This document shows, piece after piece, positions 1 to 64,000 of a stretch of DNA of 64,000 bases; within the stretch, counting starts at the first letter, position 1; every line of letters starts with the position of its first letter. A program made the translations under genes and the position numbers. Under the pieces are notes generated by a model that was given only the letters and a program-made list of their open reading frames with translations, was not told the DNA's origin and ran no database searches. Location: assembly GCA_036867785.1 (NCBI GenBank), contig CP145418.1, positions 1,240,001 through 1,304,000 on the forward strand. The letters are read 5' to 3'. This stretch comes from Plasmodiophora brassicae. Its lineage: Eukaryota.

Positions 1-406
1 ATATTGGTGGACGTCCAGTTGGGCATGTTTCGACTCGGTAGGAACACAAGCGTGTTCGAAGTACGGGCAGTGTCAACACCTGAACGGTGCTCGAGCTCCT
101 TGTCGAAACCGGTGTTAGCTGCGAAAGCAGTCGAGCAGTACCTTTATCGGGCTGGGCTGTACAGTCACCTCTCCTGGGGCGTGTTTGCACGCTCGATGCA
201 TTCGTACGTTGATACTGGTCCATGCCCTGGGCCGGACGAGTTCGGCTTCAGGGGTTGTCCCAGGTTACCGAGAGCTGTGCCAGTGCAGGTGCAATGGCAA
301 ATCGGTACATGATTCAAACCGGGAATTTATTGACGTTCACAATAATAAGAGAAGAGGAAGAGCACGAAGACGCAGGAGTGCGCGCGCCGAGCTGAAGGCG
401 AATTGG

Positions 407-1283
407 TCAGACGGCGGCAAGTTGGCCTGTGCCGTGCACAGCCTCTTTGGCACGAGCGTCCCTGCGCCGGGTCCAGACCAGGCCCGCGACCAGGGTGACG
501 ATGACCCCAATGATCACACCGGCCGCTGCACTGATCACGGTGACAGACGAACCCGCAGACGTGCTGCTGTTCGAAGCGTTCGACTGGATAACCGCTTGCT
601 GACGGTTCGTCGTCGCGAACCGGCGACTCCACGACGACGTCGTTGGCAACGGGCGGCGCACCGTTGGCAAACGTGTCGCCTGACGAGCGGATGTTGGCGA
701 AGGCGCCGTTGGCGGTGGTGTTGGGGAGTTCCCTTGCGCAGGAGTTGGCGTCGGACGCGGTGTTGGCCTGTTGCCTGGCGTTGGACTGGGTGTCGGACGT
801 GGTGTCGGCGAGGAGTTTGTCGGCGCTGGCGTGGGTGTCGGGCGCGGGGTTGGCGAGGATGATGCTGGTGCCGGCAATGCAGTCGGACCGGCCGTTGGTG
901 CTGGGGTCGGCGATGGACGCGGCGTTGGTGCCGCCGGCGAAGGCGTTGGAAACAGAGGCACCGCAGATCCGGAAGGCGCCCCTTGTACGGTTCGGTACCC
1001 GTTGCGGTCGTACGTCTGACAAGCGTGGTATTCCGGGCCCAGATGGCAGGCCTTGACGATGCCCTCGAAATTGGCGGCGTTCGTGGCGGCACAGGCGGTG
1101 GCGACAGACTTGATGACGGGGCAGCCGCCGTCGCCTTTGTCGGTGTACTCGGAGGCGAACACGGGCTTGCCCGCCTGGATGAACGGGTTGTACAGAGCGC
1201 AGTCGCCCGAGTACTCGGCGCAGGACTCGACGATGGCAAAGTCGAACAGGGAGGCCAGGTTGTACGGCTGGACCAGGTCGCCG

Positions 1284-1351
<68 letters not shown>

Positions 1352-2028
1352 TTCTTCAGGCCAACGGCCATGCCCAGGGCGTGCACCGTCGTGGAGATCC
1401 AGTTCAGGTAGGCAATGGCGTCGCTCTCGGTCAGGGGGAATCCTGTCGTTTCCCCGTACGTGTCCAGGTTGTCGGGTTCGATGGCATGGCACCCGATCGA
1501 GGCCATACGCTCGAACCGGGCCTTCATCAGCGATCGGGTCTCCGCGCGACGAGTGTCCAGGAATTTCTCGTTGGGCCACCCCGGATACTGGTTGCCGATG
1601 ATCGTGGGCGTGACCGCAGTGAACAGGTTCGCATCCGAACGATTCGTCTCCAAGGAGCCGACTGCCGCGACCAGTCAGAGTACAGACAGGAACGATCTGT
1701 GCTGACGCCATGCTACCGTTGACATAGCAGATGATGTACCGGTTGTTGGCGTGCAGGGCGTCCATCAGCGTGGTAACGTCACTTCCAGTGAGTAGGTCCG
1801 GGTCGAGATCCCAGACGGGAACGTTGGGCGCTGTCACATTCGGCACGGTCGTGAAGGACAGCTCCCACTGAGGTCACGCCCGGATATCAGTGCGAATCGT
1901 CCCGGAGCCGCGTTGCACACACATACCTGCCAGCCCATGCCGATCTGCGGTCGGGTCCAGGTCGCGTCGACGCCTGACATGGCGTACAGGACGGACGCTG
2001 CCAAAGCCAGAATGCTCGGGATGCCCAT
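407..2028 (-). pseudogene. GH114 (endo-alpha-1,4-polygalactosaminidase-like) type I membrane protein, copy A; frameshifted by a 65-nt poly(A) insert
   Basis: Exons 2028-1927, 1867-1717, 1661-407 with GT-AG introns. Signal peptide MGIPSILALAASVLYAMSG; GH114 motifs [42 protein letters not shown]; Pro/Thr/Ser stalk; C-terminal TM. T65 at 1286-1350 shifts the frame between KN and CGDL. Confidence 0.85.
1286..1350. repeat. T65 homopolymer (A65 on the coding strand)
   Basis: Direct count of uninterrupted T. Confidence 0.98.
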
Positions 2029-2628
2029 AACGTCAACGAGTAGACGTCCAGCAAGATTCGAAATGGCTGCGAGCGCCTCGTGCATGATTGGATATGAAAA
2101 CCGCTGCCTGCGGTCAACATATCGTCTTTGATGTGACTCATTGTTGAACAGATATTGCTCAGCCCTCCGGCAGATTCAGATCAAACCGACAACAGGATAT
2201 CTCGTGCGAATTCGACAGAGAACAGGGTTTAGAGCACCCTCGTCGCCGAGGATCAAGGCTACAGGAACGTGAAACGGGGCCATCCATGCCAGCATGGCGG
2301 GTAATGGCCAGAATGAACTTCTTTCCCGGGAGCAGAACCAGACGTTTCTGCAGTGCCGAATAATGTCGACTGGAAACCCCATTCGAACATGATACAACGA
2401 TCGGGTAGTCGTCCAGCGTCATCATCAAGCAATGGTCCAGGATCACGCACAAGATAAGGTCTGGCTTCACGACTTCGCTGATCTGGGTATGCGAATAGAG
2501 CCAATACATAGCGGTGAGCTCATGATTCAAATTGGGCGTTCATTGGGGTTTGAAACGAAACATAGGAGAAACAACGAGGATAGGCGAACGAGGGAATGCC
2601 GGCTGGGTTCAGCGGTGGGCGAAGTCGC

Positions 2629-4630
2629 TCACACGGCCGCGGGCTGGTTCGCGTAATACAGAGTCTGCTTGGCGCGAGCGTCTCTGCGACGGATCCAGAA
2701 CTGGAAGGCGACCAGGGTGCCGACGACCCCGATCGCCACACCAGCCATAGCACTGAGCACGGTGACAGATGGCCCTGCAGACGTGCTGCTGTTGGAGACG
2801 CTGGACTGGATGACGGCTTGCTCACGGTTCGTCGTCGCGAAACGACGACTCCACGTCTGCGCCTTGGTTGATCGGCGGCGTACTGTTGGTAGGGGCAAAT
2901 ACACTCGACGCGTAGAGGTGAGCGCCGGCGTCGGCTGAGCTGCTGGGGAACTTGCTTGCGCTGGGCCTGGGGCAGGAGTCGGTAGCGATGTTGGAGGGGG
3001 TGCTGGAGTCGGAGACGGCGTTGGCGAGGGGGTAGGCTGGGGCGTTGGCGGGATTGCTGGCGCTGAAGACGGTGTCGGACGTGGCGTTGGCGACGGAGAC
3101 GGCGTCGGCTGAGGCGTGGGACTGCTAGGCGGCGCCGGGGTCGGCGCTGGCGAGGGTGCTGGCGTTGGCAAGGGCGTCGGCTGTGGCGTGGGCGGGATTG
3201 CTGGCGCTGAGGACGGTGTCGGACGCGGCGTTGGCGTCGGAGACGGCGTCGGCTGTGGCGTGGGAGTGCTAGGCGGCGCTGGGGTCGGTGCTGGCGAGGG
3301 TGCTGGCGTTGGCAAGGGCGTCGGTTGTGGCGTGGGTGGGCTCGGGGTCGGTGAAGGACGCGGTGTTGGAGATAAACCGGGCGTTGGAGACAGCGTCGGC
3401 TGAGGCGTTGGAGAGAGCGTCGGCAGAGGCGTTGGAGACGGCGTCGGCTGAGGCGTTGGAGAGAGCGTCGGCTGAGGCGTTGGAGACGGCGTCGGCTGAG
3501 GCGTTGGAGAGAGCGTCGGCAGAGGCGTTGGAGACGGCGTCGGCTGAGGCGTTGGAGAGAGCGTCGGCTGAGGCGTTGGAGACGGCGTCGGCTGAGGCGT
3601 TGGGGACGGCGTCGGGGACATTGGGGGAGCGGCGGTCGCCCCTGCTCGGTACCCGTTGCTGTCGTACGTCTGGCACGTCTGGTATTCCGTGCCCACATCG
3701 CAGGTCTTGATGATGCCCTCGAAATTGGCGGCGTTCGTGGCGGCACAGGCGGTGGCGACAGACTTGATGACAGGGCAGCCACCGTCGCCTTTGGTGGTGT
3801 ACTCGGCGGCGAACACAGGCTTGCCCGCCTGGATGAACGGGTTGTACTGAGCGCAGTCGCCCGAGTACTCAGCGCAGGACTCGACGACGGCGAAGTCGAA
3901 TATGGAGGCCAGTTTGTAGGTACTGACCAGGTCGCCAGTGTTCTTCAGGCCAACGGCCATGCCCAGGTCGTGCACCGTCGTGGAGATCCAGTTCATGTAG
4001 TTGATCGCGTCAGTAAGCGTCAGGTCGGTCTTGCCCGCGGGGAACGTGTCGTACGTGTAGCTGTCCAGGTTGTCAGGCTCGACGGCGTGGCACCCGTACG
4101 ACGCCATGCGCTCGAATCGGGTCTTGATCAGCGCCCGTGTCTCATCCCGCCGAATGTCCAGGAAGTACTCCCCAGGCCATCCCGGATACGCGTTGCCAAC
4201 GATCGTGGGCGTGACAGCAGTGAACAGGTTCGCATCCGACTTGCCCGTGTCCAGGGAACCCACTGCAGGACATGTCAGAACTGCTCGACAGTGCCATTGT
4301 TGATGGCAATGTTATATACCGTTGACGTAGCAGATGACGTATCGGTTGTTGGCGTGCAGGGCGTTCATCAGCGCGGTAATGTCACTCGTAGAGGACAGTT
4401 GTTCAGGGTCGAGATCCCAGACGGGGACGTTCGGTTTCGACACATCTGGTACAGTGCTGAAGGTCAGCCTCCACTAAGCAATGTTTAGGATACCAGTCCA
4501 GAAGGGGCATAAAGACATTGAATACCTCCCAGGCCATTCCGACCTGTGGCCGGGTCCAGGTCCCTTCGACGTTTGTCACCCCATACAGCACAGCCACTGC
4601 TGCCAATGCCAGCGCTCTCGTAGCACCCAT
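2629..4630 (-). CDS. GH114 type I membrane protein, copy B (long PT stalk)
   Basis: Exons 4630-4526, 4473-4320, 4262-2629. Signal peptide; [18 protein letters not shown] motifs; long (SPTPQPT[P/L])n stalk; [21 protein letters not shown]. Confidence 0.9.
3385..3616. repeat. 24-bp coding minisatellite (SPTPQPT[P/L] units) in the stalk of GH114 copy B
   Basis: Repeating ggcgttggaga(c/g)(g/a)gcgtcggc(t/a)ga, about 9-10 units. Confidence 0.9.
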
Positions 4631-4703
4631 AACGTCGACCACTCTGGCGACCAGCAAGATACGAAATGGCCATGAGCAGCGCCTCGCAGATTGTAGAATC
4701 AGA

Positions 4704-4793
4704 TTGTAGAAGATCTGATCTCGACGTAGCGGGTTGTAGAATATCCGATCTCGGCGTAGGGCAATGTAGAATATCTGGCCTCGGCGTAGGGTG
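4704..4793. repeat. Three 30-bp degenerate tandem repeats upstream of GH114 copy B
   Basis: ttgtagaagatctgatctcgacgtagcggg / ttgtagaatatccgatctcggcgtagggca / atgtagaatatctggcctcggcgtagggtg. Confidence 0.85.
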
Positions 4794-5753
4794 ATGCGGA
4801 GATCTGAACACATTGAAGATCTCTGCACCTGCTGCTGCATCAGATATCTAATTAGAAGGTGGAACGAGATCTCCTACGGCAGATTCGGGTCAACCCGACG
4901 GCAGATTCGGGTCATCGGCCACGGTTGAAATCTCGCGTACGCTGAACATGGAGATATATCAGGATACCTTGCCGACCCGTACAACGTGGTTGACATATGT
5001 ACAGCCGGAACGTGTTCTGAGTCGGTAGGTGATGTGCGCATGCGCGCGGATCGTCGCTGGTGTTGCCCCAAATCTGGTCTGCCGACGTGTGACAACGGGT
5101 ACGAAACTGAGACGACGTACCGGTCGTGAGTGAACAGATGGGGTTCGTTCGGCTTGTCCCCTGCGAATGTGTCATAACACGGAACAGGGTCTCGAACAAG
5201 TCGGTCAGTGCCATCTTGTGCAAGGCCGGCGCCCGGTCGATCAGCTGGACGCCATACAACGATTTTCGTACTCGTGGTGAACCTGCGTTCGAAAAGCGCT
5301 CCACCATCGCGCGTCGTCAAGTGCGACGTCGTTGCCGTCTGTTGCTGGCAAACCTATCGCTGCAGGCATTCCGCACCTGGGACAGGCAATTCGTCGCCGA
5401 TGGCAACGTTTTTCATCAACGTGAATATCGTCGATACCGGTCAGCAGAACGGATCGGGACGTACTTATCGAACCGCAGATGCACCAGGACCCTCAGAGCG
5501 CGCCATTTCCATTCGGGTGGGGCGGGGGCTCTTGACGGTGATGCCAGGCGTGACTCGACAAAGTACACAAACGGCACATGGCCGTGCCCGGGTCACATTG
5601 TCGGCTGCTGACAGTACTGAGCGCAGGGGGCCCGACGGGCGTCCCAATTCGGTGAAAACTGACTGGTGCCTCTTTTATCAGTGAAGGAATAGCAGAGGGC
5701 AAACGGAACGAAGAAGAGAATATAGATGGCATCCAGCTGCAGGGTGAAGGCGC

Positions 5754-7371
5754 TCAGACGACGGCGAGCTGGCCTGTGTAATGCACTGTCTCTTTGGCAC
5801 GAGCGTCCCTGCGCCGGATCCAGACCTGGCAGGCAAGCATGGTGCCGATCGCCCCGATGACCGCGCCTGCCACGCCACCCAGCACGATGACGGACGAACC
5901 GGCAGGCGTGCTGTTGATTGAGCCATCCGATTGGATAACCGCTTGCTGACGGTTTGTCGTCGCCAAGCGCCGGCTCCACGACGTCGTCGTTGCTGGACGG
6001 CGTATTGTCGGTAGACGTGGATTAGCCTGACGAACGGACGTCATTGGCGAAGGAGCCGCCTGTGGTGTCGGAGCGGTTCCCTGCCCTGGGGTCGGTGTCG
6101 GAAGCGGTGCTGGGGTTGGCGACGGAAGCGGCGCTGGCGTGTTGGCTGGCGTTGGGCTTGGTGCTGGGCGCGGTGTCGGCGAGTTTGCCGGTGTCGGGGA
6201 AGGCGTCGGACGCGGGGTCGGCGAGTTTGCTGGCGTTGGGGATGGCGTCGGACGCGGAGTGGGCGAGTTTGCTGGCGTTGGGGACGGCAGCGGCGTCGGC
6301 GAGTTCGCTGGCGGCGCTGGAGTCGGCGCCGGCGTCGGAGACGGCGACACGGCCGGACCAGGCGACACGGTTCGGTACCCGTTGCTGTTGTACGTCTGGC
6401 AGGATTGGTACTCGGTGCCCAGGTTGCACGACTTGACGATGCCCTCGAAATTGGCGGCGTTCGTCGCCGCACACGCCGAGGCGACCGAGGCGACGATGGG
6501 GCAGCCACCCGATCCGGCCGTCGTGTACTCGGCGGCGAACACGGGCTTGCCCGCCTGGATGAACGGGTCGTACTGAGCGCACGTGCCCGGGAATTCGGCG
6601 CAGGACTCGACGATGGCAAAGTCGAACTTGGAGACCAGGTTGTAGGGCGTGACCAGGGGGCCGCCGTTCTTCAGGCCAATGGCCATGCCCAGGTCGTGCA
6701 CCGTCGTGGAGATCCAGTCCATGTAGTCGAGGGCATCGGCAATCGTCAGGTTCGGCTTGCTCGGTTGGAACGTGTTCTCCGTGTACGTGTCCAGGTTGTC
6801 GGGCTCGATGGCATGGCACCCGTACGAGGCCATGCGCTGGAACCGGGCCTTGACCAGCGCCCGTGTCTCATCCCGACGTGTGTCCAGGAAGAACTCGCCG
6901 GGCCAGCCTGGGTACGGGTTGCCGATGATCGTGGGCTTGACCGCTGTGAACGAGTTCGCGTCGGCGACGCCCGAGTCCAGTGAGCCCACTGTCGACCAGG
7001 GCCAGGTCAGCACACGTCGACAGAAGCGTCTATGCCAACGGCGGTACCGTTGACGTAGCAGATGATGTAGCGGTTGTTGGCGCGCAGGGCGTTCATCAGC
7101 GTCGGAATGTCAGTCGAATCGAGCTGTTCAGGGTCGATGTCCCAGACAGGAACGTTCGGCTTCGCCACATTCGGGATGGAGTTGAAGGCCAGCTCCCACT
7201 ATGTAGGCAGTCGTAGAAGGTCAGACCGGCGATGACTGTTACCCCAGCACACGTTGCACTTGCCTGCCAACCCATGCCGACCTGTGGCACGGTCCAGGTC
7301 GCGTCGACATTGGCCATCCCGAACAGGAACGCGGCGGCTGACACCGCCACCAGCGCACTCATGACGCCCAT
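5754..7371 (-). CDS. GH114 type I membrane protein, copy C
   Basis: Exons 7371-7264, 7198-7048, 6988-5754; first intron has a GC donor (gcaagt). Same GH114 motifs, stalk and TM as copies A and B. Confidence 0.9.
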
Positions 7372-7622
7372 AACACCAACGTTGCAACACCAGATAATTG
7401 TTATGTGTTCATGAGCGTCGCGTGCATCGCCAATATCTACCCCCTGGGGCGTCAGGATGGCCATAGCGGGCAAATCGTCGAGATATTTCGGCACATATCG
7501 CAGCGCCAGAGATCGTCAGAGAGCGCGTCGTTCAGCACAGATTTGGCATGATCCGCAACGTGGGATATCTTCCCGTTTATTGGATGCCGCTGAAGATTTG
7601 GCGCCCCATCGCGAGCGGCTGG

Positions 7623-9510
7623 TCAGGGCACCTGGCCCGCCTGATGCCGAGCAAAGATCTGCCAGGAGTACGGCACCCAGGACGACGTGTCGATTCGGTA
7701 CTGATCCACGACGCTGTCCTTCCTGGCGAGGAACTCGGCCGAGTACAGCGTCAGAAGGACCCCATTACCGAAGAACAGCGTTGACCAGAGGAACCTGTAA
7801 TGCACAGGGCATTGGCACGCGTAAGCCAGCCAGCCAGGCACACGGTCGTCGCAACGGACCAGTTCCACCCGTCACTGTTCCGTTTGTACGCGTTGTTCAG
7901 GAACATGAAGAAGACGCCGAACCCGGCAAACAGAATGAACATGACCGGGTACACGAACCCTGCGCGGACGCGTACATCAGCACCCTACACCACGATACGC
8001 TCTCGATGTGGTGATTGTGTTGCCCGGACCGAGGGTCATCGCCACCAAGTACTCATGGACGGCCGCCGAGATCAGGAACGACAGCAGCATGGCGGACAGC
8101 TTGCTGTACCCGCAGACGCCGCGAAAGTCGCTGTACAGGTACGCGTGGATCCAGTCGCCCACGACCTTTGGCAGACGCGCGTACTCAGCCCTGGCACACC
8201 TTGCAACGACCGCAAGCGGCCCAGGTCTGACCTTATTCCACCGCCTGTAGTACGACGCGTACGATCGGGCGGTCCACCACCTGCGGCGAACATCTCAGGG
8301 TACGTTCGGCATTGCCAGGGAGGCGCCCGCACCGTTGGTAGAATTCGCGGTCGGCGAATTGCAGAATTTCGGCGAACGCGTTCATCCAGGTGTGCAGAAC
8401 GCCGAAGAAGGCCATGCAGAACAGGGCCAGGCCGGGGATCATGGACGACATGATCGAGTGCAGCAGGGCGGACCAGGACCGCCAGCCGGGTTCCTGCGGC
8501 AGCGTCTGGCAGAAGATGTACCCGGTCAGCGTGATGCCCGCGCAGAAGTAGGCGGCGTAGGCGAGCACGCGGCCCCAGTGCGTCCTCGCCGTCCTCGGGT
8601 ACACGTTCCGGTACACGAGCGTGGGTGCGAACGAGAAGTAGACGTACTGGCGCAGGAGGCCCAGCGGATCGTCGAGCAGGCTGACCCGCAGGCGCTTGTA
8701 CCGTTCGGTGCCGGGCGCCTCCCGCGCGAACCGCCCCGTCTCGACCGTGAACGCGTGCATCTTCATGCTGTGCCTGGCGACCTCGCACATGACCATGCAG
8801 GCGCAGGGCGGCCGCAACCGGTACGTGCTGATCGCGTACCCGGCCTGGGCCCAGACGACGGCCTGCAGGGCGACGTAGGCGGCCAGGTGCGTCGCGCGGG
8901 ACAGGTACCCGGTGCGTCGCAGCGTGAACAGGGGGACCACCCAGAGCTGTGTGAACAGCAGGAGCGTGACGACGGACAGGGCGATGGACAGGTCCTGGAA
9001 CCCCCAGATGTACATCTCGACGAGCCTGTGCAGGCCGCGAAGGTCGGCCTCCCGGAAGACGTCGACGGCGACGACGGAGACGATGGCGATGACGGCCACG
9101 CGGACCAGGGCGGACGAGTCCTGGCACCCGAGGACGCTCTCGCGCGCCTCGAACTCCTTGTGGCTGTCCCGCGCCTCGTCGCCAGACGTCGGCTTCCCAG
9201 GTGACGACGTCGCCGCGTTCTTCATCAGCGTCGGCGCCCGCGTCGCATGGACCTGCGCCTCGAACGCGTCCAGCGTTGACAGGACCGTCTTGCGCAGCGA
9301 GTCGATCTGGTGGAGCATCAGGTCGGAACCGCTGACGATCACGTCGTGCAGCGTCCTCGACAGTTTCTCGTTGCGCAGGCGAAGGTCCTTGACCTCGGCG
9401 TTCTGCCGCTCAATCATCGCCTGCGCCTCCGCCAGCAGGTCGCCCCCTGATTTCGTCGCCGGCGCACCGGTCGCAGGGCTGACATCGCCGGGCGCTGTTG
9501 CATCCTTCAT
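7623..9510 (-). CDS. MBOAT sterol O-acyltransferase / DGAT1-like protein (multi-exon)
   Basis: YVYFSFAPTLVYRNVYPRT, FFGVLHTWMNAFAEILQFADREFY, DWIHAYLY, SAAVHEY (catalytic His); multiple TM segments. Confidence 0.88.
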
Positions 9511-9750
9511 CGACGATCGATCAAACGAAGCGAGTCGAGGCGTACGTCGAGATATTCGCAGCGCCAGATTCGATCGTTGGTGGTCTTTCACAAGTCGCCG
9601 GCGCGCGTGCACACACACACACACACAGCCTGTACGACCCCACGCGACCCAACAGCGATAGGCCTATGTCGGTAGTGGATGGCGTCTGCACACAGTTAGC
9701 GGTCGGCGCATGGAAGGATCCAGAACCATCGGTGGAGCTCGTGTCGACGT

Positions 9751-10787
9751 TTACTTCGTATCGGCTGTCGCCTTCGCGCTGACATCGCCCGAATCGACCA
9801 CTGCGGAGGACGACGCCTCGTTGTCCTTGCGTACGACGCCGACGATCTTCTCGATAATGTCGTCCTCGGTCATGTCGCGGCCGAATATGTCCACGACCTG
9901 GCGACAGAAACGGACGTCAGCATAGGCCACGTGCGCGACCGTTCAGACGGGGACGTACCGTGCCATCTCTGCCGATCAGGTACGCGAACAGAGAATGGTC
10001 CACCAGGTAGTTGTCGTCGTCGCCTTCGGGAGCGCTGAAGTAGACACGGAACCGTTTGGCCACCGCGTTGATCTCTGGCATCGACCCGGTGAGCGCCACC
10101 ATGCGCGGGTGATACTCTGTGCATCGATCCCTGAGCCTGAACCGCCACGACCCCAAACGAATGACCAAGCCGTACTTTTCTGGTACTCGCGAAGAACAGG
10201 AGGCCTATCCCGTTTCGGGTCGACTGTAATGAACACAGGGGTGACGACGGCGCCATCCAAGTCGAGCTTCTCTGCGCAACACGATTCTGGTCAGCGTCCC
10301 GTGGCAGACCACCCGAAGACGGTACGTTGGCAGACCAATCTCCACCAGGGCGTTCGTCAGCTTGGTGAGCTCGGTGGGGCACAGGTCAGGGCAGTTGGTG
10401 AACCCAAAGTAGAGCACGACGTACTGGCCCAGGAAATCCTCCGAGCGGACGATCGTGCCGGTCGAACTCAGCAACTGAAACGGGCCGCCCACATTCGGCT
10501 TCCCATACGCGACCGCCTGAGAACGCACTGTGCGACACGCTTTCCATTGGCCTGCGATGTACAGAGCGACCGGCGTAGTATGCCAAACCTTTCTTCTCCT
10601 GCACCTCCTGTTTGCGCGCATAGTAGAACGCCAGGGCGCCAGCGGACAGGGCCCCAAGTCCCAGTAGACGCGTCCAGCTGATCGGAATGGGCGCCCTCGA
10701 CGCAGGCTCTGCCGGGCCCGTCGACAGGACGCGATGCGTGCCGTGGCGAACACATCGACCCAACAGGATGCCGCGTCGATGCCACAT
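9751..10787 (-). CDS. SCO1: SCO1/SenC cytochrome c oxidase copper chaperone (multi-exon)
   Basis: Transit-like N-terminus, TM, GGPFQL, YFGFTNCPDLCPTEL (CxxxC), PVFITVDPKRD, YLVDHS. Confidence 0.92.
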
Positions 10788-11187
10788 ATTGTATCGGTGG
10801 GCACGGCGTTCCCCGCGGCACCCCACAGCCACAGGCAATGCCGAAAATGGGCGCAGCGACACTGCTGATGCGCTCCAGGTACGTAACAACCCGGTTTCAA
10901 CGGCACTTGGATCGGGCCAGGACTTCCTTGGGCCGCCAATCGTCCTCGGTATTTCCTGCGGGATGTCAGGTCCCGACCTGTGTCGCTAGGCGCACGCACG
11001 TGTGCAGGGAGGTGCCATCTGCTATGAGCCGCTGCCGTTTGAGAGCAATATCCCAGCCAAGCTGCTCGGGCGTCCTGGCGTCATCAGTCATGTGAGCAGT
11101 GAATTGCCCACGCGACTCTTCGGCGAACGGCGTCTACGTACTGCTCTGGGTATGTACAGCGATTAGCGGAACAAAAAAGTGAACCTG

Positions 11188-11259
11188 GGGCCCTTCCGCG
11201 AATCGAACGCGGGACCATCCCGACCCGAACGGGATATTATGCCACTAAACCAAAGGGCC
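11188..11259 (-). tRNA. tRNA-Pro (anticodon CGG)
   Basis: Acceptor GGCCCTT/AAGGGCC, D-arm TGGTTTAGTGG, anticodon arm TCCCG-TTCGGGT-CGGGA, T-loop GTTCGATT; Pol III T6 terminator at 11173-11178. Confidence 0.95.
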
Positions 11260-11856
11260 GCCACATGCACCAGCACAGGTTTTTATCACTATAACACCGT
11301 TGAAAGCAGCATTCCGACTGGATTCGCCGCACCGCTCTGCATTTCGTTCGCACTTCCTCGACGTGCGTCTGATTGGCAACGCCTCTGCACTTGCCGTACG
11401 CCCCACTCGCCCTACTCTCCGATTAGGACGTTCGCCTCCGCCGCCGACGTGTAACGGTCGGTTTGTATCGCGATCGGTCGCCTTTGCTCATATAAAAATG
11501 ATATGTGCAGCCACACACTATATCACTGCCGCGCGATCTGCAGCATTTCATCGCGGTAGGCCATCCGCGCGCAGGGACCTGTCCGAACTGTGGCCCATGC
11601 CACAAATCACGCACTGTACGCTGCCCAAGGCAAACCGGCATGCACAAACACGGGATCCCGGTAGTTGCCGAAGTTACGGCTTCCAACCGCGAGACACTTT
11701 GCACTCACCAACATTCCTATGACATTCGGCGTGCGCCGCTGAACGCAAAGCGTAGACATGGAATACTAGGGCGGGGTCCCTATATATGGGCAAGTGCGTG
11801 GCGGTGCCCACGGAGTCCGTAGGCCAGAGATTGTACGGCGTCGTTATTGGTTCGCG

Positions 11857-12360
11857 ATGAAGTTCAACCCAGGTGAGCCTTATCGCTTGCTCGAATCGCC
11901 CGTCGTGAACACGCCGAACTGATGGGTTGAACTCTGTGCAGCGGTCAGCTCGTCGCGCCGTAAGTCGCGCAAGGCGCATTTCTCGGCGCATTCTGAGGCT
12001 CGGCGCATCATCATGTCGGCGGCGCTCTCGAAGGACCTGCGTAAGAAGTACAATGTGCGATCCATGCCGATCCGCAAGGGCGATGAGGTCCAGGTTGTTC
12101 GCGGGACGTTCAAGTCCCGCGAGGGCTCCGTCCTCCAAGTGTACCGTAAGAAGTACGTTGTTCACATCAAGAACATCACGCGCGACAAGGCCAACGGCCA
12201 GTCCGTTTTCGTCGGCGTCCACCCGTCCAAGGTTGTCATCACGAAGCTCCAGCTGAACCGTGACCGCAAGCAGTCTCTGGAACGCAAGAACCGAACGGCG
12301 CAGGCCATGCAGAAGGGCAAATTCACCGAAGAGGACGTCGCCATGCAGGAGCTGGACTAG
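11857..12360 (+). CDS. RPL26: 60S ribosomal protein L26 (uL24)
   Basis: Exon 1 MKFNP, intron 11873-11941, then [14 protein letters not shown]...[27 protein letters not shown]-like tatatat at 11781. Confidence 0.97.
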
Positions 12361-12396
12361 AACGGACTCTGTGGACCCTCGATCTAACCAATACAG

Positions 12397-13481
12397 CTAA
12401 CGTGTCAGTTCCTCGCAGGACCTCCCGGATGTCAGAGTCTCGTCCGAATCATGCGCCGGCTTTTCGTCACTCATGAGCGGCATGGGCGAATGCGTCGTAT
12501 AGGTCAACGTGAACGTGGACTGGACGTCACCTATACTGTGCGCCCATTGGTCGTTGTCCAGAGAGGTCATGACGCATGTCGCAGAACGCCCTTGGGAATC
12601 CTCGAGGGAGGTTGCCTGGACTATAAAGGTGTTTGCCGGCGAGAATTCCCGAAGGCGTTCTGCAACATAATCTGCCTGGACAACGATCAAATGGGCGTTA
12701 AGTACAGGCGACGTCCACCAACGGACGACCGGCGCTTCCCCAAACATCGCGTGCCCAGCATACTGCCCGTTCGGATGTTGCATGATGTCCGCGTGCCCAT
12801 GTGGCCACGCGACCCTATCCCGGGGCACTCGTGTGCCGACCTACGATACATCCGTCCCACACACGCTCTCTGTAACGTTATAGCGTTAGCGTGGTGCCCA
12901 CTTCATTCTGGGTATCATTCCACACGGCATCGGTTTGCTAGACCCGTGTAAAGACGATAGGAAGCAGGGAAATGTCCACATGGAGAAGTCGTTAGGACGC
13001 GAGATGAGACCGACATCCCGCGCTGCTCGGCCATTCGCACGACACGGCATGAACGTGCGATTTACTGTACATTTGTAGGACAACACGCAGGAGTACAGCA
13101 ATGGAATATTCGAAGAAACAACGTCTGTTGATATGACCCATTTACCGACCGGTCCTGGTACCGGCGTCTACCACGAACCCACCCCTTTGCCAATTTCAAT
13201 CGCGACCTGACCCCTAGCAACGACCGGATACGGTCTTCGCCACGCGTCAGATAGGCCAACGCTCCCGCATGTCGACAGGAACTCGCGCTTTGAACAGTAA
13301 CCGCTATACTACCCTTCGTTCGCGGTGAACCAATACCGACCATCTTCAATGGCCCGACGAACCATGGTTCATGGTCAATGGGACAGGCCGTCCATCCGTT
13401 ATACGGCTGAGCGGCGCAGTGCGTACCATCATCGTGCTCGGGCGACAGGTCACCGCCTGACGACCAGCCGCAGCAGTCCAT
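12397..13481 (-). CDS. Possible multi-exon hypothetical protein
   Basis: Two minus-strand ORF blocks between RPL26 and the next gene; no recognisable motif. Confidence 0.25.
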
Positions 13482-13680
13482 CTGCCGCGTCGGGCGACGC
13501 CTAGCTCGTTTATCACCAATAAACGATACAGAGTTACTTTACCTAATGATAAGGTACGCCGCCTCGGTGTTCGGCATGCACTGGCACCCGCCGTGCGTTG
13601 CGAAGTCCGCGACGGAGTCCGTGGGCTTCTGTCGCTGTTGCCGTGACAGTAGCTCGCTCAGACCTATCCACGAACACGCC

Positions 13681-14751
13681 ATGGTTGGCAAACGCAATGG
13701 TCCCACCAGTGCCACTGGGCCTGTTGCCGTCCTGCTGCAGTCGACCATTGACACCCTTGCTCCCAAACGGGATCGATACCGAGGCAACCCAGACCTATTG
13801 CGTGAGGACCTGTCGGCGTGTTTCGCATTGCTTCCTGAAGGTTCCCGTGCCAGGCACGATCTTATTGCGAACCTGGACCGGCATGTCGCATCTGTCAGAT
13901 CAGCGTTATTCCCGACGTCATCGTATGCAAATGACGATGCCATCGCGGATGCCATATCGTGCCGGGCGCCCGACTGTGGTGCGATCGCGGTGGCGCCTCA
14001 CTCGTCATCGTCCTGTATTCTGGGCCTGAGTGCTCTCATGCCTGACGATGTCACTCGAGTTATCAACGTCATATCACCTCCGTTCCCGGGTAACGACTCG
14101 CTTCGAGACCTTCGGTCACGTCTCGAGCACGCTCTCTCCCACGTTGCATCAGTCTGCGTGGCCTCTATCGTTCGTGTCGCCCTGTTCGATCTGCACGTCC
14201 TGCGTCCTGCATGGGAAAACAATGATGCGGATGCAACCGCATGCCGCTTCCACATCGCACATTTGTTGGGGGTTGCCGACTTGCCGTTCAGCCTGCCCGG
14301 TCCCGAAGACGACGGCCTGGTGCTGAGCGAACTCAAGTACCTGTTGGAGGTGTCGCGCATTCGCAACCTGTCGAACTCGCAGCTGGAACGCGTATCCGTC
14401 TTAGGACAACGACGGGTCGCCAGGACGTCTCCTCTGGCGTTGCTCATGATTGCCAGGATTGGCGTTCCGCTCGGCGAGATTTCAACGCGTTCTGGGCTCA
14501 CTGAACAGGATCTGGTTGCGTCTGGCAACACTGCTGCCATCGATGCCAGGATTGAGGAGCTGGTTGCCGCCATGACGGGATCGCCGCCACCCAGTGACGG
14601 GAACGTGTTCATCCATGACAATATCGGGGACCGGGTCGATGTCGTCGTGGATAAGGTTGGTGATGCCCGTATCAAGGGCGACCACGACGCGGACGAGGAC
14701 CTTCGACGAACGAAGAAACGACGGAAACGACCTTCTACCGTCACTGCTTGA
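13681..14751 (+). CDS. Hypothetical protein with C-terminal NLS-like RRTKKRRKRP (start uncertain)
   Basis: Long ORF (open from 13546) with protein-like composition. Confidence 0.55.
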   Translation: MVGKRNGPTSATGPVAVLLQSTIDTLAPKRDRYRGNPDLLREDLSACFALLPEGSRARHDLIANLDRHVASVRSALFPTSSYANDDAIADAISCRAPDCGAIAVAPHSSSSCILGLSALMPDDVTRVINVISPPFPGNDSLRDLRSRLEHALSHVASVCVASIVRVALFDLHVLRPAWENNDADATACRFHIAHLLGVADLPFSLPGPEDDGLVLSELKYLLEVSRIRNLSNSQLERVSVLGQRRVARTSPLALLMIARIGVPLGEISTRSGLTEQDLVASGNTAAIDARIEELVAAMTGSPPPSDGNVFIHDNIGDRVDVVVDKVGDARIKGDHDADEDLRRTKKRRKRPSTVTA

Positions 14752-14827
14752 ACTATCGATACACAGACGCGTCCTAATGCTGCTCGGCGCGATACGTCAG
14801 TAGGTACGGTATGTCCTCGTGTGTTGA

Positions 14828-15911
14828 CTATGACGACAGACCAGCATACGTATCATGCAACAGCTTCTGGTTCGCCTGCAGCCTGTCAAACCAGGCGGCC
14901 CAAACGTCGAATTGCTCGACGGGCGGCTCGGTCAGCACGAAGTAGATCTCGTTGGTTGGCACGGTCAGTTGCTTCTCACGGAACCCAATCGACATGAGCG
15001 CCTCCAGGCCGCCGTCATGCTTCAGTACGTCATCTACAGCGGGAACGTTGGGAAACGGTCGCAACGTCGAGCGGGCGACCTACTGCCTAGCTTCTCGTTC
15101 GCCTTGCGAACGTGCCGGAACTTGGGGTCTTCCGGGTTGGCGACGATATTGTCGACAATGTCGGATAGGGCTCGCAGGCATTGGCAATAGACGCTGGGCG
15201 TATTGCCTTCTTCGACGATGTTCAGGACCAGGGCGAGCGGCATCGTCTTCGAGCGTTCCAGGCGTTCGGCTAGGACGGCGGCCCGGTCGGCCTCGCGCGC
15301 CTTGATCACTTCACGAACGCCACGCTCGGCCTCATACCTGCGCCGTTCGACGGCGTGAGCGGCCCGCTCTTCGTCCTCTTTCCGCAGACGCTCCTTCTCC
15401 TCGGCCGCCTCCCGCTCTCGTTGCACGACACGATCTGCCTCTTCTCGAGCGAGGCGTTCCTGTTCCTCGATCAGGGCCGCTTGCTGCCGAGCGGCTTCCT
15501 CGGCGGCTTTCCGCTGTTCACGTCCGCATCGAATCGGTTCAAATGCGTCGACGATGCGCTGACAGGCGTCGACGATGCCCGGGCGGGCCGATTCGAATCG
15601 GTCGCGCAGGGCCAGCACCTTCTTCGTCATGGCCGGGCCGAAGACGACCCGATCCGGGTCCGTCTCGGACGCGACCTGCACTAACTCGCCAATGGCCGCC
15701 TCCAACGTCGTACAGCGCCTGCACACGCATTCGACCGTTAGCAGACGGCCGCTGGCGGCGTGGGTCGACCGCGATCCGACTCATCGATCGCCTGCGCCGT
15801 GCGCAGTGCACCTTCGACGGCAACGTCATCGGCCAGCGGCACGCGGCACAGTGTGTCGGCGTCGGCCACGAGCGCGTCCAACTCGGCGCTCGTCTTCTTG
15901 AACTTCGACAT
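14828..15911 (-). CDS. PUB-domain (p97/Cdc48-interacting) coiled-coil protein (multi-exon)
   Basis: LRALSDIVDNIVANPEDPKFRHVRKANEKL...GGLEALMSIGF, preceded by an E/R-rich coiled coil. Confidence 0.82.
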
Positions 15912-16062
15912 GGGGCGCACGCTGCACTCACGCACGCACCTCCGCCGGCAGGGTCACGCACCTCGCGCGTTTACGTTCTGGACGCGCCTCCGTGCCGTTC
16001 TATGTAGACGACGCGTATGCCGGGCGCCATGCCAGGTGTGTATTGTTATGTACCGGACAGTA

Positions 16063-16806
16063 CTATTGCCGGGAGGAACGGTTATCAATGAGCGGGACAA
16101 TGTCGGAGGGATCGTGATCGCGTGTCGCGATGCCCGTGACGGGGCGTACCTGCGGCAGGACGCCATGGTTGACGGCGTCGTTGTCGTCCAGGTCGCAGAT
16201 GACGGCTCCTGCGCACAGCGGTTTAGGTCGGGTTACGTGGAACGGCGATGGCTCCGTATTACGCGAACCTGATCTGTCGTTGTCGGTCCAGCGGCGAGCT
16301 TCGCCCATCTCAACAAGGTGCTCGGGTGGCAATCGGCGGATCAGGCGCTCCTGCAGTGCGGCACCCAGCCAGAGCGTTGACAGGACGAGCAGTAGAGCCA
16401 GATCGGAAACAAGGTGTTTCGGGATCAGGATACGGCCCGCGAGGCAGATCAAGCCGATAAGAGTCTGCAGGATCGGTAGCTGTGGTCGATACCCTGCGGA
16501 TCGGGCGTCGTACGCGACCTGCAGAGCGCTCTGCACGAACGACGACCGCCTGCCGGCGCCCTCCAGCATTTGCCGATCGTGTGACGGCCAACCAGTAATC
16601 AGATCGGAGATCGCATGTCCAGTGTGGCCGGGTAAAGCGAACACTACTCACGGCACGGTGCCCCATGGCCATGTGGACTATAGGTCGGCATTCAGACGTG
16701 AACGCGAAACGACTCCCAGAATACGATCATGTTTCGCTGTCTGGATGATCTGTCATACTAAGCGAACGCACACGCAGGCTCTCTTGTACCACTCGCGAGA
16801 CATCAT
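16063..16806 (-). CDS. Possible multi-exon hypothetical protein
   Basis: Minus-strand ORF 16063-16644 with a helical/hydrophobic segment; boundaries uncertain. Confidence 0.3.
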
Positions 16807-16925
16807 ACCGAGCAGGTGTTCCCTCGACACTGCCCGCGTCATAAAGCCCGTTGCCTGCGGCGCCCTGCGGCACTGCGCCACGACGAGACTGCGCACGGCG
16901 TTCCCGACGTGACGGCGGGTGAAGG

Positions 16926-17545
16926 ATGGCGGGCGGTGCGTTCCCAGTGTTCCCGTCCCCCATTCATCGGTACTACACGCGGCTGTACAGCGCCGACACA
17001 CATCTATACGTACAGTTCTGTGACACACGGACGCCATTGTCGCAACACGCCTGCTGATACGTCGTCCTGCAGTCAGCATTCGAACGGCATCGCCGTCCTG
17101 GGCCTGGCGTGTGGCCATCCTGCCCGCCAGACGCCCGTCACCGCCTGCAACTTCGCGGATAACGTGTCCGCGTTGGTCACATCCGGCAAACGGAAGCGCG
17201 GAGGGCAGGCAACCGCGCCGGGACAGACCCGAATCTGCCAGCTGACCTGCGCCGACGGGCGGTCGTTCGACGTCGTGGCACCGTTCCAAGGATCCATCAT
17301 CGAGATCAACGCCAGAGTTGCCGACAACCCGGCTCTCCTGTCGGACAGAGTACGGGTGCATCGAGTGTCAGGGACCCGTTCTGCCTGATCGATGTGCCCT
17401 GTAGGCTGAAACGGACGGCTGGATAGCCGTGATCATGTTCAAGTCGGCCAAGGCTGCGGAACGGATGCGCTCGGCGATGGTCGACGAAGACGTGTACATG
17501 AGGACGTCACCGCCGGATGTACCTGTGCCTCTCCAAACCGTATAA
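16926..17545 (+). CDS. ABITRAM: ABITRAM / FAM206A (GCV-H-like fold) protein (3 exons)
   Basis: HRYYTRLY, QHSNGIAVLGLACGHP, VTSGKRKRGGQ, ICQLTCADG, GSIIEINARVADNPALL, DGWIAVI. Confidence 0.85.
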
Positions 17546-18257
17546 ATGAGCATTCGTTCGAGGCAGTCGGCAAGCGAACCGCGTCAGACCATTGCGCTGT
17601 TCGAATGATGGTCCATCGGCAGCGCCTCCGCCGAAGATGCTCGTGCTGTGCTTCCCGTATTCGATATGTATGAATCCGTTCATCGCTTGCGTCCTAACGC
17701 GCATCAGTGTATCTGAGCATAACGTCGTCTGACTGGGCCGTGAATACCGGCCTCGCACGATGTGCTCGCAGAGGTGCCCGCGACTATGCTGCGCGTGCCT
17801 GTTTCACGCGACGCCGAGGCCCGAGTACCAGATGTCCCCTGCGACAACGAAGAGCAACTGCTGAATCCGCGTGAATCGTTGGGCGCGGATGGACCGGATG
17901 GCGTCCTCGTTCGCTTGATTGGCGCCTCCGACCGTGTTAACGTGTGAGGAATATGCTGGCTGGGTCCTCCATAGCACTCACTAGGACAAGCGTGGACAGA
18001 CGATCTCTCTCGGGTCGAACTACCTTAACCTGAGTAACGCAGGACCTGCACCGCTTGGAACGATGAGCATAAGCAGGGTGATCTTATAGATCCATCCCTT
18101 CGCGCCCAACGATCCCGCCGATCAGTTGACATTCGTCGAACGCAGCAGCTGGTGTGACAATCCCCGGTCACTCTGTTCAACGGGTTGACACCCGTTATAG
18201 GAATACGGATCCGTAAATGATCCAATTGGGTACCGGTTCATTGTTAGAGTGGCGACG

Positions 18258-19307
18258 ATGGCGGCGGGGAACGCGGATGGCAGTCGGGACGGCGATCTAT
18301 CCAAAGCGCTCGTGTTCCGGTCGCTTCAGATCGAAACGCTACACGTACTGCTGTCACGAGAAGTGAAGCGTTGTCGGGACCTGTCGGCGGCCAACGTTGA
18401 CCTCACTGCCCGCCTCGAACGCGTCACTGCCGATCTAGCCATTGCGAATACGGTCGCTGACGGTCTACGAAGACAGCTCGCCGGCAGACAACATCAATCG
18501 GAACCCCCCGAGGCCGTCACAAGCGTCGAGCAACCGACGCGGACGCCTATATCCCGGTTGTCCATTCCTGTCGACTACGCACGTGACGAGCGGGAGTTCC
18601 AGACGCCTCGAGAGCAGCCATCGCCACGATCGCTCCAAGGGGCGTGCTCGCCGAGATCGCAGCGAGAGCCCAGGTCATCGCCCATGTCGCCTCGGGATTC
18701 GCGTTCATCCAGGCCTACATCCTTGGTCAGCATGCTTGACAGCAGCAGCGAAGGGCGGGATGCGGACGACGACATCAACAACGACGAGGAAGACGACCAG
18801 GTTGCCGACACGCTAGAACAAGCGCGGCCCAGTGTCCGTCGCCGCTCCATGTCAATCTCGATGATGACATTGAGCAACGATGATGACGAACGAAACCGGC
18901 GCAGGGCTATGCCACTGAGTGTATCATCCGATCGCCCGTTCCGTTTGCGGAACGACGAGGGGGGTCATTTCCAGCCCGCAAATCGCCAGAATCCTGTCGA
19001 TAGGCGACGCCATACGGTGACGGACGTCATCAGCGACGATACGAGGGCCGGTGCAGTGGTCGGTACAGGTCGCCGCTCATCCGATCACCAGAAGCGGATT
19101 CAGTCAGGCCCGCCAGCAATGCCGACAGGAGCAACGACGTCAGAGTGGGGAGCGGCGCGTGCACCCAGCATCCTTTTGCAACGCGCGTTGCAATTCAGCG
19201 ACAGACGCGCCAGCATCCAACGGCGGCGAACCGGAACCCTCTTGATGCCGACGACCAGTGAGGCGCCCTCGCCCATCCGGCGCCAAACCGAATACACGGC
19301 CCGATAA
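18258..19307 (+). CDS. Hypothetical protein: N-terminal coiled coil, disordered Ser/Arg/Asp-rich body
   Basis: ~350-codon ORF with a heptad-like segment. Confidence 0.6.
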   Translation: MAAGNADGSRDGDLSKALVFRSLQIETLHVLLSREVKRCRDLSAANVDLTARLERVTADLAIANTVADGLRRQLAGRQHQSEPPEAVTSVEQPTRTPISRLSIPVDYARDEREFQTPREQPSPRSLQGACSPRSQREPRSSPMSPRDSRSSRPTSLVSMLDSSSEGRDADDDINNDEEDDQVADTLEQARPSVRRRSMSISMMTLSNDDDERNRRRAMPLSVSSDRPFRLRNDEGGHFQPANRQNPVDRRRHTVTDVISDDTRAGAVVGTGRRSSDHQKRIQSGPPAMPTGATTSEWGAARAPSILLQRALQFSDRRASIQRRRTGTLLMPTTSEAPSPIRRQTEYTAR

Positions 19308-19940
19308 CCGTCTGCGACAAGTGACGGAAATGGAGATATTCTCTACAGTGCTGCTGTGCGTGTTCCACCAGAACTCTGGTGGCGCGTCCGAGCGTCGTTG
19401 CAGGCCGGTGATGGGGTTGCTCGTCTCTATGATTGTTAGGCGGGGTCCAGGGCCGCGGACCGCTCAGCGTTCAAGGCCCATGACGTCTGCGACCTGTACA
19501 GCAGCGAAAAGCGGTCTGTCGATAATAATTGGACAGAACCACAGCGTTCGCTTACTGCTCACATGTCGGCGAGCTATCGCATCGTGAACGTCAGGGTGGC
19601 GGTCAGCTGAAGCATCGTAGAAGTGTCGTCGAACGCGCGTCGGTTCCCCCGGGGAGCCCCTTGCCAGGAGCGGCTCTCGTCACCGTTGCCAGACACCGTC
19701 GACGCAGCGCATCTGGCGTCGGCGTACAGAGTCTGCTCGCAGAGGCCGGCATCGTCCACGGCAGGACTTGCATGCTGACTGACGGGCGCTACCTCACAGC
19801 CAGCCCGGCATCGATCGATCGACGCGTAACCGCCTGCTTGCAGAGGCGCTCCAGCTGCAGGTGGAAGCGCTGGGCCGGGCGCGACGGGAACACGCACCTG
19901 GTGACGGAGTGTCACACGACCGACTCCTTGTACGCCCTGC

Positions 19941-20581
19941 ATGATGAAGCGCGCGCGTGACACCGTCGCCTTCAGGAAGTGCTACCAGACGATGTGCACA
20001 ACGGCCCTGCGCCGACGTCGACTGCAAGACGTATCGACGTCGCTGTTCACGCGCCACGCCGTCCTGGTCGCCGAGCGCTTGCCGGTCGGCCCTAGCGCGG
20101 TTCGTGCACGGGGAGTTCCCGAACGCGACCGCCGTCATCTGCGTTGGCATCACCATGATCGACTTGGATGTTATCATCATCAACCTGACCGCGTTCGACG
20201 ACCAGGTTGACGATCCTTCAGCTGACCGCCGCCCTGGCGTTCACGATGCAGTCCGCCGTCAGCTTCCTGATGCTGATCGACGTCGTTAGCGCCAGTCGCG
20301 TCCTGGCCGTATCGTCGAAGACGCGGGCGCACGGCGGCGACCAGCGCAGAGGCGTGGCCCATCTGAACAATTGCATCAGCGGCCTTTCCGTCTCAACACT
20401 GCTCTGCTGCATCGGAACGGCCATCATCCGCGTCTCGCCGACGTTCGTCTACTCGACGACCGGCTGGACGACCAGCATGAGCATGGTCGTCAACGGGTGC
20501 GCGCTCGACGTCGCCTTCCACGTTGCTATGTCCAACACGCACCGCGTCCGCGTCGCGTTCAGCGCGGTCCCGCCCGGATGA
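19941..20581 (+). pseudogene. Frameshifted fragment of a multi-pass membrane (possibly GPCR-like) gene
   Basis: Hydrophobic helices split across three frames (VICVGITMIDL; TILQLTAALAFTMQSAVSFL; LSVSTLLCCIGTAII). Confidence 0.35.
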
Positions 20582-20794
20582 CATTGCGGGCGTTCGCAGG
20601 CCACCTCCAAGAATAGGAAAGCGAACCATCGGCGCCTGGCAGCCAAACGTTGCGAGCGGCTTTCGGTCGCCCGCCCCGGTCACGGAAAAGTGCGCGCCCC
20701 CCACGGCAGCCACCGATCTAATTCCGTCGCGTCGCCGTCAGAACGACCCTTGTGTCGGTTCATATCCAATAGGCAATAACGTTGACATCGCACG

Positions 20795-23026
20795 ATGCCA
20801 CCGCAGCAACGAGCGCGATTAATGCGCTTCATCGACGAGGCGTACGTCGATGCGATCACCGAGCGCTGGGCGACGGCGATTCTGTCCCAGATCGACTGTG
20901 CGAAACCGCCGACGTGCCCGATCAGCCTGGAGCCTATCATGGACGCCGCCTCCGGCCGCATCGCCGACGACGTTGTCGCGATCGTCGAGGAGCGCGACGG
21001 GCTATGCCATGCGTTCATGTTCAAGCAGCGCCACCTGGAGGAGTGGTTCCTGGCCAGTCCGGATCGGTTGAACCCGGCGACGAACCGACCGGTCGACGAC
21101 GCGTACTCGTGCCTGATCCCGTTGTCGCGTTCGCTGTACCGACTCGACAACGCTCTGCACGACTATCTGACGGAACGGGGCGATGATGCCTTGTCCGAGG
21201 ACGACCTGCCCGTCTGTGTTCGCGACCTGCTGACGGCGGGCGCCTGCGTCGACGTCGTCCGCTCTGCACACGACCGCCCGCGCCTGTTCCCGCTCGTCAT
21301 CGCCGCCTGCCGGGGCAACATCGCGGTCGTTCGGTGCCTCGTCGAGACGTTTTCGGCCAATGTCAACGTCATTGACGACTCGGGCTTCTCCGTCCTCGAG
21401 CACGCCGCCCTTCTGGGCCATGCCGCCGTCGTCCGGTACCTGATCGAGCACGGTGCCGACGTCCAGGCTGACTACGATGACGGCGAACGCGCCGTCAACG
21501 CGCTGCGAATGGCCGCCGTGGGCGGGCACCTGTCCCTCGTCGTCGACCTGATCGACGAGTTCAACGCCGACATCAACTTCCACGTCCTGCGCGTGAAGTC
21601 GTCCGCCCTGGCGGGCGCTGCCCGCGGCCACCTCGACGTCGTACAGGAGCTCGTCCGGCGCGGCGCCAAGGTCGACATCAAGATCGTCGAGAACCCGCTG
21701 GTGATCGCCGCCGTCGAGGGTCACTTGGACATCGTCCAGTACCTGGTCGTGGAGGCGCGCGCCCAGGTCGACTTCTGCAATGCCGACGGGTTTACGCCTC
21801 TGACGGCCGCATCGCGCGGAGGTCACCTCGACGTCGTCGAATTCCTGCTCGCCAGCGGCGCCCAGGTCGACCTGGGCGACGGACCGCTGCCGCTGATCCA
21901 GGCGGCGTACTTCGGCCACCTCGACGTCGTACGCGTGCTCGTCGAGCACGGCCACGCGTCGATCAACGGCGATCGGAACGCGTCCGCGCTGGCATGGGCC
22001 GCCCACCGGGGCCATCTCGACGTTGTCGAATGGCTCGCGGGGCACGGTGCCGAGGTCGACCCCGCGTACGGCTCCGTCCCCGTCGTCGAGGCCGCCGCCA
22101 ACGGGCACCTCGACATCGTCCGGTTCCTGGTCGAGCGCGCCGCCGCCGACGTCAACTTCGCGTCGGGCGGGCGCAAAGCGGCCGCGTTGGCGGCCGCTGC
22201 CGCGGGTGCCCATCTCGACGTCGTCCAGTGGCTGATCGGGCACGGCGCCGATGTCAACCCCGATTACAACGCTGTGCCCCTGATCGAAGCGGCCGCGAAC
22301 GGCCACGTCGACATCGTCCGGATCCTTCTGGACAACGGCGCCAAGCTCGACTGGTCCAACGCCGACGGCTACTGCTCGTTGATCGCGGCCTCCAACGCCG
22401 GCCACACCCACGTCGTCGAGCTCTTGTGCCTGCGCGGCGCCTCGATGTACGCGACCGCCGGCAACTTGTCGTGGTGGACCGCGATGCACCAGGCGGTGGC
22501 ACGCGGCCATGTCGACGTCGTCGGCGCCCTGCTCCGGTTGCCGAACCTGGACGTGAACGCGCGCCACGACACATTCCCGCTGACGATGATGCAGACGGCC
22601 TGCATCAGTCCGGCGCCCGATTCGCTCGCCATCTGCCGTCTGCTGATCGGTGCCGGCGCCGACGTCGACGCGACCGGCAGCGTCAAGGCGGTGCCGGCGC
22701 CGCTCCTGATCGCCGCCAGTACCCGATCTCTGGAGCTCGTCGAACTGCTCGTCGACGCCGGTGCCGATATGCTCGTCAAGAATGCCGAGCGACAGACGGC
22801 GCTGATGATCGCCGCTAGCAAGGGTCGTGCCGACCTGGTCAGCTACCTACTCGGCCGTCTCCTGGCCGACCGGCGCATCCCGGCCAGGCGCGTCGCGCGT
22901 CAGTTCGCCAAGGCCAAGGTCGCCGCCGTCGACGGCGACCACGTCGACCTGATTGGCGACATTGTCGAGAAGAGTGAGTCGTTCGCGACAAGAAGGCGGT
23001 CGACGTCGTCCTGCGCCATACAATAG
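20795..23026 (+). CDS. Ankyrin-repeat protein with N-terminal U-box-like domain, copy 1
   Basis: Intronless 743 aa; CPISLEPIMD...FKQRHLEEWF...NPATNRPV followed by many GHLDVV ankyrin repeats. Confidence 0.9.
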   Translation: MPPQQRARLMRFIDEAYVDAITERWATAILSQIDCAKPPTCPISLEPIMDAASGRIADDVVAIVEERDGLCHAFMFKQRHLEEWFLASPDRLNPATNRPVDDAYSCLIPLSRSLYRLDNALHDYLTERGDDALSEDDLPVCVRDLLTAGACVDVVRSAHDRPRLFPLVIAACRGNIAVVRCLVETFSANVNVIDDSGFSVLEHAALLGHAAVVRYLIEHGADVQADYDDGERAVNALRMAAVGGHLSLVVDLIDEFNADINFHVLRVKSSALAGAARGHLDVVQELVRRGAKVDIKIVENPLVIAAVEGHLDIVQYLVVEARAQVDFCNADGFTPLTAASRGGHLDVVEFLLASGAQVDLGDGPLPLIQAAYFGHLDVVRVLVEHGHASINGDRNASALAWAAHRGHLDVVEWLAGHGAEVDPAYGSVPVVEAAANGHLDIVRFLVERAAADVNFASGGRKAAALAAAAAGAHLDVVQWLIGHGADVNPDYNAVPLIEAAANGHVDIVRILLDNGAKLDWSNADGYCSLIAASNAGHTHVVELLCLRGASMYATAGNLSWWTAMHQAVARGHVDVVGALLRLPNLDVNARHDTFPLTMMQTACISPAPDSLAICRLLIGAGADVDATGSVKAVPAPLLIAASTRSLELVELLVDAGADMLVKNAERQTALMIAASKGRADLVSYLLGRLLADRRIPARRVARQFAKAKVAAVDGDHVDLIGDIVEKSESFATRRRSTSSCAIQ

Positions 23027-24166
23027 CAACGCGCGTGTGCGACCTCCTTAGCCTCTGAGAGCAGTGTTAGAACGAACGCGCGCAGGCACCGACGACGTCC
23101 ACGATTGTATCGAAGTCGTCGGGCGGACATCGTCGACCCGAGCGCGAGGCGCGCCCCGACCGACGCGTCGCCAGCAGTGTCATGCCCGTCTGCATCATGT
23201 TGCCGACCATCGTCGACGCGTCCGAGACGACGATAAAGTAGTGGTCGGCGGGAGGAGCGCTCATGGCGTCCCCCGCCCACTGCATCGGATCGCGTTCGAA
23301 TGCGACCGGCGTCGTCGATGACGGTCGTCGGAAGGCTTGCGACATGCCCGCCAGGCCCCGGTGGGCGACGGTCGGTAGTGGTATGACGATGCCGGCGATG
23401 TAACGGCAGGCTGTCATCGACACAGCTCGCCACTGAACTGCCTTGCGCGAGATCATTTGTCGCCCAGAGATTGCCCAGCACCGGCGTCGACGTTGCCGAG
23501 CTTGTCGTCAATGCCGTTGTGGCGACGGGCGCCGACGGCCAACGTCAGCATGGACGATATCGAACCAAGCACGGCGACTGGCGTCGCCCAGAGATCCCAT
23601 CGGCGGATGCATTGGACATTGGAGTGCGACGCGCCCAGACCTCGTGTTTGCTCGAATTGGTCGTCGCTGCGGCAGCCCGCTGCACGTATCATCACTCACA
23701 CCGTTGTCGGACGTCTTAGCGCGTAGCACGTCTGATCGCGGCCGGCGCCATGGCATTCGTCTACCTCATACGACCGCCCGGGTATCGGGCGCATCATCGC
23801 AGGATGTCGTCGCTCGGCGACGAAGTCGATTCGTATCCGATGATGATTCTGGCCCGTCTGCTACGTGGACGTTCCGAGTTTGCGACCTGAAACAACCTGT
23901 CGAAGATGCGATTCTCATCAAATTTCGCCATCATCGTAGGCACCTTATGGGAGAAATTGTACGCAAGAGACGACGCTGTTCGGCAAAGTGCATCGGCAGT
24001 ATGTTGTAATATAAGTCAAGCGTTCCGCGCGTCCGTTGGATCGACCCGCTTCGGTGACCCGGTCACGGAAAAGTGCGCGCCCCGACATTCGCCGATCTAA
24101 TTCTGTCGCGTCGCCGTCAGAACGACCCTTGTGCCGGTTCATATCCCATAACGTTGACATCGCGCG

Positions 24167-26602
24167 ATGCCGCCGCAGCAACGAACGCGATTGCTGAACT
24201 TCATCGACGAGGCGTACGTCGATGCGATCACCGAGCGCTGGGCGACGGCGATTCTGTCCCAGATCGACTGTGCGGAACCGCCGGCGTGCCTGATCAGCAA
24301 GAAGCCGATCGTGGACGCCGCCACTGGTCGCGTCGCCGATGACGTCGTCGCGATCGTCGAGGAGCGCGACGGTCTATGCCATGCGTTCATGTTCAAGCAG
24401 CGCCACCTGGAGGAGTGGTTCCTGGCCCGGTTTGGTCGGTTGAACCCGGCGACGAACCGACCGGTCGACGACGCGTACTCGTGCCTGATCCCGTTGTCCC
24501 TTTCGCTGTACCGACTCGACAACGCCCTACACGACTACCTGGCGGAACGGGGCGACGATGCCTTGTCCGAGGACGACCTGCCCGTCTGCGTTCGCGACCT
24601 GCTGACGGCGGGCGCCTGCGTCGACGTCGTCCGCTCTGCACACGACCGCCCGCGCCTGTACCCGCTCGTCATCGCCGCCTGCCGGGGCAACATCGCGGTC
24701 GTCCGGTGCCTCGTCGAGACGTTCTCGGCCACTGTCAACGCCATTGACGACACGGGCTTCTCCGTCCTCGAGCACGCCGCCCTTCTGGGCCATGCCGCCG
24801 TCGTCCGGTACCTGATCGAGCACGGCGCCGTCGTCCAGGCTGACTACGAGGACTGCGAACGCGGCGTCAACGCGCTGCGAATGGCCGCCCTGGGCGGCCA
24901 TTTGTCCCTGGTCGTCGACCTGATCGACGAGTTCAACGCCGACATCGACTTCCACGTCCCGTACGTGGTGTCGTCCGCCCTGGCCGGTGCCGCTCACGGC
25001 CACCTCGACATCGTACAGGAGCTCGTCCGGCGCGGCGCCAAGGTCGACATCAAGCAGGTCGAGAACCCGCTGGTGATCGCCGCCTTCGAGGGCCATCTGG
25101 ACATCGTCCAGTACCTGGTCGTGGAGGCGCGCGCCCAGGTCGACTTCGCCGATGCCGACGGATTTACGCCGCTGACGGCCGCATCGGCCGGAGGTCACCT
25201 CGACGTCGTCGAGTTCCTGCTTGCTAGCGGCGCCCAGGTCGACCTGGGCGATGGACCGCAGCCGCTGATCCAGGCGGCGTACTTCGGGCACCTCGACGTC
25301 GTACGCCTGTTCGTCGAACGCGATCGCACGTCGATCAACAGCTCCGCCTCGGTTCGAGACGCGTGCGCGCTGGCGTCGGGCGCTCACAAGGACCATCTCG
25401 ATGTTTTCGAGGACGAGATGTGTTACTTCGAAGAGTGCTGTCCCGTTCTCGACTTCGAGGCCGCCGGAAACGGGGGCGCTAGAATCATCCGGTACAGTGT
25501 CAGGCGCGGCGCCGCCCGCCACATCTACTTCGCGTCGGCCGGGTGCAAATCGGCCGCGTTGGCGGCCGCTGTCGCACGTGGCCATCTCGACGTCGTCCAG
25601 TGGCTGATCGGGCACGGCGCCGATGTCAACCCCGGTCACGGCGCTGTGCCCATGGTCGAAGCGGCCGCGAACGGCCACGTCGACGTTGTCCGGATCCTCC
25701 TGGACAAAGGTGCCCGGCTCGACCGGTGCAAACGCGGCTCCTACTGCCCGTTGTCCGTGGCCGCCAGGGCCGGCCACGCCAACGTCGTCGAGCTGCTGTG
25801 TTCGCGTGGCGCCTCGGTGTACGCGGCCGCCGGCAACGTGTCGTGCTCGGTCGCGATTAACGAGGCGGCGGAGCGCGGCCATGTCGACGTCGTCGGGATC
25901 CTCCTGGACAACGGTGGCCAGCTCGACCGGTCGAACTGCGTCGCCTACTGCCCGTTGATCGTGGCCGCCAAGGCCGGCCACGCCAACGTCGTCGAACTGT
26001 TGTGCCTGCGCCGCGCCTCGATGTACGCGACCGCGGGCAACGTGCTGTGCTGGGTCGCGATGCAGCAGGCTGTGGAGCGCGGCCATGTCGACGTCGTCGG
26101 CGCCCTGCTCCGGTTGCCGAACCTGGACGTGAACGCGCGCAGCGACACGTTCCCGCTGACGATGATCCAGATGGCCTGCACCAGTTCGTCGCCTGATTCG
26201 GTCGCCATCTGCCGTCTGCTGCTCGACGCAGGCGCCGACGTCAACGCGACCGGCAGCATCAAGGCGGTGCCCGCGCCGCTCCTGATCGCCGCCAGTACCG
26301 GATCGCTCGATCTCGTCGAACTGCTCGTCGGCGCCGGTGCCGATCTGCTCGTCAAGAACGCCGAGCGACAGACGGCGCTGATGATCGCCGCTAGCAAGGG
26401 CCGTGCCGACCTGGTCAGCTACCTGCTCGGCCGTCTCCTGGCCGACAGGCGCATCCCGGCCAGGCGCGTCGCGCGTCAGCTCGCCAAGGCCAAGGTCGCT
26501 GCCGTCGACGGCGACCACGTTGCCGTGATCGGCGACATTGTCGAGAAGAGTGAGTCGTTCGCGACAGGAAGACGGCCGACGTCGTCCTGCGCCATACAGT
26601 AG
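24167..26602 (+). CDS. Ankyrin-repeat protein with N-terminal U-box-like domain, copy 2
   Basis: Intronless 811 aa, close paralog of copy 1 with an extra 204-bp (68-aa) unit. Confidence 0.9.
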   Translation: MPPQQRTRLLNFIDEAYVDAITERWATAILSQIDCAEPPACLISKKPIVDAATGRVADDVVAIVEERDGLCHAFMFKQRHLEEWFLARFGRLNPATNRPVDDAYSCLIPLSLSLYRLDNALHDYLAERGDDALSEDDLPVCVRDLLTAGACVDVVRSAHDRPRLYPLVIAACRGNIAVVRCLVETFSATVNAIDDTGFSVLEHAALLGHAAVVRYLIEHGAVVQADYEDCERGVNALRMAALGGHLSLVVDLIDEFNADIDFHVPYVVSSALAGAAHGHLDIVQELVRRGAKVDIKQVENPLVIAAFEGHLDIVQYLVVEARAQVDFADADGFTPLTAASAGGHLDVVEFLLASGAQVDLGDGPQPLIQAAYFGHLDVVRLFVERDRTSINSSASVRDACALASGAHKDHLDVFEDEMCYFEECCPVLDFEAAGNGGARIIRYSVRRGAARHIYFASAGCKSAALAAAVARGHLDVVQWLIGHGADVNPGHGAVPMVEAAANGHVDVVRILLDKGARLDRCKRGSYCPLSVAARAGHANVVELLCSRGASVYAAAGNVSCSVAINEAAERGHVDVVGILLDNGGQLDRSNCVAYCPLIVAAKAGHANVVELLCLRRASMYATAGNVLCWVAMQQAVERGHVDVVGALLRLPNLDVNARSDTFPLTMIQMACTSSSPDSVAICRLLLDAGADVNATGSIKAVPAPLLIAASTGSLDLVELLVGAGADLLVKNAERQTALMIAASKGRADLVSYLLGRLLADRRIPARRVARQLAKAKVAAVDGDHVAVIGDIVEKSESFATGRRPTSSCAIQ

Positions 26603-26889
26603 CAATGCGTTTCCATAAGCTTTTCAGAGCAGTGTTAGAACGAACGCGCAGGCACCGATGGCCTCCTGCCGATCCTGCCGTCAATGCCGTGTGGCGGTCG
26701 TCGGCAATGACGAAATCGGACCAAGCACGGCGGCTGACGTCGGCCAGAGAACCTATCGGCGGATGCATTGGACATCTGGAGCGCGATGCGCCCAGACGCC
26801 GTGTTTGCTTTGGTCGTCGCTGCGACACCCGCAGCACGTATCATCACCCACACCGTTGTCGGACGTCTTAGCGCGCTATTGTAGTAATA

Positions 26890-27807
26890 TTAGACAGGCC
26901 GATCGGCATCGTCGGTCATGGACGTCGTCTCCCTGGCGGCAGCAGCACCGGCGCACGGCCAGCTGGCGGCTGCCCGTCGTTTCGCCATCTGCCGTTTGCA
27001 CATGGCGCAGCAGCAGGCTTCCCGACAGGCCGGGCAAATCCAGTCGTCCTGCGCCGACGCCCAGCGCTGCCTGTTGGACGCGGCCCCTCCATAGAACCGA
27101 TCCAGACACGGGCTGTATGGCACACACACACGTACAGGTCAGTCCAATGTCGCAGGCAGCGCCACACGTGGCTGGCTCCCTCCTTACAAGCAGTATTTCT
27201 TCTTGCAGACGCGTCGCTGCCCGCTGATATCATCCGACCACTGGCACTGGATCAGGTCGGTGAAGTCGCGCCGGCTCTTGCATTGGTGACAGGACGTGCC
27301 GACCGCAGCGGCCATGGGCGATGCGGCGAAATCGTGTGGCGGCATCGTCATCTGCGCCAGGACAGGCCGCCGCTCGCTGCTGGTCGTGTCGCACGGCGCC
27401 AGCATCGTGTCCATGAAGTCCAGCTCGGCGCTAGGGTCCGCGATGGTTTCCGACCCGGCCTGGAAGATCTCGAGGATCGCAGGTGGCAACTGGGGGCTGC
27501 GTGGACTACGAACCAGACGGTCCTGGTCGCTGAACGTCGTCGTCGGGATCGCCAACGGTGCCAAGCCCGCTGGTCGACGCATGCCCGGCGTCGAGGCGCG
27601 CTGCCGTTTCCTGTTGCTCAGGACGGCGTCGATGTTCGGGTCCAGAAACGTGGACGGTGCTGGGCCCCAGCTGCCGGGTCGGCACGCGGGTTGCTGCGTC
27701 GGGACCGATAGGGGCGCGGTGCTCACATGCATCTGCTGGCACACCAGCTGGGCACGCTGAGCCGCGAATTCGATCCGCTTCTGTAGGTCGACCAACGCAG
27801 CCGACAT
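26890..27807 (-). CDS. zf-4CXXC_R1 (CDCA7-like) zinc-finger protein
   Basis: TSCHQCK...C...CKKKYC (intron) PCLDRFYG...WICPACREACCCAMCKR. Confidence 0.85.
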
Positions 27808-28420
27808 CGCCCGGGGCGAACGAAACGACGTGACCTTGCCGGGCGCGTGGAACGCTCGTCAAGGACTCGAGGGACGGGCGGCGCAGGAGCCCCAGCACGC
27901 CGTCGTGCCAAATATCTCCCTGTGACAGCTGCACCAAGGCGACGGAACCCCCTGTGCCACAGACCTGCCCAGCGCATCCCCGGACCAAGTCAGACATCGT
28001 TCCACGAGACATCGATCCTCGACGGAGGGCGGGGCCCCCGTCCCCTTGGAACATCAAGCGGTGCGCTCTTCGACGCCCGTCGTCCACCATTCGGCAGACA
28101 GGACGAGCGTAAACCAAATTACATCCATGGCTGGCGCGTGTTCCGGCGCCGGTGTTGCCCAGGATCGGGTGCCGCCCGCCAGGGGCTGAGGGGGGTGCAC
28201 AACGGACTCTGCCCGGGCAGTCGCAGCAGCTGGACGGGCCGCGGAGTGCGCCTGCGGACTCCGCGGCCATTGTCTGTAGCAGACGACGAGTGGTGGCCGC
28301 TCGTTTCCGTCCGTCCCTGCCGTGTCTGCCAGTTCGGGTTCGTCGAGGACCGGGTGCCGACCCACACACACACACGCGCGCACACGTAGGCGAGCAACCT
28401 CGAACGCCGCACGCTCGATC

Positions 28421-31264
28421 ATGTCGCGTTTCTTCGCGACCCGCGCCTCCGATGACGAATCGGATTCGTCGTCGTCGTCGTCGGCGGCGGGCATGGGCGG
28501 GCAGATGCAGATGCGGGACCAGCAGCAGCAGTCCGCCATGCTGCTGTACGACTCGTCGTCGTCCGAGGAGGAGAAGCGCGTCGTCCGGAGCGCGCGCGAC
28601 AAGCAGTCCGAGGCGATGACCGCCACGATCCGCGCCCTGCGCAACTCGATGAAGATCGACGACTGGGCCAACGTGCTCAAGGCGTTCGAGGCCGCCAACC
28701 GCCTGATCGAGAAGGCGCGGCCCAAGACGCAGAAGGAGGGCATCCCGCGGCAGTACATCCGCATGCTGTGCGACCTGGAGGACGCCGTCAACGCCGCCGT
28801 GTCCGACCGCGACGCCCGCAAGCAGCTGTCGGGGCCGAACTCGCGCGCCGTCAACGTCCTCAAGCAGAAGATGCGGAAGCACAACCGCCAGTTCGAGGCG
28901 CTGATCAACGAGTACAGGGCGTCGCCGGACCAGGGCGGCGACCAGTTCGCGTCGTCGGCCAGCGTCGAGGAGACCGGGTCGTCGTCCGAGGACGCGTCCG
29001 AGGAGGAGCGCTCTGAAGGCGAGTCGGAGGGCGAACCGGGCAGCGACGACCAGGACGACGACAAGGCGTTCGACGACGACGACGACGAGTTCGACTTTGA
29101 GTCGGACGACGATGCGTCCGCGTCGTCCGCGTCGTCCGACTCGGACATCGACCTGTCGCACCCGGCCATGTCGCGCGCCTACTGGGTCAAGAAGACCAAG
29201 GACGACGAGGAGGAGATGACCAAGGAGGATCGGCGGCGCCTGCGCCAGAAGAAGGCGTCGACGACGGGCGGCACCAAGGCCAGCCGGGCGCTGGCGAAGG
29301 CGGGCGCCACCGCCGAGGCTGCCAAGGAGATCGAGTTCACGCCCGAGCTGATCCAGCAGAAGCTGATGCTGATCCAGTCGTCGCGCGGCAAGCGCGGCGC
29401 CGACCGGCACGCCGCCGTCAAGGAGCTCAAGGTGCTGGCGTCGAAGGCGTCGTCGGTGCCCGCCCTGATCAAGGTCAAGATCACGCTGCTGTCCGCCATG
29501 TTCGACATCAACTTCAACAGCGGGACGCACATGCAGGTGTCGCTCTGGCACCACGCCTGCGACACGCTGCTCGACATCCTCGACACGCTCGACGACAATC
29601 CGAACGTGCTCCTGATCGAGGACGCCGACGTCGACGAGACCGTGTTCGCCGTCGACGCCAACGACAAGGAGGCGGTGGCGCGCGCCGAATCCATCACCGC
29701 CATGCAGGCGTCGGCGACGGCCACGGCGCTGTCCGTTGTGGAGGCCGGCGGCGCCTTCATCCCCGAGGTGCGCCACAAGCGCGACGACGGCCTCGAGTAC
29801 GTCGCCGGCAACGTGTACTCGTTCGCGGCGCGCCTGTCGGACGAGTACGTGGCGTCGCTGCAGAACCTGGACCCGCACACGCAGGAGTACCTGGACCGGC
29901 TGGGCGACGAGCCCCGCCTGCTCCAGCTGCTGGGCAGGGCCCACGACTACTACGGGCGGGCGCGCGTCGGCGACCAGCACCGCCGGACGTGCACCGCTCT
30001 GCTCGCCCTGCTGCGCGTCGAGCTGCTGTACACCAAGTACGAGCCGGCCCTGGACGCGCACCGCGACGGCGGTGAGGGCGACGCCGTGCGTTCCCGGGCG
30101 CGCCTGATCGACGACGTCCTGCACGGCGACCCGCGCCTGCTCCTGCACCGCCTGTGCGCCCTCCTGTACGCGTACGGGGACGCGCGCGGCAAGGCCCGCG
30201 CCGTCCTGTGCACGGCGTACCACCACGCGATGCACGGCGAGTTCCATGCGGCCCGCGACCTGATCCTCATGTCGCACGTGCACGACACGATCGGGCAGGC
30301 GGACGTGTCGACGCAGATCCTGTACAACCGCGCCCTGGCCATGCTGTCCGTCTGCGCGTTCCGCCAGGGGCTGATGGGCGACGCCCTGTCGCTGATCGCC
30401 GACCTGTACGGGACGGGGCGCATCCGCGAGCTGTTGGCGCAGGGCACCGGGCAGACGCGCTGGGGCCAGGACCGCGACACCGAGCAGGAGAAGCTGGAGC
30501 GACGCCGGCAGATGCCGTACCACGTGCACCTGTCGCTGGACCTGCTCGAGTCCGTCCACCTGGTGTCGGCCATGATCCTCGAGGTGCCCAACCTGGCCGT
30601 GCACGCCGCCGACGACAAGCGCCACGTCATCTCGAAGAACTTCCGCCGCGTCTGGGACGCCTTCCACAAGAACGCGTTCAACGGGCCGCCCGAGAACACG
30701 CGCGACTACGTGATCGCCGCCGCCGTCGCCCTGTCCGACGGCGACTGGCGCGCCGCCTACGACCACCTGCTGCAGCTGAAGTGCTGGGCGCTGATCCCGC
30801 ACGCCGCCAAGGCGCAGGCGGTGCTGCGCGCCCAGGTCCAGGTGACCGGCCTGCAGACCTGGCTGCTGGCGTACGGCGCCCACTACGTCAGCCTGGACGC
30901 GCGCGCCCTGGCCGACCGGTTCGACCTCGCCGAGCGCGACGTGCGCGCCTGCGCCAGCCGCCTGATCGCCGCCGACCGCCTGGCCGGCGCCTGGGACGAG
31001 CCGGCCAACGCCATCGGCATGGCCGCCCCGATCCAGAACGACCTGCAGAGCGCGGCGCTCAAGTTCGCCGACATTGTCGGCATCCTCGTCGAGCAGAACG
31101 AACGCAGCCTGGAGCACCGCCACCAGCACGGCAAGGGCGGCGGCGGCGGCGGCGGTGGCGGGCCGTTCGCCGCCTCGTCGACGGGCGGCGCGCACCACCT
31201 GAAGCGGGCCGCCCCCGCTGGCAAACCGCAGCAGGGCGAGTTTGGCGCGTCGCGACGGTGGTGA
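28421..31264 (+). CDS. EIF3C: Eukaryotic translation initiation factor 3 subunit C
   Basis: MSRFF...acidic; KRVVRSARDK, IDDW, KQKMRKHN, SLQNLDPHTQEY, QILYNRA, RRQMPYHVHL, GPPENTRD; PCI-like C-terminus. Confidence 0.96.
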   Translation: MSRFFATRASDDESDSSSSSSAAGMGGQMQMRDQQQQSAMLLYDSSSSEEEKRVVRSARDKQSEAMTATIRALRNSMKIDDWANVLKAFEAANRLIEKARPKTQKEGIPRQYIRMLCDLEDAVNAAVSDRDARKQLSGPNSRAVNVLKQKMRKHNRQFEALINEYRASPDQGGDQFASSASVEETGSSSEDASEEERSEGESEGEPGSDDQDDDKAFDDDDDEFDFESDDDASASSASSDSDIDLSHPAMSRAYWVKKTKDDEEEMTKEDRRRLRQKKASTTGGTKASRALAKAGATAEAAKEIEFTPELIQQKLMLIQSSRGKRGADRHAAVKELKVLASKASSVPALIKVKITLLSAMFDINFNSGTHMQVSLWHHACDTLLDILDTLDDNPNVLLIEDADVDETVFAVDANDKEAVARAESITAMQASATATALSVVEAGGAFIPEVRHKRDDGLEYVAGNVYSFAARLSDEYVASLQNLDPHTQEYLDRLGDEPRLLQLLGRAHDYYGRARVGDQHRRTCTALLALLRVELLYTKYEPALDAHRDGGEGDAVRSRARLIDDVLHGDPRLLLHRLCALLYAYGDARGKARAVLCTAYHHAMHGEFHAARDLILMSHVHDTIGQADVSTQILYNRALAMLSVCAFRQGLMGDALSLIADLYGTGRIRELLAQGTGQTRWGQDRDTEQEKLERRRQMPYHVHLSLDLLESVHLVSAMILEVPNLAVHAADDKRHVISKNFRRVWDAFHKNAFNGPPENTRDYVIAAAVALSDGDWRAAYDHLLQLKCWALIPHAAKAQAVLRAQVQVTGLQTWLLAYGAHYVSLDARALADRFDLAERDVRACASRLIAADRLAGAWDEPANAIGMAAPIQNDLQSAALKFADIVGILVEQNERSLEHRHQHGKGGGGGGGGGPFAASSTGGAHHLKRAAPAGKPQQGEFGASRRW

Positions 31265-31420
31265 CGCCTGCGGTCCCCATGGCCCGCCCCTCCCCCAAAT
31301 ACAGTATTAGGATCCCTCTACGTACATCGAGTGGCCCTCCCCCGTCTCTCGTTCGTCGATGCCGACCCCAGACCCAGCGGTGCCCTGTATGGTGCGTGTG
31401 TGCGTGTGTGCGTGTCGGTG

Positions 31421-34005
31421 CTAGCGGGAGAATTGCAGGCCGAACCGCATGCGCATGCAGTCGTCCAGGTGCTGCTGGCGTTTCTCTTCGGCGGTCGCCA
31501 GCGACGCCGACGCTGCCGGGCTCTGCGGGTGCTTCCTGGTGGGCGACGACGGCGCGACGACGACGGGCACGGTGACGACGGCCTTGGCGGCAGGCGCGGC
31601 AACGGTGCGTCGGTGCGGTTGCGGATGCTGCTGGGACGGGTCGTTGTGGTCGGGTTCGCCGCCCAGGGACGACGGGACGCGCCGGCAGATGCAATCGGTG
31701 AGCGGGGACCACTGGCCGACCATGGCCTGGTACCGTCGCCAGTTGCCGGCGGGGAACACGCGCACGAACCCGCCCCGCCGGGCGTACTCGGCGTCCGTCT
31801 CCTGGTCGATGGCGCGCAGGTCGCCGGGTGCCAGCGTCCCCGATGCCAAGTCCAGGGATGGGCGCGCCGTGGACGCGTCGAACGCCACCTCGGGCACGAC
31901 GGCGACCGGTTGCTGCGCGCGCGCCGCCTGATGTACGCCGACGCGGGGCGCCGACGCCGGCCGCGTTAACGACGACGACGGCGGAGGCGGCGACGTCCGA
32001 GGCGCTGCTGACAACGATCGGGCCGATGACGGCCGCGTACGTCGCAGCGGGCGTGGCCGCTGCTGTCGGTGCTGCTGCTGTTCCTCGTCGTCGTCGCCGT
32101 CATCGTCGTCGTCGTGATCGGACGCCTCGCCGAAGTCGGCCGCGTTGACGGCCGGCGGCGTGACGTGCAGGACATGTGGATGATGATGATGATGCGGTGG
32201 AGGAGGACGACGGGGCCCGTTGGCGTGGTCCGGCGGCGGGGCGGCGGATGACGCGGAGCGGGCGCGACGATGGTGATGCTGGGGATGGCGGGCGCGCAGG
32301 TTGAGCATGTTGAACAGGTCGGCGATGACGCGCGACTTGACGTGCAGGTCGAGGCCGGTGTCGCAGCGCAGGCTCGGGTTCTGGTTCACCTCCAGCAGCC
32401 ACGGGCGCAGCTGGTCGTCGACGATGATGTCCAGGCCGAGCAGCTCGAAGCAGTTCAGGCGGGACGGGACGTGCGCCCCGACGGCCTTGCAGACGGGCGC
32501 CTCGACGGCCAGGACGGCGCGCACGACCAGGTCGTGGATACGATCCCAGAGCGCCGGCGTCGGGTCCGGACGCCCCGCCTGCTCGGCCTGGTCGCGCAGG
32601 TGACGACGCAGGCAGTCGAACGTCCACTTGTTGCCGACGTTGTCCCAGGTGACCTGTGCGGTCAGCGTCAGGGCGACCGGGGCACACACACACACAGAGA
32701 GCCACAGGCGGCGGCGCGCCTGCCCTCCACACTGACGTCGTCGGTGCAGAAGTAGTTCGGGCTCTGCGACTGGATCGACGAGTTCGTCAGGTGGATGAAC
32801 CGGTTCGTCAGCGACGCCGCCGACGTCGTGTACGGCTCCGTGGCGATGCGCACGATGCCCTGGTCGTGGACGTAGACCCGCAGCGGGTCCATCGACGTGA
32901 TCGCCGCATAGATCCTCCTACACCGACACGCGACGGTCGGCGAAGACGCGCACGGGCCGCATGGTGCGCAGCGGGCACCTACAGGTCGCACTTGCGCCCG
33001 TCGAGCAGCAACGGCGACGACACGTAACGGCTGACGACGACGTGCGACTGCGTCGGGATCTGTGTACACAACGACCTGCTCAATGTGCCGGCCGACGACG
33101 CCCGCCCGCCCGCGGCATCGTCGCGCGTACCTGGCGCCAGCGGTTCGTGACAAAGACGCCGCGCCCCTGGCGGCTGTCGAACGGCTTCACGATCCACAGG
33201 CCGTCGCCCTCCTGGCCGGACCGGACGAACGCCTGGAACAGGGCCTGCGGTGGCAGTGTCAGTCGCCGGGCTGAACGATGGGTCGGGAGCGCGCGACCCG
33301 CACCTCCTTGTCGTCGGGCAGGACGAACGATTCAGGAACGAGGGCGGCGTCGTCCGGCGCCCGCTGCTCGACGGCCCGCATGGACCGGCAGAGCAGGTCC
33401 TTGCGAGCCAGCAGGATCGTCCGCGGTATGCGATTGATGATCTGGTGGCGGGCCAGCGACGCGAACCGCCGGGCGGGGACCGGGCCGGTCACCCAGAGCA
33501 GGTCGAACGACGACGGCGTCCGTTTGGACGCGCGGGCCAGGCCGGCACCCTCCAGGACGGCGCGAACGACAGCGGGGCAGTGACGACCCGTCTGGTAGGT
33601 TAGCCCGGTCGGGAAGGCGGCCGCCCGGGACGCGCCGCGCCCGAAGTCGACCGGGCGCGCGTGAGCCGGGCCATTACGCGGGTTCCGCTTCGGCGGCGCG
33701 CTTCGACTCGGACCCGTCGCCCTCGACGCTGGTGGAGCAGGTGGGGGACCCAGCAGCAGCACCTGCTGTGTCACCGACCGCCGGTGCGACAGGTGGCCGG
33801 TGTTCGGGCGCGGCCGGGCGCTGTTGCTGCGCAGGCGACGTGCACTGGACACGCGCCTCGATGATGATGATGATGATGGCCTTGCTGCCGCTGTTGCTGC
33901 TGCTGCCGATAGCGATATCGGTGCATGGTTGGTCATGTAGACGGCCGACGTGCGCGTCCACTTCATGCCCGGCTCGATGGGATCCGTCGCCGTCGTCGGC
34001 GACAT
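31421..34005 (-). CDS. Tubulin-tyrosine ligase-like (polyglutamylase-type) protein (multi-exon)
   Basis: INRIPR..LARKD, PESFVLP, WIVKP, YVSSPLLLDGRKCDL, HLTNSSI, CFELLGLDIIVDDQLRPWLLEVNQNPSL. Confidence 0.9.
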
Positions 34006-34366
34006 GACGGCCTGACCCTTAGTCGAACATGAACGACAAGTATTGGTAGGGGGTACGCCCAACGCGATCCCGACCGCCCAATACCGGCACCGCCACTCAG
34101 GGATCGCCCCATCCAGTACAGCGACAGGCGATTTCAGTGTTGGGATCATTAGGTAGGGACTTGCGACAACGCAGAACGCTCGTCCTGGCGAACCAAATGG
34201 ACGCCTGCTTGGCGGGGTCCTGAGCGCCACTTTGACGACGAACGGGCGCTGACAATGTACGAGAGCACAGCATAGGCGCCGCCAGGGACAACGCAAGTGA
34301 CAACGGACGGACGCTGGTCCGGGCACGGCCCAGACGAACAGACGCAGCAGAAACACGGCGTCTATA

Positions 34367-35578
34367 TTACCGACGATCACTCCACACGCCTACCCCAGGC
34401 ACACCTGTCAGACACTGCCGCCAATCGCAAGGCAACGGGAACCCGAACGCTTCCTTGGGCGGTTGCCGCCTGGCACCGCGGACACGAACCGTCGAACGAA
34501 CGGGCGGAGCCTGCTGCGAGCCATCCCGAGGAGCGCTGTCTGGCCGGGGCGACCCGCCATGCTCGGGAGACGCTGGCGCTTCTTCAAACGTGGGCGTACA
34601 CGTAAGATGCAATGTGTGTGTGTGCGAACGAGCAAGACCGACCCGAACGAATGGGCGGCGCTGGGCACCCAGCCGGCAACGATGCCTTTCTAACGCCCTT
34701 CTCCAAGTGCTGCTGCAGATCGGCAATGTGCAGAATCATCTGACGTCGGGCAGCACACGTTGGCGATTTGGAATAGGCAATACGAACGGTGCCGCCGCCC
34801 GACCTGCTCTTCCGAAATGGCCTTGGCTTCCACGGCCTACACGACGCGTCAACCGGGCAACGATCAACTGACGAAGGGTTCGTAGGCAGGCCCGTACCCT
34901 GTCGTGGTACTCGTTGAGAGCCTTGAGCTCAGCGGTGAGGCGGGCGTTGCTCGCAGACAGCTTCTTACGTTCGGCCTGTCCGCAAACGGCACCCGCGTTC
35001 AGACGCGTATTGCCCGGGGCACAGGCCAATCCAACGGTACATGTTCGGCGTCGATAGTGGTCGCAGCGGCCATCAGTATCGATCGTATGGCGCTCGCACT
35101 GGCCTCGCCCTCCTCTTCCAGCGTCCACTTGCACAGACCTTGCTGAACACGGCCGTCGGTAATGGGGCGCATGGACAGGACACAGCAGGCGTCGTGTTAA
35201 ACCGACCTTCAGAAGGCCGACTTGGCTCTCAACGCTTCGCCACACAGTCAGCTGCCGAACGCCCCCATCAGCAGCGGGCAAACCGGACGCCCATCTTCGT
35301 ACCGTTGCCGGCCTGGATTCGACATCCAGCGCGTACGAGAACGCCCTATCATCGTACCGGCGCAGGGCCCTGACGACCGCACTGGCGAACGCGTCCATGT
35401 CGCCGTAGTCGTCAACGGCCCTGTCGTTCAGCGCCTGCAACGGCGTCGGCGACGACCGCCACACCAGCGCCCCATCCGTAACGTCCACCGACGTCACCCG
35501 CGTCCCTGGGTCGTACCTGAACGACAGCACGTAGGCGGCACCGCTAATCGACGTCAACGCCGTCAGCGACTGCACCAT
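34367..35578 (-). CDS. XRCC4/XLF-family head plus coiled-coil protein (multi-exon; 3' end uncertain)
   Basis: VDVTDGALVW...DMDAFASAVVRAL...FSYALD head, then spliced helical stalk (SAIRSILMAA; KLSASNARLTAEL; AVEAKAISEEQ). Confidence 0.5.
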
Positions 35579-35756
35579 CGCCGCAGGACCCCTCTCGCTC
35601 GTCTCGCAGTCGGCACGCGACGCACGGCAAAAGGTCGCGATCCGACGATGCCGTGCCTGCCCTGGATCCGACCTGGCCGAACCTACATACCGACCTACGC
35701 CTCCGTGGCATTGCATACGGGCGGGTGCAGACCGGTGCCGTCGAACGAACGAAGCA

Positions 35757-36421
35757 TTATGCGGCCTTCTCATGCGTGTCCTCGTTCAGCGCCTGCGTCA
35801 TGCAGTCGCGGACGCTGTACCCGAAGGCGCCCATGTTCTTGGTGACGACGTTGAAGACGACCTTGACGACGCCGGTGGACTGGACGCGGGTGACGTCGCG
35901 GCCCTGGCCTTGGGCGACAAAGTTCGAGTCGAAGTACTCGGGCGGCGTGCCGTGGATCCAGGCCATGACCTGCTGGCAGATGCTGGACGACCGCGGCCGG
36001 TACAGGCGGACGTGGCGCTCGTGCCGGCCGGGCGTCGTCGGCACATGGACGAACCCGTACCCGCGCACGACGTCCTTGCCGAACATGTTGAAGCCGTAGA
36101 CGCTGACGACAAGTTTCGGCCAGCCGGACGGGTTCGTCGAGCGCATGGTCAGGTCGATGGGGTAGTTCCACAGGAAGCGACCGCCACTCGCTCCCGATGT
36201 CTTTGCTATTTGCGACATGCCGTACTCGAGGCCCTACGACGACGCCGGCTGTCAGCCCCCGGGCAGTTAGTCGCCCGTACGTATCGCGGAGCACGTACGT
36301 GCATGTAGGTCCAGTCGTGGCCGTATCGGAAACTGTACCGGCAGTACAGGGTGTCCACGCCCAGCATCGTGCAGCTGTCCACCTGACCGCTGACCATCAC
36401 GAAGAACGACGATTCCGCCAT
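35757..36421 (-). CDS. B9D1: B9 domain-containing protein 1 (ciliary transition zone)
   Basis: LYCRYSFRYGHDW (intron) GLEYGMSQIA, WNYPIDLTMRSTNPSGWPKLV, DVVRGYG, GRDVTRVQSTG. Confidence 0.93.
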
Positions 36422-36814
36422 CGCGCCGCAGCGAACGATATCCGGGGCACCGACCAGGGGGACAGTGGGCGCGGCCGGCCCTGTGAGGTGTGTCCAGTGG
36501 CGCCCAGTACTGCGACTGGCGGGGGCGCTTGCCCTGGGGGGCCACATCGGCACCGAAACGCCCGCAACGTCTGCGTTGGTACTCCGGTCATCCGACCCCA
36601 GGGACACCCATGCGTTCGTCTCCCTGGCGTGTATGCCGAACGCGGTATCACAGGGCAACAACTCCAGGGCGCTGTGTGTGCCATGTGAGGCCGCGTAAGG
36701 TGCCCCGGGTCCGCCACGGCGTCGCTGGCGAGCAGCTGCCTCTGCGGATCGCCTCGCACGCAACCTGGGCCACCACCTCTGCCCTAGACGCCTGCGTCAC
36801 GGTCGACGGACGAC

Positions 36815-38764
36815 ATGGCAGCGGACCTGGCAATAAGAGTGGCCACGAAGCGGGTCTTCTCGGCCATCCAGCCGACCGGGCGACTGCATATAGGGTCGGT
36901 CCGCCCTGCCCATGCGGGCGCGCATCGGACGCCACAGCGCCGGTCGCTGATGAATGAGTGCCCCCAGGAACTATTTCGGAGCCATGCAGACCTGGATCCA
37001 GCTGCAGAACGATCCCAGCGTGTTGTCGGCGACGTTCGCCCTGGCCGACATGCACGCCCTGACCAGCGATTCCCTGGAGACCATCCGATACGGTCCGTGC
37101 GGTTTGACGCCTATCGCCGTCGTCGTCGTCGTCGTGGCTGACTGTGCGCGCGTCGCCTCCCCAGTGCCCAAGTACTGCAGGGATATCGCTGCCCATGCGC
37201 TGTCGTTCGGCCTGGACCCCAGCAAGGTCGTCATCTTCAAGCAGTCGGCGGTGGCGGAGCACACGGAGCTGCTCTGGATCCTGGCAACCGTCGCCAAGAT
37301 GGGGCAGCTGCTGCGCATGACCCAGTACAAAGTACGCTCGACGTTCGTCGACTGCTCGTAGACGGAAGTGTAGGCTCAGCGTTGTCGTGGCAGGCCAAGG
37401 CCGAGATGACTGGCGAACCGAACTTGGGCCTGTTCTCGTATCCCGTCCTGCAAGCCGCCGATATCCTGCTGTACAGGTAGGGCGCGTGATGATACGCTGA
37501 CGCAGCCCTCGACGTTCACTAATCGGCGACCAACGTAGAGCGACCGTGGTACCTGTCGGGCATGACCAGATGCAGCACCTCGAACTGGTAGGATCGTGTC
37601 GCCGCAGGGGCTGTTGCATTTCGTGTAATATGCTGCTCGGCACCTGGTAGGCACGGGACCTCGCGCAATCGTTCAACTTCCGGTTCTGCAAGGACAGGGC
37701 CGGCGTGTTCCCGCGCCCGGGCACCCTGGTCGGATCGATACCGCGCGTCATGAACCTGCGCAATGGCACGGCCAAGATGTCCAAATCCGACCCGTCCGAC
37801 CTGTCCCGCATCCACTTCACCGACACCGACGATGAGATCATACTCAAGATTCGCAAGGCCAAGACGGACTCGTAGGCGGACGCACACCGTTTCGTCGTCG
37901 ACCGCGCTGACGGATTGGCGATCGCACAGGTTGGCCAGCAAGAAGTACAGCGACAGGCCGGTCTCGTACGACCCAGAGCGGCGGCCGCATACGTCCAGTC
38001 TTATCAAGCTGTACAGCGTTCTGTCCAACGAGCACGACTGCCCTCGGTCCGTCGCTCGGGCCATGGAGGGGAAGAGCATCCGCGATTTCAAGGCCATGCT
38101 GACCGAGCTGGTCATTGAGTTCGTCGCCCCGATCCGCCTCCGCTTGGCAAAGTGGCGCGAGACGCCCGACGAGATCGACCAGATCCTGGCGGATGGTGCA
38201 GAACGCGCCCGGGAGCAGGCGCAGGAGACGATGCGCCTCGTGCACGATGCAATCGGCCTGATCCGATCCACGAGCGTGGCCGTACCGTCGGGGCGCCCCA
38301 TGCAGACTGAAACGGTCACGAGAATAGCGGCGCTGGACGCGGCGGCCGACGCTTCCCGATCCGAGAACGACGATGATTATGACGCCTGTCGCCCTCTGGT
38401 TAACCTATCGCACGACGAGGGCACGGGTGACGAAGAAGGCGACGAGTCGGCGGCGTCCATGCTGGCGTCGGGCGGTGTCGACGAAGACGGTGAGAACGAT
38501 GACGACGATGATAACGAGGTCGAGGCGAACGTTGAGGAGTGTAATGACGAAACGTTAACCGCATCAGGCAGCGGCGACAGTGTCGACGATGGTGGCAAAG
38601 ACGCGGGCGTCATCGACAGTTCTGACAGCGCATGTGACCTGGCTGGCGTTGAGGAAGCCGTGATGGAAGATGCCGTGCCTGACCCTGACGATGGCGCTGC
38701 CATGGGCGATGAGCCCCCGCGCGACGACAGACATGTGACAGGCGAGGCGTCCTCGTCGATCTAG
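36815..38764 (+). CDS. WARS2: Mitochondrial/bacterial-type tryptophanyl-tRNA synthetase (multi-exon)
   Basis: VFSAIQPTGRLHIG|NYFGA, ADMHALT, FKQSAVAEH, GLFSYPVLQAADILLY, VPVGHDQMQHLE, KMSKSD. Confidence 0.92.
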
Positions 38765-38972
38765 TGCGGCCTTCCACGCTTCCCAGTCTGCGCTCCGTCA
38801 TCCAGGGCTGTGTTGAAGTAAACGTACATGCGAATAATTGCCAGTGAGCTTGAACGAGCAACCGATAGCTAGGCGGTTCTTGCGGATAACAGCATTGCTG
38901 ACGGAGACTTAATGGCGAATTGTATAACAACAGTACGGTGGCGTGAGGTGAGGCGACATGCCCAGCGCGTCG

Positions 38973-40334
38973 TCAGTTTGGGTTCGACATCTGGAACACC
39001 TCGTTGGCCTGCTGCGTGACACGAATGAACGAGCAGCGTTTCGTGAGTTCCTTCAGGTGGAGCGCCCCGACGCTGAACAACCCGCACGCCCTGGTTAGTG
39101 CAATGCCCAACGCGTGTCCAGGCTTCGACGTACTAGGTGCACGTGGAGCGTAGCCCGCCCAGCATGTCCAGACAGGTCTCTCGCACGGGCCCGCGGTACG
39201 GGATCAGAACGCTCTTGCCCTCGGAAGCGCGATACTCAGCGACCCCGCCGGCTGTCGCACGGCTGCCTCAGCAACGCCCTGCGGCGACAGGGTCGTACCG
39301 AGACGACATACCGTGCGTATGCATGGCCTTGCTGGAGCTCATGCCGTAGAACTCCCTGTACTGCACGCCGCCCTTCTCCACCAGCTCGCCGCCAGACTCG
39401 TCATGGCCAGCGAATATGCCGCCGCACTGTACGACACCAAGCGGCACACATGTATCAGTACGCGTCGCGACGCCCGACCGACATGGGCGCAGCGTTCACC
39501 ATAACGAAATCGCTGCCGGCGCCAAACGCCTTCGCGACGTCGCCAGGGACAACGCAGCCGCCATCGGAAACGATTTGTCCTACGGAACGTGCGACCTGTT
39601 AGACAGCGCTAGGGTACAATGGGAGCGCCCAGAGACCGCCGAGCCCGTGAGCCGCGTCGGCACACTCGATGACGGCGCTGAGCTGCGGGTACCCGACGCC
39701 GGTCTTGATGCGGGTCGTGCAGACCGAACCGGGGCCGATGCCGACCTTGACGACGTCGGCGCCGGACAGAATCAACTGTTCCGTCATTTCGCCGGTCACG
39801 ACGTTGCCAGCGATAATGCTGATCTGCGGGTGCGCCTCACGAACGCGTCGAATCTGTCCGAGCCATGGTCAGCAAACGACCCGGACGTGCCAGGCTGTCA
39901 GGCGACCGCCTTACGAACTGGACGAAATTCTCGGAATATCCGTTGGCAACGTCCAGGCAGATGAAGGGGATCGCGGGGATGTCCCGCAAGACGGCGTTGA
40001 GCTTCTCGAGGTCGTTCGCCGTCGTACCGCTGGAGACCGCCACATGGTTGAGGACGTTGGGGTGGCTGCCTGCAAAATCCTTCCACTCGTCGACCGTGTA
40101 ATGCTTGTGGATGCAGGTCAGCATGGAGTGCTCGGCCAGCGCGCTAGCCATAGCGAACGTGCCGGTCGTGTCCATGTTGGCCGCAATGATGGGCACCCCC
40201 GCCCACGTCTTCTTCGTGTGCAGGAACGTGAACTCGCGGACCAGGTCGACATCGGCCCGGGACCGTAACGTGGACCGCTTCGGGCGTATGAGTACGTCCT
40301 TGAAGTCGAGCTTGATGCCCTCCTCGATCCGCAT
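38973..40334 (-). CDS. GMPR: GMP reductase (GuaC type 1; multi-exon)
   Basis: [71 protein letters not shown]. Confidence 0.96.
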
Positions 40335-40651
40335 GCCTGTATGCGTTGTGCCGGGTGCCGGTTGCGAGCCACACCGTCCGGGGGCGACACGCGGACTGCG
40401 CTACGCGACCAGACGACGTTTGACGCGCGCAGGTACGCCCCCCGAACAGTGCAACGCAAATGTTATAACACTCAGTAGGTAACCACGTACAACGTTGCCT
40501 GATGATGCGGCATCCGGGCCAGTACTGGACGAGACTGGCACGCACCGTTCCTGCTGTGATTGAGGTGGAGAGTGTAACGGCACAGAAGCGTGCTCCTGCA
40601 CATGATCATATGTCGAGAACCAGCCGGCACGGGTGGATTGCCGGACGAGGG

Positions 40652-42070
40652 CTACTGGCGTTGGTGTGGTTCGACGAGGACAGCGAGGCCAGCAAGGTCG
40701 ATGTCGCCGTTGTGGAGTCGATATGCACTTCGCTGTTCGCAGGTCAGAGGACCAACCAGCTGCGCGTTGGATCGAAGAAGGGCGTCGATTTCCATGACAA
40801 TGGGGAGGCGGCCTTTGCCATGCTGCGCGACAACGAACCAGGTGCCGTTCTCCGTTATGCCAACGCCGACGCAAATCACCCAGTGAGCCGACTGACCTGC
40901 CCGGTGGCAAGGTTGATGATCGGGGCCACTGTCGAACGCCATCAGCAGATAGCCGCCCTGCAGGATCGGAACAATGACATCGTCCCGACTAGCGACAGGG
41001 ACGGTTCGACAACGCAGACGCAGCGACGTCCGCGCTAAGAGTTCCAGGTGTTTAGCGCTAAACATTTCGCCGACGTGCGTGTACCCCGCGTCAATGGCCT
41101 GCATCAACAGGCGTTCGCCACGATCGGTAATGGATTCGGCAGCATAGTCGGCAGTGCTGCCTGATAGGTCGTCAGTGTCCACAGGGCCAGGCCAGACAGC
41201 GGCAAAGCACTCGGGGACGGCAGGCAGGCACAAGAACGCGGAGTGTGCTGAGACAGAACCTGGGACAATGCGCCCGGTAGGTGGTTGCAGCGCGGCCATC
41301 GAGATGGCAGCCAGGCCACAGGTGGGCCCGACTTGCTGGATCCAGGGCAGCGGCGCCGTGCTCACCAGGCACAGCGTCATTGTCTGGCAATCGCCGGCAG
41401 CAGACGGCCGCGTTCGCCACAGGTCGACAGCCCAATGCTGACGATCAACGCGCACAGGCGGGCGCTGACAAATGAATGCCTTGGACATCCAGGTCGTGCC
41501 GCTGTCATCTTCGCCAACGCCTGCTGCGTGCTCTCCGTCGACATTGCTGAGCAGGGCCGCAATGCCACGTACGTTGGACTGGGCGCCTTTCGACGACATG
41601 CCGATGGACGTGGGCGGGCATTGGCGATACCCGAGCCGACCGTAGAACGGCGCTGAATCGGGCAGCGTTTGCAACGACAGGCGCACGACATCATGTTGCT
41701 GCTGCAGGCGAGACTGGATATGGCACAGGAAGGTTCGGCCTAACCCCCGGCGCCGGTACTCCTCCACGATGACGAACGACGACAGCAGGGCGTGGCGTTC
41801 TGGTAGGCGTCGTGGCGGACGTCGGCCTGGCAGAATGCGGACGGCAGCGTATCCGACCGGGTCGCCCCTATCCGGAACGTGCAGGACGAATTGCAATGCG
41901 CTGGTGCGCTGCAGGCGATCCAGGCGTGAGATCGGCGCAGACGACGATGGCCACTGCGTTTCGAGAATTGACGCAACGAAAGACAGGCACGCCTGACGCT
42001 GCTGATCGCCATCGATGTCGGCGACAAGGCGAGTGACGGCGGCCGACGTCAGATCGCCGCCACCCGGCAT
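40652..42070 (-). CDS. Fusion protein: NAA80-like GNAT acetyltransferase + ACTMAP (C19orf54/UPF0692)-like cysteine protease
   Basis: Uninterrupted 472-aa ORF. N-half: ILETQWP..SRL, VGYAAV, VIVEEYRRRGLGR, FYGRLGY, WMSK. C-half: QVGPTCGLAAISMA, GYTHVGEMFSA, FDSGPDHQPCHRAGQSAHW, QHGK, SNAQL. Confidence 0.85.
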   Translation of the reverse strand: MPGGGDLTSAAVTRLVADIDGDQQRQACLSFVASILETQWPSSSAPISRLDRLQRTSALQFVLHVPDRGDPVGYAAVRILPGRRPPRRLPERHALLSSFVIVEEYRRRGLGRTFLCHIQSRLQQQHDVVRLSLQTLPDSAPFYGRLGYRQCPPTSIGMSSKGAQSNVRGIAALLSNVDGEHAAGVGEDDSGTTWMSKAFICQRPPVRVDRQHWAVDLWRTRPSAAGDCQTMTLCLVSTAPLPWIQQVGPTCGLAAISMAALQPPTGRIVPGSVSAHSAFLCLPAVPECFAAVWPGPVDTDDLSGSTADYAAESITDRGERLLMQAIDAGYTHVGEMFSAKHLELLARTSLRLRCRTVPVASRDDVIVPILQGGYLLMAFDSGPDHQPCHRAGQSAHWVICVGVGITENGTWFVVAQHGKGRLPIVMEIDALLRSNAQLVGPLTCEQRSAYRLHNGDIDLAGLAVLVEPHQRQ

Positions 42071-42336
42071 GATTCGGTGCGGGTGCGTGGCGCCGGCGGG
42101 TCCGCACACTTCTGACGTTGCCGTGGTCACCTACTGTAGGCAGATGATTTCCAGCCGTGCCAGACGCCCCCGTTTAAGCTGGCCAGTCCAGTTGGTAATG
42201 TATTGGAAAACGATCAAAACGGATAAACGGAACAGCAGGTCACGAAACGCGGATGTGTTTTCGGGCGTTACGCGGTGGCTGATGCTGAGGCAACTCGGTA
42301 ACTGATGGCCATGGGGAGGCGCGGTAATGAGCTCGA

Positions 42337-42870
42337 CTACGGCGAACCACGCCCCGCATCAGTAGCGCCAGCAGTAATACGGCACAGGTTCCGATGCGAC
42401 GCCACCGTCGGTCGGCCGTTCAAACTCACCGTTCGTGCTTTGGCAGGGGCATCATCACCCCTGACCTCAGATGCCGCTGCATTTGGAGACGGTATGCCAG
42501 TACCGCCGGTTTGCTTTGGCTGGCGCCAACGTCGGGAATAGACCGCCATGACCAGCACGATGGCGGCGCCAACGACAACGAATGGTAGATTGGATGTCGC
42601 CCACGCAGTGAAATCAAGCGAATCGCTGGCGGACAGGAAGATCAACGGGATAGGCGGTGTAGGGTCCACAAACGAACGTGTCGCGTCACCGCCACCGGAC
42701 TTCAGGTGCAGCAGCTGATTGTCAAGGTCAGCATCTTCAGTATGATCGTGAGGGTCTTCCCCGGTGTCGTCCTCGTCCATGACAATGGAATACGTGGGTG
42801 GAAGCATCGTTACGAAGATAATGGAGGTAATAAGAACGGGCACGATGGGGCACGAAGTGAACAACGTCAT
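42337..42870 (-). CDS. Small hypothetical type I membrane protein
   Basis: Hydrophobic N-terminus, acidic ectodomain, TM LPFVVVGAAIVLVMAVY followed by RRWR. Confidence 0.5.
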   Translation of the reverse strand: MTLFTSCPIVPVLITSIIFVTMLPPTYSIVMDEDDTGEDPHDHTEDADLDNQLLHLKSGGGDATRSFVDPTPPIPLIFLSASDSLDFTAWATSNLPFVVVGAAIVLVMAVYSRRWRQPKQTGGTGIPSPNAAASEVRGDDAPAKARTVSLNGRPTVASHRNLCRITAGATDAGRGSP

Positions 42871-43118
42871 GGTTGCAGGATGGGGCAGCGACGCAGGCGT
42901 CCACCGTTGCGATTTGCCGGATGGCAGATACGGCGGTCCCACGTCACGGACTGTGGCCAGCGCTATTTGTGGGCCACACCAGACTGGAGCGGCCTCTGTC
43001 ACCCCGACACTGAACGGGTCGAACAGCATCACTGCGTGCTGGACAGTGATGTTTGGCGACAGACGACGTTTGTTCGCCCCGCTATATCGTATCGACATGA
43101 TGTGGTTGACTATTGATA

Positions 43119-43724
43119 TTAGAAGAATGCATCGACTGGGTTGGTGCGCAGGTCAGCGGCCGTCCTTGCGGTCACGCCGACCCTTTGAACACGTCGACGT
43201 CGAGCGCAGGTGACAACAACGAGACAGGCGAGACAGATGCCGCCAATACAGGCCCATATAACCATAACGACAAGCGAATCGTCTGAGCTCTGACCGCCCA
43301 TTTCTCGTCTTGTTGTCAGGACCTCCGCATCGAGAGAAGCAGGCGACGACGCGAGCTGTCGGCGAAGAACGCTGCGTGTTATTATCGACGAAACGACCAA
43401 TGTCGTGACGAACTTCGTAACACGACTGATCTTAGCAGGAAGGTCAAGTCGATGCGTGTGTGTCCTCGACACCGGGTCTGTCAAGCGTCGTCTGCTTCGT
43501 GACAGATATGCATGAGACGTTTGTAGGCCAAGTGTCAGCAACGTCAGCACCAAGTGAGACGCGTGGGCTGCAGGATAATCCCAATGCCCTCCTTCGACCG
43601 GATCGCTGCGGTGCGCACCATTGCGCCACAGATGAGAGGTGCTACTGGCAGCCAGCACAGGCACCAGGAGTAGGCCGAAAACGATTGCCACAGGACGGCG
43701 CAGTCGATCGTGACTCGCAGGCAT
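43119..43724 (-). CDS. Small hypothetical secretory/membrane protein
   Basis: Signal-like VAIVFGLLLVPVLAA; C-terminal TM LVVMVIWACIGGICLACLVVV followed by RRRR. Confidence 0.5.
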   Translation of the reverse strand: MPASHDRLRRPVAIVFGLLLVPVLAASSTSHLWRNGAHRSDPVEGGHWDYPAAHASHLVLTLLTLGLQTSHAYLSRSRRRLTDPVSRTHTHRLDLPAKISRVTKFVTTLVVSSIITRSVLRRQLASSPASLDAEVLTTRREMGGQSSDDSLVVMVIWACIGGICLACLVVVTCARRRRVQRVGVTARTAADLRTNPVDAFF

Positions 43725-44211
43725 CGAGGTCGTACAGGTGTTAGCCGAACATGGCAGGCGCTGACAACCAACGACGCTGTAGGCAACGACCACGACGTGC
43801 GAGCGGCAGCATCAACCCGAATTAGAATTCACCCGGCTGGCCTGAGAATTATTCTAAAATTAGGCGGCGTCATTACCGCTCGATCGATCATTGGATCGTT
43901 CGGCCCATCAGTGGTCTGTTGATTGTCTATCTCCATCTCAAATGGCCAGACAAAATTCGCTACCTCGCTGGCACCGAGCAGGCACCGTCGAGCACCTGGG
44001 GACTCTGATCGTGTAGGAGATGTTCGGGGGAGAGAGAGACATAGCCCGTCGGTGGCGCGACCCCCCGTCGAACAGGGAGGCTGACACACGTAGAGGATAC
44101 GGTAATCAGATACTGTTCGCGTGTGACCCAGTGACTCAAGTCCGCAATGCTCGGCTGAATCGCGTTCCTTGAAGACGCTATCAGTATATACAGAGCGGCT
44201 CGCCTGTCGAG

Positions 44212-45708
44212 ATGATGAGGCCGGTGCGGATGCGCTCGACCGAGCAGCGCCCCGGCATCAAGTGTGCAGTCGTCGCCACGTTCTTCATCATCGTCGTGTT
44301 TGTCGCCGTGTCAACGACGCTATCGAACGTTCTGCAGAGATTGGAGGGCGGCCTCAGGGATCGGCAGGCTTCGGGCGTATCCAGTATTATGCAGCACCAT
44401 CCGAAGGATCCCCGGGGACGTCCACCACTGGGTGGCCGGCAGATCTGGACTGTCGTCTCAACGCAGTGCTCCCCATTCCAGGACTGGAATGTCATTGTCG
44501 CTGCAAATTCCCACCAGCGCTTAGCCATACCAGGGCGGTTCGTCCGCCTGCTGGCTTGCAACGACGACAGCTACGAAGTTCCTGCACCGAACTACGACAA
44601 ATTCAGTGTGTTCCGCCACCGCGATTACGAAATCGACCACAAGGACGACCCGTTTCGTAAGTCGGCTCTGTCCACAGCGCTGCTTTCTCTTCGGCATACT
44701 AAATCATTGGCGTCAGCACCGAGGCTGAAGGCGCTGGCATTACGCGATTGGTTGGCAGCCGTGTCTGGCGATTTGGCCGACAACGACGTCGTTATACTGT
44801 TGGACCCGGACCAGATCTTCCTAGGCCATCCGAACACCACCTCCGTTGAGAACGGGCACGCTCAGGCGGCCGCCTACGCGCTGAACACCAACTTCCTGTC
44901 GGTTGCGGCGGCGCACTGCCATGACTCACGTTGTAAGGTCAGGCCTGGCATGGACATGTCCAACCTGCTGTACGGCGCCCCGTACATCATGACCGTTCAC
45001 GACGCCAAGCTGATTGCTGCGAAATGGAGCACTCGAACTGAACTGTTCCGTCAGGACAAACCCATCGCCGACCAGTTCGTAAGTTGCTGTGTTGGTGTCC
45101 GTATTCGGCATAGTTCAAGACTGAACCTGGCATTAGGGATGGCTTACCGAGATGTGCGTCGTTCACCTTCTGGTCTCCCGTAATTCAGCAATGGGACCTG
45201 ACTGATATGCTCGTACAGGTACAGCTACATCATGGTGGCCATGGAGCTGGATATATTGCACGAAACGGCGCCCCTGATGATATCAAACGCGGACGAGGAT
45301 GGCGAACCGTGGCATCTGGCTCGCTGGTTCGGCAACAGTCGCCCGCCATTGGCCTTCATCCACTACTGTCAGAAGTACACGGTCGGACAGCAATCCTGGG
45401 GCAAGCACGAATACCACGGCCTCGGTATGGTTCGCCTGTACGTACTCAACGTTGATGGTTCGATTAATTACTGGTTCCGAACCATAGACATTCGCAAGTG
45501 TGATCAGCGTCAGTTCTTCCCGGGCTTGACTCAGCAGGACAGGGACCTGTTCGCATCTCTGCAGTGGACGCCGCTGGCAGGAGGGCCAGGCGTCGACCGG
45601 GGACGGCTGGTCAAGGCTAGATCGGCTTGGCTATATCACGAAGTAGTCAACAGTGTGCAGATGGCATTGCAGGCATGGGTTGAGGATCATTGTCCAACGC
45701 CGACCTGA
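44212..45708 (+). CDS. SGT1/HPAT-like (peptidyl-Ser galactosyl- / Hyp arabinosyltransferase-like) type II membrane glycosyltransferase (multi-exon)
   Basis: N-terminal TM; VSTQCSPFQDW...PGRFVRLLAC; ILLDPDQIF (DxD); GAPYIM; MYSYIM; IHYCQKY..WGKH. Confidence 0.72.
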
Positions 45709-45762
45709 ACTATTCGGCTGGTGGCAAACAACGAACAATATGAGGAGTCTATTCTGAACATA

Positions 45763-46818
45763 TCAGCAGTCGTCGCGCCTATGCAGAATTTCCTTGTTAA
45801 TGGCCTCGCTCCAGCGTCGCGTCTCCTTCTGCGACGAGGCCGACAGCCAGATCTGGCACCGGGACGGCGACGTTATAACGAATGTGCTGGAGGCGAACGT
45901 TAATGGGGAAACAAATCGGGCGCAACGCCAAGACGAATTCGTGACGTACTTGAACATGCCGTCGCAGTCGTGGCTGGGAGGCGACGGCTCACATTGGGTC
46001 GACATCAGCGAGATCGCTGCTTGGCAGTACCACTCCATCGCCAGGGAGAAGATCTTCCCGGAATGTCCAGCGATTCGCTGGAACGCAGCACAATGCAATT
46101 CGTCCTCGAACTGGTAGACACAATGAGCCCCGACCTGACACGTAACCGTGTCAAACGAAGATCGGCATTGGACAACGGTGCTTCGTACGGCCAGGTAGTG
46201 TCGCGTCCATTTGTACTTGGCCTTCTTGTACAGGTATCCCTATACCAGTTACGCGAGAGTCAGCCTAAATTCCAGCTGAGAATGTAGCTGGGCGGCAGAT
46301 GAGAACCTGTTTGCTGAACGGGAACTCGGGGATCGGAGTAATCATGGCTCGAAGCGCTTCTACCCACTTATTCTTACTTTCGACAGCGCTTGCCTTACAA
46401 ACGTATGTTCCTATCGTGAAAACACAGGCACCCGGTCAGACAGACGAAGAGTTGCACAACAGCATAGAGCGGACGATTCGGCGTAACGATGTCGAACACC
46501 GTCTGAGGATCATCGAGGTTGGGTGCTGTAGATTCGACAACGGCGAGGGCGTCGCCCAGGGCAATCGTGCCAAGCAGGGACTTCTCGATGGTGGACAGCG
46601 GCGTCCCGGCGCCAATCTCGCAGGAGAAATAGCACAAGTACCGATCGTTGCGCAGGACGAAATACCTAGCAGCATCATACGCTCCATCATCTCATGGCGA
46701 AACATTGGGGCGCGTCGCTGACAAAGGCGTACCGTCGCTTCCAGGATGTGACGAACCCGCCCCGCTTCATGAGCCACCCTGAACAGATGACGTAGTTGAC
46801 AGGCGTGGCGGCCGACAT
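45763..46818 (-). CDS. Tandem PH-domain protein (multi-exon; largely missed by the ORF track)
   Basis: PH1: SGWLMKRGGFVTSWKRRYAFV...LLGTIAL...FDIVTPNR...KNKWVEALR. PH2: GYLYKKAKYKWTRHY...FVITSP...ASSQKETRRWSEAINK. Confidence 0.8.
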
Positions 46819-48010
46819 GACGCCGACGCCCTGTGAAGCTGAGCGCGCCCCGTTTGTTCCTTGGAGGCGGTGTGCGGCCTGGGCGTGACGGGGACCAATG
46901 GGGGGCGTGTCTTACCGGGGCGTCGCCGCACCAACGGCCGCAGTCGGGACCTCCAAAAATGGCCGCCACATCCGCACAACATGTGCGGATTCGCACACAA
47001 GTTTCCATAACGTTCAGCTACCACCAGTCATGTGCTAGACAAGCTAGGCAAGATGTATTCGGTGGAAATGATACGGTCCCATGATGTTTAGGACGATGTC
47101 CGGGTCGTCGCCGACGCCTACATCGCGGCAATCAGACGACGTACGAAGTTATCTACAGTGCTGTTGGTGCAAGTGCCCTGGATCATCCGGGCACGCCGGC
47201 AGTCGCACGTCGTACCCGTCGACGAGTTCACCTTCGAGAAGTACGTCATCGATCGCCTCGCTGTCTGGCATCAACGTATGTCCTTCTTAGAGTGTGCATC
47301 GTATGTGGCCAGCTGAGCCTGCAAAGGCCCCATCAGCGTCTCGTGAACGTCCGCTTCGATCTGGGTTCGCTGCTGCTGCTGCTGCCGACGAGTCCTTCGA
47401 TTTGTGCCCTGGATGCTGTGCAGGCGCTCAGATCCTTCCTCCTGTCGAGGATACGTTCTGCAGGACCAAGTGCCCCACGCGTGGCACGACGAAATATATC
47501 CGATGGGCGGCGGCTAGAGCTCGTGCATGCGCGGCGACATGACGCTGCCTCATAATTCCTCAAGCATACTGAACAGCAATATGCAAGGACCTTTTCGTCC
47601 TCGACATGTCGATCTTCAGGACCGCTCACAGGATCATTTCGATCAATGACCTCCGCAAACTCCCACGGTGTGAGCAGGACATGGACTACCCTGTCGTTGC
47701 AATGTTCGTTGGCACACTCACGATCGGGGCCATCATCACAACATAATGTACGTGCGAAATGGATGGGAGACCGAACTCACTGGATACCTTCTACCTTCAG
47801 CAATGGGACGAATTGTCGCCAACTTCGAAGCCGTGCCCATGTCACGTGAGAAGGTGCCCCGACGATGATAATAACGTATTGCGCCTACTGTAGCGTTCTG
47901 CGACAGGGATAAGTCAACCGTCCCGTGTGCTCTAGGGCAGACGCGCGCAGTAACGGGAACTGGCTCGATGTTTATACGGCGTCATGCCTGATGCTGTACC
48001 TGAAAGCAAG

Positions 48011-50464
48011 TCACGCAGAGCAGTATCGTCTAATGAACGTGGCGATTTGGTCAACGCGCCTGACGATCTCATCGACAAACATATTGTCATGCTCGCCCAC
48101 GAGGTGCCCAGCGTCCAGCATCTCCAGGAACGTATTGCTGAACTGCCCGTCTCGTGCGTTCACCAATTCACAAAAGTCGTCGCGCGACCTGATCCTGTCG
48201 CACAGTAATGACACGATCCACATCGCCATCCCCACGTCTCCACGTAAGCGCGTCACCCAAAAGCTTGCCACGGTCGGCTGGTTCTTGAAGGCTCGAACGA
48301 CGGACAGCGTCGAGCGGATGACTGTCGCGACCGTATGCAGAATCGTCCAGTTGGCGGCAAGGTCATCGTGCATGACCAACTCAATGAGGGTACCCCGGTG
48401 CTGCGCATGTGCCGTCAGAGCCTCCACGACTGGCCTGCGCCTCATCATGACGCCCCAGTGAATTGCCGAAAACCCATCATAGCGGTGGCGAAGAAACCGG
48501 GCATCAGTCACGTTGAGCGCTTGGATTGCGGGGTCTCCAACTCCCACCTTGGCGCGCAACAGAGCCGCATGGGGACCGTCATTGCTCCTGTCAGGATGAG
48601 CGAGATGTTCCAGTATCAGGGCCGTGGATATGGGGTTCGACAGCAACCTGACTTTCACTCGAGGAGCGCCCCCGCACGCCAGCATCGCCACTTCGTACGA
48701 CGACACAGACCCATTGGCGGCCGCCAGCAGTCGAACCACGGACAGGAAGTCTGGGATGGCGGGTCTATCGGCGGGCATCCAGAAGTCGATGCACGACTGA
48801 TCGTTGCAGTTGTTCTGGCTTCTGCGTTGAAGTTCTCGCCAGATCCTGTCCACTGGTGCGCGCCGCAGGATCCATTGAAGCACGGCCGTCGTCATGCAGT
48901 CGGTATGCAGAATCGTGTGCGTGTCCTCCTCGTCAACGTAAGTCACGGCGGCCTGGACTTGCTCGTCGGTTGCGTTTCTCGCTAGGCGCTCCAAGAGGCT
49001 AACGGGATCGTCGGCCGTGCAGAGGTTGCAATAGGCCAGGATGGAGACACCGATACCGCCAAGGAGAACTGTGTCGTCGTCAACAATGCCCAGGAGACGA
49101 CGAACGGGGATGGAAAAGTAAGCCATTTGAAGCGTTGAAACAAAGACCTCGTGCCTCCAGAAACGCTCGTTGAACCCAGCTGCCCGGAAGCGTCGACGAA
49201 CAGCGCCCAGACAGGTCTCGAACAAGACTGGCTTGTCGTCGCTCGCATATTGGGTGAGACGTCGCCTCCAGCTCTCGGCTTTATGCACGAGCCAAGCGAC
49301 GGTGGTGGTGGTTTCGACAGCTGTGCAATACCTCATGAGTTGCTCCGCGAACGCCAGCACTTCATCGTTGCTCCCGGCGTATTGGTCGGGCTGGCCAAAG
49401 GTGAACACAATATCGAAATCGGCGCCCAACTCGACCATCAGGTTGGCGTTGCGGAAGTCGTTTCGCAGAAGAAGAATAGCCATGAGCCGCATGTCGCTAT
49501 GGTCATCGTCGGGATTGACCACGAAGTCTGGATGCCAGTGACCGCTGGTCCACAGCCCGTCAATGTCCATTCCGTGTGCAACCAGGACCTTCAGCAAACG
49601 GCCGTCGGCGTCGACGTGGGCGGGGTCCCGCTCAAATTCATCCACAAGCTCGTCGATGCCGCGACCAGTTAGCGCCATCCGAGCGATGTTGCGATGGGCG
49701 TCGTCAGGAAGCAAACGTAGCATGGCGGACGTGATCTGGTCGCTTTCGTCATATCTGGCGGTATACTGGAAGACACGGGTCCGGCGAGCCATCCGTTCCG
49801 ATGCGAAAGCAGCGTACTCGCCGATGCGTTCTGCATCAACAAACGAGATGCCCTCCTGGAGAAGGAGACGCAGGGCGCCCAAGGCTCGTTCTCGATGCGG
49901 ATGGTCGAACTGTCCCGAGGTGTGGCCGATGGCCACCCCCAGCGCGTAACCGGTGGCCAATCGCCAATCGACCGCCATTGTCTTCAGCATGTCCCGAAAA
50001 CGCTCTGGCGCGACACTCTCGTCAACGTTGAACAGGTCTCGAAGGAGCAGGATCTGGGGTCGCAACGGCACTTGGTCCCGGAGACGCCGTCGCGCCCATT
50101 CACCAAGCAAGTACGCTCGGGCGGCCCGCTCACCGGCCTGAAAGTCATCCCGAAGTCGTTGCATGGCCTGGCCATAGTTGTCGAAGAACGTCAAGAGCGT
50201 ATCCGTCGTTGCTTCCGGCTGGAACAATGTCCCCCATTGACGGCGAACGCGTAAAGCCGCGCGAGAGTAAGCACACAGAGTCAGGTTCCTGGACGCTTGG
50301 GTCAGGCGGGATGCGTCCATGTCATTGACGAAGTTCGTGAGCATCTGAGCCACCACGAACGGGAGACCGCTCATCAGACGACTGGGATGGTCGACGCTGG
50401 CGCCTGAAGCAGGCGCCAGTGCCATCAGGCTGGACGTACACACGACTACATACACGAACGCCAT
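48011..50464 (-). CDS. Putative secreted protein with F-box-like motif and degenerate ankyrin-like repeats
   Basis: Intronless 817 aa; signal MAFVYVVVCTSSLMALAPASG; LSGLP-type motif LMSGLPFVVAQMLTNFVNDMDASRLTQASRNL; ankyrin-like DTHTILHT, DGFSAIHWG, NWTILHTVA, VNARD. Confidence 0.7.
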   Translation of the reverse strand: MAFVYVVVCTSSLMALAPASGASVDHPSRLMSGLPFVVAQMLTNFVNDMDASRLTQASRNLTLCAYSRAALRVRRQWGTLFQPEATTDTLLTFFDNYGQAMQRLRDDFQAGERAARAYLLGEWARRRLRDQVPLRPQILLLRDLFNVDESVAPERFRDMLKTMAVDWRLATGYALGVAIGHTSGQFDHPHRERALGALRLLLQEGISFVDAERIGEYAAFASERMARRTRVFQYTARYDESDQITSAMLRLLPDDAHRNIARMALTGRGIDELVDEFERDPAHVDADGRLLKVLVAHGMDIDGLWTSGHWHPDFVVNPDDDHSDMRLMAILLLRNDFRNANLMVELGADFDIVFTFGQPDQYAGSNDEVLAFAEQLMRYCTAVETTTTVAWLVHKAESWRRRLTQYASDDKPVLFETCLGAVRRRFRAAGFNERFWRHEVFVSTLQMAYFSIPVRRLLGIVDDDTVLLGGIGVSILAYCNLCTADDPVSLLERLARNATDEQVQAAVTYVDEEDTHTILHTDCMTTAVLQWILRRAPVDRIWRELQRRSQNNCNDQSCIDFWMPADRPAIPDFLSVVRLLAAANGSVSSYEVAMLACGGAPRVKVRLLSNPISTALILEHLAHPDRSNDGPHAALLRAKVGVGDPAIQALNVTDARFLRHRYDGFSAIHWGVMMRRRPVVEALTAHAQHRGTLIELVMHDDLAANWTILHTVATVIRSTLSVVRAFKNQPTVASFWVTRLRGDVGMAMWIVSLLCDRIRSRDDFCELVNARDGQFSNTFLEMLDAGHLVGEHDNMFVDEIVRRVDQIATFIRRYCSA

Positions 50465-53400
50465 CGTCACTGCCCCACTGTGCGTCCTCCACCACCAGTG
50501 ATTTCGTACACTGGCCGATGCCTTGGCCGGGATAGCACTGGAGTCGTTCCGACAACCATAAATTGGGCTTGAATGCAGGCTGGTGGCACTGGCGCAGTGT
50601 TTCATATCATCCCGACCCGAGGCGCGATATTCAGGCACCGGTGGTCCGGACGAGTGAGTGCCAGAGCAGCGACCTGTTCACAGCGAAGTCAGTACAGTGA
50701 TCCCTTCCCAGAAACGCTGCATCCGACGAACGTTGCCCTTTCGTTTGCCTGCTCCAAGGGTCTGGATGCGGGCAGGCGCGTGCCGGCTGTTGCGCGTCCA
50801 AGACCAGCCATCATGGTGACGGCAGCGATCTCCATCGGCAGCGTGGGCGTCGACGACCCCGCCGTCGTCAGCCCGGTTGCATCGGCGCTTGCGAACGGCG
50901 GCCACCTACGCGGCAACCATGTCGTCAACCATGGCCCGGATTCTAGGCGACGTGCACGTTGTCGCAACAGCCCTCTTTGTTGGTTGGGTGTACGTTGAAC
51001 GCGTTGACTATCGGTCATCTTGGTGAATGAAATTTATTTCCGCAGTCCGTACGGTGTAGCGGGTTGTGCCGCAGTTTCCTGCAAACCAACAGCTCTCCCA
51101 CCAGAGAATCCTACTGCGCCACGTCACGCTTCCGGCCGTCGTCGAGCGTGTCGCACATAACCCACACTCCTCCTCGACAGCCGACGACGCCGATCTTCGT
51201 CCGGTGCGACTCGTGCTTGTCGCGCGGGATTGGCTTCGTCATCATTAGTATAGAGGGCAACCCTTGCGCTAGGGCCAAGGGTTGAGCCAAATTTAGCGCA
51301 GGATGGCCGTGGCAGAGGCCGCGCACCTGTGTCCAGGCCACCGCTCCGGCGACGAGCGGCCCAAGGACAGGTCCCCTGCCGTCTCAGGTTGCAAGTCGTG
51401 TCGCCCAGAATCGCACCACACAACATTCCTTGCCTCACTCTGTGTCGATCCCGTTCGAATACACGATAGAGCGCTTGAGTTGTTGTCTTTGCGCGGGGGT
51501 GAATTGTGGATTACGCGTCGTCAATACATGGCACGAGGGCGACAGATGAGTAGGGCCGTCTGACAGCTGACAACGCATGACGCAAGAAGAAATCGGCCCA
51601 AAAAAATCGCATTTATTGACCCAGTTTTTTGGGACGTTAAGCCCCTTTGCCGAGCAACGTTGCCGCTTTAGCTTTCGCCCACGCCGGTGGCGGCAGTATG
51701 GGACCTGTGGACGACATCGCGCCTCCGGCCGACGGATGCCGTGTCGGCGTGAATCAGTCGCCGACTCCGTGTTGCGCTGCGACTGACGACGCTGACGATG
51801 CAGCCGATCGCCCACGTCCCCTGCCAATCGCCGACGATCCGACGACCAAGCCGGTGGTCGACGCCGCCCACTACATCGCCGTACACGGCTTCCCGATACG
51901 CCACGATGTTCACCATCGCACCTCGCCGATCGCCGACGACCTGTCGCGACCGCGTGCCCTGCCAGTGTCTGCGCCGTAAGCCGTTGCACCTCGAGGACAG
52001 GTACGAGTCATCGTTTGTTGCACAGTGTCCCAGGCCCTCTGACGCGTTCGACACCGCCCTTATGCAGTCTCATGCCGTCGAGTCGGACCAGGTCCAACAT
52101 GACCCCGGCGTGGTGGCTTCCGACGCTTGGAACAATTGGTCATGCACGCCCCATGCCCGGCACCATGCGTTGATAGCGGGCTAACCAGTCGATGTCGTCG
52201 CCGGCCTCCCTGTCTGCGTGTCGAGCGGTGCCTGCCTGCTGCGTTGTGTTCGTCCTCGCGTCTCTCGAGTCGTCGACGTCCCGAGGCGCCTGCTCGCTGT
52301 TCCTGCGATCGACTGTGACGTAATCGATGCATCCCACTGGACGTATGCCAACGCGCCCAACACGTCTGGACGACGCCATGCTCCGGTACGGACCGCTGTC
52401 TAATGCAAATGATCACGGCCTCACACGTTCTGCACAGGACACTGCCGTCGCCAGTTACGACGCTGCCGGTCGTCAATGCCGCCCACTACATCGCGATATT
52501 CGACTAAGTTCGCGTCTGCAGGCTGCGGGTCCCCAACGACCCGTCGTGCTGCTCGCCGTGCTTACGTCCGCGTCGAAGTCACCGCCGAGCACCGACATGG
52601 GCCAACGGGATCACCTGCAACGCGACCATAAGGGGGCCTGCTGGGCTTCTGTGCATCTCCTGGTCAGGAGCGTGTCGTTGCCAAGATGCCCCATCGCCTG
52701 ATACGGCTGCCTGCCCTGCTTGCGTCCGCGCCGACGTCGTTGCGACCGGGCCAACACATCGTCTACTAGGACAGCGGAACGTGATCATCTTCCTTAAGCG
52801 CGCCCAATATCTCTGGGTGCGGTTCCAGGACAGGTATAGTTTCTCGGCTGATGCGATATGACCTTCGCCTCTGACATGTGATGAACAGGCTAAGCCAGCT
52901 GCCGTGGGACGTCGCTTGTCCATCATGGGAGCCTTCAAGCAGCCGTGGTTCTGCCAAATTGTCATTCTGCTCCACACGTGACGCGGTCGACTGCCCCACC
53001 CTAGCCGCCGGATGCAATTCGCCGTCTGCCCTGAACCGTCCTGCGAGGCCGGGCCCCGCATGCAAGTGCGTCGCCGCCTCCCCCATCTGCCTGGTCCGCT
53101 GCGTCTGCCAACTCTGCTGGTTGCCCAGCAGGGTAGCGGTGCCCAGCGCCCGTTGCTGCCGGAAGCCTCGCGGACACCTGACTTCCGACGACGATCGTCC
53201 AGCATCCCTGACGCTATATCCCGATAACCGTGAACGTTGAATACATGCTGCACCTGTTGACATGCGCGTACACCCACATGTGAAGTGCTTCCTGGCGTCA
53301 ACTGGCGCGTCCGGCAGAGTCCGCTGCAGTCGTTGTAGGGCAGGGTGCCCGTCGCCGAACGAGAGCGGCGACGCTGCGTGCGCCTGCGTGACGAGCATGG

Positions 53401-54993
53401 CCGATCAGTCCAATGCAACGCGCACGCACGACAGTTGGATGCGCCCAGTCAACGCGCATCGTGGCGCCCACTTCTGCACACACGTGCCTAGATGCGCCCA
53501 CGGGCCGAGTCGAACGTCTCAGATGAATCGACATGCCACGACGACGTCCCGCTGCCAGATTACGTACTGCAATGGATGCCAGCGGCATTGACTGTCGACC
53601 TCTGTCGTGGAGTGCCCTGGATTGTCACCATTGTTGACAGAGAGACCAGCACAGTGCAATGTCCCCGCCCCCGTTGTCAGACGTTGCCCTTTCAAGGACG
53701 TGACGTAATGTGATCGGAGGGTACTTACTCGACATTAAACGAGGCGAGATCGTACGTACTGATCGAGTTCCGTGTCGGTACATGGTTTTCCAATGGACGC
53801 TGGCCTCGGCGAAAGTCCAGCAGGGCGCCCCACTCCGTACTAGCTGCGTGGTCGTCGACGACCCGGCTACGCTGCCAACGTCGTCCACTACATCGCCGTA
53901 CACGGTTCAACGGGTGTTCTTCGCCGTCGCACATCGCGGGTCCCCGTCGACATGCCGTGCCTTCCCGTCCTGCTTGCGTCCCCGCCGACATCTCCGCCGA
54001 CCCGATCGGCAAGGGCCAAGGCGTCCCCTACGAAGGCAACGCATCCTGCTGCCGCACAGTATCTCTGGATCTACTATATCCAGAACAGGTAAGTCGTATC
54101 GTGTATGACAGGCGGCCATGGGCTCAGACATGTGATGAACAGGAGACTGCATCCGTATGGCGGGCGTTGCCAGCGTTGCGGCCACCTGCTCCACACCTGG
54201 GGCTATCGCATGTCGCGAATCCCCGACGACACGTCCACGCCGACGTCGCCGCCGACCATATCGGCACGTGTAAAACGCATCCCCGGGGAAGGCAATGCAA
54301 CCTGCTGCTGGTGTGTCAACGCGCTCAGTACCTCTGGATGAAGTATATCCAGAACAGGTACGCCGTAGCGCGTATGACCAGCGACCATGACCTCTGACAT
54401 GTGATGGACAGGAGACGGCAGCCGTAGCTGTACCGCATCGTCAGGCTTGCGACCACCTGGTCCCACGCCTGAGGCGACGCCTACCCCCTGTCGATCGCTG
54501 CGGTTGGTCGTTCGCGTCCCTGCCATAAACCCGTCATTCCATGTCGGCCACAGCGAGCAAGGGCGCCGCCAGCGCCACCGTCCGCAAGCCCAGCTGCGCA
54601 TGCCTACGCTGCTGGTTGCCCAACGTCCATTTCTACCGGCCGCCACGCGAACGCCTGCTATCTTTGATGACGATCGCCACCATCCCGGCCGGCGTATCGC
54701 GGCAACCAGGACCGTTCAATACAGGCAGAACCAGTTGTCACGCGTGTACACCGGCCATGCATGGCTTCCTGGCGTCAGCTGGTGCCGACCAGAGCAGGGC
54801 GGGACGCCGTCCGTCCCCAGCGTGTTCATCGACGTTGCGCCCGTCCCTTCATGTCGACGCATATGAAACCCATCCCATGACGTTGCCATGCCTGGTTAGG
54901 CCAAGCAATGCCTACCCTTACAATCGACCATCGACGCTCTCGATGCTGCACCTCAAACAGACCCGTCCCGTGTGTTAAGTTACAAATACAAGT

Positions 54994-55880
54994 TTATGAA
55001 CGGATACCATTGCATCTGTAGAAGAGCAGCCTGTAGACGCGCTTGTGGAGCAGGCTAGCCACTTGGGACTCTCCATACCGCACTAGGCGATTGGTGTCGC
55101 AGAAGACCCAGGAACCACCGGGTTGCTTGACCCAGGATATATAATGCCCTTCATCGTGCCCAGCCAATTGGGTGTCACTACCCTGGTAATCGACCAGGCC
55201 AACGAGATCGAAGTACACGCTCTGCCAGTCTGAAACGTCACTTCTGGCACCACGTCCTGCCCACAGGAGATATCAGACATCCAAGAGATCCACCCATCAT
55301 CATCGCTTGATGTCCTGCACCTACCACCGTGGTCCTACGACGCGCCATGCTGATCTGCGCTCCGTCAGGGCCGGGTTGCTGGACGATCTCCATCGGATCC
55401 TGCCGAACAATCAACAGTGACCCCGGCGTTGGACTCCTGGCCATGTGGCGGAACGTTGTCGACCGGTGCTCGACATCGTGACCAGGTTGGCAGGGAACGT
55501 TGGAGGTGCACCTCCTGGTGATCGTCTCCGACTGCTCCCCGACCAGAACCGTTGAGAGTTTGACTCGCCGGTGGCAGCCCTGCAGCATGACGACGGGCTG
55601 CTGACAAGGCGGGCGCGACGAGGCATGGCCGCAGGTGGCACACGTATCAACCACGTGTTCGACGAACTCGACGAGACTGCCAACAATCGGCTGTCCATCA
55701 GCGCCGACCATACATACGCCTCCATCTGCGATAGCAGTTCCAGGACGAAGTCGTCTGCGTCGTGCTGTTGTCCGGCAGGAAACGACCGTGTCGCCCGGTC
55801 GGCGTTGCCCAGGCTGCTGATGAGCTCAACGAGCGCGTACGACGCCACGTTCGCATCCAGGCGGGGGTTCATCACCTGGT
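54994..55880 (-). pseudogene. 5'-truncated, frameshifted USP-like deubiquitinase pseudogene (paralog of 58113-59156)
   Basis: GQQHDADDF, CATCGH, GHDEGHYISWVK..WVFCDT, VYRLLFYR spread over four ORF segments (>=3 frameshifts); no Cys box. Confidence 0.85.
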
Positions 55881-55928
55881 TGAGTTGACGGTGTGAACAC
55901 GGTGTCCGATACCTTTAGGGAATGATTT

Positions 55929-55948
55929 GGGGGGGGGGGGGGGGGGGG
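55929..55948. repeat. G20 homopolymer running into the hairpin GGTCCA-aaa-TGGACC
   Basis: Direct reading. Confidence 0.9.
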
Positions 55949-58112
55949 TCCAAAATGGACCAGGCAAACTCCGCTTCGGAACCAGTGGGAGAATCGAAAT
56001 CGTGCAGGATCACGTTCGCGAGTGGCCCCTGTATATGTACACTGTCTGGCAAACTCGGACGTCAGCCAGACAATTCGGGCCGTGTGCGGCCGGCGAACGT
56101 CGGCATAACAGAGAATGTCGGATTCTATTCTGCTGATGTGTATCGAGCGTGCCGCAGACCGCGTCCAGTTCTGTTGCAGGGCACGACATCGGTCGGGTTA
56201 CTGTCGCTTGTGTTTATGGTGTGTATGCGGATGGATGGCGATATACGTCTGTGTTCGATGCTATCCCCAGGACAAGTACGATGGGCGTAGACACACCCAT
56301 CGATTGAAGGTGGGCCTTGCCAGTCAACGTCAAGGCAGCCGCCGACTCCGTGGCGGGCGTCGTCGGGGCGACTGACGACCCGACGACGTCAACACTGCCG
56401 GCCGATGACCCTGTGTATTCGACATCCCTTGTCGTCGACGCCCTGTCGCGCCTCCCTGCCCTGCCTCCGTCCGCGCCGACGTCGCCCCCCGACATCCAAC
56501 TGCACGGGCCAATTGATTCCCTACGATCGCAACACGTCATGCAGGGCGTCTACTGACACGCCTGCCGTCGTCAGGCCAGAATCAGCACCTGCAGCAAGCA
56601 GTCGTCCTGCCGATGAACCTGCTCTTCTGCGACGTGTTGGCCCATTAACCTGTTGTTTCTGCTGACATCCGGCCTGGTATCCTGACAAATCCTGCCGAAA
56701 TCAGTGTCACCGTTGATGGTAAAGGATGATATGACAGGTGTATCCCTTGTCTTGGTTACGCAAAAAACTCCTGAGACCTCCCAAAAACAGCCGCGTTGTT
56801 TTTTGCTGGCGGCCCCGGTGGCGTGCGGCGGTGCGGCGTGCGGTCGCCTGGGCGGATGCGCTATACACCATGGAGCGTGCGCCGTCCTCCGACGCCTCCT
56901 ACACGAGGTCGCGATGCGCATGCCCGTTGGAGGGCGGTATACGGCACAGACGTGGAGTCCTCTCAACGTGAAGCAGGCGCCGACTCCATGGTGGGCGTCG
57001 CCCGCGACTGACTACTCGACGACGCTGCCGGTCGCCAACGCCGCCTACTGCATCGTCGTCCACGCCCGCCGGATATGCTGTTGTGTTCAGCCTCGCACGT
57101 CGCAGGACGCCGACACCCTGACGCGCCTGTCTGCCGTGCCTGCACCCGCTGCGACGTCGCCGCAGATGGGCAGCACGGCCCAATGGACTCACGACGACCA
57201 TATCGCGTCCTGCTGGACGCCTGCCGGCGTGCCCGATCTGTCTGTGTGAACGCCCTGCAGTTGCAGCACTGGTACGTGTCGTCGTCTGATGCACAGGCGT
57301 GCAGGCCCTCTAACACGCTGGACAGGACGCACCTGCTGGCTGTCGCCTGCCGTCGTCCGTCCAGCATGAGCACCTGCCGGGTAGCTGTCATCGTGTCTTG
57401 GCGGGGCTGGTCCAGCATCGCGCCGGCATGCTCCTCAGCTGAGGCGGCGCGCTGGACGTTCGCCGATCGTTGCAATCGGTCGCGCGCGCCGCTGTCGTGC
57501 ACCATGCGTTGATGGCGGACCGAGCAACCAAAGGTCTTCTCGCCGATGTCCCCGTCGGCCTGTCGAGCGGCACCTGCCTGCCCTGCAGGTCTTCCAGCAG
57601 GCAGGTGGCGCCCAGTGTCCGTTGCCGTTGATCGACATGCGCACGCCTATCTGCCGTCGACCACCCGCCGCCGGCGTATCGCCTCACCCAGATCACTACA
57701 AGCAGATTAGGTCGACACGCGCGAACGCCGGCCCTGCAGGTCGTCCTGGCGTCAGGCGGCGCCGGACGGCATCCTTTGCTGAAGTGGCCGGCGGTCGACA
57801 GCGCCGACGTCGTCCCTGCATGCGTGTCAAGCATGGCAGGTCAGACCAGACGAGCGATGCAGGCGTTTCGGGTGTCGCAGCATGCACGTGAGGCAGGTGA
57901 TTGCGCTCGACTCCAAGCAAACGCGGTTCAGTACGTGTCAGAGCGGTCCTACTTCATTATCCCTGAGTTGTACTGCAGCGTGCGGCCTGGCAAGAAGGCG
58001 TGAGGTACAACTTCTCAACAACGCAAACGAATACAACGTCTTTTACGGATCATATGTTCCACCATTCTTTCTACTGCATGGCCAGGCAGATGAACTCGAC
58101 GATGGACAAGCT

Positions 58113-59156
58113 TTATTGCCTTCGCAGTGCGAAGCACCTGTAGAACAGGAGTCGGTAGACCCGCTTGCTGAGCAAGTCGGCGACGTGCGCGTCGGAATAC
58201 CCTTGCACGCGACTGGTGTCGCAGAACGCCCAGCCACCACGTGCCTGCTTCACCCAGGACACGTAATGGCCTTCGTCGTGTCCAGCGACGTGGGCATTAC
58301 CCCAGTGGTCGACAAGGCCGACCAACTGGAAATACGCATCTCCAACTTGGAAGACCGCCTGTGGCACCACATCCTGCTCAAAGAAGAAATCAGATATGCC
58401 CAGGTTTCCATCCATCATCGTTGTCGGGCCGGCACGTACCACCGCTGTCTTGCGCCGCGCCATACTGATGGTCTGACCATCGAGACCTGGCTCCTGGACG
58501 ATTTCGATGGGATCCTGCCGCACCAGCATCACTTGGCCTTCCTCGACCTTGCCCTTCAACTGACGAACCGTCGTGCTTCGGTGCTCCACGTCCTGCCCGC
58601 GATTGCACGGCCGTTCAGCAGTGCACCTCCTGGCGATCGTCGTAGTGTGCTCTAGGAGTAACGCGTCGGCGAGGGACGTTCGGCCGTGCGAACCACCCAG
58701 CATAACAACCGGGAGCTCGCAGGGCGGACGCCTAGTGACATGGCCGCAGGTCTTGCACGCGTCGACGACATGCTCGACAAAGCCAATGATCGCTCTTTCG
58801 ATCGGATGACCTAGGGCCCCGACAACCTCGTACGCCTGCATCTGCTGCAGCAGCTCCAGCGCGAAGTCGTCGGCATCGTGCTGTTGCCCGGGATCGAACG
58901 ACCTCGTCGCCCGGTCAGCGTCGCTGATGGCCTTGATGAGGTCAACCAGGATGTCGGACGCCGCGTTCAGATCCAGACGAGGGTTCATGACCTTATTGTA
59001 CAGGTCAATCCAGGGCGCGGGGCCGGAGACACGTTCCCAGCCCGGCAATGACCGCAAGATCTGCACCGGTGCAATCGCGTAGCAAATAGATCGGCAAACG
59101 CCTGCCGCATCATTGTTCGATATGCCCGCTGGCAGTAACGACCCAGCGTCACGCTC
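58113..59156 (-). CDS. USP (peptidase C19)-like deubiquitinase domain; terminal exon of a larger gene
   Basis: Cys box PAGISNN...ICYAIAPVQIL (Cys 59082-59084), GQQHDADDF, CKTCGH, His box LVGLVDHWG...GHYVSWVK...WAFCD, YRLLFYR; begins at an AG acceptor (59157-59158). Confidence 0.85.
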   Translation of the reverse strand, partial: ERDAGSLLPAGISNNDAAGVCRSICYAIAPVQILRSLPGWERVSGPAPWIDLYNKVMNPRLDLNAASDILVDLIKAISDADRATRSFDPGQQHDADDFALELLQQMQAYEVVGALGHPIERAIIGFVEHVVDACKTCGHVTRRPPCELPVVMLGGSHGRTSLADALLLEHTTTIARRCTAERPCNRGQDVEHRSTTVRQLKGKVEEGQVMLVRQDPIEIVQEPGLDGQTISMARRKTAVVRAGPTTMMDGNLGISDFFFEQDVVPQAVFQVGDAYFQLVGLVDHWGNAHVAGHDEGHYVSWVKQARGGWAFCDTSRVQGYSDAHVADLLSKRVYRLLFYRCFALRRQ

Positions 59157-62100
59157 CTAAATGTCAATTTCAGCGCCGACTATGACAATTATGCAGTATA
59201 CCACACCTGTGAAGGACTTTGTTCTTCTTTCACCGGTTCGCGGTTGACGCCTTGGGCGGGCCGGCTCGCACGTCCGCCAGGTGTACGTTCGGGTGCCTAT
59301 GGTCAATGCGAGCGTGTTAGATGTTATCTTCGCCTGAGTACCGGCGATGTCAGTTTCGAACCAGTTTTGGCGCTGTGAAACGGCGGTTCGCATGTCCAGT
59401 CTGTGCCTACAGCAGGCGGACGGTCAGTAACGCAGTCGAGGCGGGGTACAAGGAATGCCAACCGAAGCAGGCGGCATGGTGCGCGTGTTAGGAGGGTCCT
59501 TGATCACAGTCGTCGACGTAACCGGCAGAGGCCTCTGCAACGTTCCGCCAGTTCAGTCTACATCCCGCTGGCATCACAATATAGCAACTGACCACAGGGC
59601 GTGTCGTCGTGCCACACAACTTTCGGCGCTTCGCACCCTGATGGCTTCGTTTCTTCTGTGGCACACATCCATCGTCAGTCTGCAAACGGCGTCCAACGCT
59701 GTCAACCTGGCTTTCGCGCGACGTCGACTGGCACAGCTCGCTGGTGTCCCTTGACGAGTCATCGCTGTCGTCTTCCGAGCTGGACATCGAGAGGGCGTCT
59801 GCAGCGGCCTGTTGGGAACGCAGTCAGTACAGTAATCCGTGATCAGCAAAGCAGCCAGCGACGAACGATTCGCCTGCGTTTGACTGCTGCGCGGCTCTGC
59901 AGGGTAACGGCGCGTCGACTGCTCCTCGTTCGACGCGTAGGTCCATCGCCGTCGGCAGCAGCGTCGTCGTCAACGGCCTCGTCAGCCTGGTCGGCTCGGT
60001 TCCCCCGGCGCTGGCGAATGGCGGCGACGTACGCGCCCACCATATCGTCGACGATGCCGCGAAACCTCGACGACGTCGCCTCTGCCATCGGCCTTGGTCG
60101 TGAGTCCAGGATCACCAGCTCGAAGGCGTTGACGAAATAGGCATGTGCGTGCCTCGAGCTCAGGCCGATCTCGACGAGCGTGCGCCCCACAGCGCCGATC
60201 AGCGCGAGAGCGTGCTTGTAGGGGCGCCAATCGATGCGTGCAGCGCCGAACATCTCCAGTAAGTCGTCGACGACGAGGACATGCTCAGCGGGGTCACGAA
60301 CGGCGTCGTTTCGACCGGCGCCGACATACGTCAGCACGCCGGGGCCCAGCGCGCGTGCGTGATACACGAGAATCAGGATTTTTTCCGCCGTCGACCAAGT
60401 CGACAGGTCGACGGGAGACGGCCACCTGTCCTTGACGCCCTTGACAGCGGCGTGCACCTGCGTCGACATTGTCCTGTGGCCCTTGGACAAATGCACGACC
60501 GCGTCGACGCCCGCTGCCTGGACTAGCAGGCCGTTGTGCGGGTCGGCCAGGAACGAGCCCCAGTCGATCTTGGTGCAGGCGCCCCGCGCGTCCGGCGACG
60601 AGTGCAGGACGCCCTGGATGAGGGCCAGCGCCTCCCATAGCCAGTGCCGCTTCTTGCTCCCCTGGTTTGCCGACGGGAGGGGTACGTCGCGCCAACTCTT
60701 GCACGCATCAAACAGCGTGACTGACCGTGGTGCCAGCGGCAACGTGCTCAGAGTCATCGGGTCAGACGACGCTGGCAGACGCACCACAGCCGATCGATCA
60801 TGCAATGGCGGGACAATCATGACGACGTGCGCCAATACGGCCAGAAAACGCGACGACGGCGCCCAGCGTCCATCGGGGCGAGCACGCATCGCTCGACGCT
60901 GAGCGACGGTCTTGGTCGCAGACCCCATCAGATCGGACACATACTCATCGGTGATTTCGTCAGGAGGCGGGTCGACCAGGGCGACGAACGGATGGATGAC
61001 GCGTCCCGACCAGCGGAGCAACAGCGTCACGTGGATGCCATCACGTCCCTGACGGTCCCTGGTTCTCTTGACGCGCTCCACCAACGCTTTCGTCACGTTG
61101 TAATCGTCGTATCGTGATTCGGGTATGATGGACATCACGTCGCGCCACAGGGCCCGGTGTGGCAACCGTTCGACGCCCGGCGACATCCAATTCGTTGCGA
61201 TCCAGTTGGAAAAACTAACGGTTGGCAGCGACGACAGCGACGGATCGAGCGTCGATCCACGCCTGCCCAGGCGGTACAGGGCGTCCAGCGACCGCATGAA
61301 ACCCGCGAACAGGTAATCGTGCTCCTGGTCCAGGTCCGGTCGATCCAGAGCATGCCATACCCCGGGCGCCAAAATCTTCCTCTTCGCCAACTGATCGTAC
61401 GTATACGCAGCTTCAGTCTGCAGAAGGTTCAGAGCAATGGCGTCCGGCGTCAGCATTGAGCTCAGCCCTGATGAGATGACCAGGAACCACGACTGGACCA
61501 GGTAGTGGAGCGCATGCCGGTTTCCTCTGACGGAGATCCGCAGGACTGTCGACATCATGTCGACGTAGTCGAGGCTCTGAATGAAATTCATAAACTCGCC
61601 CTTGTTGATGACCAGGGCAAGCGGATCCATGTACGTGTCGTCGACGAAGAAGCGGCCAAACTGCAGAGACGAAGACACGTAGTCGAGAGGCGACCCGTTC
61701 GACAGCCACGGCCCGACATTGCTGTCCGGCGTGGCCCGGTGGTAGAACCGACCTGGGTTGATGGACGAGCCGTCAAAAACCGCATTGAAACAGTCTTCGA
61801 AGATCTGCAGCGCGTTCAGCGACCGCCGATCGATGTTGGACACGAAAGGAGACCGGCGACCGCGCTCCAGCCGGCGAAACATCGCGCGGTACATCTTGCG
61901 AGGGAACACGACATACTGCTCTAGTTTCCGCCGGAGATGTGCCCAGACGGCTTCCGCGTCCAGCAGCAGGAACGTGGCATCGTCGTTGAACCCATCGGCC
62001 TCCTGCCACATGCTGTTGAAGCACGCATGGCGCATGGTCAGGTTAGCGACGTACTCAACGCGGTGCACGACAGGAACGCGTTCGGCGGCCATCTGGCGAC

Positions 62101-63800
62101 AGAATCGGATACGCTTCCGCATCGCGTCCCTCACCGGATTCAACGCCCGCTTTACGTCTTCCTTCTTGACCGGGCCGTACTTCCTAAGCGCGGCGGGCAA
62201 CCCAGCGATCGACTTCCGGACCTTGCCCTTCTCGAACGTAGCGCGGACGGCCGCGTTCAGGGTACCGATGTGGGCAAAGCGGACGGGGTCCACCAGAACG
62301 CGCCCACGATCCCGCGTGCGCTGCGACACGGTCGCGTTGTAGCACGAGCGCGCGGATGCCATAACGGAACTGCAACGTGACTTGCATCCACCGAACCCGG
62401 CGACCTCCCCGACCGGATAGTACGAGCTCTTGCGTGGCGCGATGCCACAGCCGACGTCCAGATCTCGCAGCGCTGAGTAGTCGCGGCAGACGGCAACGGC
62501 TGTGTTGTCGGGGAAGGGTTCGGCCGACACGTTGGACCCGATGTCGAAGCGCGCGCAGTCCATTAACGTTGACGGCCAGAACGTTCGCAAGTAGCGGCGC
62601 ACCTCGAGAACGTCGGCGACACACGTCATTTTCATCAACGAGCGCACACCTAGCGCTTGCATCAACACCATGATGGAGCCGTCAAGCTCATCCTCAAGAG
62701 CCTCCAGGACAGCGCGGGCGGACGAAGGTGGCATAACCACGGGGCGGCGGTGGGCCCCAAACTGGTTAAGGTAGTCGTTGATCTCGTCCGGCAGATCTGC
62801 TTGGCAGGCACTGAACGCAGCGGAAACCGCCCTGGAGCAGTGCTGCTTGAGGGAACGATGCGTCCAACGGGGTGCGGCAGCGATTAAGAAGATCGAGACA
62901 TTTGCCATGGGATGGCAGGCAGTCAACCTGACCCAACAGGAATCGCGGCAACTGCGCCACTGACCGCGACGCCTTCTCGTCGTCTCGCTGCACACGCAGA
63001 TCGTGTACCGAGCTTCCCGTATCCGACTGACGTGCACGGTAGTTCCCGTACCTCTGCATCATGTGCAGGAAGGCAAACGATTTGGCTTCGTGCACAGGAA
63101 AGTGCTGCAGCCAGGTCCCGATCGAAGTCGTGATTGCTTGCAAAGAGTCGACGTCAAACACCGGCCGCAATCGCGGGCGACCCCCGTGAGCGTCTGAGGC
63201 GCGACGCGCCTCATCCGCCAGATCGAAGCGGAACCGGCCGCAGAAGGCCTCTTTCCTGGGGGATCCGAAGACATCCCAGAAGCGTTCGCCGGCGAATTCG
63301 TCGAGGTGTATGACCTCAAACGTGGACAGATCCATTGCTGGTGCACTAGCACAGGGCGGCGTCGACTGGCGGACGAGGTGGTCTACGGAGGGGTCGATGC
63401 GTTCGTCATCGCTTCCGTCGACATTGCTGGGGTCAGGGACGTCGCCGTCATCCATCGAATACGAAGAGTCAGAATCAGTTTCGACGTCGTCCCCGATTGC
63501 GTCGCCTGGGTCAGGGTCATCGCACTCGGAGTCTCCCACCGGATCCTCGCAATCATCACCGACTTCGTCACGCTCAGCGGCTTCGTGTGCATCCCTGATA
63601 CGCTCCAGGTATTCTATTGTGCGGTCGTCCTCGTCCCCGTGTTCGACTGGATCTTTGTGCCCGGTGCACTCCTGCTTAGGCTGGCCATGTCCGTCGCAGA
63701 CCATTATCATCGGGGCCGGCGCCCTTTCACAACTGACACGTACCGCTGACGACGGCAGTACTTCGAGCCAGAGCATCGGCGAGCTGTTCCGCAGGTGCAT
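59157..63800 (-). CDS. Large uncharacterised ORF(s), probably spliced to the USP domain; one frame break near 62910; start uncertain
   Basis: ORFs 62766-63857 and 59843-63037; five predicted phase-0 introns join the second to the USP exon. Confidence 0.55.
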
Positions 63801-64000
63801 CAGGGGTAGCGCTATTGTAGACAGTACCGCCAAAGCTGCCACTCGTTTGACCGGCAACGAGTCGTCGCCCCTTCCTAACCGCTACATTACAAGGGGTTGT
63901 TTGCGAGTTTGGGCCACCGTCAGCTGAGCACAACGGTACCGTTGGAAATAGCAGGAAAAATCAGAGGCAGCTGGGCTGTTTTATTTGGCATATGTGCCAC

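Follow-up and report, generated by a model that had tools for sequence, protein, structure and literature searches.

In animals, actin is the sole substrate established for both the N-terminal acetyltransferase NAA80 and the actin maturation protease ACTMAP (PMC11735805), and cleavage by ACTMAP and acetylation by NAA80 are called animal-specific in recent reviews and research papers (PMC11735805, PMC10318143, PMC13557074). For fly NAA80 it is described that W36 and R43 contact residue 2 of the substrate and that the W36A and R43A variants are inactive, that K73 and S88 contact residue 3, and that E87 mutants are active (PMC5924903). The catalytic cysteine of human ACTMAP is C132 (PMC13367750). 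Outside animals, some Amoebozoa were reported to have NAA80 orthologues, Dictyostelium combining such an orthologue with animal-like actin processing (Drazic 2018; PMC5924898), and actin of the cercozoan Paulinella is reported to be acetylated at Glu3 (PMC9237673). A published description of an NAA80-ACTMAP fusion was not found in a literature search that ran without the primary ACTMAP paper.

A candidate for such a fusion is located in the window, by which we mean the whole stretch of 64,000 nucleotides of Plasmodiophora brassicae DNA that was analysed. According to the ORF list and the translation, positions 40652..42070 of the minus strand form a single stop-free reading frame of 472 codons plus stop (1419 nt, no intron), taken as the whole coding sequence on the evidence of the frame itself, of unspliced RNA contigs of four runs and of a leave-one-out profile match. 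Upstream of the ATG at 42070 the nearest in-frame stop is a TAG 21 codons away, and an intervening ATG is absent. The N-terminal half contains the motifs QWP (residues 39-41), SRL (48-50), RRRGLG (106-111), FYGRLGY (142-148) and WMSK (194-197), and the protease half QVGPTCG (246-252), GEMFS (334-338), DSGPDHQPCHRAGQSAHW (380-397) and SNAQL (434-438). The original prediction, made from the letters of the DNA, had rested on one stop-free frame of 472 amino acids and on these motifs; the same frame and translation were recovered, and each quoted motif, including the Cys codon at 41318-41320 and the His codon at 40883-40885, lies in the translation where it had been placed. A public gene call for the same locus starts at Met158 and omits the GNAT half, which is likely an annotation gap. 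Introns of 57-73 nt, a GC content of about 60% and tightly packed genes make a non-animal protist a plausible host, as originally predicted, whereas the introns speak against a trypanosomatid. For exon 1 of the neighbouring GMP reductase gene, the matches do not exceed 68% identity and are scattered among animals, oomycetes and bacteria.

RNA contigs of four runs, each belonging to a different study, cross the entire ORF unspliced, extending from 39915 to 42100-42134 without a joint, and are identical to the window over the whole ORF, without indel. In the same contigs the five GT-AG introns of the neighbouring GMP reductase gene are removed, so that the contigs derive from RNA. They neither split the two halves nor splice one of them out, as would be expected from the single polypeptide that had been proposed. 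A probable 5' untranslated region occupies 42071..42134 (-), the contigs of three runs ending at 42100, 42124 and 42134, although such ends are a mere hint of the transcript end. On the other side of the ORF, 317 nt (40335..40651, minus strand) separate it from the GMP reductase gene downstream. The same RNA contigs extend over this spacer, and the spanning RNA may represent a dicistronic RNA or overlapping UTRs.

The C-terminal half (residues 234-466; 40673..41371, minus strand) is a cysteine protease domain of the ACTMAP family with a putative papain-like fold, as judged by its Pfam match, by alignment to stand-alone homologues and by an Atlas structure neighbour. The Pfam model ACTMAP-like_C (PF21646) matches residues 315-403 with 81.6 bits against a cut-off of 27 (E 7.8e-23), and the protease half is 27-35% identical to six named stand-alone ACTMAP homologues. 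Invariant with respect to the stand-alone homologues are G-P-x-C-G, G-E-x-F, D380, P387, A-H and S434, and Q246 is nearly so. Cys251, the predicted nucleophile within QVGPTCG (codon 41318..41320, minus strand), is invariant in alignments A1, A2 and A3 and would be the equivalent of human C132, with Gln246 five residues earlier. His396, the predicted general base within SAHW (codon 40883..40885, minus strand), is invariant in A2 and A3 and nearly so in A1; in the alignment that adds three fusions to the six named stand-alone proteins, both Cys251 and His396 are invariant. The Atlas neighbour, named 'Actin maturation protease', has a TM score of 0.67 by target and 0.45 by query. Searching the PDB sequences with a profile of the protease alone yielded two chance-level matches (E 0.37-0.39) and no solved ACTMAP. 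In the fold searches of the PDB with Foldseek and VIA-align, for which the whole model was used, GNAT chains filled the lists and the aligned region comprised residues 6-201.

The N-terminal half (residues 6-199; 41474..42055, minus strand) is delimited as an NAA80-type GNAT acetyltransferase domain by Pfam GNAT models, by the family profile against the PDB and by Foldseek and VIA-align. The window protein matches the GNAT model PF00583 with E 4.2e-9. A profile of 60 family sequences searched against the PDB ranks fly NAA80 first (5wjd, E 3.4e-35, 125 bits) together with human NAA80 (6nas, E 1.8e-31, 113 bits), followed by 3fb3 at 47 bits, NAA30 at 30.7 and NAA50 at 29.3, so that the NAA80 structures outscore any other solved GNAT by about 65-78 bits. 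The window protein taken alone in a single-sequence phmmer search hits the archaeal NAT Ard1 (Sulfolobus) with E 0.018 ahead of fly NAA80 with E 0.092. By itself the GNAT half is a weak match to NAA80, and its assignment derives from the family profile and from the model for which the family alignment was used. The AF2 model with family alignment A1 reaches pLDDT 81.2 and pTM 0.80 with a confident GNAT fold; the prediction from the single sequence has pLDDT 35, and the structure comparisons use the alignment-based model. With this model, ranks 1-5 of Foldseek are all NAA80 entries and VIA-align gives NAA80 Z-scores of 18.8 and 18.2 with the next chain at 16.1, a modest margin, the identity of the GNAT half to NAA80 structures being 13-24%. 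An independent Atlas structure search lists both an 'Actin maturation protease' and an 'N-alpha-acetyltransferase 80' cluster.

Profile mapping places fly W36, R43 and S88 at W40, R49 and S98 of the window protein; of the four fly residues described as contacting the substrate, three are kept. Trp40 (codon 41951..41953, minus strand; profile position 31) is a tryptophan in 51 of 60 family rows, and Arg49 (codon 41924..41926, minus strand; profile position 39) an arginine in 32 of 60. The fourth residue, K73, corresponds to Ala76, a position with R or K in 34 of the 60 rows, and Arg78 lies two residues further; fly E87 corresponds to Ser97. The acetyl-CoA binding motif R106-R-R-G109-L-G111 (41738..41755, minus strand) is well represented in the family rows, with R in 56, the first G in 57 and the second G in 59 of 60. 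According to the AF2 model and the sequence, a long beta6-beta7 loop spans residues 150-192 (41495..41623, minus strand), with pLDDT below 50 over residues 159-189 and one predicted helix at 164-175. As originally predicted for the loop before WMSK, a poly-Pro run is absent from residues 150-193, where a single Pro-Pro pair is found. The poly-Pro run that binds profilin in vertebrate NAA80 is not an NAA80-wide feature, because fly NAA80 is described as being devoid of the long loop (PMC5924903). The inter-domain linker comprises residues 200-233 (41372..41473, minus strand; AF2 model and alignment). Taken together, profile and model support membership of the GNAT half in the NAA80-like family. 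Both family assignments of the original prediction have thus held up, the protease half by its Pfam score and its alignment to named C19orf54/ACTMAP homologues and the GNAT half by the family profile, Foldseek and VIA-align, which all rank NAA80 first; clustering with a different GNAT family was observed neither with the family profile nor with the structure aligners.

The fusion recurs in other organisms. Among the relatives of at least 390 aa (n=60, query included), PF21646 is present in 60 of 60 and a GNAT domain as well in 58 of 60; PF13529 is matched by one of the 60. These relatives were found by an exhaustive HMMER search with 369 hits, word-indexed searches giving the protein's own product and at most one relative more. 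A leave-one-out profile of the 59 other long relatives matches the window protein collinearly over residues 26-466 with 248.5 bits. The named fusion members are pelagophytes and one haptophyte: KAJ1451017.1 (Pelagophyceae sp. CCMP2097), A0A7S3NN50 (Aureoumbra lagunensis) and A0A7S4C3U6 (Chrysotila carterae). Stand-alone ACTMAP homologues occur in insects (Schistocerca 'C19orf54 homolog'), a nematode (Mesorhabditis), Thecamonas ('Actin maturation protease'), Creolimax, a chytrid (Chytriomyces) and a cryptophyte (Rhodomonas). A pattern scan of prokaryote genomes with protein P0005 returned 134 pattern matches and no relatives among them. Judged by the shared domains and the collinear alignment, the window fusion belongs to a widespread family of such fusions and is not an invention singular to its host. 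The original prediction had also suggested that the pathway is wider than commonly assumed; the fusion family in distant algae speaks for this part, and the idea is partly in print (PMC5924898, PMC9237673).

In a protease-domain tree of 151 rows the window protein stands alone among stand-alone forms (branch support 52), and in a 62-row subsample its partner is Thecamonas, through a long-branch join. The subsample consists of 10 named rows and 52 drawn at random from 134 labelled ones, 12 near-identical and 5 unlabelled rows having been dropped, and in it an AU test does not reject a single group of all fused rows (p 0.456). It could be imagined, tentatively and with more doubt than confidence on our side, that the machinery maturing actin N-termini began as a fused NAA80-ACTMAP before the major eukaryotic supergroups split, that animal NAA80 and ACTMAP arose by later fission on the Thecamonas-fungi-animal lineage, and that the window protein has remained fused while its protease half is already similar to the stand-alone type. 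If this were true, animal NAA80 and ACTMAP would be predicted still to act as one physical unit on profilin-actin.

How could such a protein work? The gene probably encodes a bifunctional enzyme for actin N-terminal maturation that combines an ACTMAP-type protease with an NAA80-type GNAT. By analogy to animal ACTMAP, the C-terminal protease of putative papain fold, with Gln246, Cys251 and His396, would clip the acetylated first residue, for example Ac-Met, off new actin, and the NAA80-type GNAT would then move an acetyl group from acetyl-CoA onto the exposed acidic N-terminus. Being part of one chain, both activities would be provided in equal amounts and side by side. Homology suggests actin as the substrate of the window enzyme; clipping would precede acetylation, and the substrate might conceivably pass from one site to the other. 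A complex prediction of residues 1-205 against residues 225-472, run without controls and without family alignment, gave a score of 0.00 and speaks neither for nor against an association of the two halves.

Several other readings of the locus have to be weighed. Fly and human NAA80 are reported to acetylate many Met-Asp/Glu-type peptides in vitro and to owe their cellular specificity to context (PMC5924903), and one substrate-contact position is changed in the window protein (K73 to Ala76), which also shows low identity to the animal enzymes. All of this would suit a general editor of acidic N-termini that performs the same two chemistries on substrates other than actin, or on actin among others. 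We nevertheless regard such an editor as unlikely: the only established substrate of both families in animals is actin (PMC11735805), W40 and R49 are kept as the equivalents of residues whose mutation kills fly NAA80, and if two enzymes act together on one substrate, a fusion of precisely their families is to be expected. A non-catalytic fate of one half, degenerate and retained for substrate binding or regulation, has no direct point in its favour; the equivalent of fly E87 is lost, yet fly E87 mutants are described as active (PMC5924903). Since the GNAT keeps the acetyl-CoA motif, W40, R49 and S98 and the protease keeps Gln246, Cys251, His396, Asp380 and Glu335, we consider degeneration highly improbable.

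A different origin is conceivable as well. The Atlas feature search finds as nearest neighbours bacterial clusters of GNAT plus DUF3335 (scores 0.92-0.93), and fusions of this kind are noted in the literature (PMC10318531), so that the protein could be a eukaryotic offshoot of bacterial GNAT and C39-like (DUF3335) fusions that processes peptides outside the actin pathway. This origin appears very improbable to us, as Pfam yields 81.6 bits for ACTMAP-like_C and no DUF3335/C39 match at E up to 1, the Atlas matches share 142-155 of 256 features, below the 170 typical of the same family, the GNAT profile is specifically NAA80-like, and the NCBIfam matches are sub-threshold GNAT only. Least probable of all is an artefact in which adjacent genes were joined by an assembly error or the ORF is split by splicing or separate transcripts. 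The public gene call beginning at Met158, without the GNAT half, would agree with an artefact, and an extra internal transcription start is compatible with the contigs, but over the ORF the contigs of all four runs, each from its own study, match the window letter for letter with neither joint nor indel, and the architecture is collinear with that of 59 relatives from other organisms.

With these alternatives weighed, our verdict from sequence data is that the window protein appears to be a real bifunctional enzyme that represents a new architecture within a known pathway. The fusion of exactly both families in a single chain, conserved in distant protists, constitutes 'Rosetta stone' evidence for one functional unit and also says that the actin N-terminal pathway is much older than animals. 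Moreover, the fused protein offers a natural test of physical coupling between the clipping and the acetylation step, and its single compact gene could serve as a reagent with which heterologous hosts make natively processed actin.

Compared with known systems, bacterial fusions of a GNAT with a DUF3335/C39-like domain have an analogous order, a GNAT followed by a papain-like peptidase (PMC10318531), but they reside in bacterial hosts and their peptidase belongs to another Pfam family that does not match the window protein; PF11814, PF13529 and PF03412 gave no match to it at E up to 1. The architecture of GNAT and protease alone does not imply actin, because the bacterial analogues have no actin of their own to act on. 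With NAA80/NatH (fly 5WJD/5WJE, human 6NAS/6NBE/6NBW) the window protein shares the GNAT fold, the R-x-x-G-x-G acetyl-CoA motif and the equivalents of W36, R43 and S88, and NAA80 is its best sequence-profile and best structural match. Unlike NAA80, the window GNAT makes up the N-terminal half of a protease fusion of 472 aa and has an alanine at the position of K73; a long beta6-beta7 loop is shared with human NAA80, though in the window protein it does not contain the poly-Pro run that binds profilin. With ACTMAP/C19orf54/UPF0692 the protease half has in common Q-x-G-P-x-C-G, G-E-M-F, D...H-x-P-C...A-H-W and S-N-x-Q-L, which are found in the insect, nematode, Thecamonas, Creolimax and chytrid homologues, but it sits behind a GNAT, whereas the animal, Thecamonas, Creolimax and chytrid proteins stand alone. 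The pelagophyte and haptophyte fusions differ from the window protein by an identity of 22-28% and by A-H-Y in place of the A-H-W found in the window protein and the stand-alone forms, and in the protease tree the window protein groups, with weak support, with the stand-alone forms and not with these fusions; domain order, length class, conserved motifs and a collinear alignment are shared with them.

A single open reading frame of 472 codons plus stop, at 40652-42070 on the minus strand, carries an NAA80-like GNAT half followed by an ACTMAP-like protease half, a fused identity that we regard as close to certain. The original prediction had proposed this architecture from the sequence alone; the ORF is present as described, and every motif quoted for it is found at the given residues, including the codons for Cys251 (41318-41320) and His396 (40883-40885). 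Upstream of the ATG at 42070, the closest in-frame stop is a TAG at a distance of 21 codons, and no other ATG lies in between. Since the base composition at the locus is about 62% G+C, a long ORF would by itself be weak evidence, and it is homology that carries the case. The public protein of the same locus (P0002; 40652-41599, minus strand, 315 aa) begins only at Met158, without the GNAT half, and appears to reflect a truncated gene call by which the fusion is concealed.

Are both halves carried by one transcript? Contigs from four public RNA runs, belonging to four different studies, were aligned to 38800-43200. Short GT-AG introns occur in the host genome, which rules out a trypanosomatid; they were first visible in the three-frame translation of the adjoining GMP reductase gene (38903-40334, minus strand; six exons separated by five introns 57-73 nt long, each confirmed in RNA contigs). 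In each of the four runs one contig skips the same five introns of this gene (39073-39133, 39252-39311, 39427-39499, 39579-39635 and 39854-39914, minus strand), the ends of which read CT..AC on the plus strand and hence GT..AG on the minus strand, indicating that the contigs derive from spliced RNA. From 39915 to 42100, 42124 or 42134 in three runs and to 42075 in the fourth, the contigs are free of joints, indels and base differences, and thus both halves of the ORF lie on one unspliced RNA. Neither separate mRNAs nor a spliced-out domain was seen in the contigs of the four runs. Transcription is established, and the fusion locus is a real, expressed gene. An extra internal transcription start inside the ORF may be compatible with the contig data. 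The GMP reductase gene lies 317 nt downstream and is found on the same contig in all four runs, spacer included, which may reflect a dicistronic RNA or overlapping UTRs. Run X3 yielded a 6.3-kb contig with two joints (42076-42139 and 43068-43122) whose ends are GT..AG on the plus strand, which points to a spliced transcript of that strand. Its start seems to lie inside the first codons of the fusion ORF or antisense to them, and it seems to extend through 42140-43200, a stretch in which no convincing coding frame was found on the plus strand.

Upstream, the fusion gene is preceded by two ORFs (42337-43098, minus strand, 253 aa; 43119-43724, minus strand, 201 aa) that contain hydrophobic stretches, match no Pfam family and lie in a region covered by RNA contigs. 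Elsewhere in the window, two neighbouring ankyrin-repeat ORFs (20795-23026, plus strand, 743 aa; 24167-26602, plus strand, 811 aa) show almost the same pattern of Pfam hits, pointing to a tandem duplication. The eIF3c gene (28421-31264, plus strand; PF05470, E 6.8e-147) is located in a stretch of 66-72% G+C, and the 913-aa ORF opposite to it (27506-30247, minus strand), which has no Pfam match, probably owes its existence to the high G+C content.

Searched as a single sequence against PDB sequences, the GNAT half matches the archaeal NAT Ard1 (Sulfolobus) with E 0.018 and fly NAA80 with E 0.092, and taken alone is non-diagnostic. The profile of A1, an alignment of 60 long relatives (at least 390 aa, query included) from an exhaustive HMMER search, ranks fly NAA80 (5wjd; E 3.4e-35, 125 bits) and human NAA80 (6nas; E 1.8e-31, 113 bits) first among solved chains, followed by the next GNAT (3fb3; E 1.3e-11, 47 bits), NAA30 (7l1k; E 1.5e-06, 30.7 bits) and NAA50 (6yzz; E 3.9e-06, 29.3 bits). 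An AF2 model built from A1 reached pLDDT 81.2 and pTM 0.80. Foldseek with this model, a search that tested the GNAT half only, returned NAA80 entries at all PDB ranks from 1 to 5, and VIA-align, also on the GNAT half only and not reliant on Foldseek, gave Z scores of 18.8 and 18.2 for NAA80 versus 16.1 for the next chain. The proposed NAA80 assignment thus comes first by all three approaches. According to Goris et al. (2018, PMC5924903), W36 and R43 of fly NAA80 contact substrate residue 2 and an alanine mutant of either is dead, K73 and S88 contact residue 3, and E87 mutants are active. Profile mapping finds the contact positions conserved as W40, R49 and S98 in the window protein; however, Ala76 stands in place of K73 and Ser97 in place of E87. 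The acetyl-CoA motif is complete (R106, G109, G111). The loop preceding WMSK is long, poorly modelled and, as originally predicted, without a poly-Pro run, which does not speak against NAA80, as the long loop is altogether missing from the fly enzyme.

The protease half matches the Pfam family ACTMAP-like_C (PF21646) with E 7.8e-23 and a score of 81.6 bits (cut-off 27). Residues 223-472 were aligned with three fusions and six named stand-alone homologues (Schistocerca 'UPF0692 protein C19orf54 homolog', Mesorhabditis, Thecamonas 'Actin maturation protease', Creolimax, Chytriomyces and Rhodomonas), to which the protease half is 27-35% identical. Invariant in this alignment are G-P-x-C-G, G-E-x-F, Asp380, Pro387, A-H and Ser434, a set that includes the predicted catalytic Cys and His, and Gln246 is kept in 90% or more of its rows and invariant in A1 and in A2, a further alignment. 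Gln246, five residues ahead of Cys251, and His396 would form the arrangement expected for a papain-like active site. Cys251 is presumably the equivalent of C132, given as the nucleophile of human ACTMAP in PMC13367750. A sequence search of the PDB found no solved ACTMAP structure; the first structural neighbour of the Atlas model of the window protein is an 'Actin maturation protease' (Chordata; TM 0.67 by target). Pfam score and alignment to named homologues uphold the ACTMAP assignment, and the identities of both domains hold.

The exhaustive HMMER search returned 369 relatives at E <= 0.001, the best of which, the window's own product set aside, is 30% identical. A leave-one-out family profile aligns end to end to the window protein with 248.5 bits, so that it is a true family member. 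The survey for fusions covered the best 150 of the 369. Among the matches listed, all 60 long sequences (at least 390 aa) contain PF21646 and 58 also match GNAT models, and a profile-based count of 164 retrieved sequences classes 65 as fused, 92 as protease-only and 7 as unclear; some of the short sequences may be fragments. Named fused members among these matches are Pelagophyceae sp. CCMP2097, Aureoumbra lagunensis and Chrysotila carterae, together with a EukProt transcript, the remainder being mostly unnamed metagenome or run-assembly proteins. The architecture is conserved, and the fusion is a family and not a one-off. A quick protease-domain tree of 151 rows (64 fused, 82 stand-alone, 5 unlabelled) has a predominantly fused side, with 63 fused rows, and a predominantly stand-alone side, with 75 stand-alone rows, among them those of the insect, the nematode, Thecamonas, Creolimax and the chytrid; it requires 8 label changes. 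The window protein is the sole fused row on the stand-alone side, at a split with a support of only 52; when 62 of the rows were subsampled and analysed under a mixture model, it joins Thecamonas in what was flagged as a long-branch pair. An AU test on this subsample did not reject a single group of all fused rows (p 0.456), and the data are therefore compatible with a single fusion or fission event, the direction of which they do not give.

What could such a protein do? Its ACTMAP-type protease is predicted to clip the acetylated first residue from actin, and the acidic residue so exposed would be acetylated by the NAA80-type GNAT. A bifunctional maturation enzyme is the best-supported reading of the gene product. 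Its substrate, reaction order and any channelling would follow the animal pathway as laid out in PMC11735805 and PMC5924898. A function in actin maturation is likely.

Review and research articles hold that processing by NatH (NAA80) and ACTMAP is specific to animals (PMC11735805, PMC10318143, PMC13557074). This view has to be qualified because an NAA80 orthologue is reported for some Amoebozoa, among them Dictyostelium, in which actin undergoes the animal type of processing (Drazic et al. 2018, PMC5924898), and an actin of the cercozoan Paulinella is reported to be acetylated at Glu3, with NatH inferred (PMC9237673). PMC10318531 still gives C19orf54 as function-unknown and describes the related DUF3335 peptidases of bacteria as often fused to GNAT domains. 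An Atlas feature search with the window protein also points to bacterial GNAT plus DUF3335 fusions, but the Pfam families of those fusions give no match to it. In the Atlas such fusions occur in large Pseudomonadota clusters, and a bacterial (Myxococcota) cluster combines ACTMAP-like_C with Peptidase_C39_2; these clusters may be distantly related to the eukaryotic machinery or analogous to it. No published description of an NAA80-ACTMAP fusion was found in the full-text literature available; the primary ACTMAP paper (Haahr 2022) and a commentary by Arnesen & Aksnes, which lie outside that scope, may mention one. Compared with the known two-enzyme pathway, the window protein represents a new architectural variant, and it belongs to a widespread and apparently undiscussed family.
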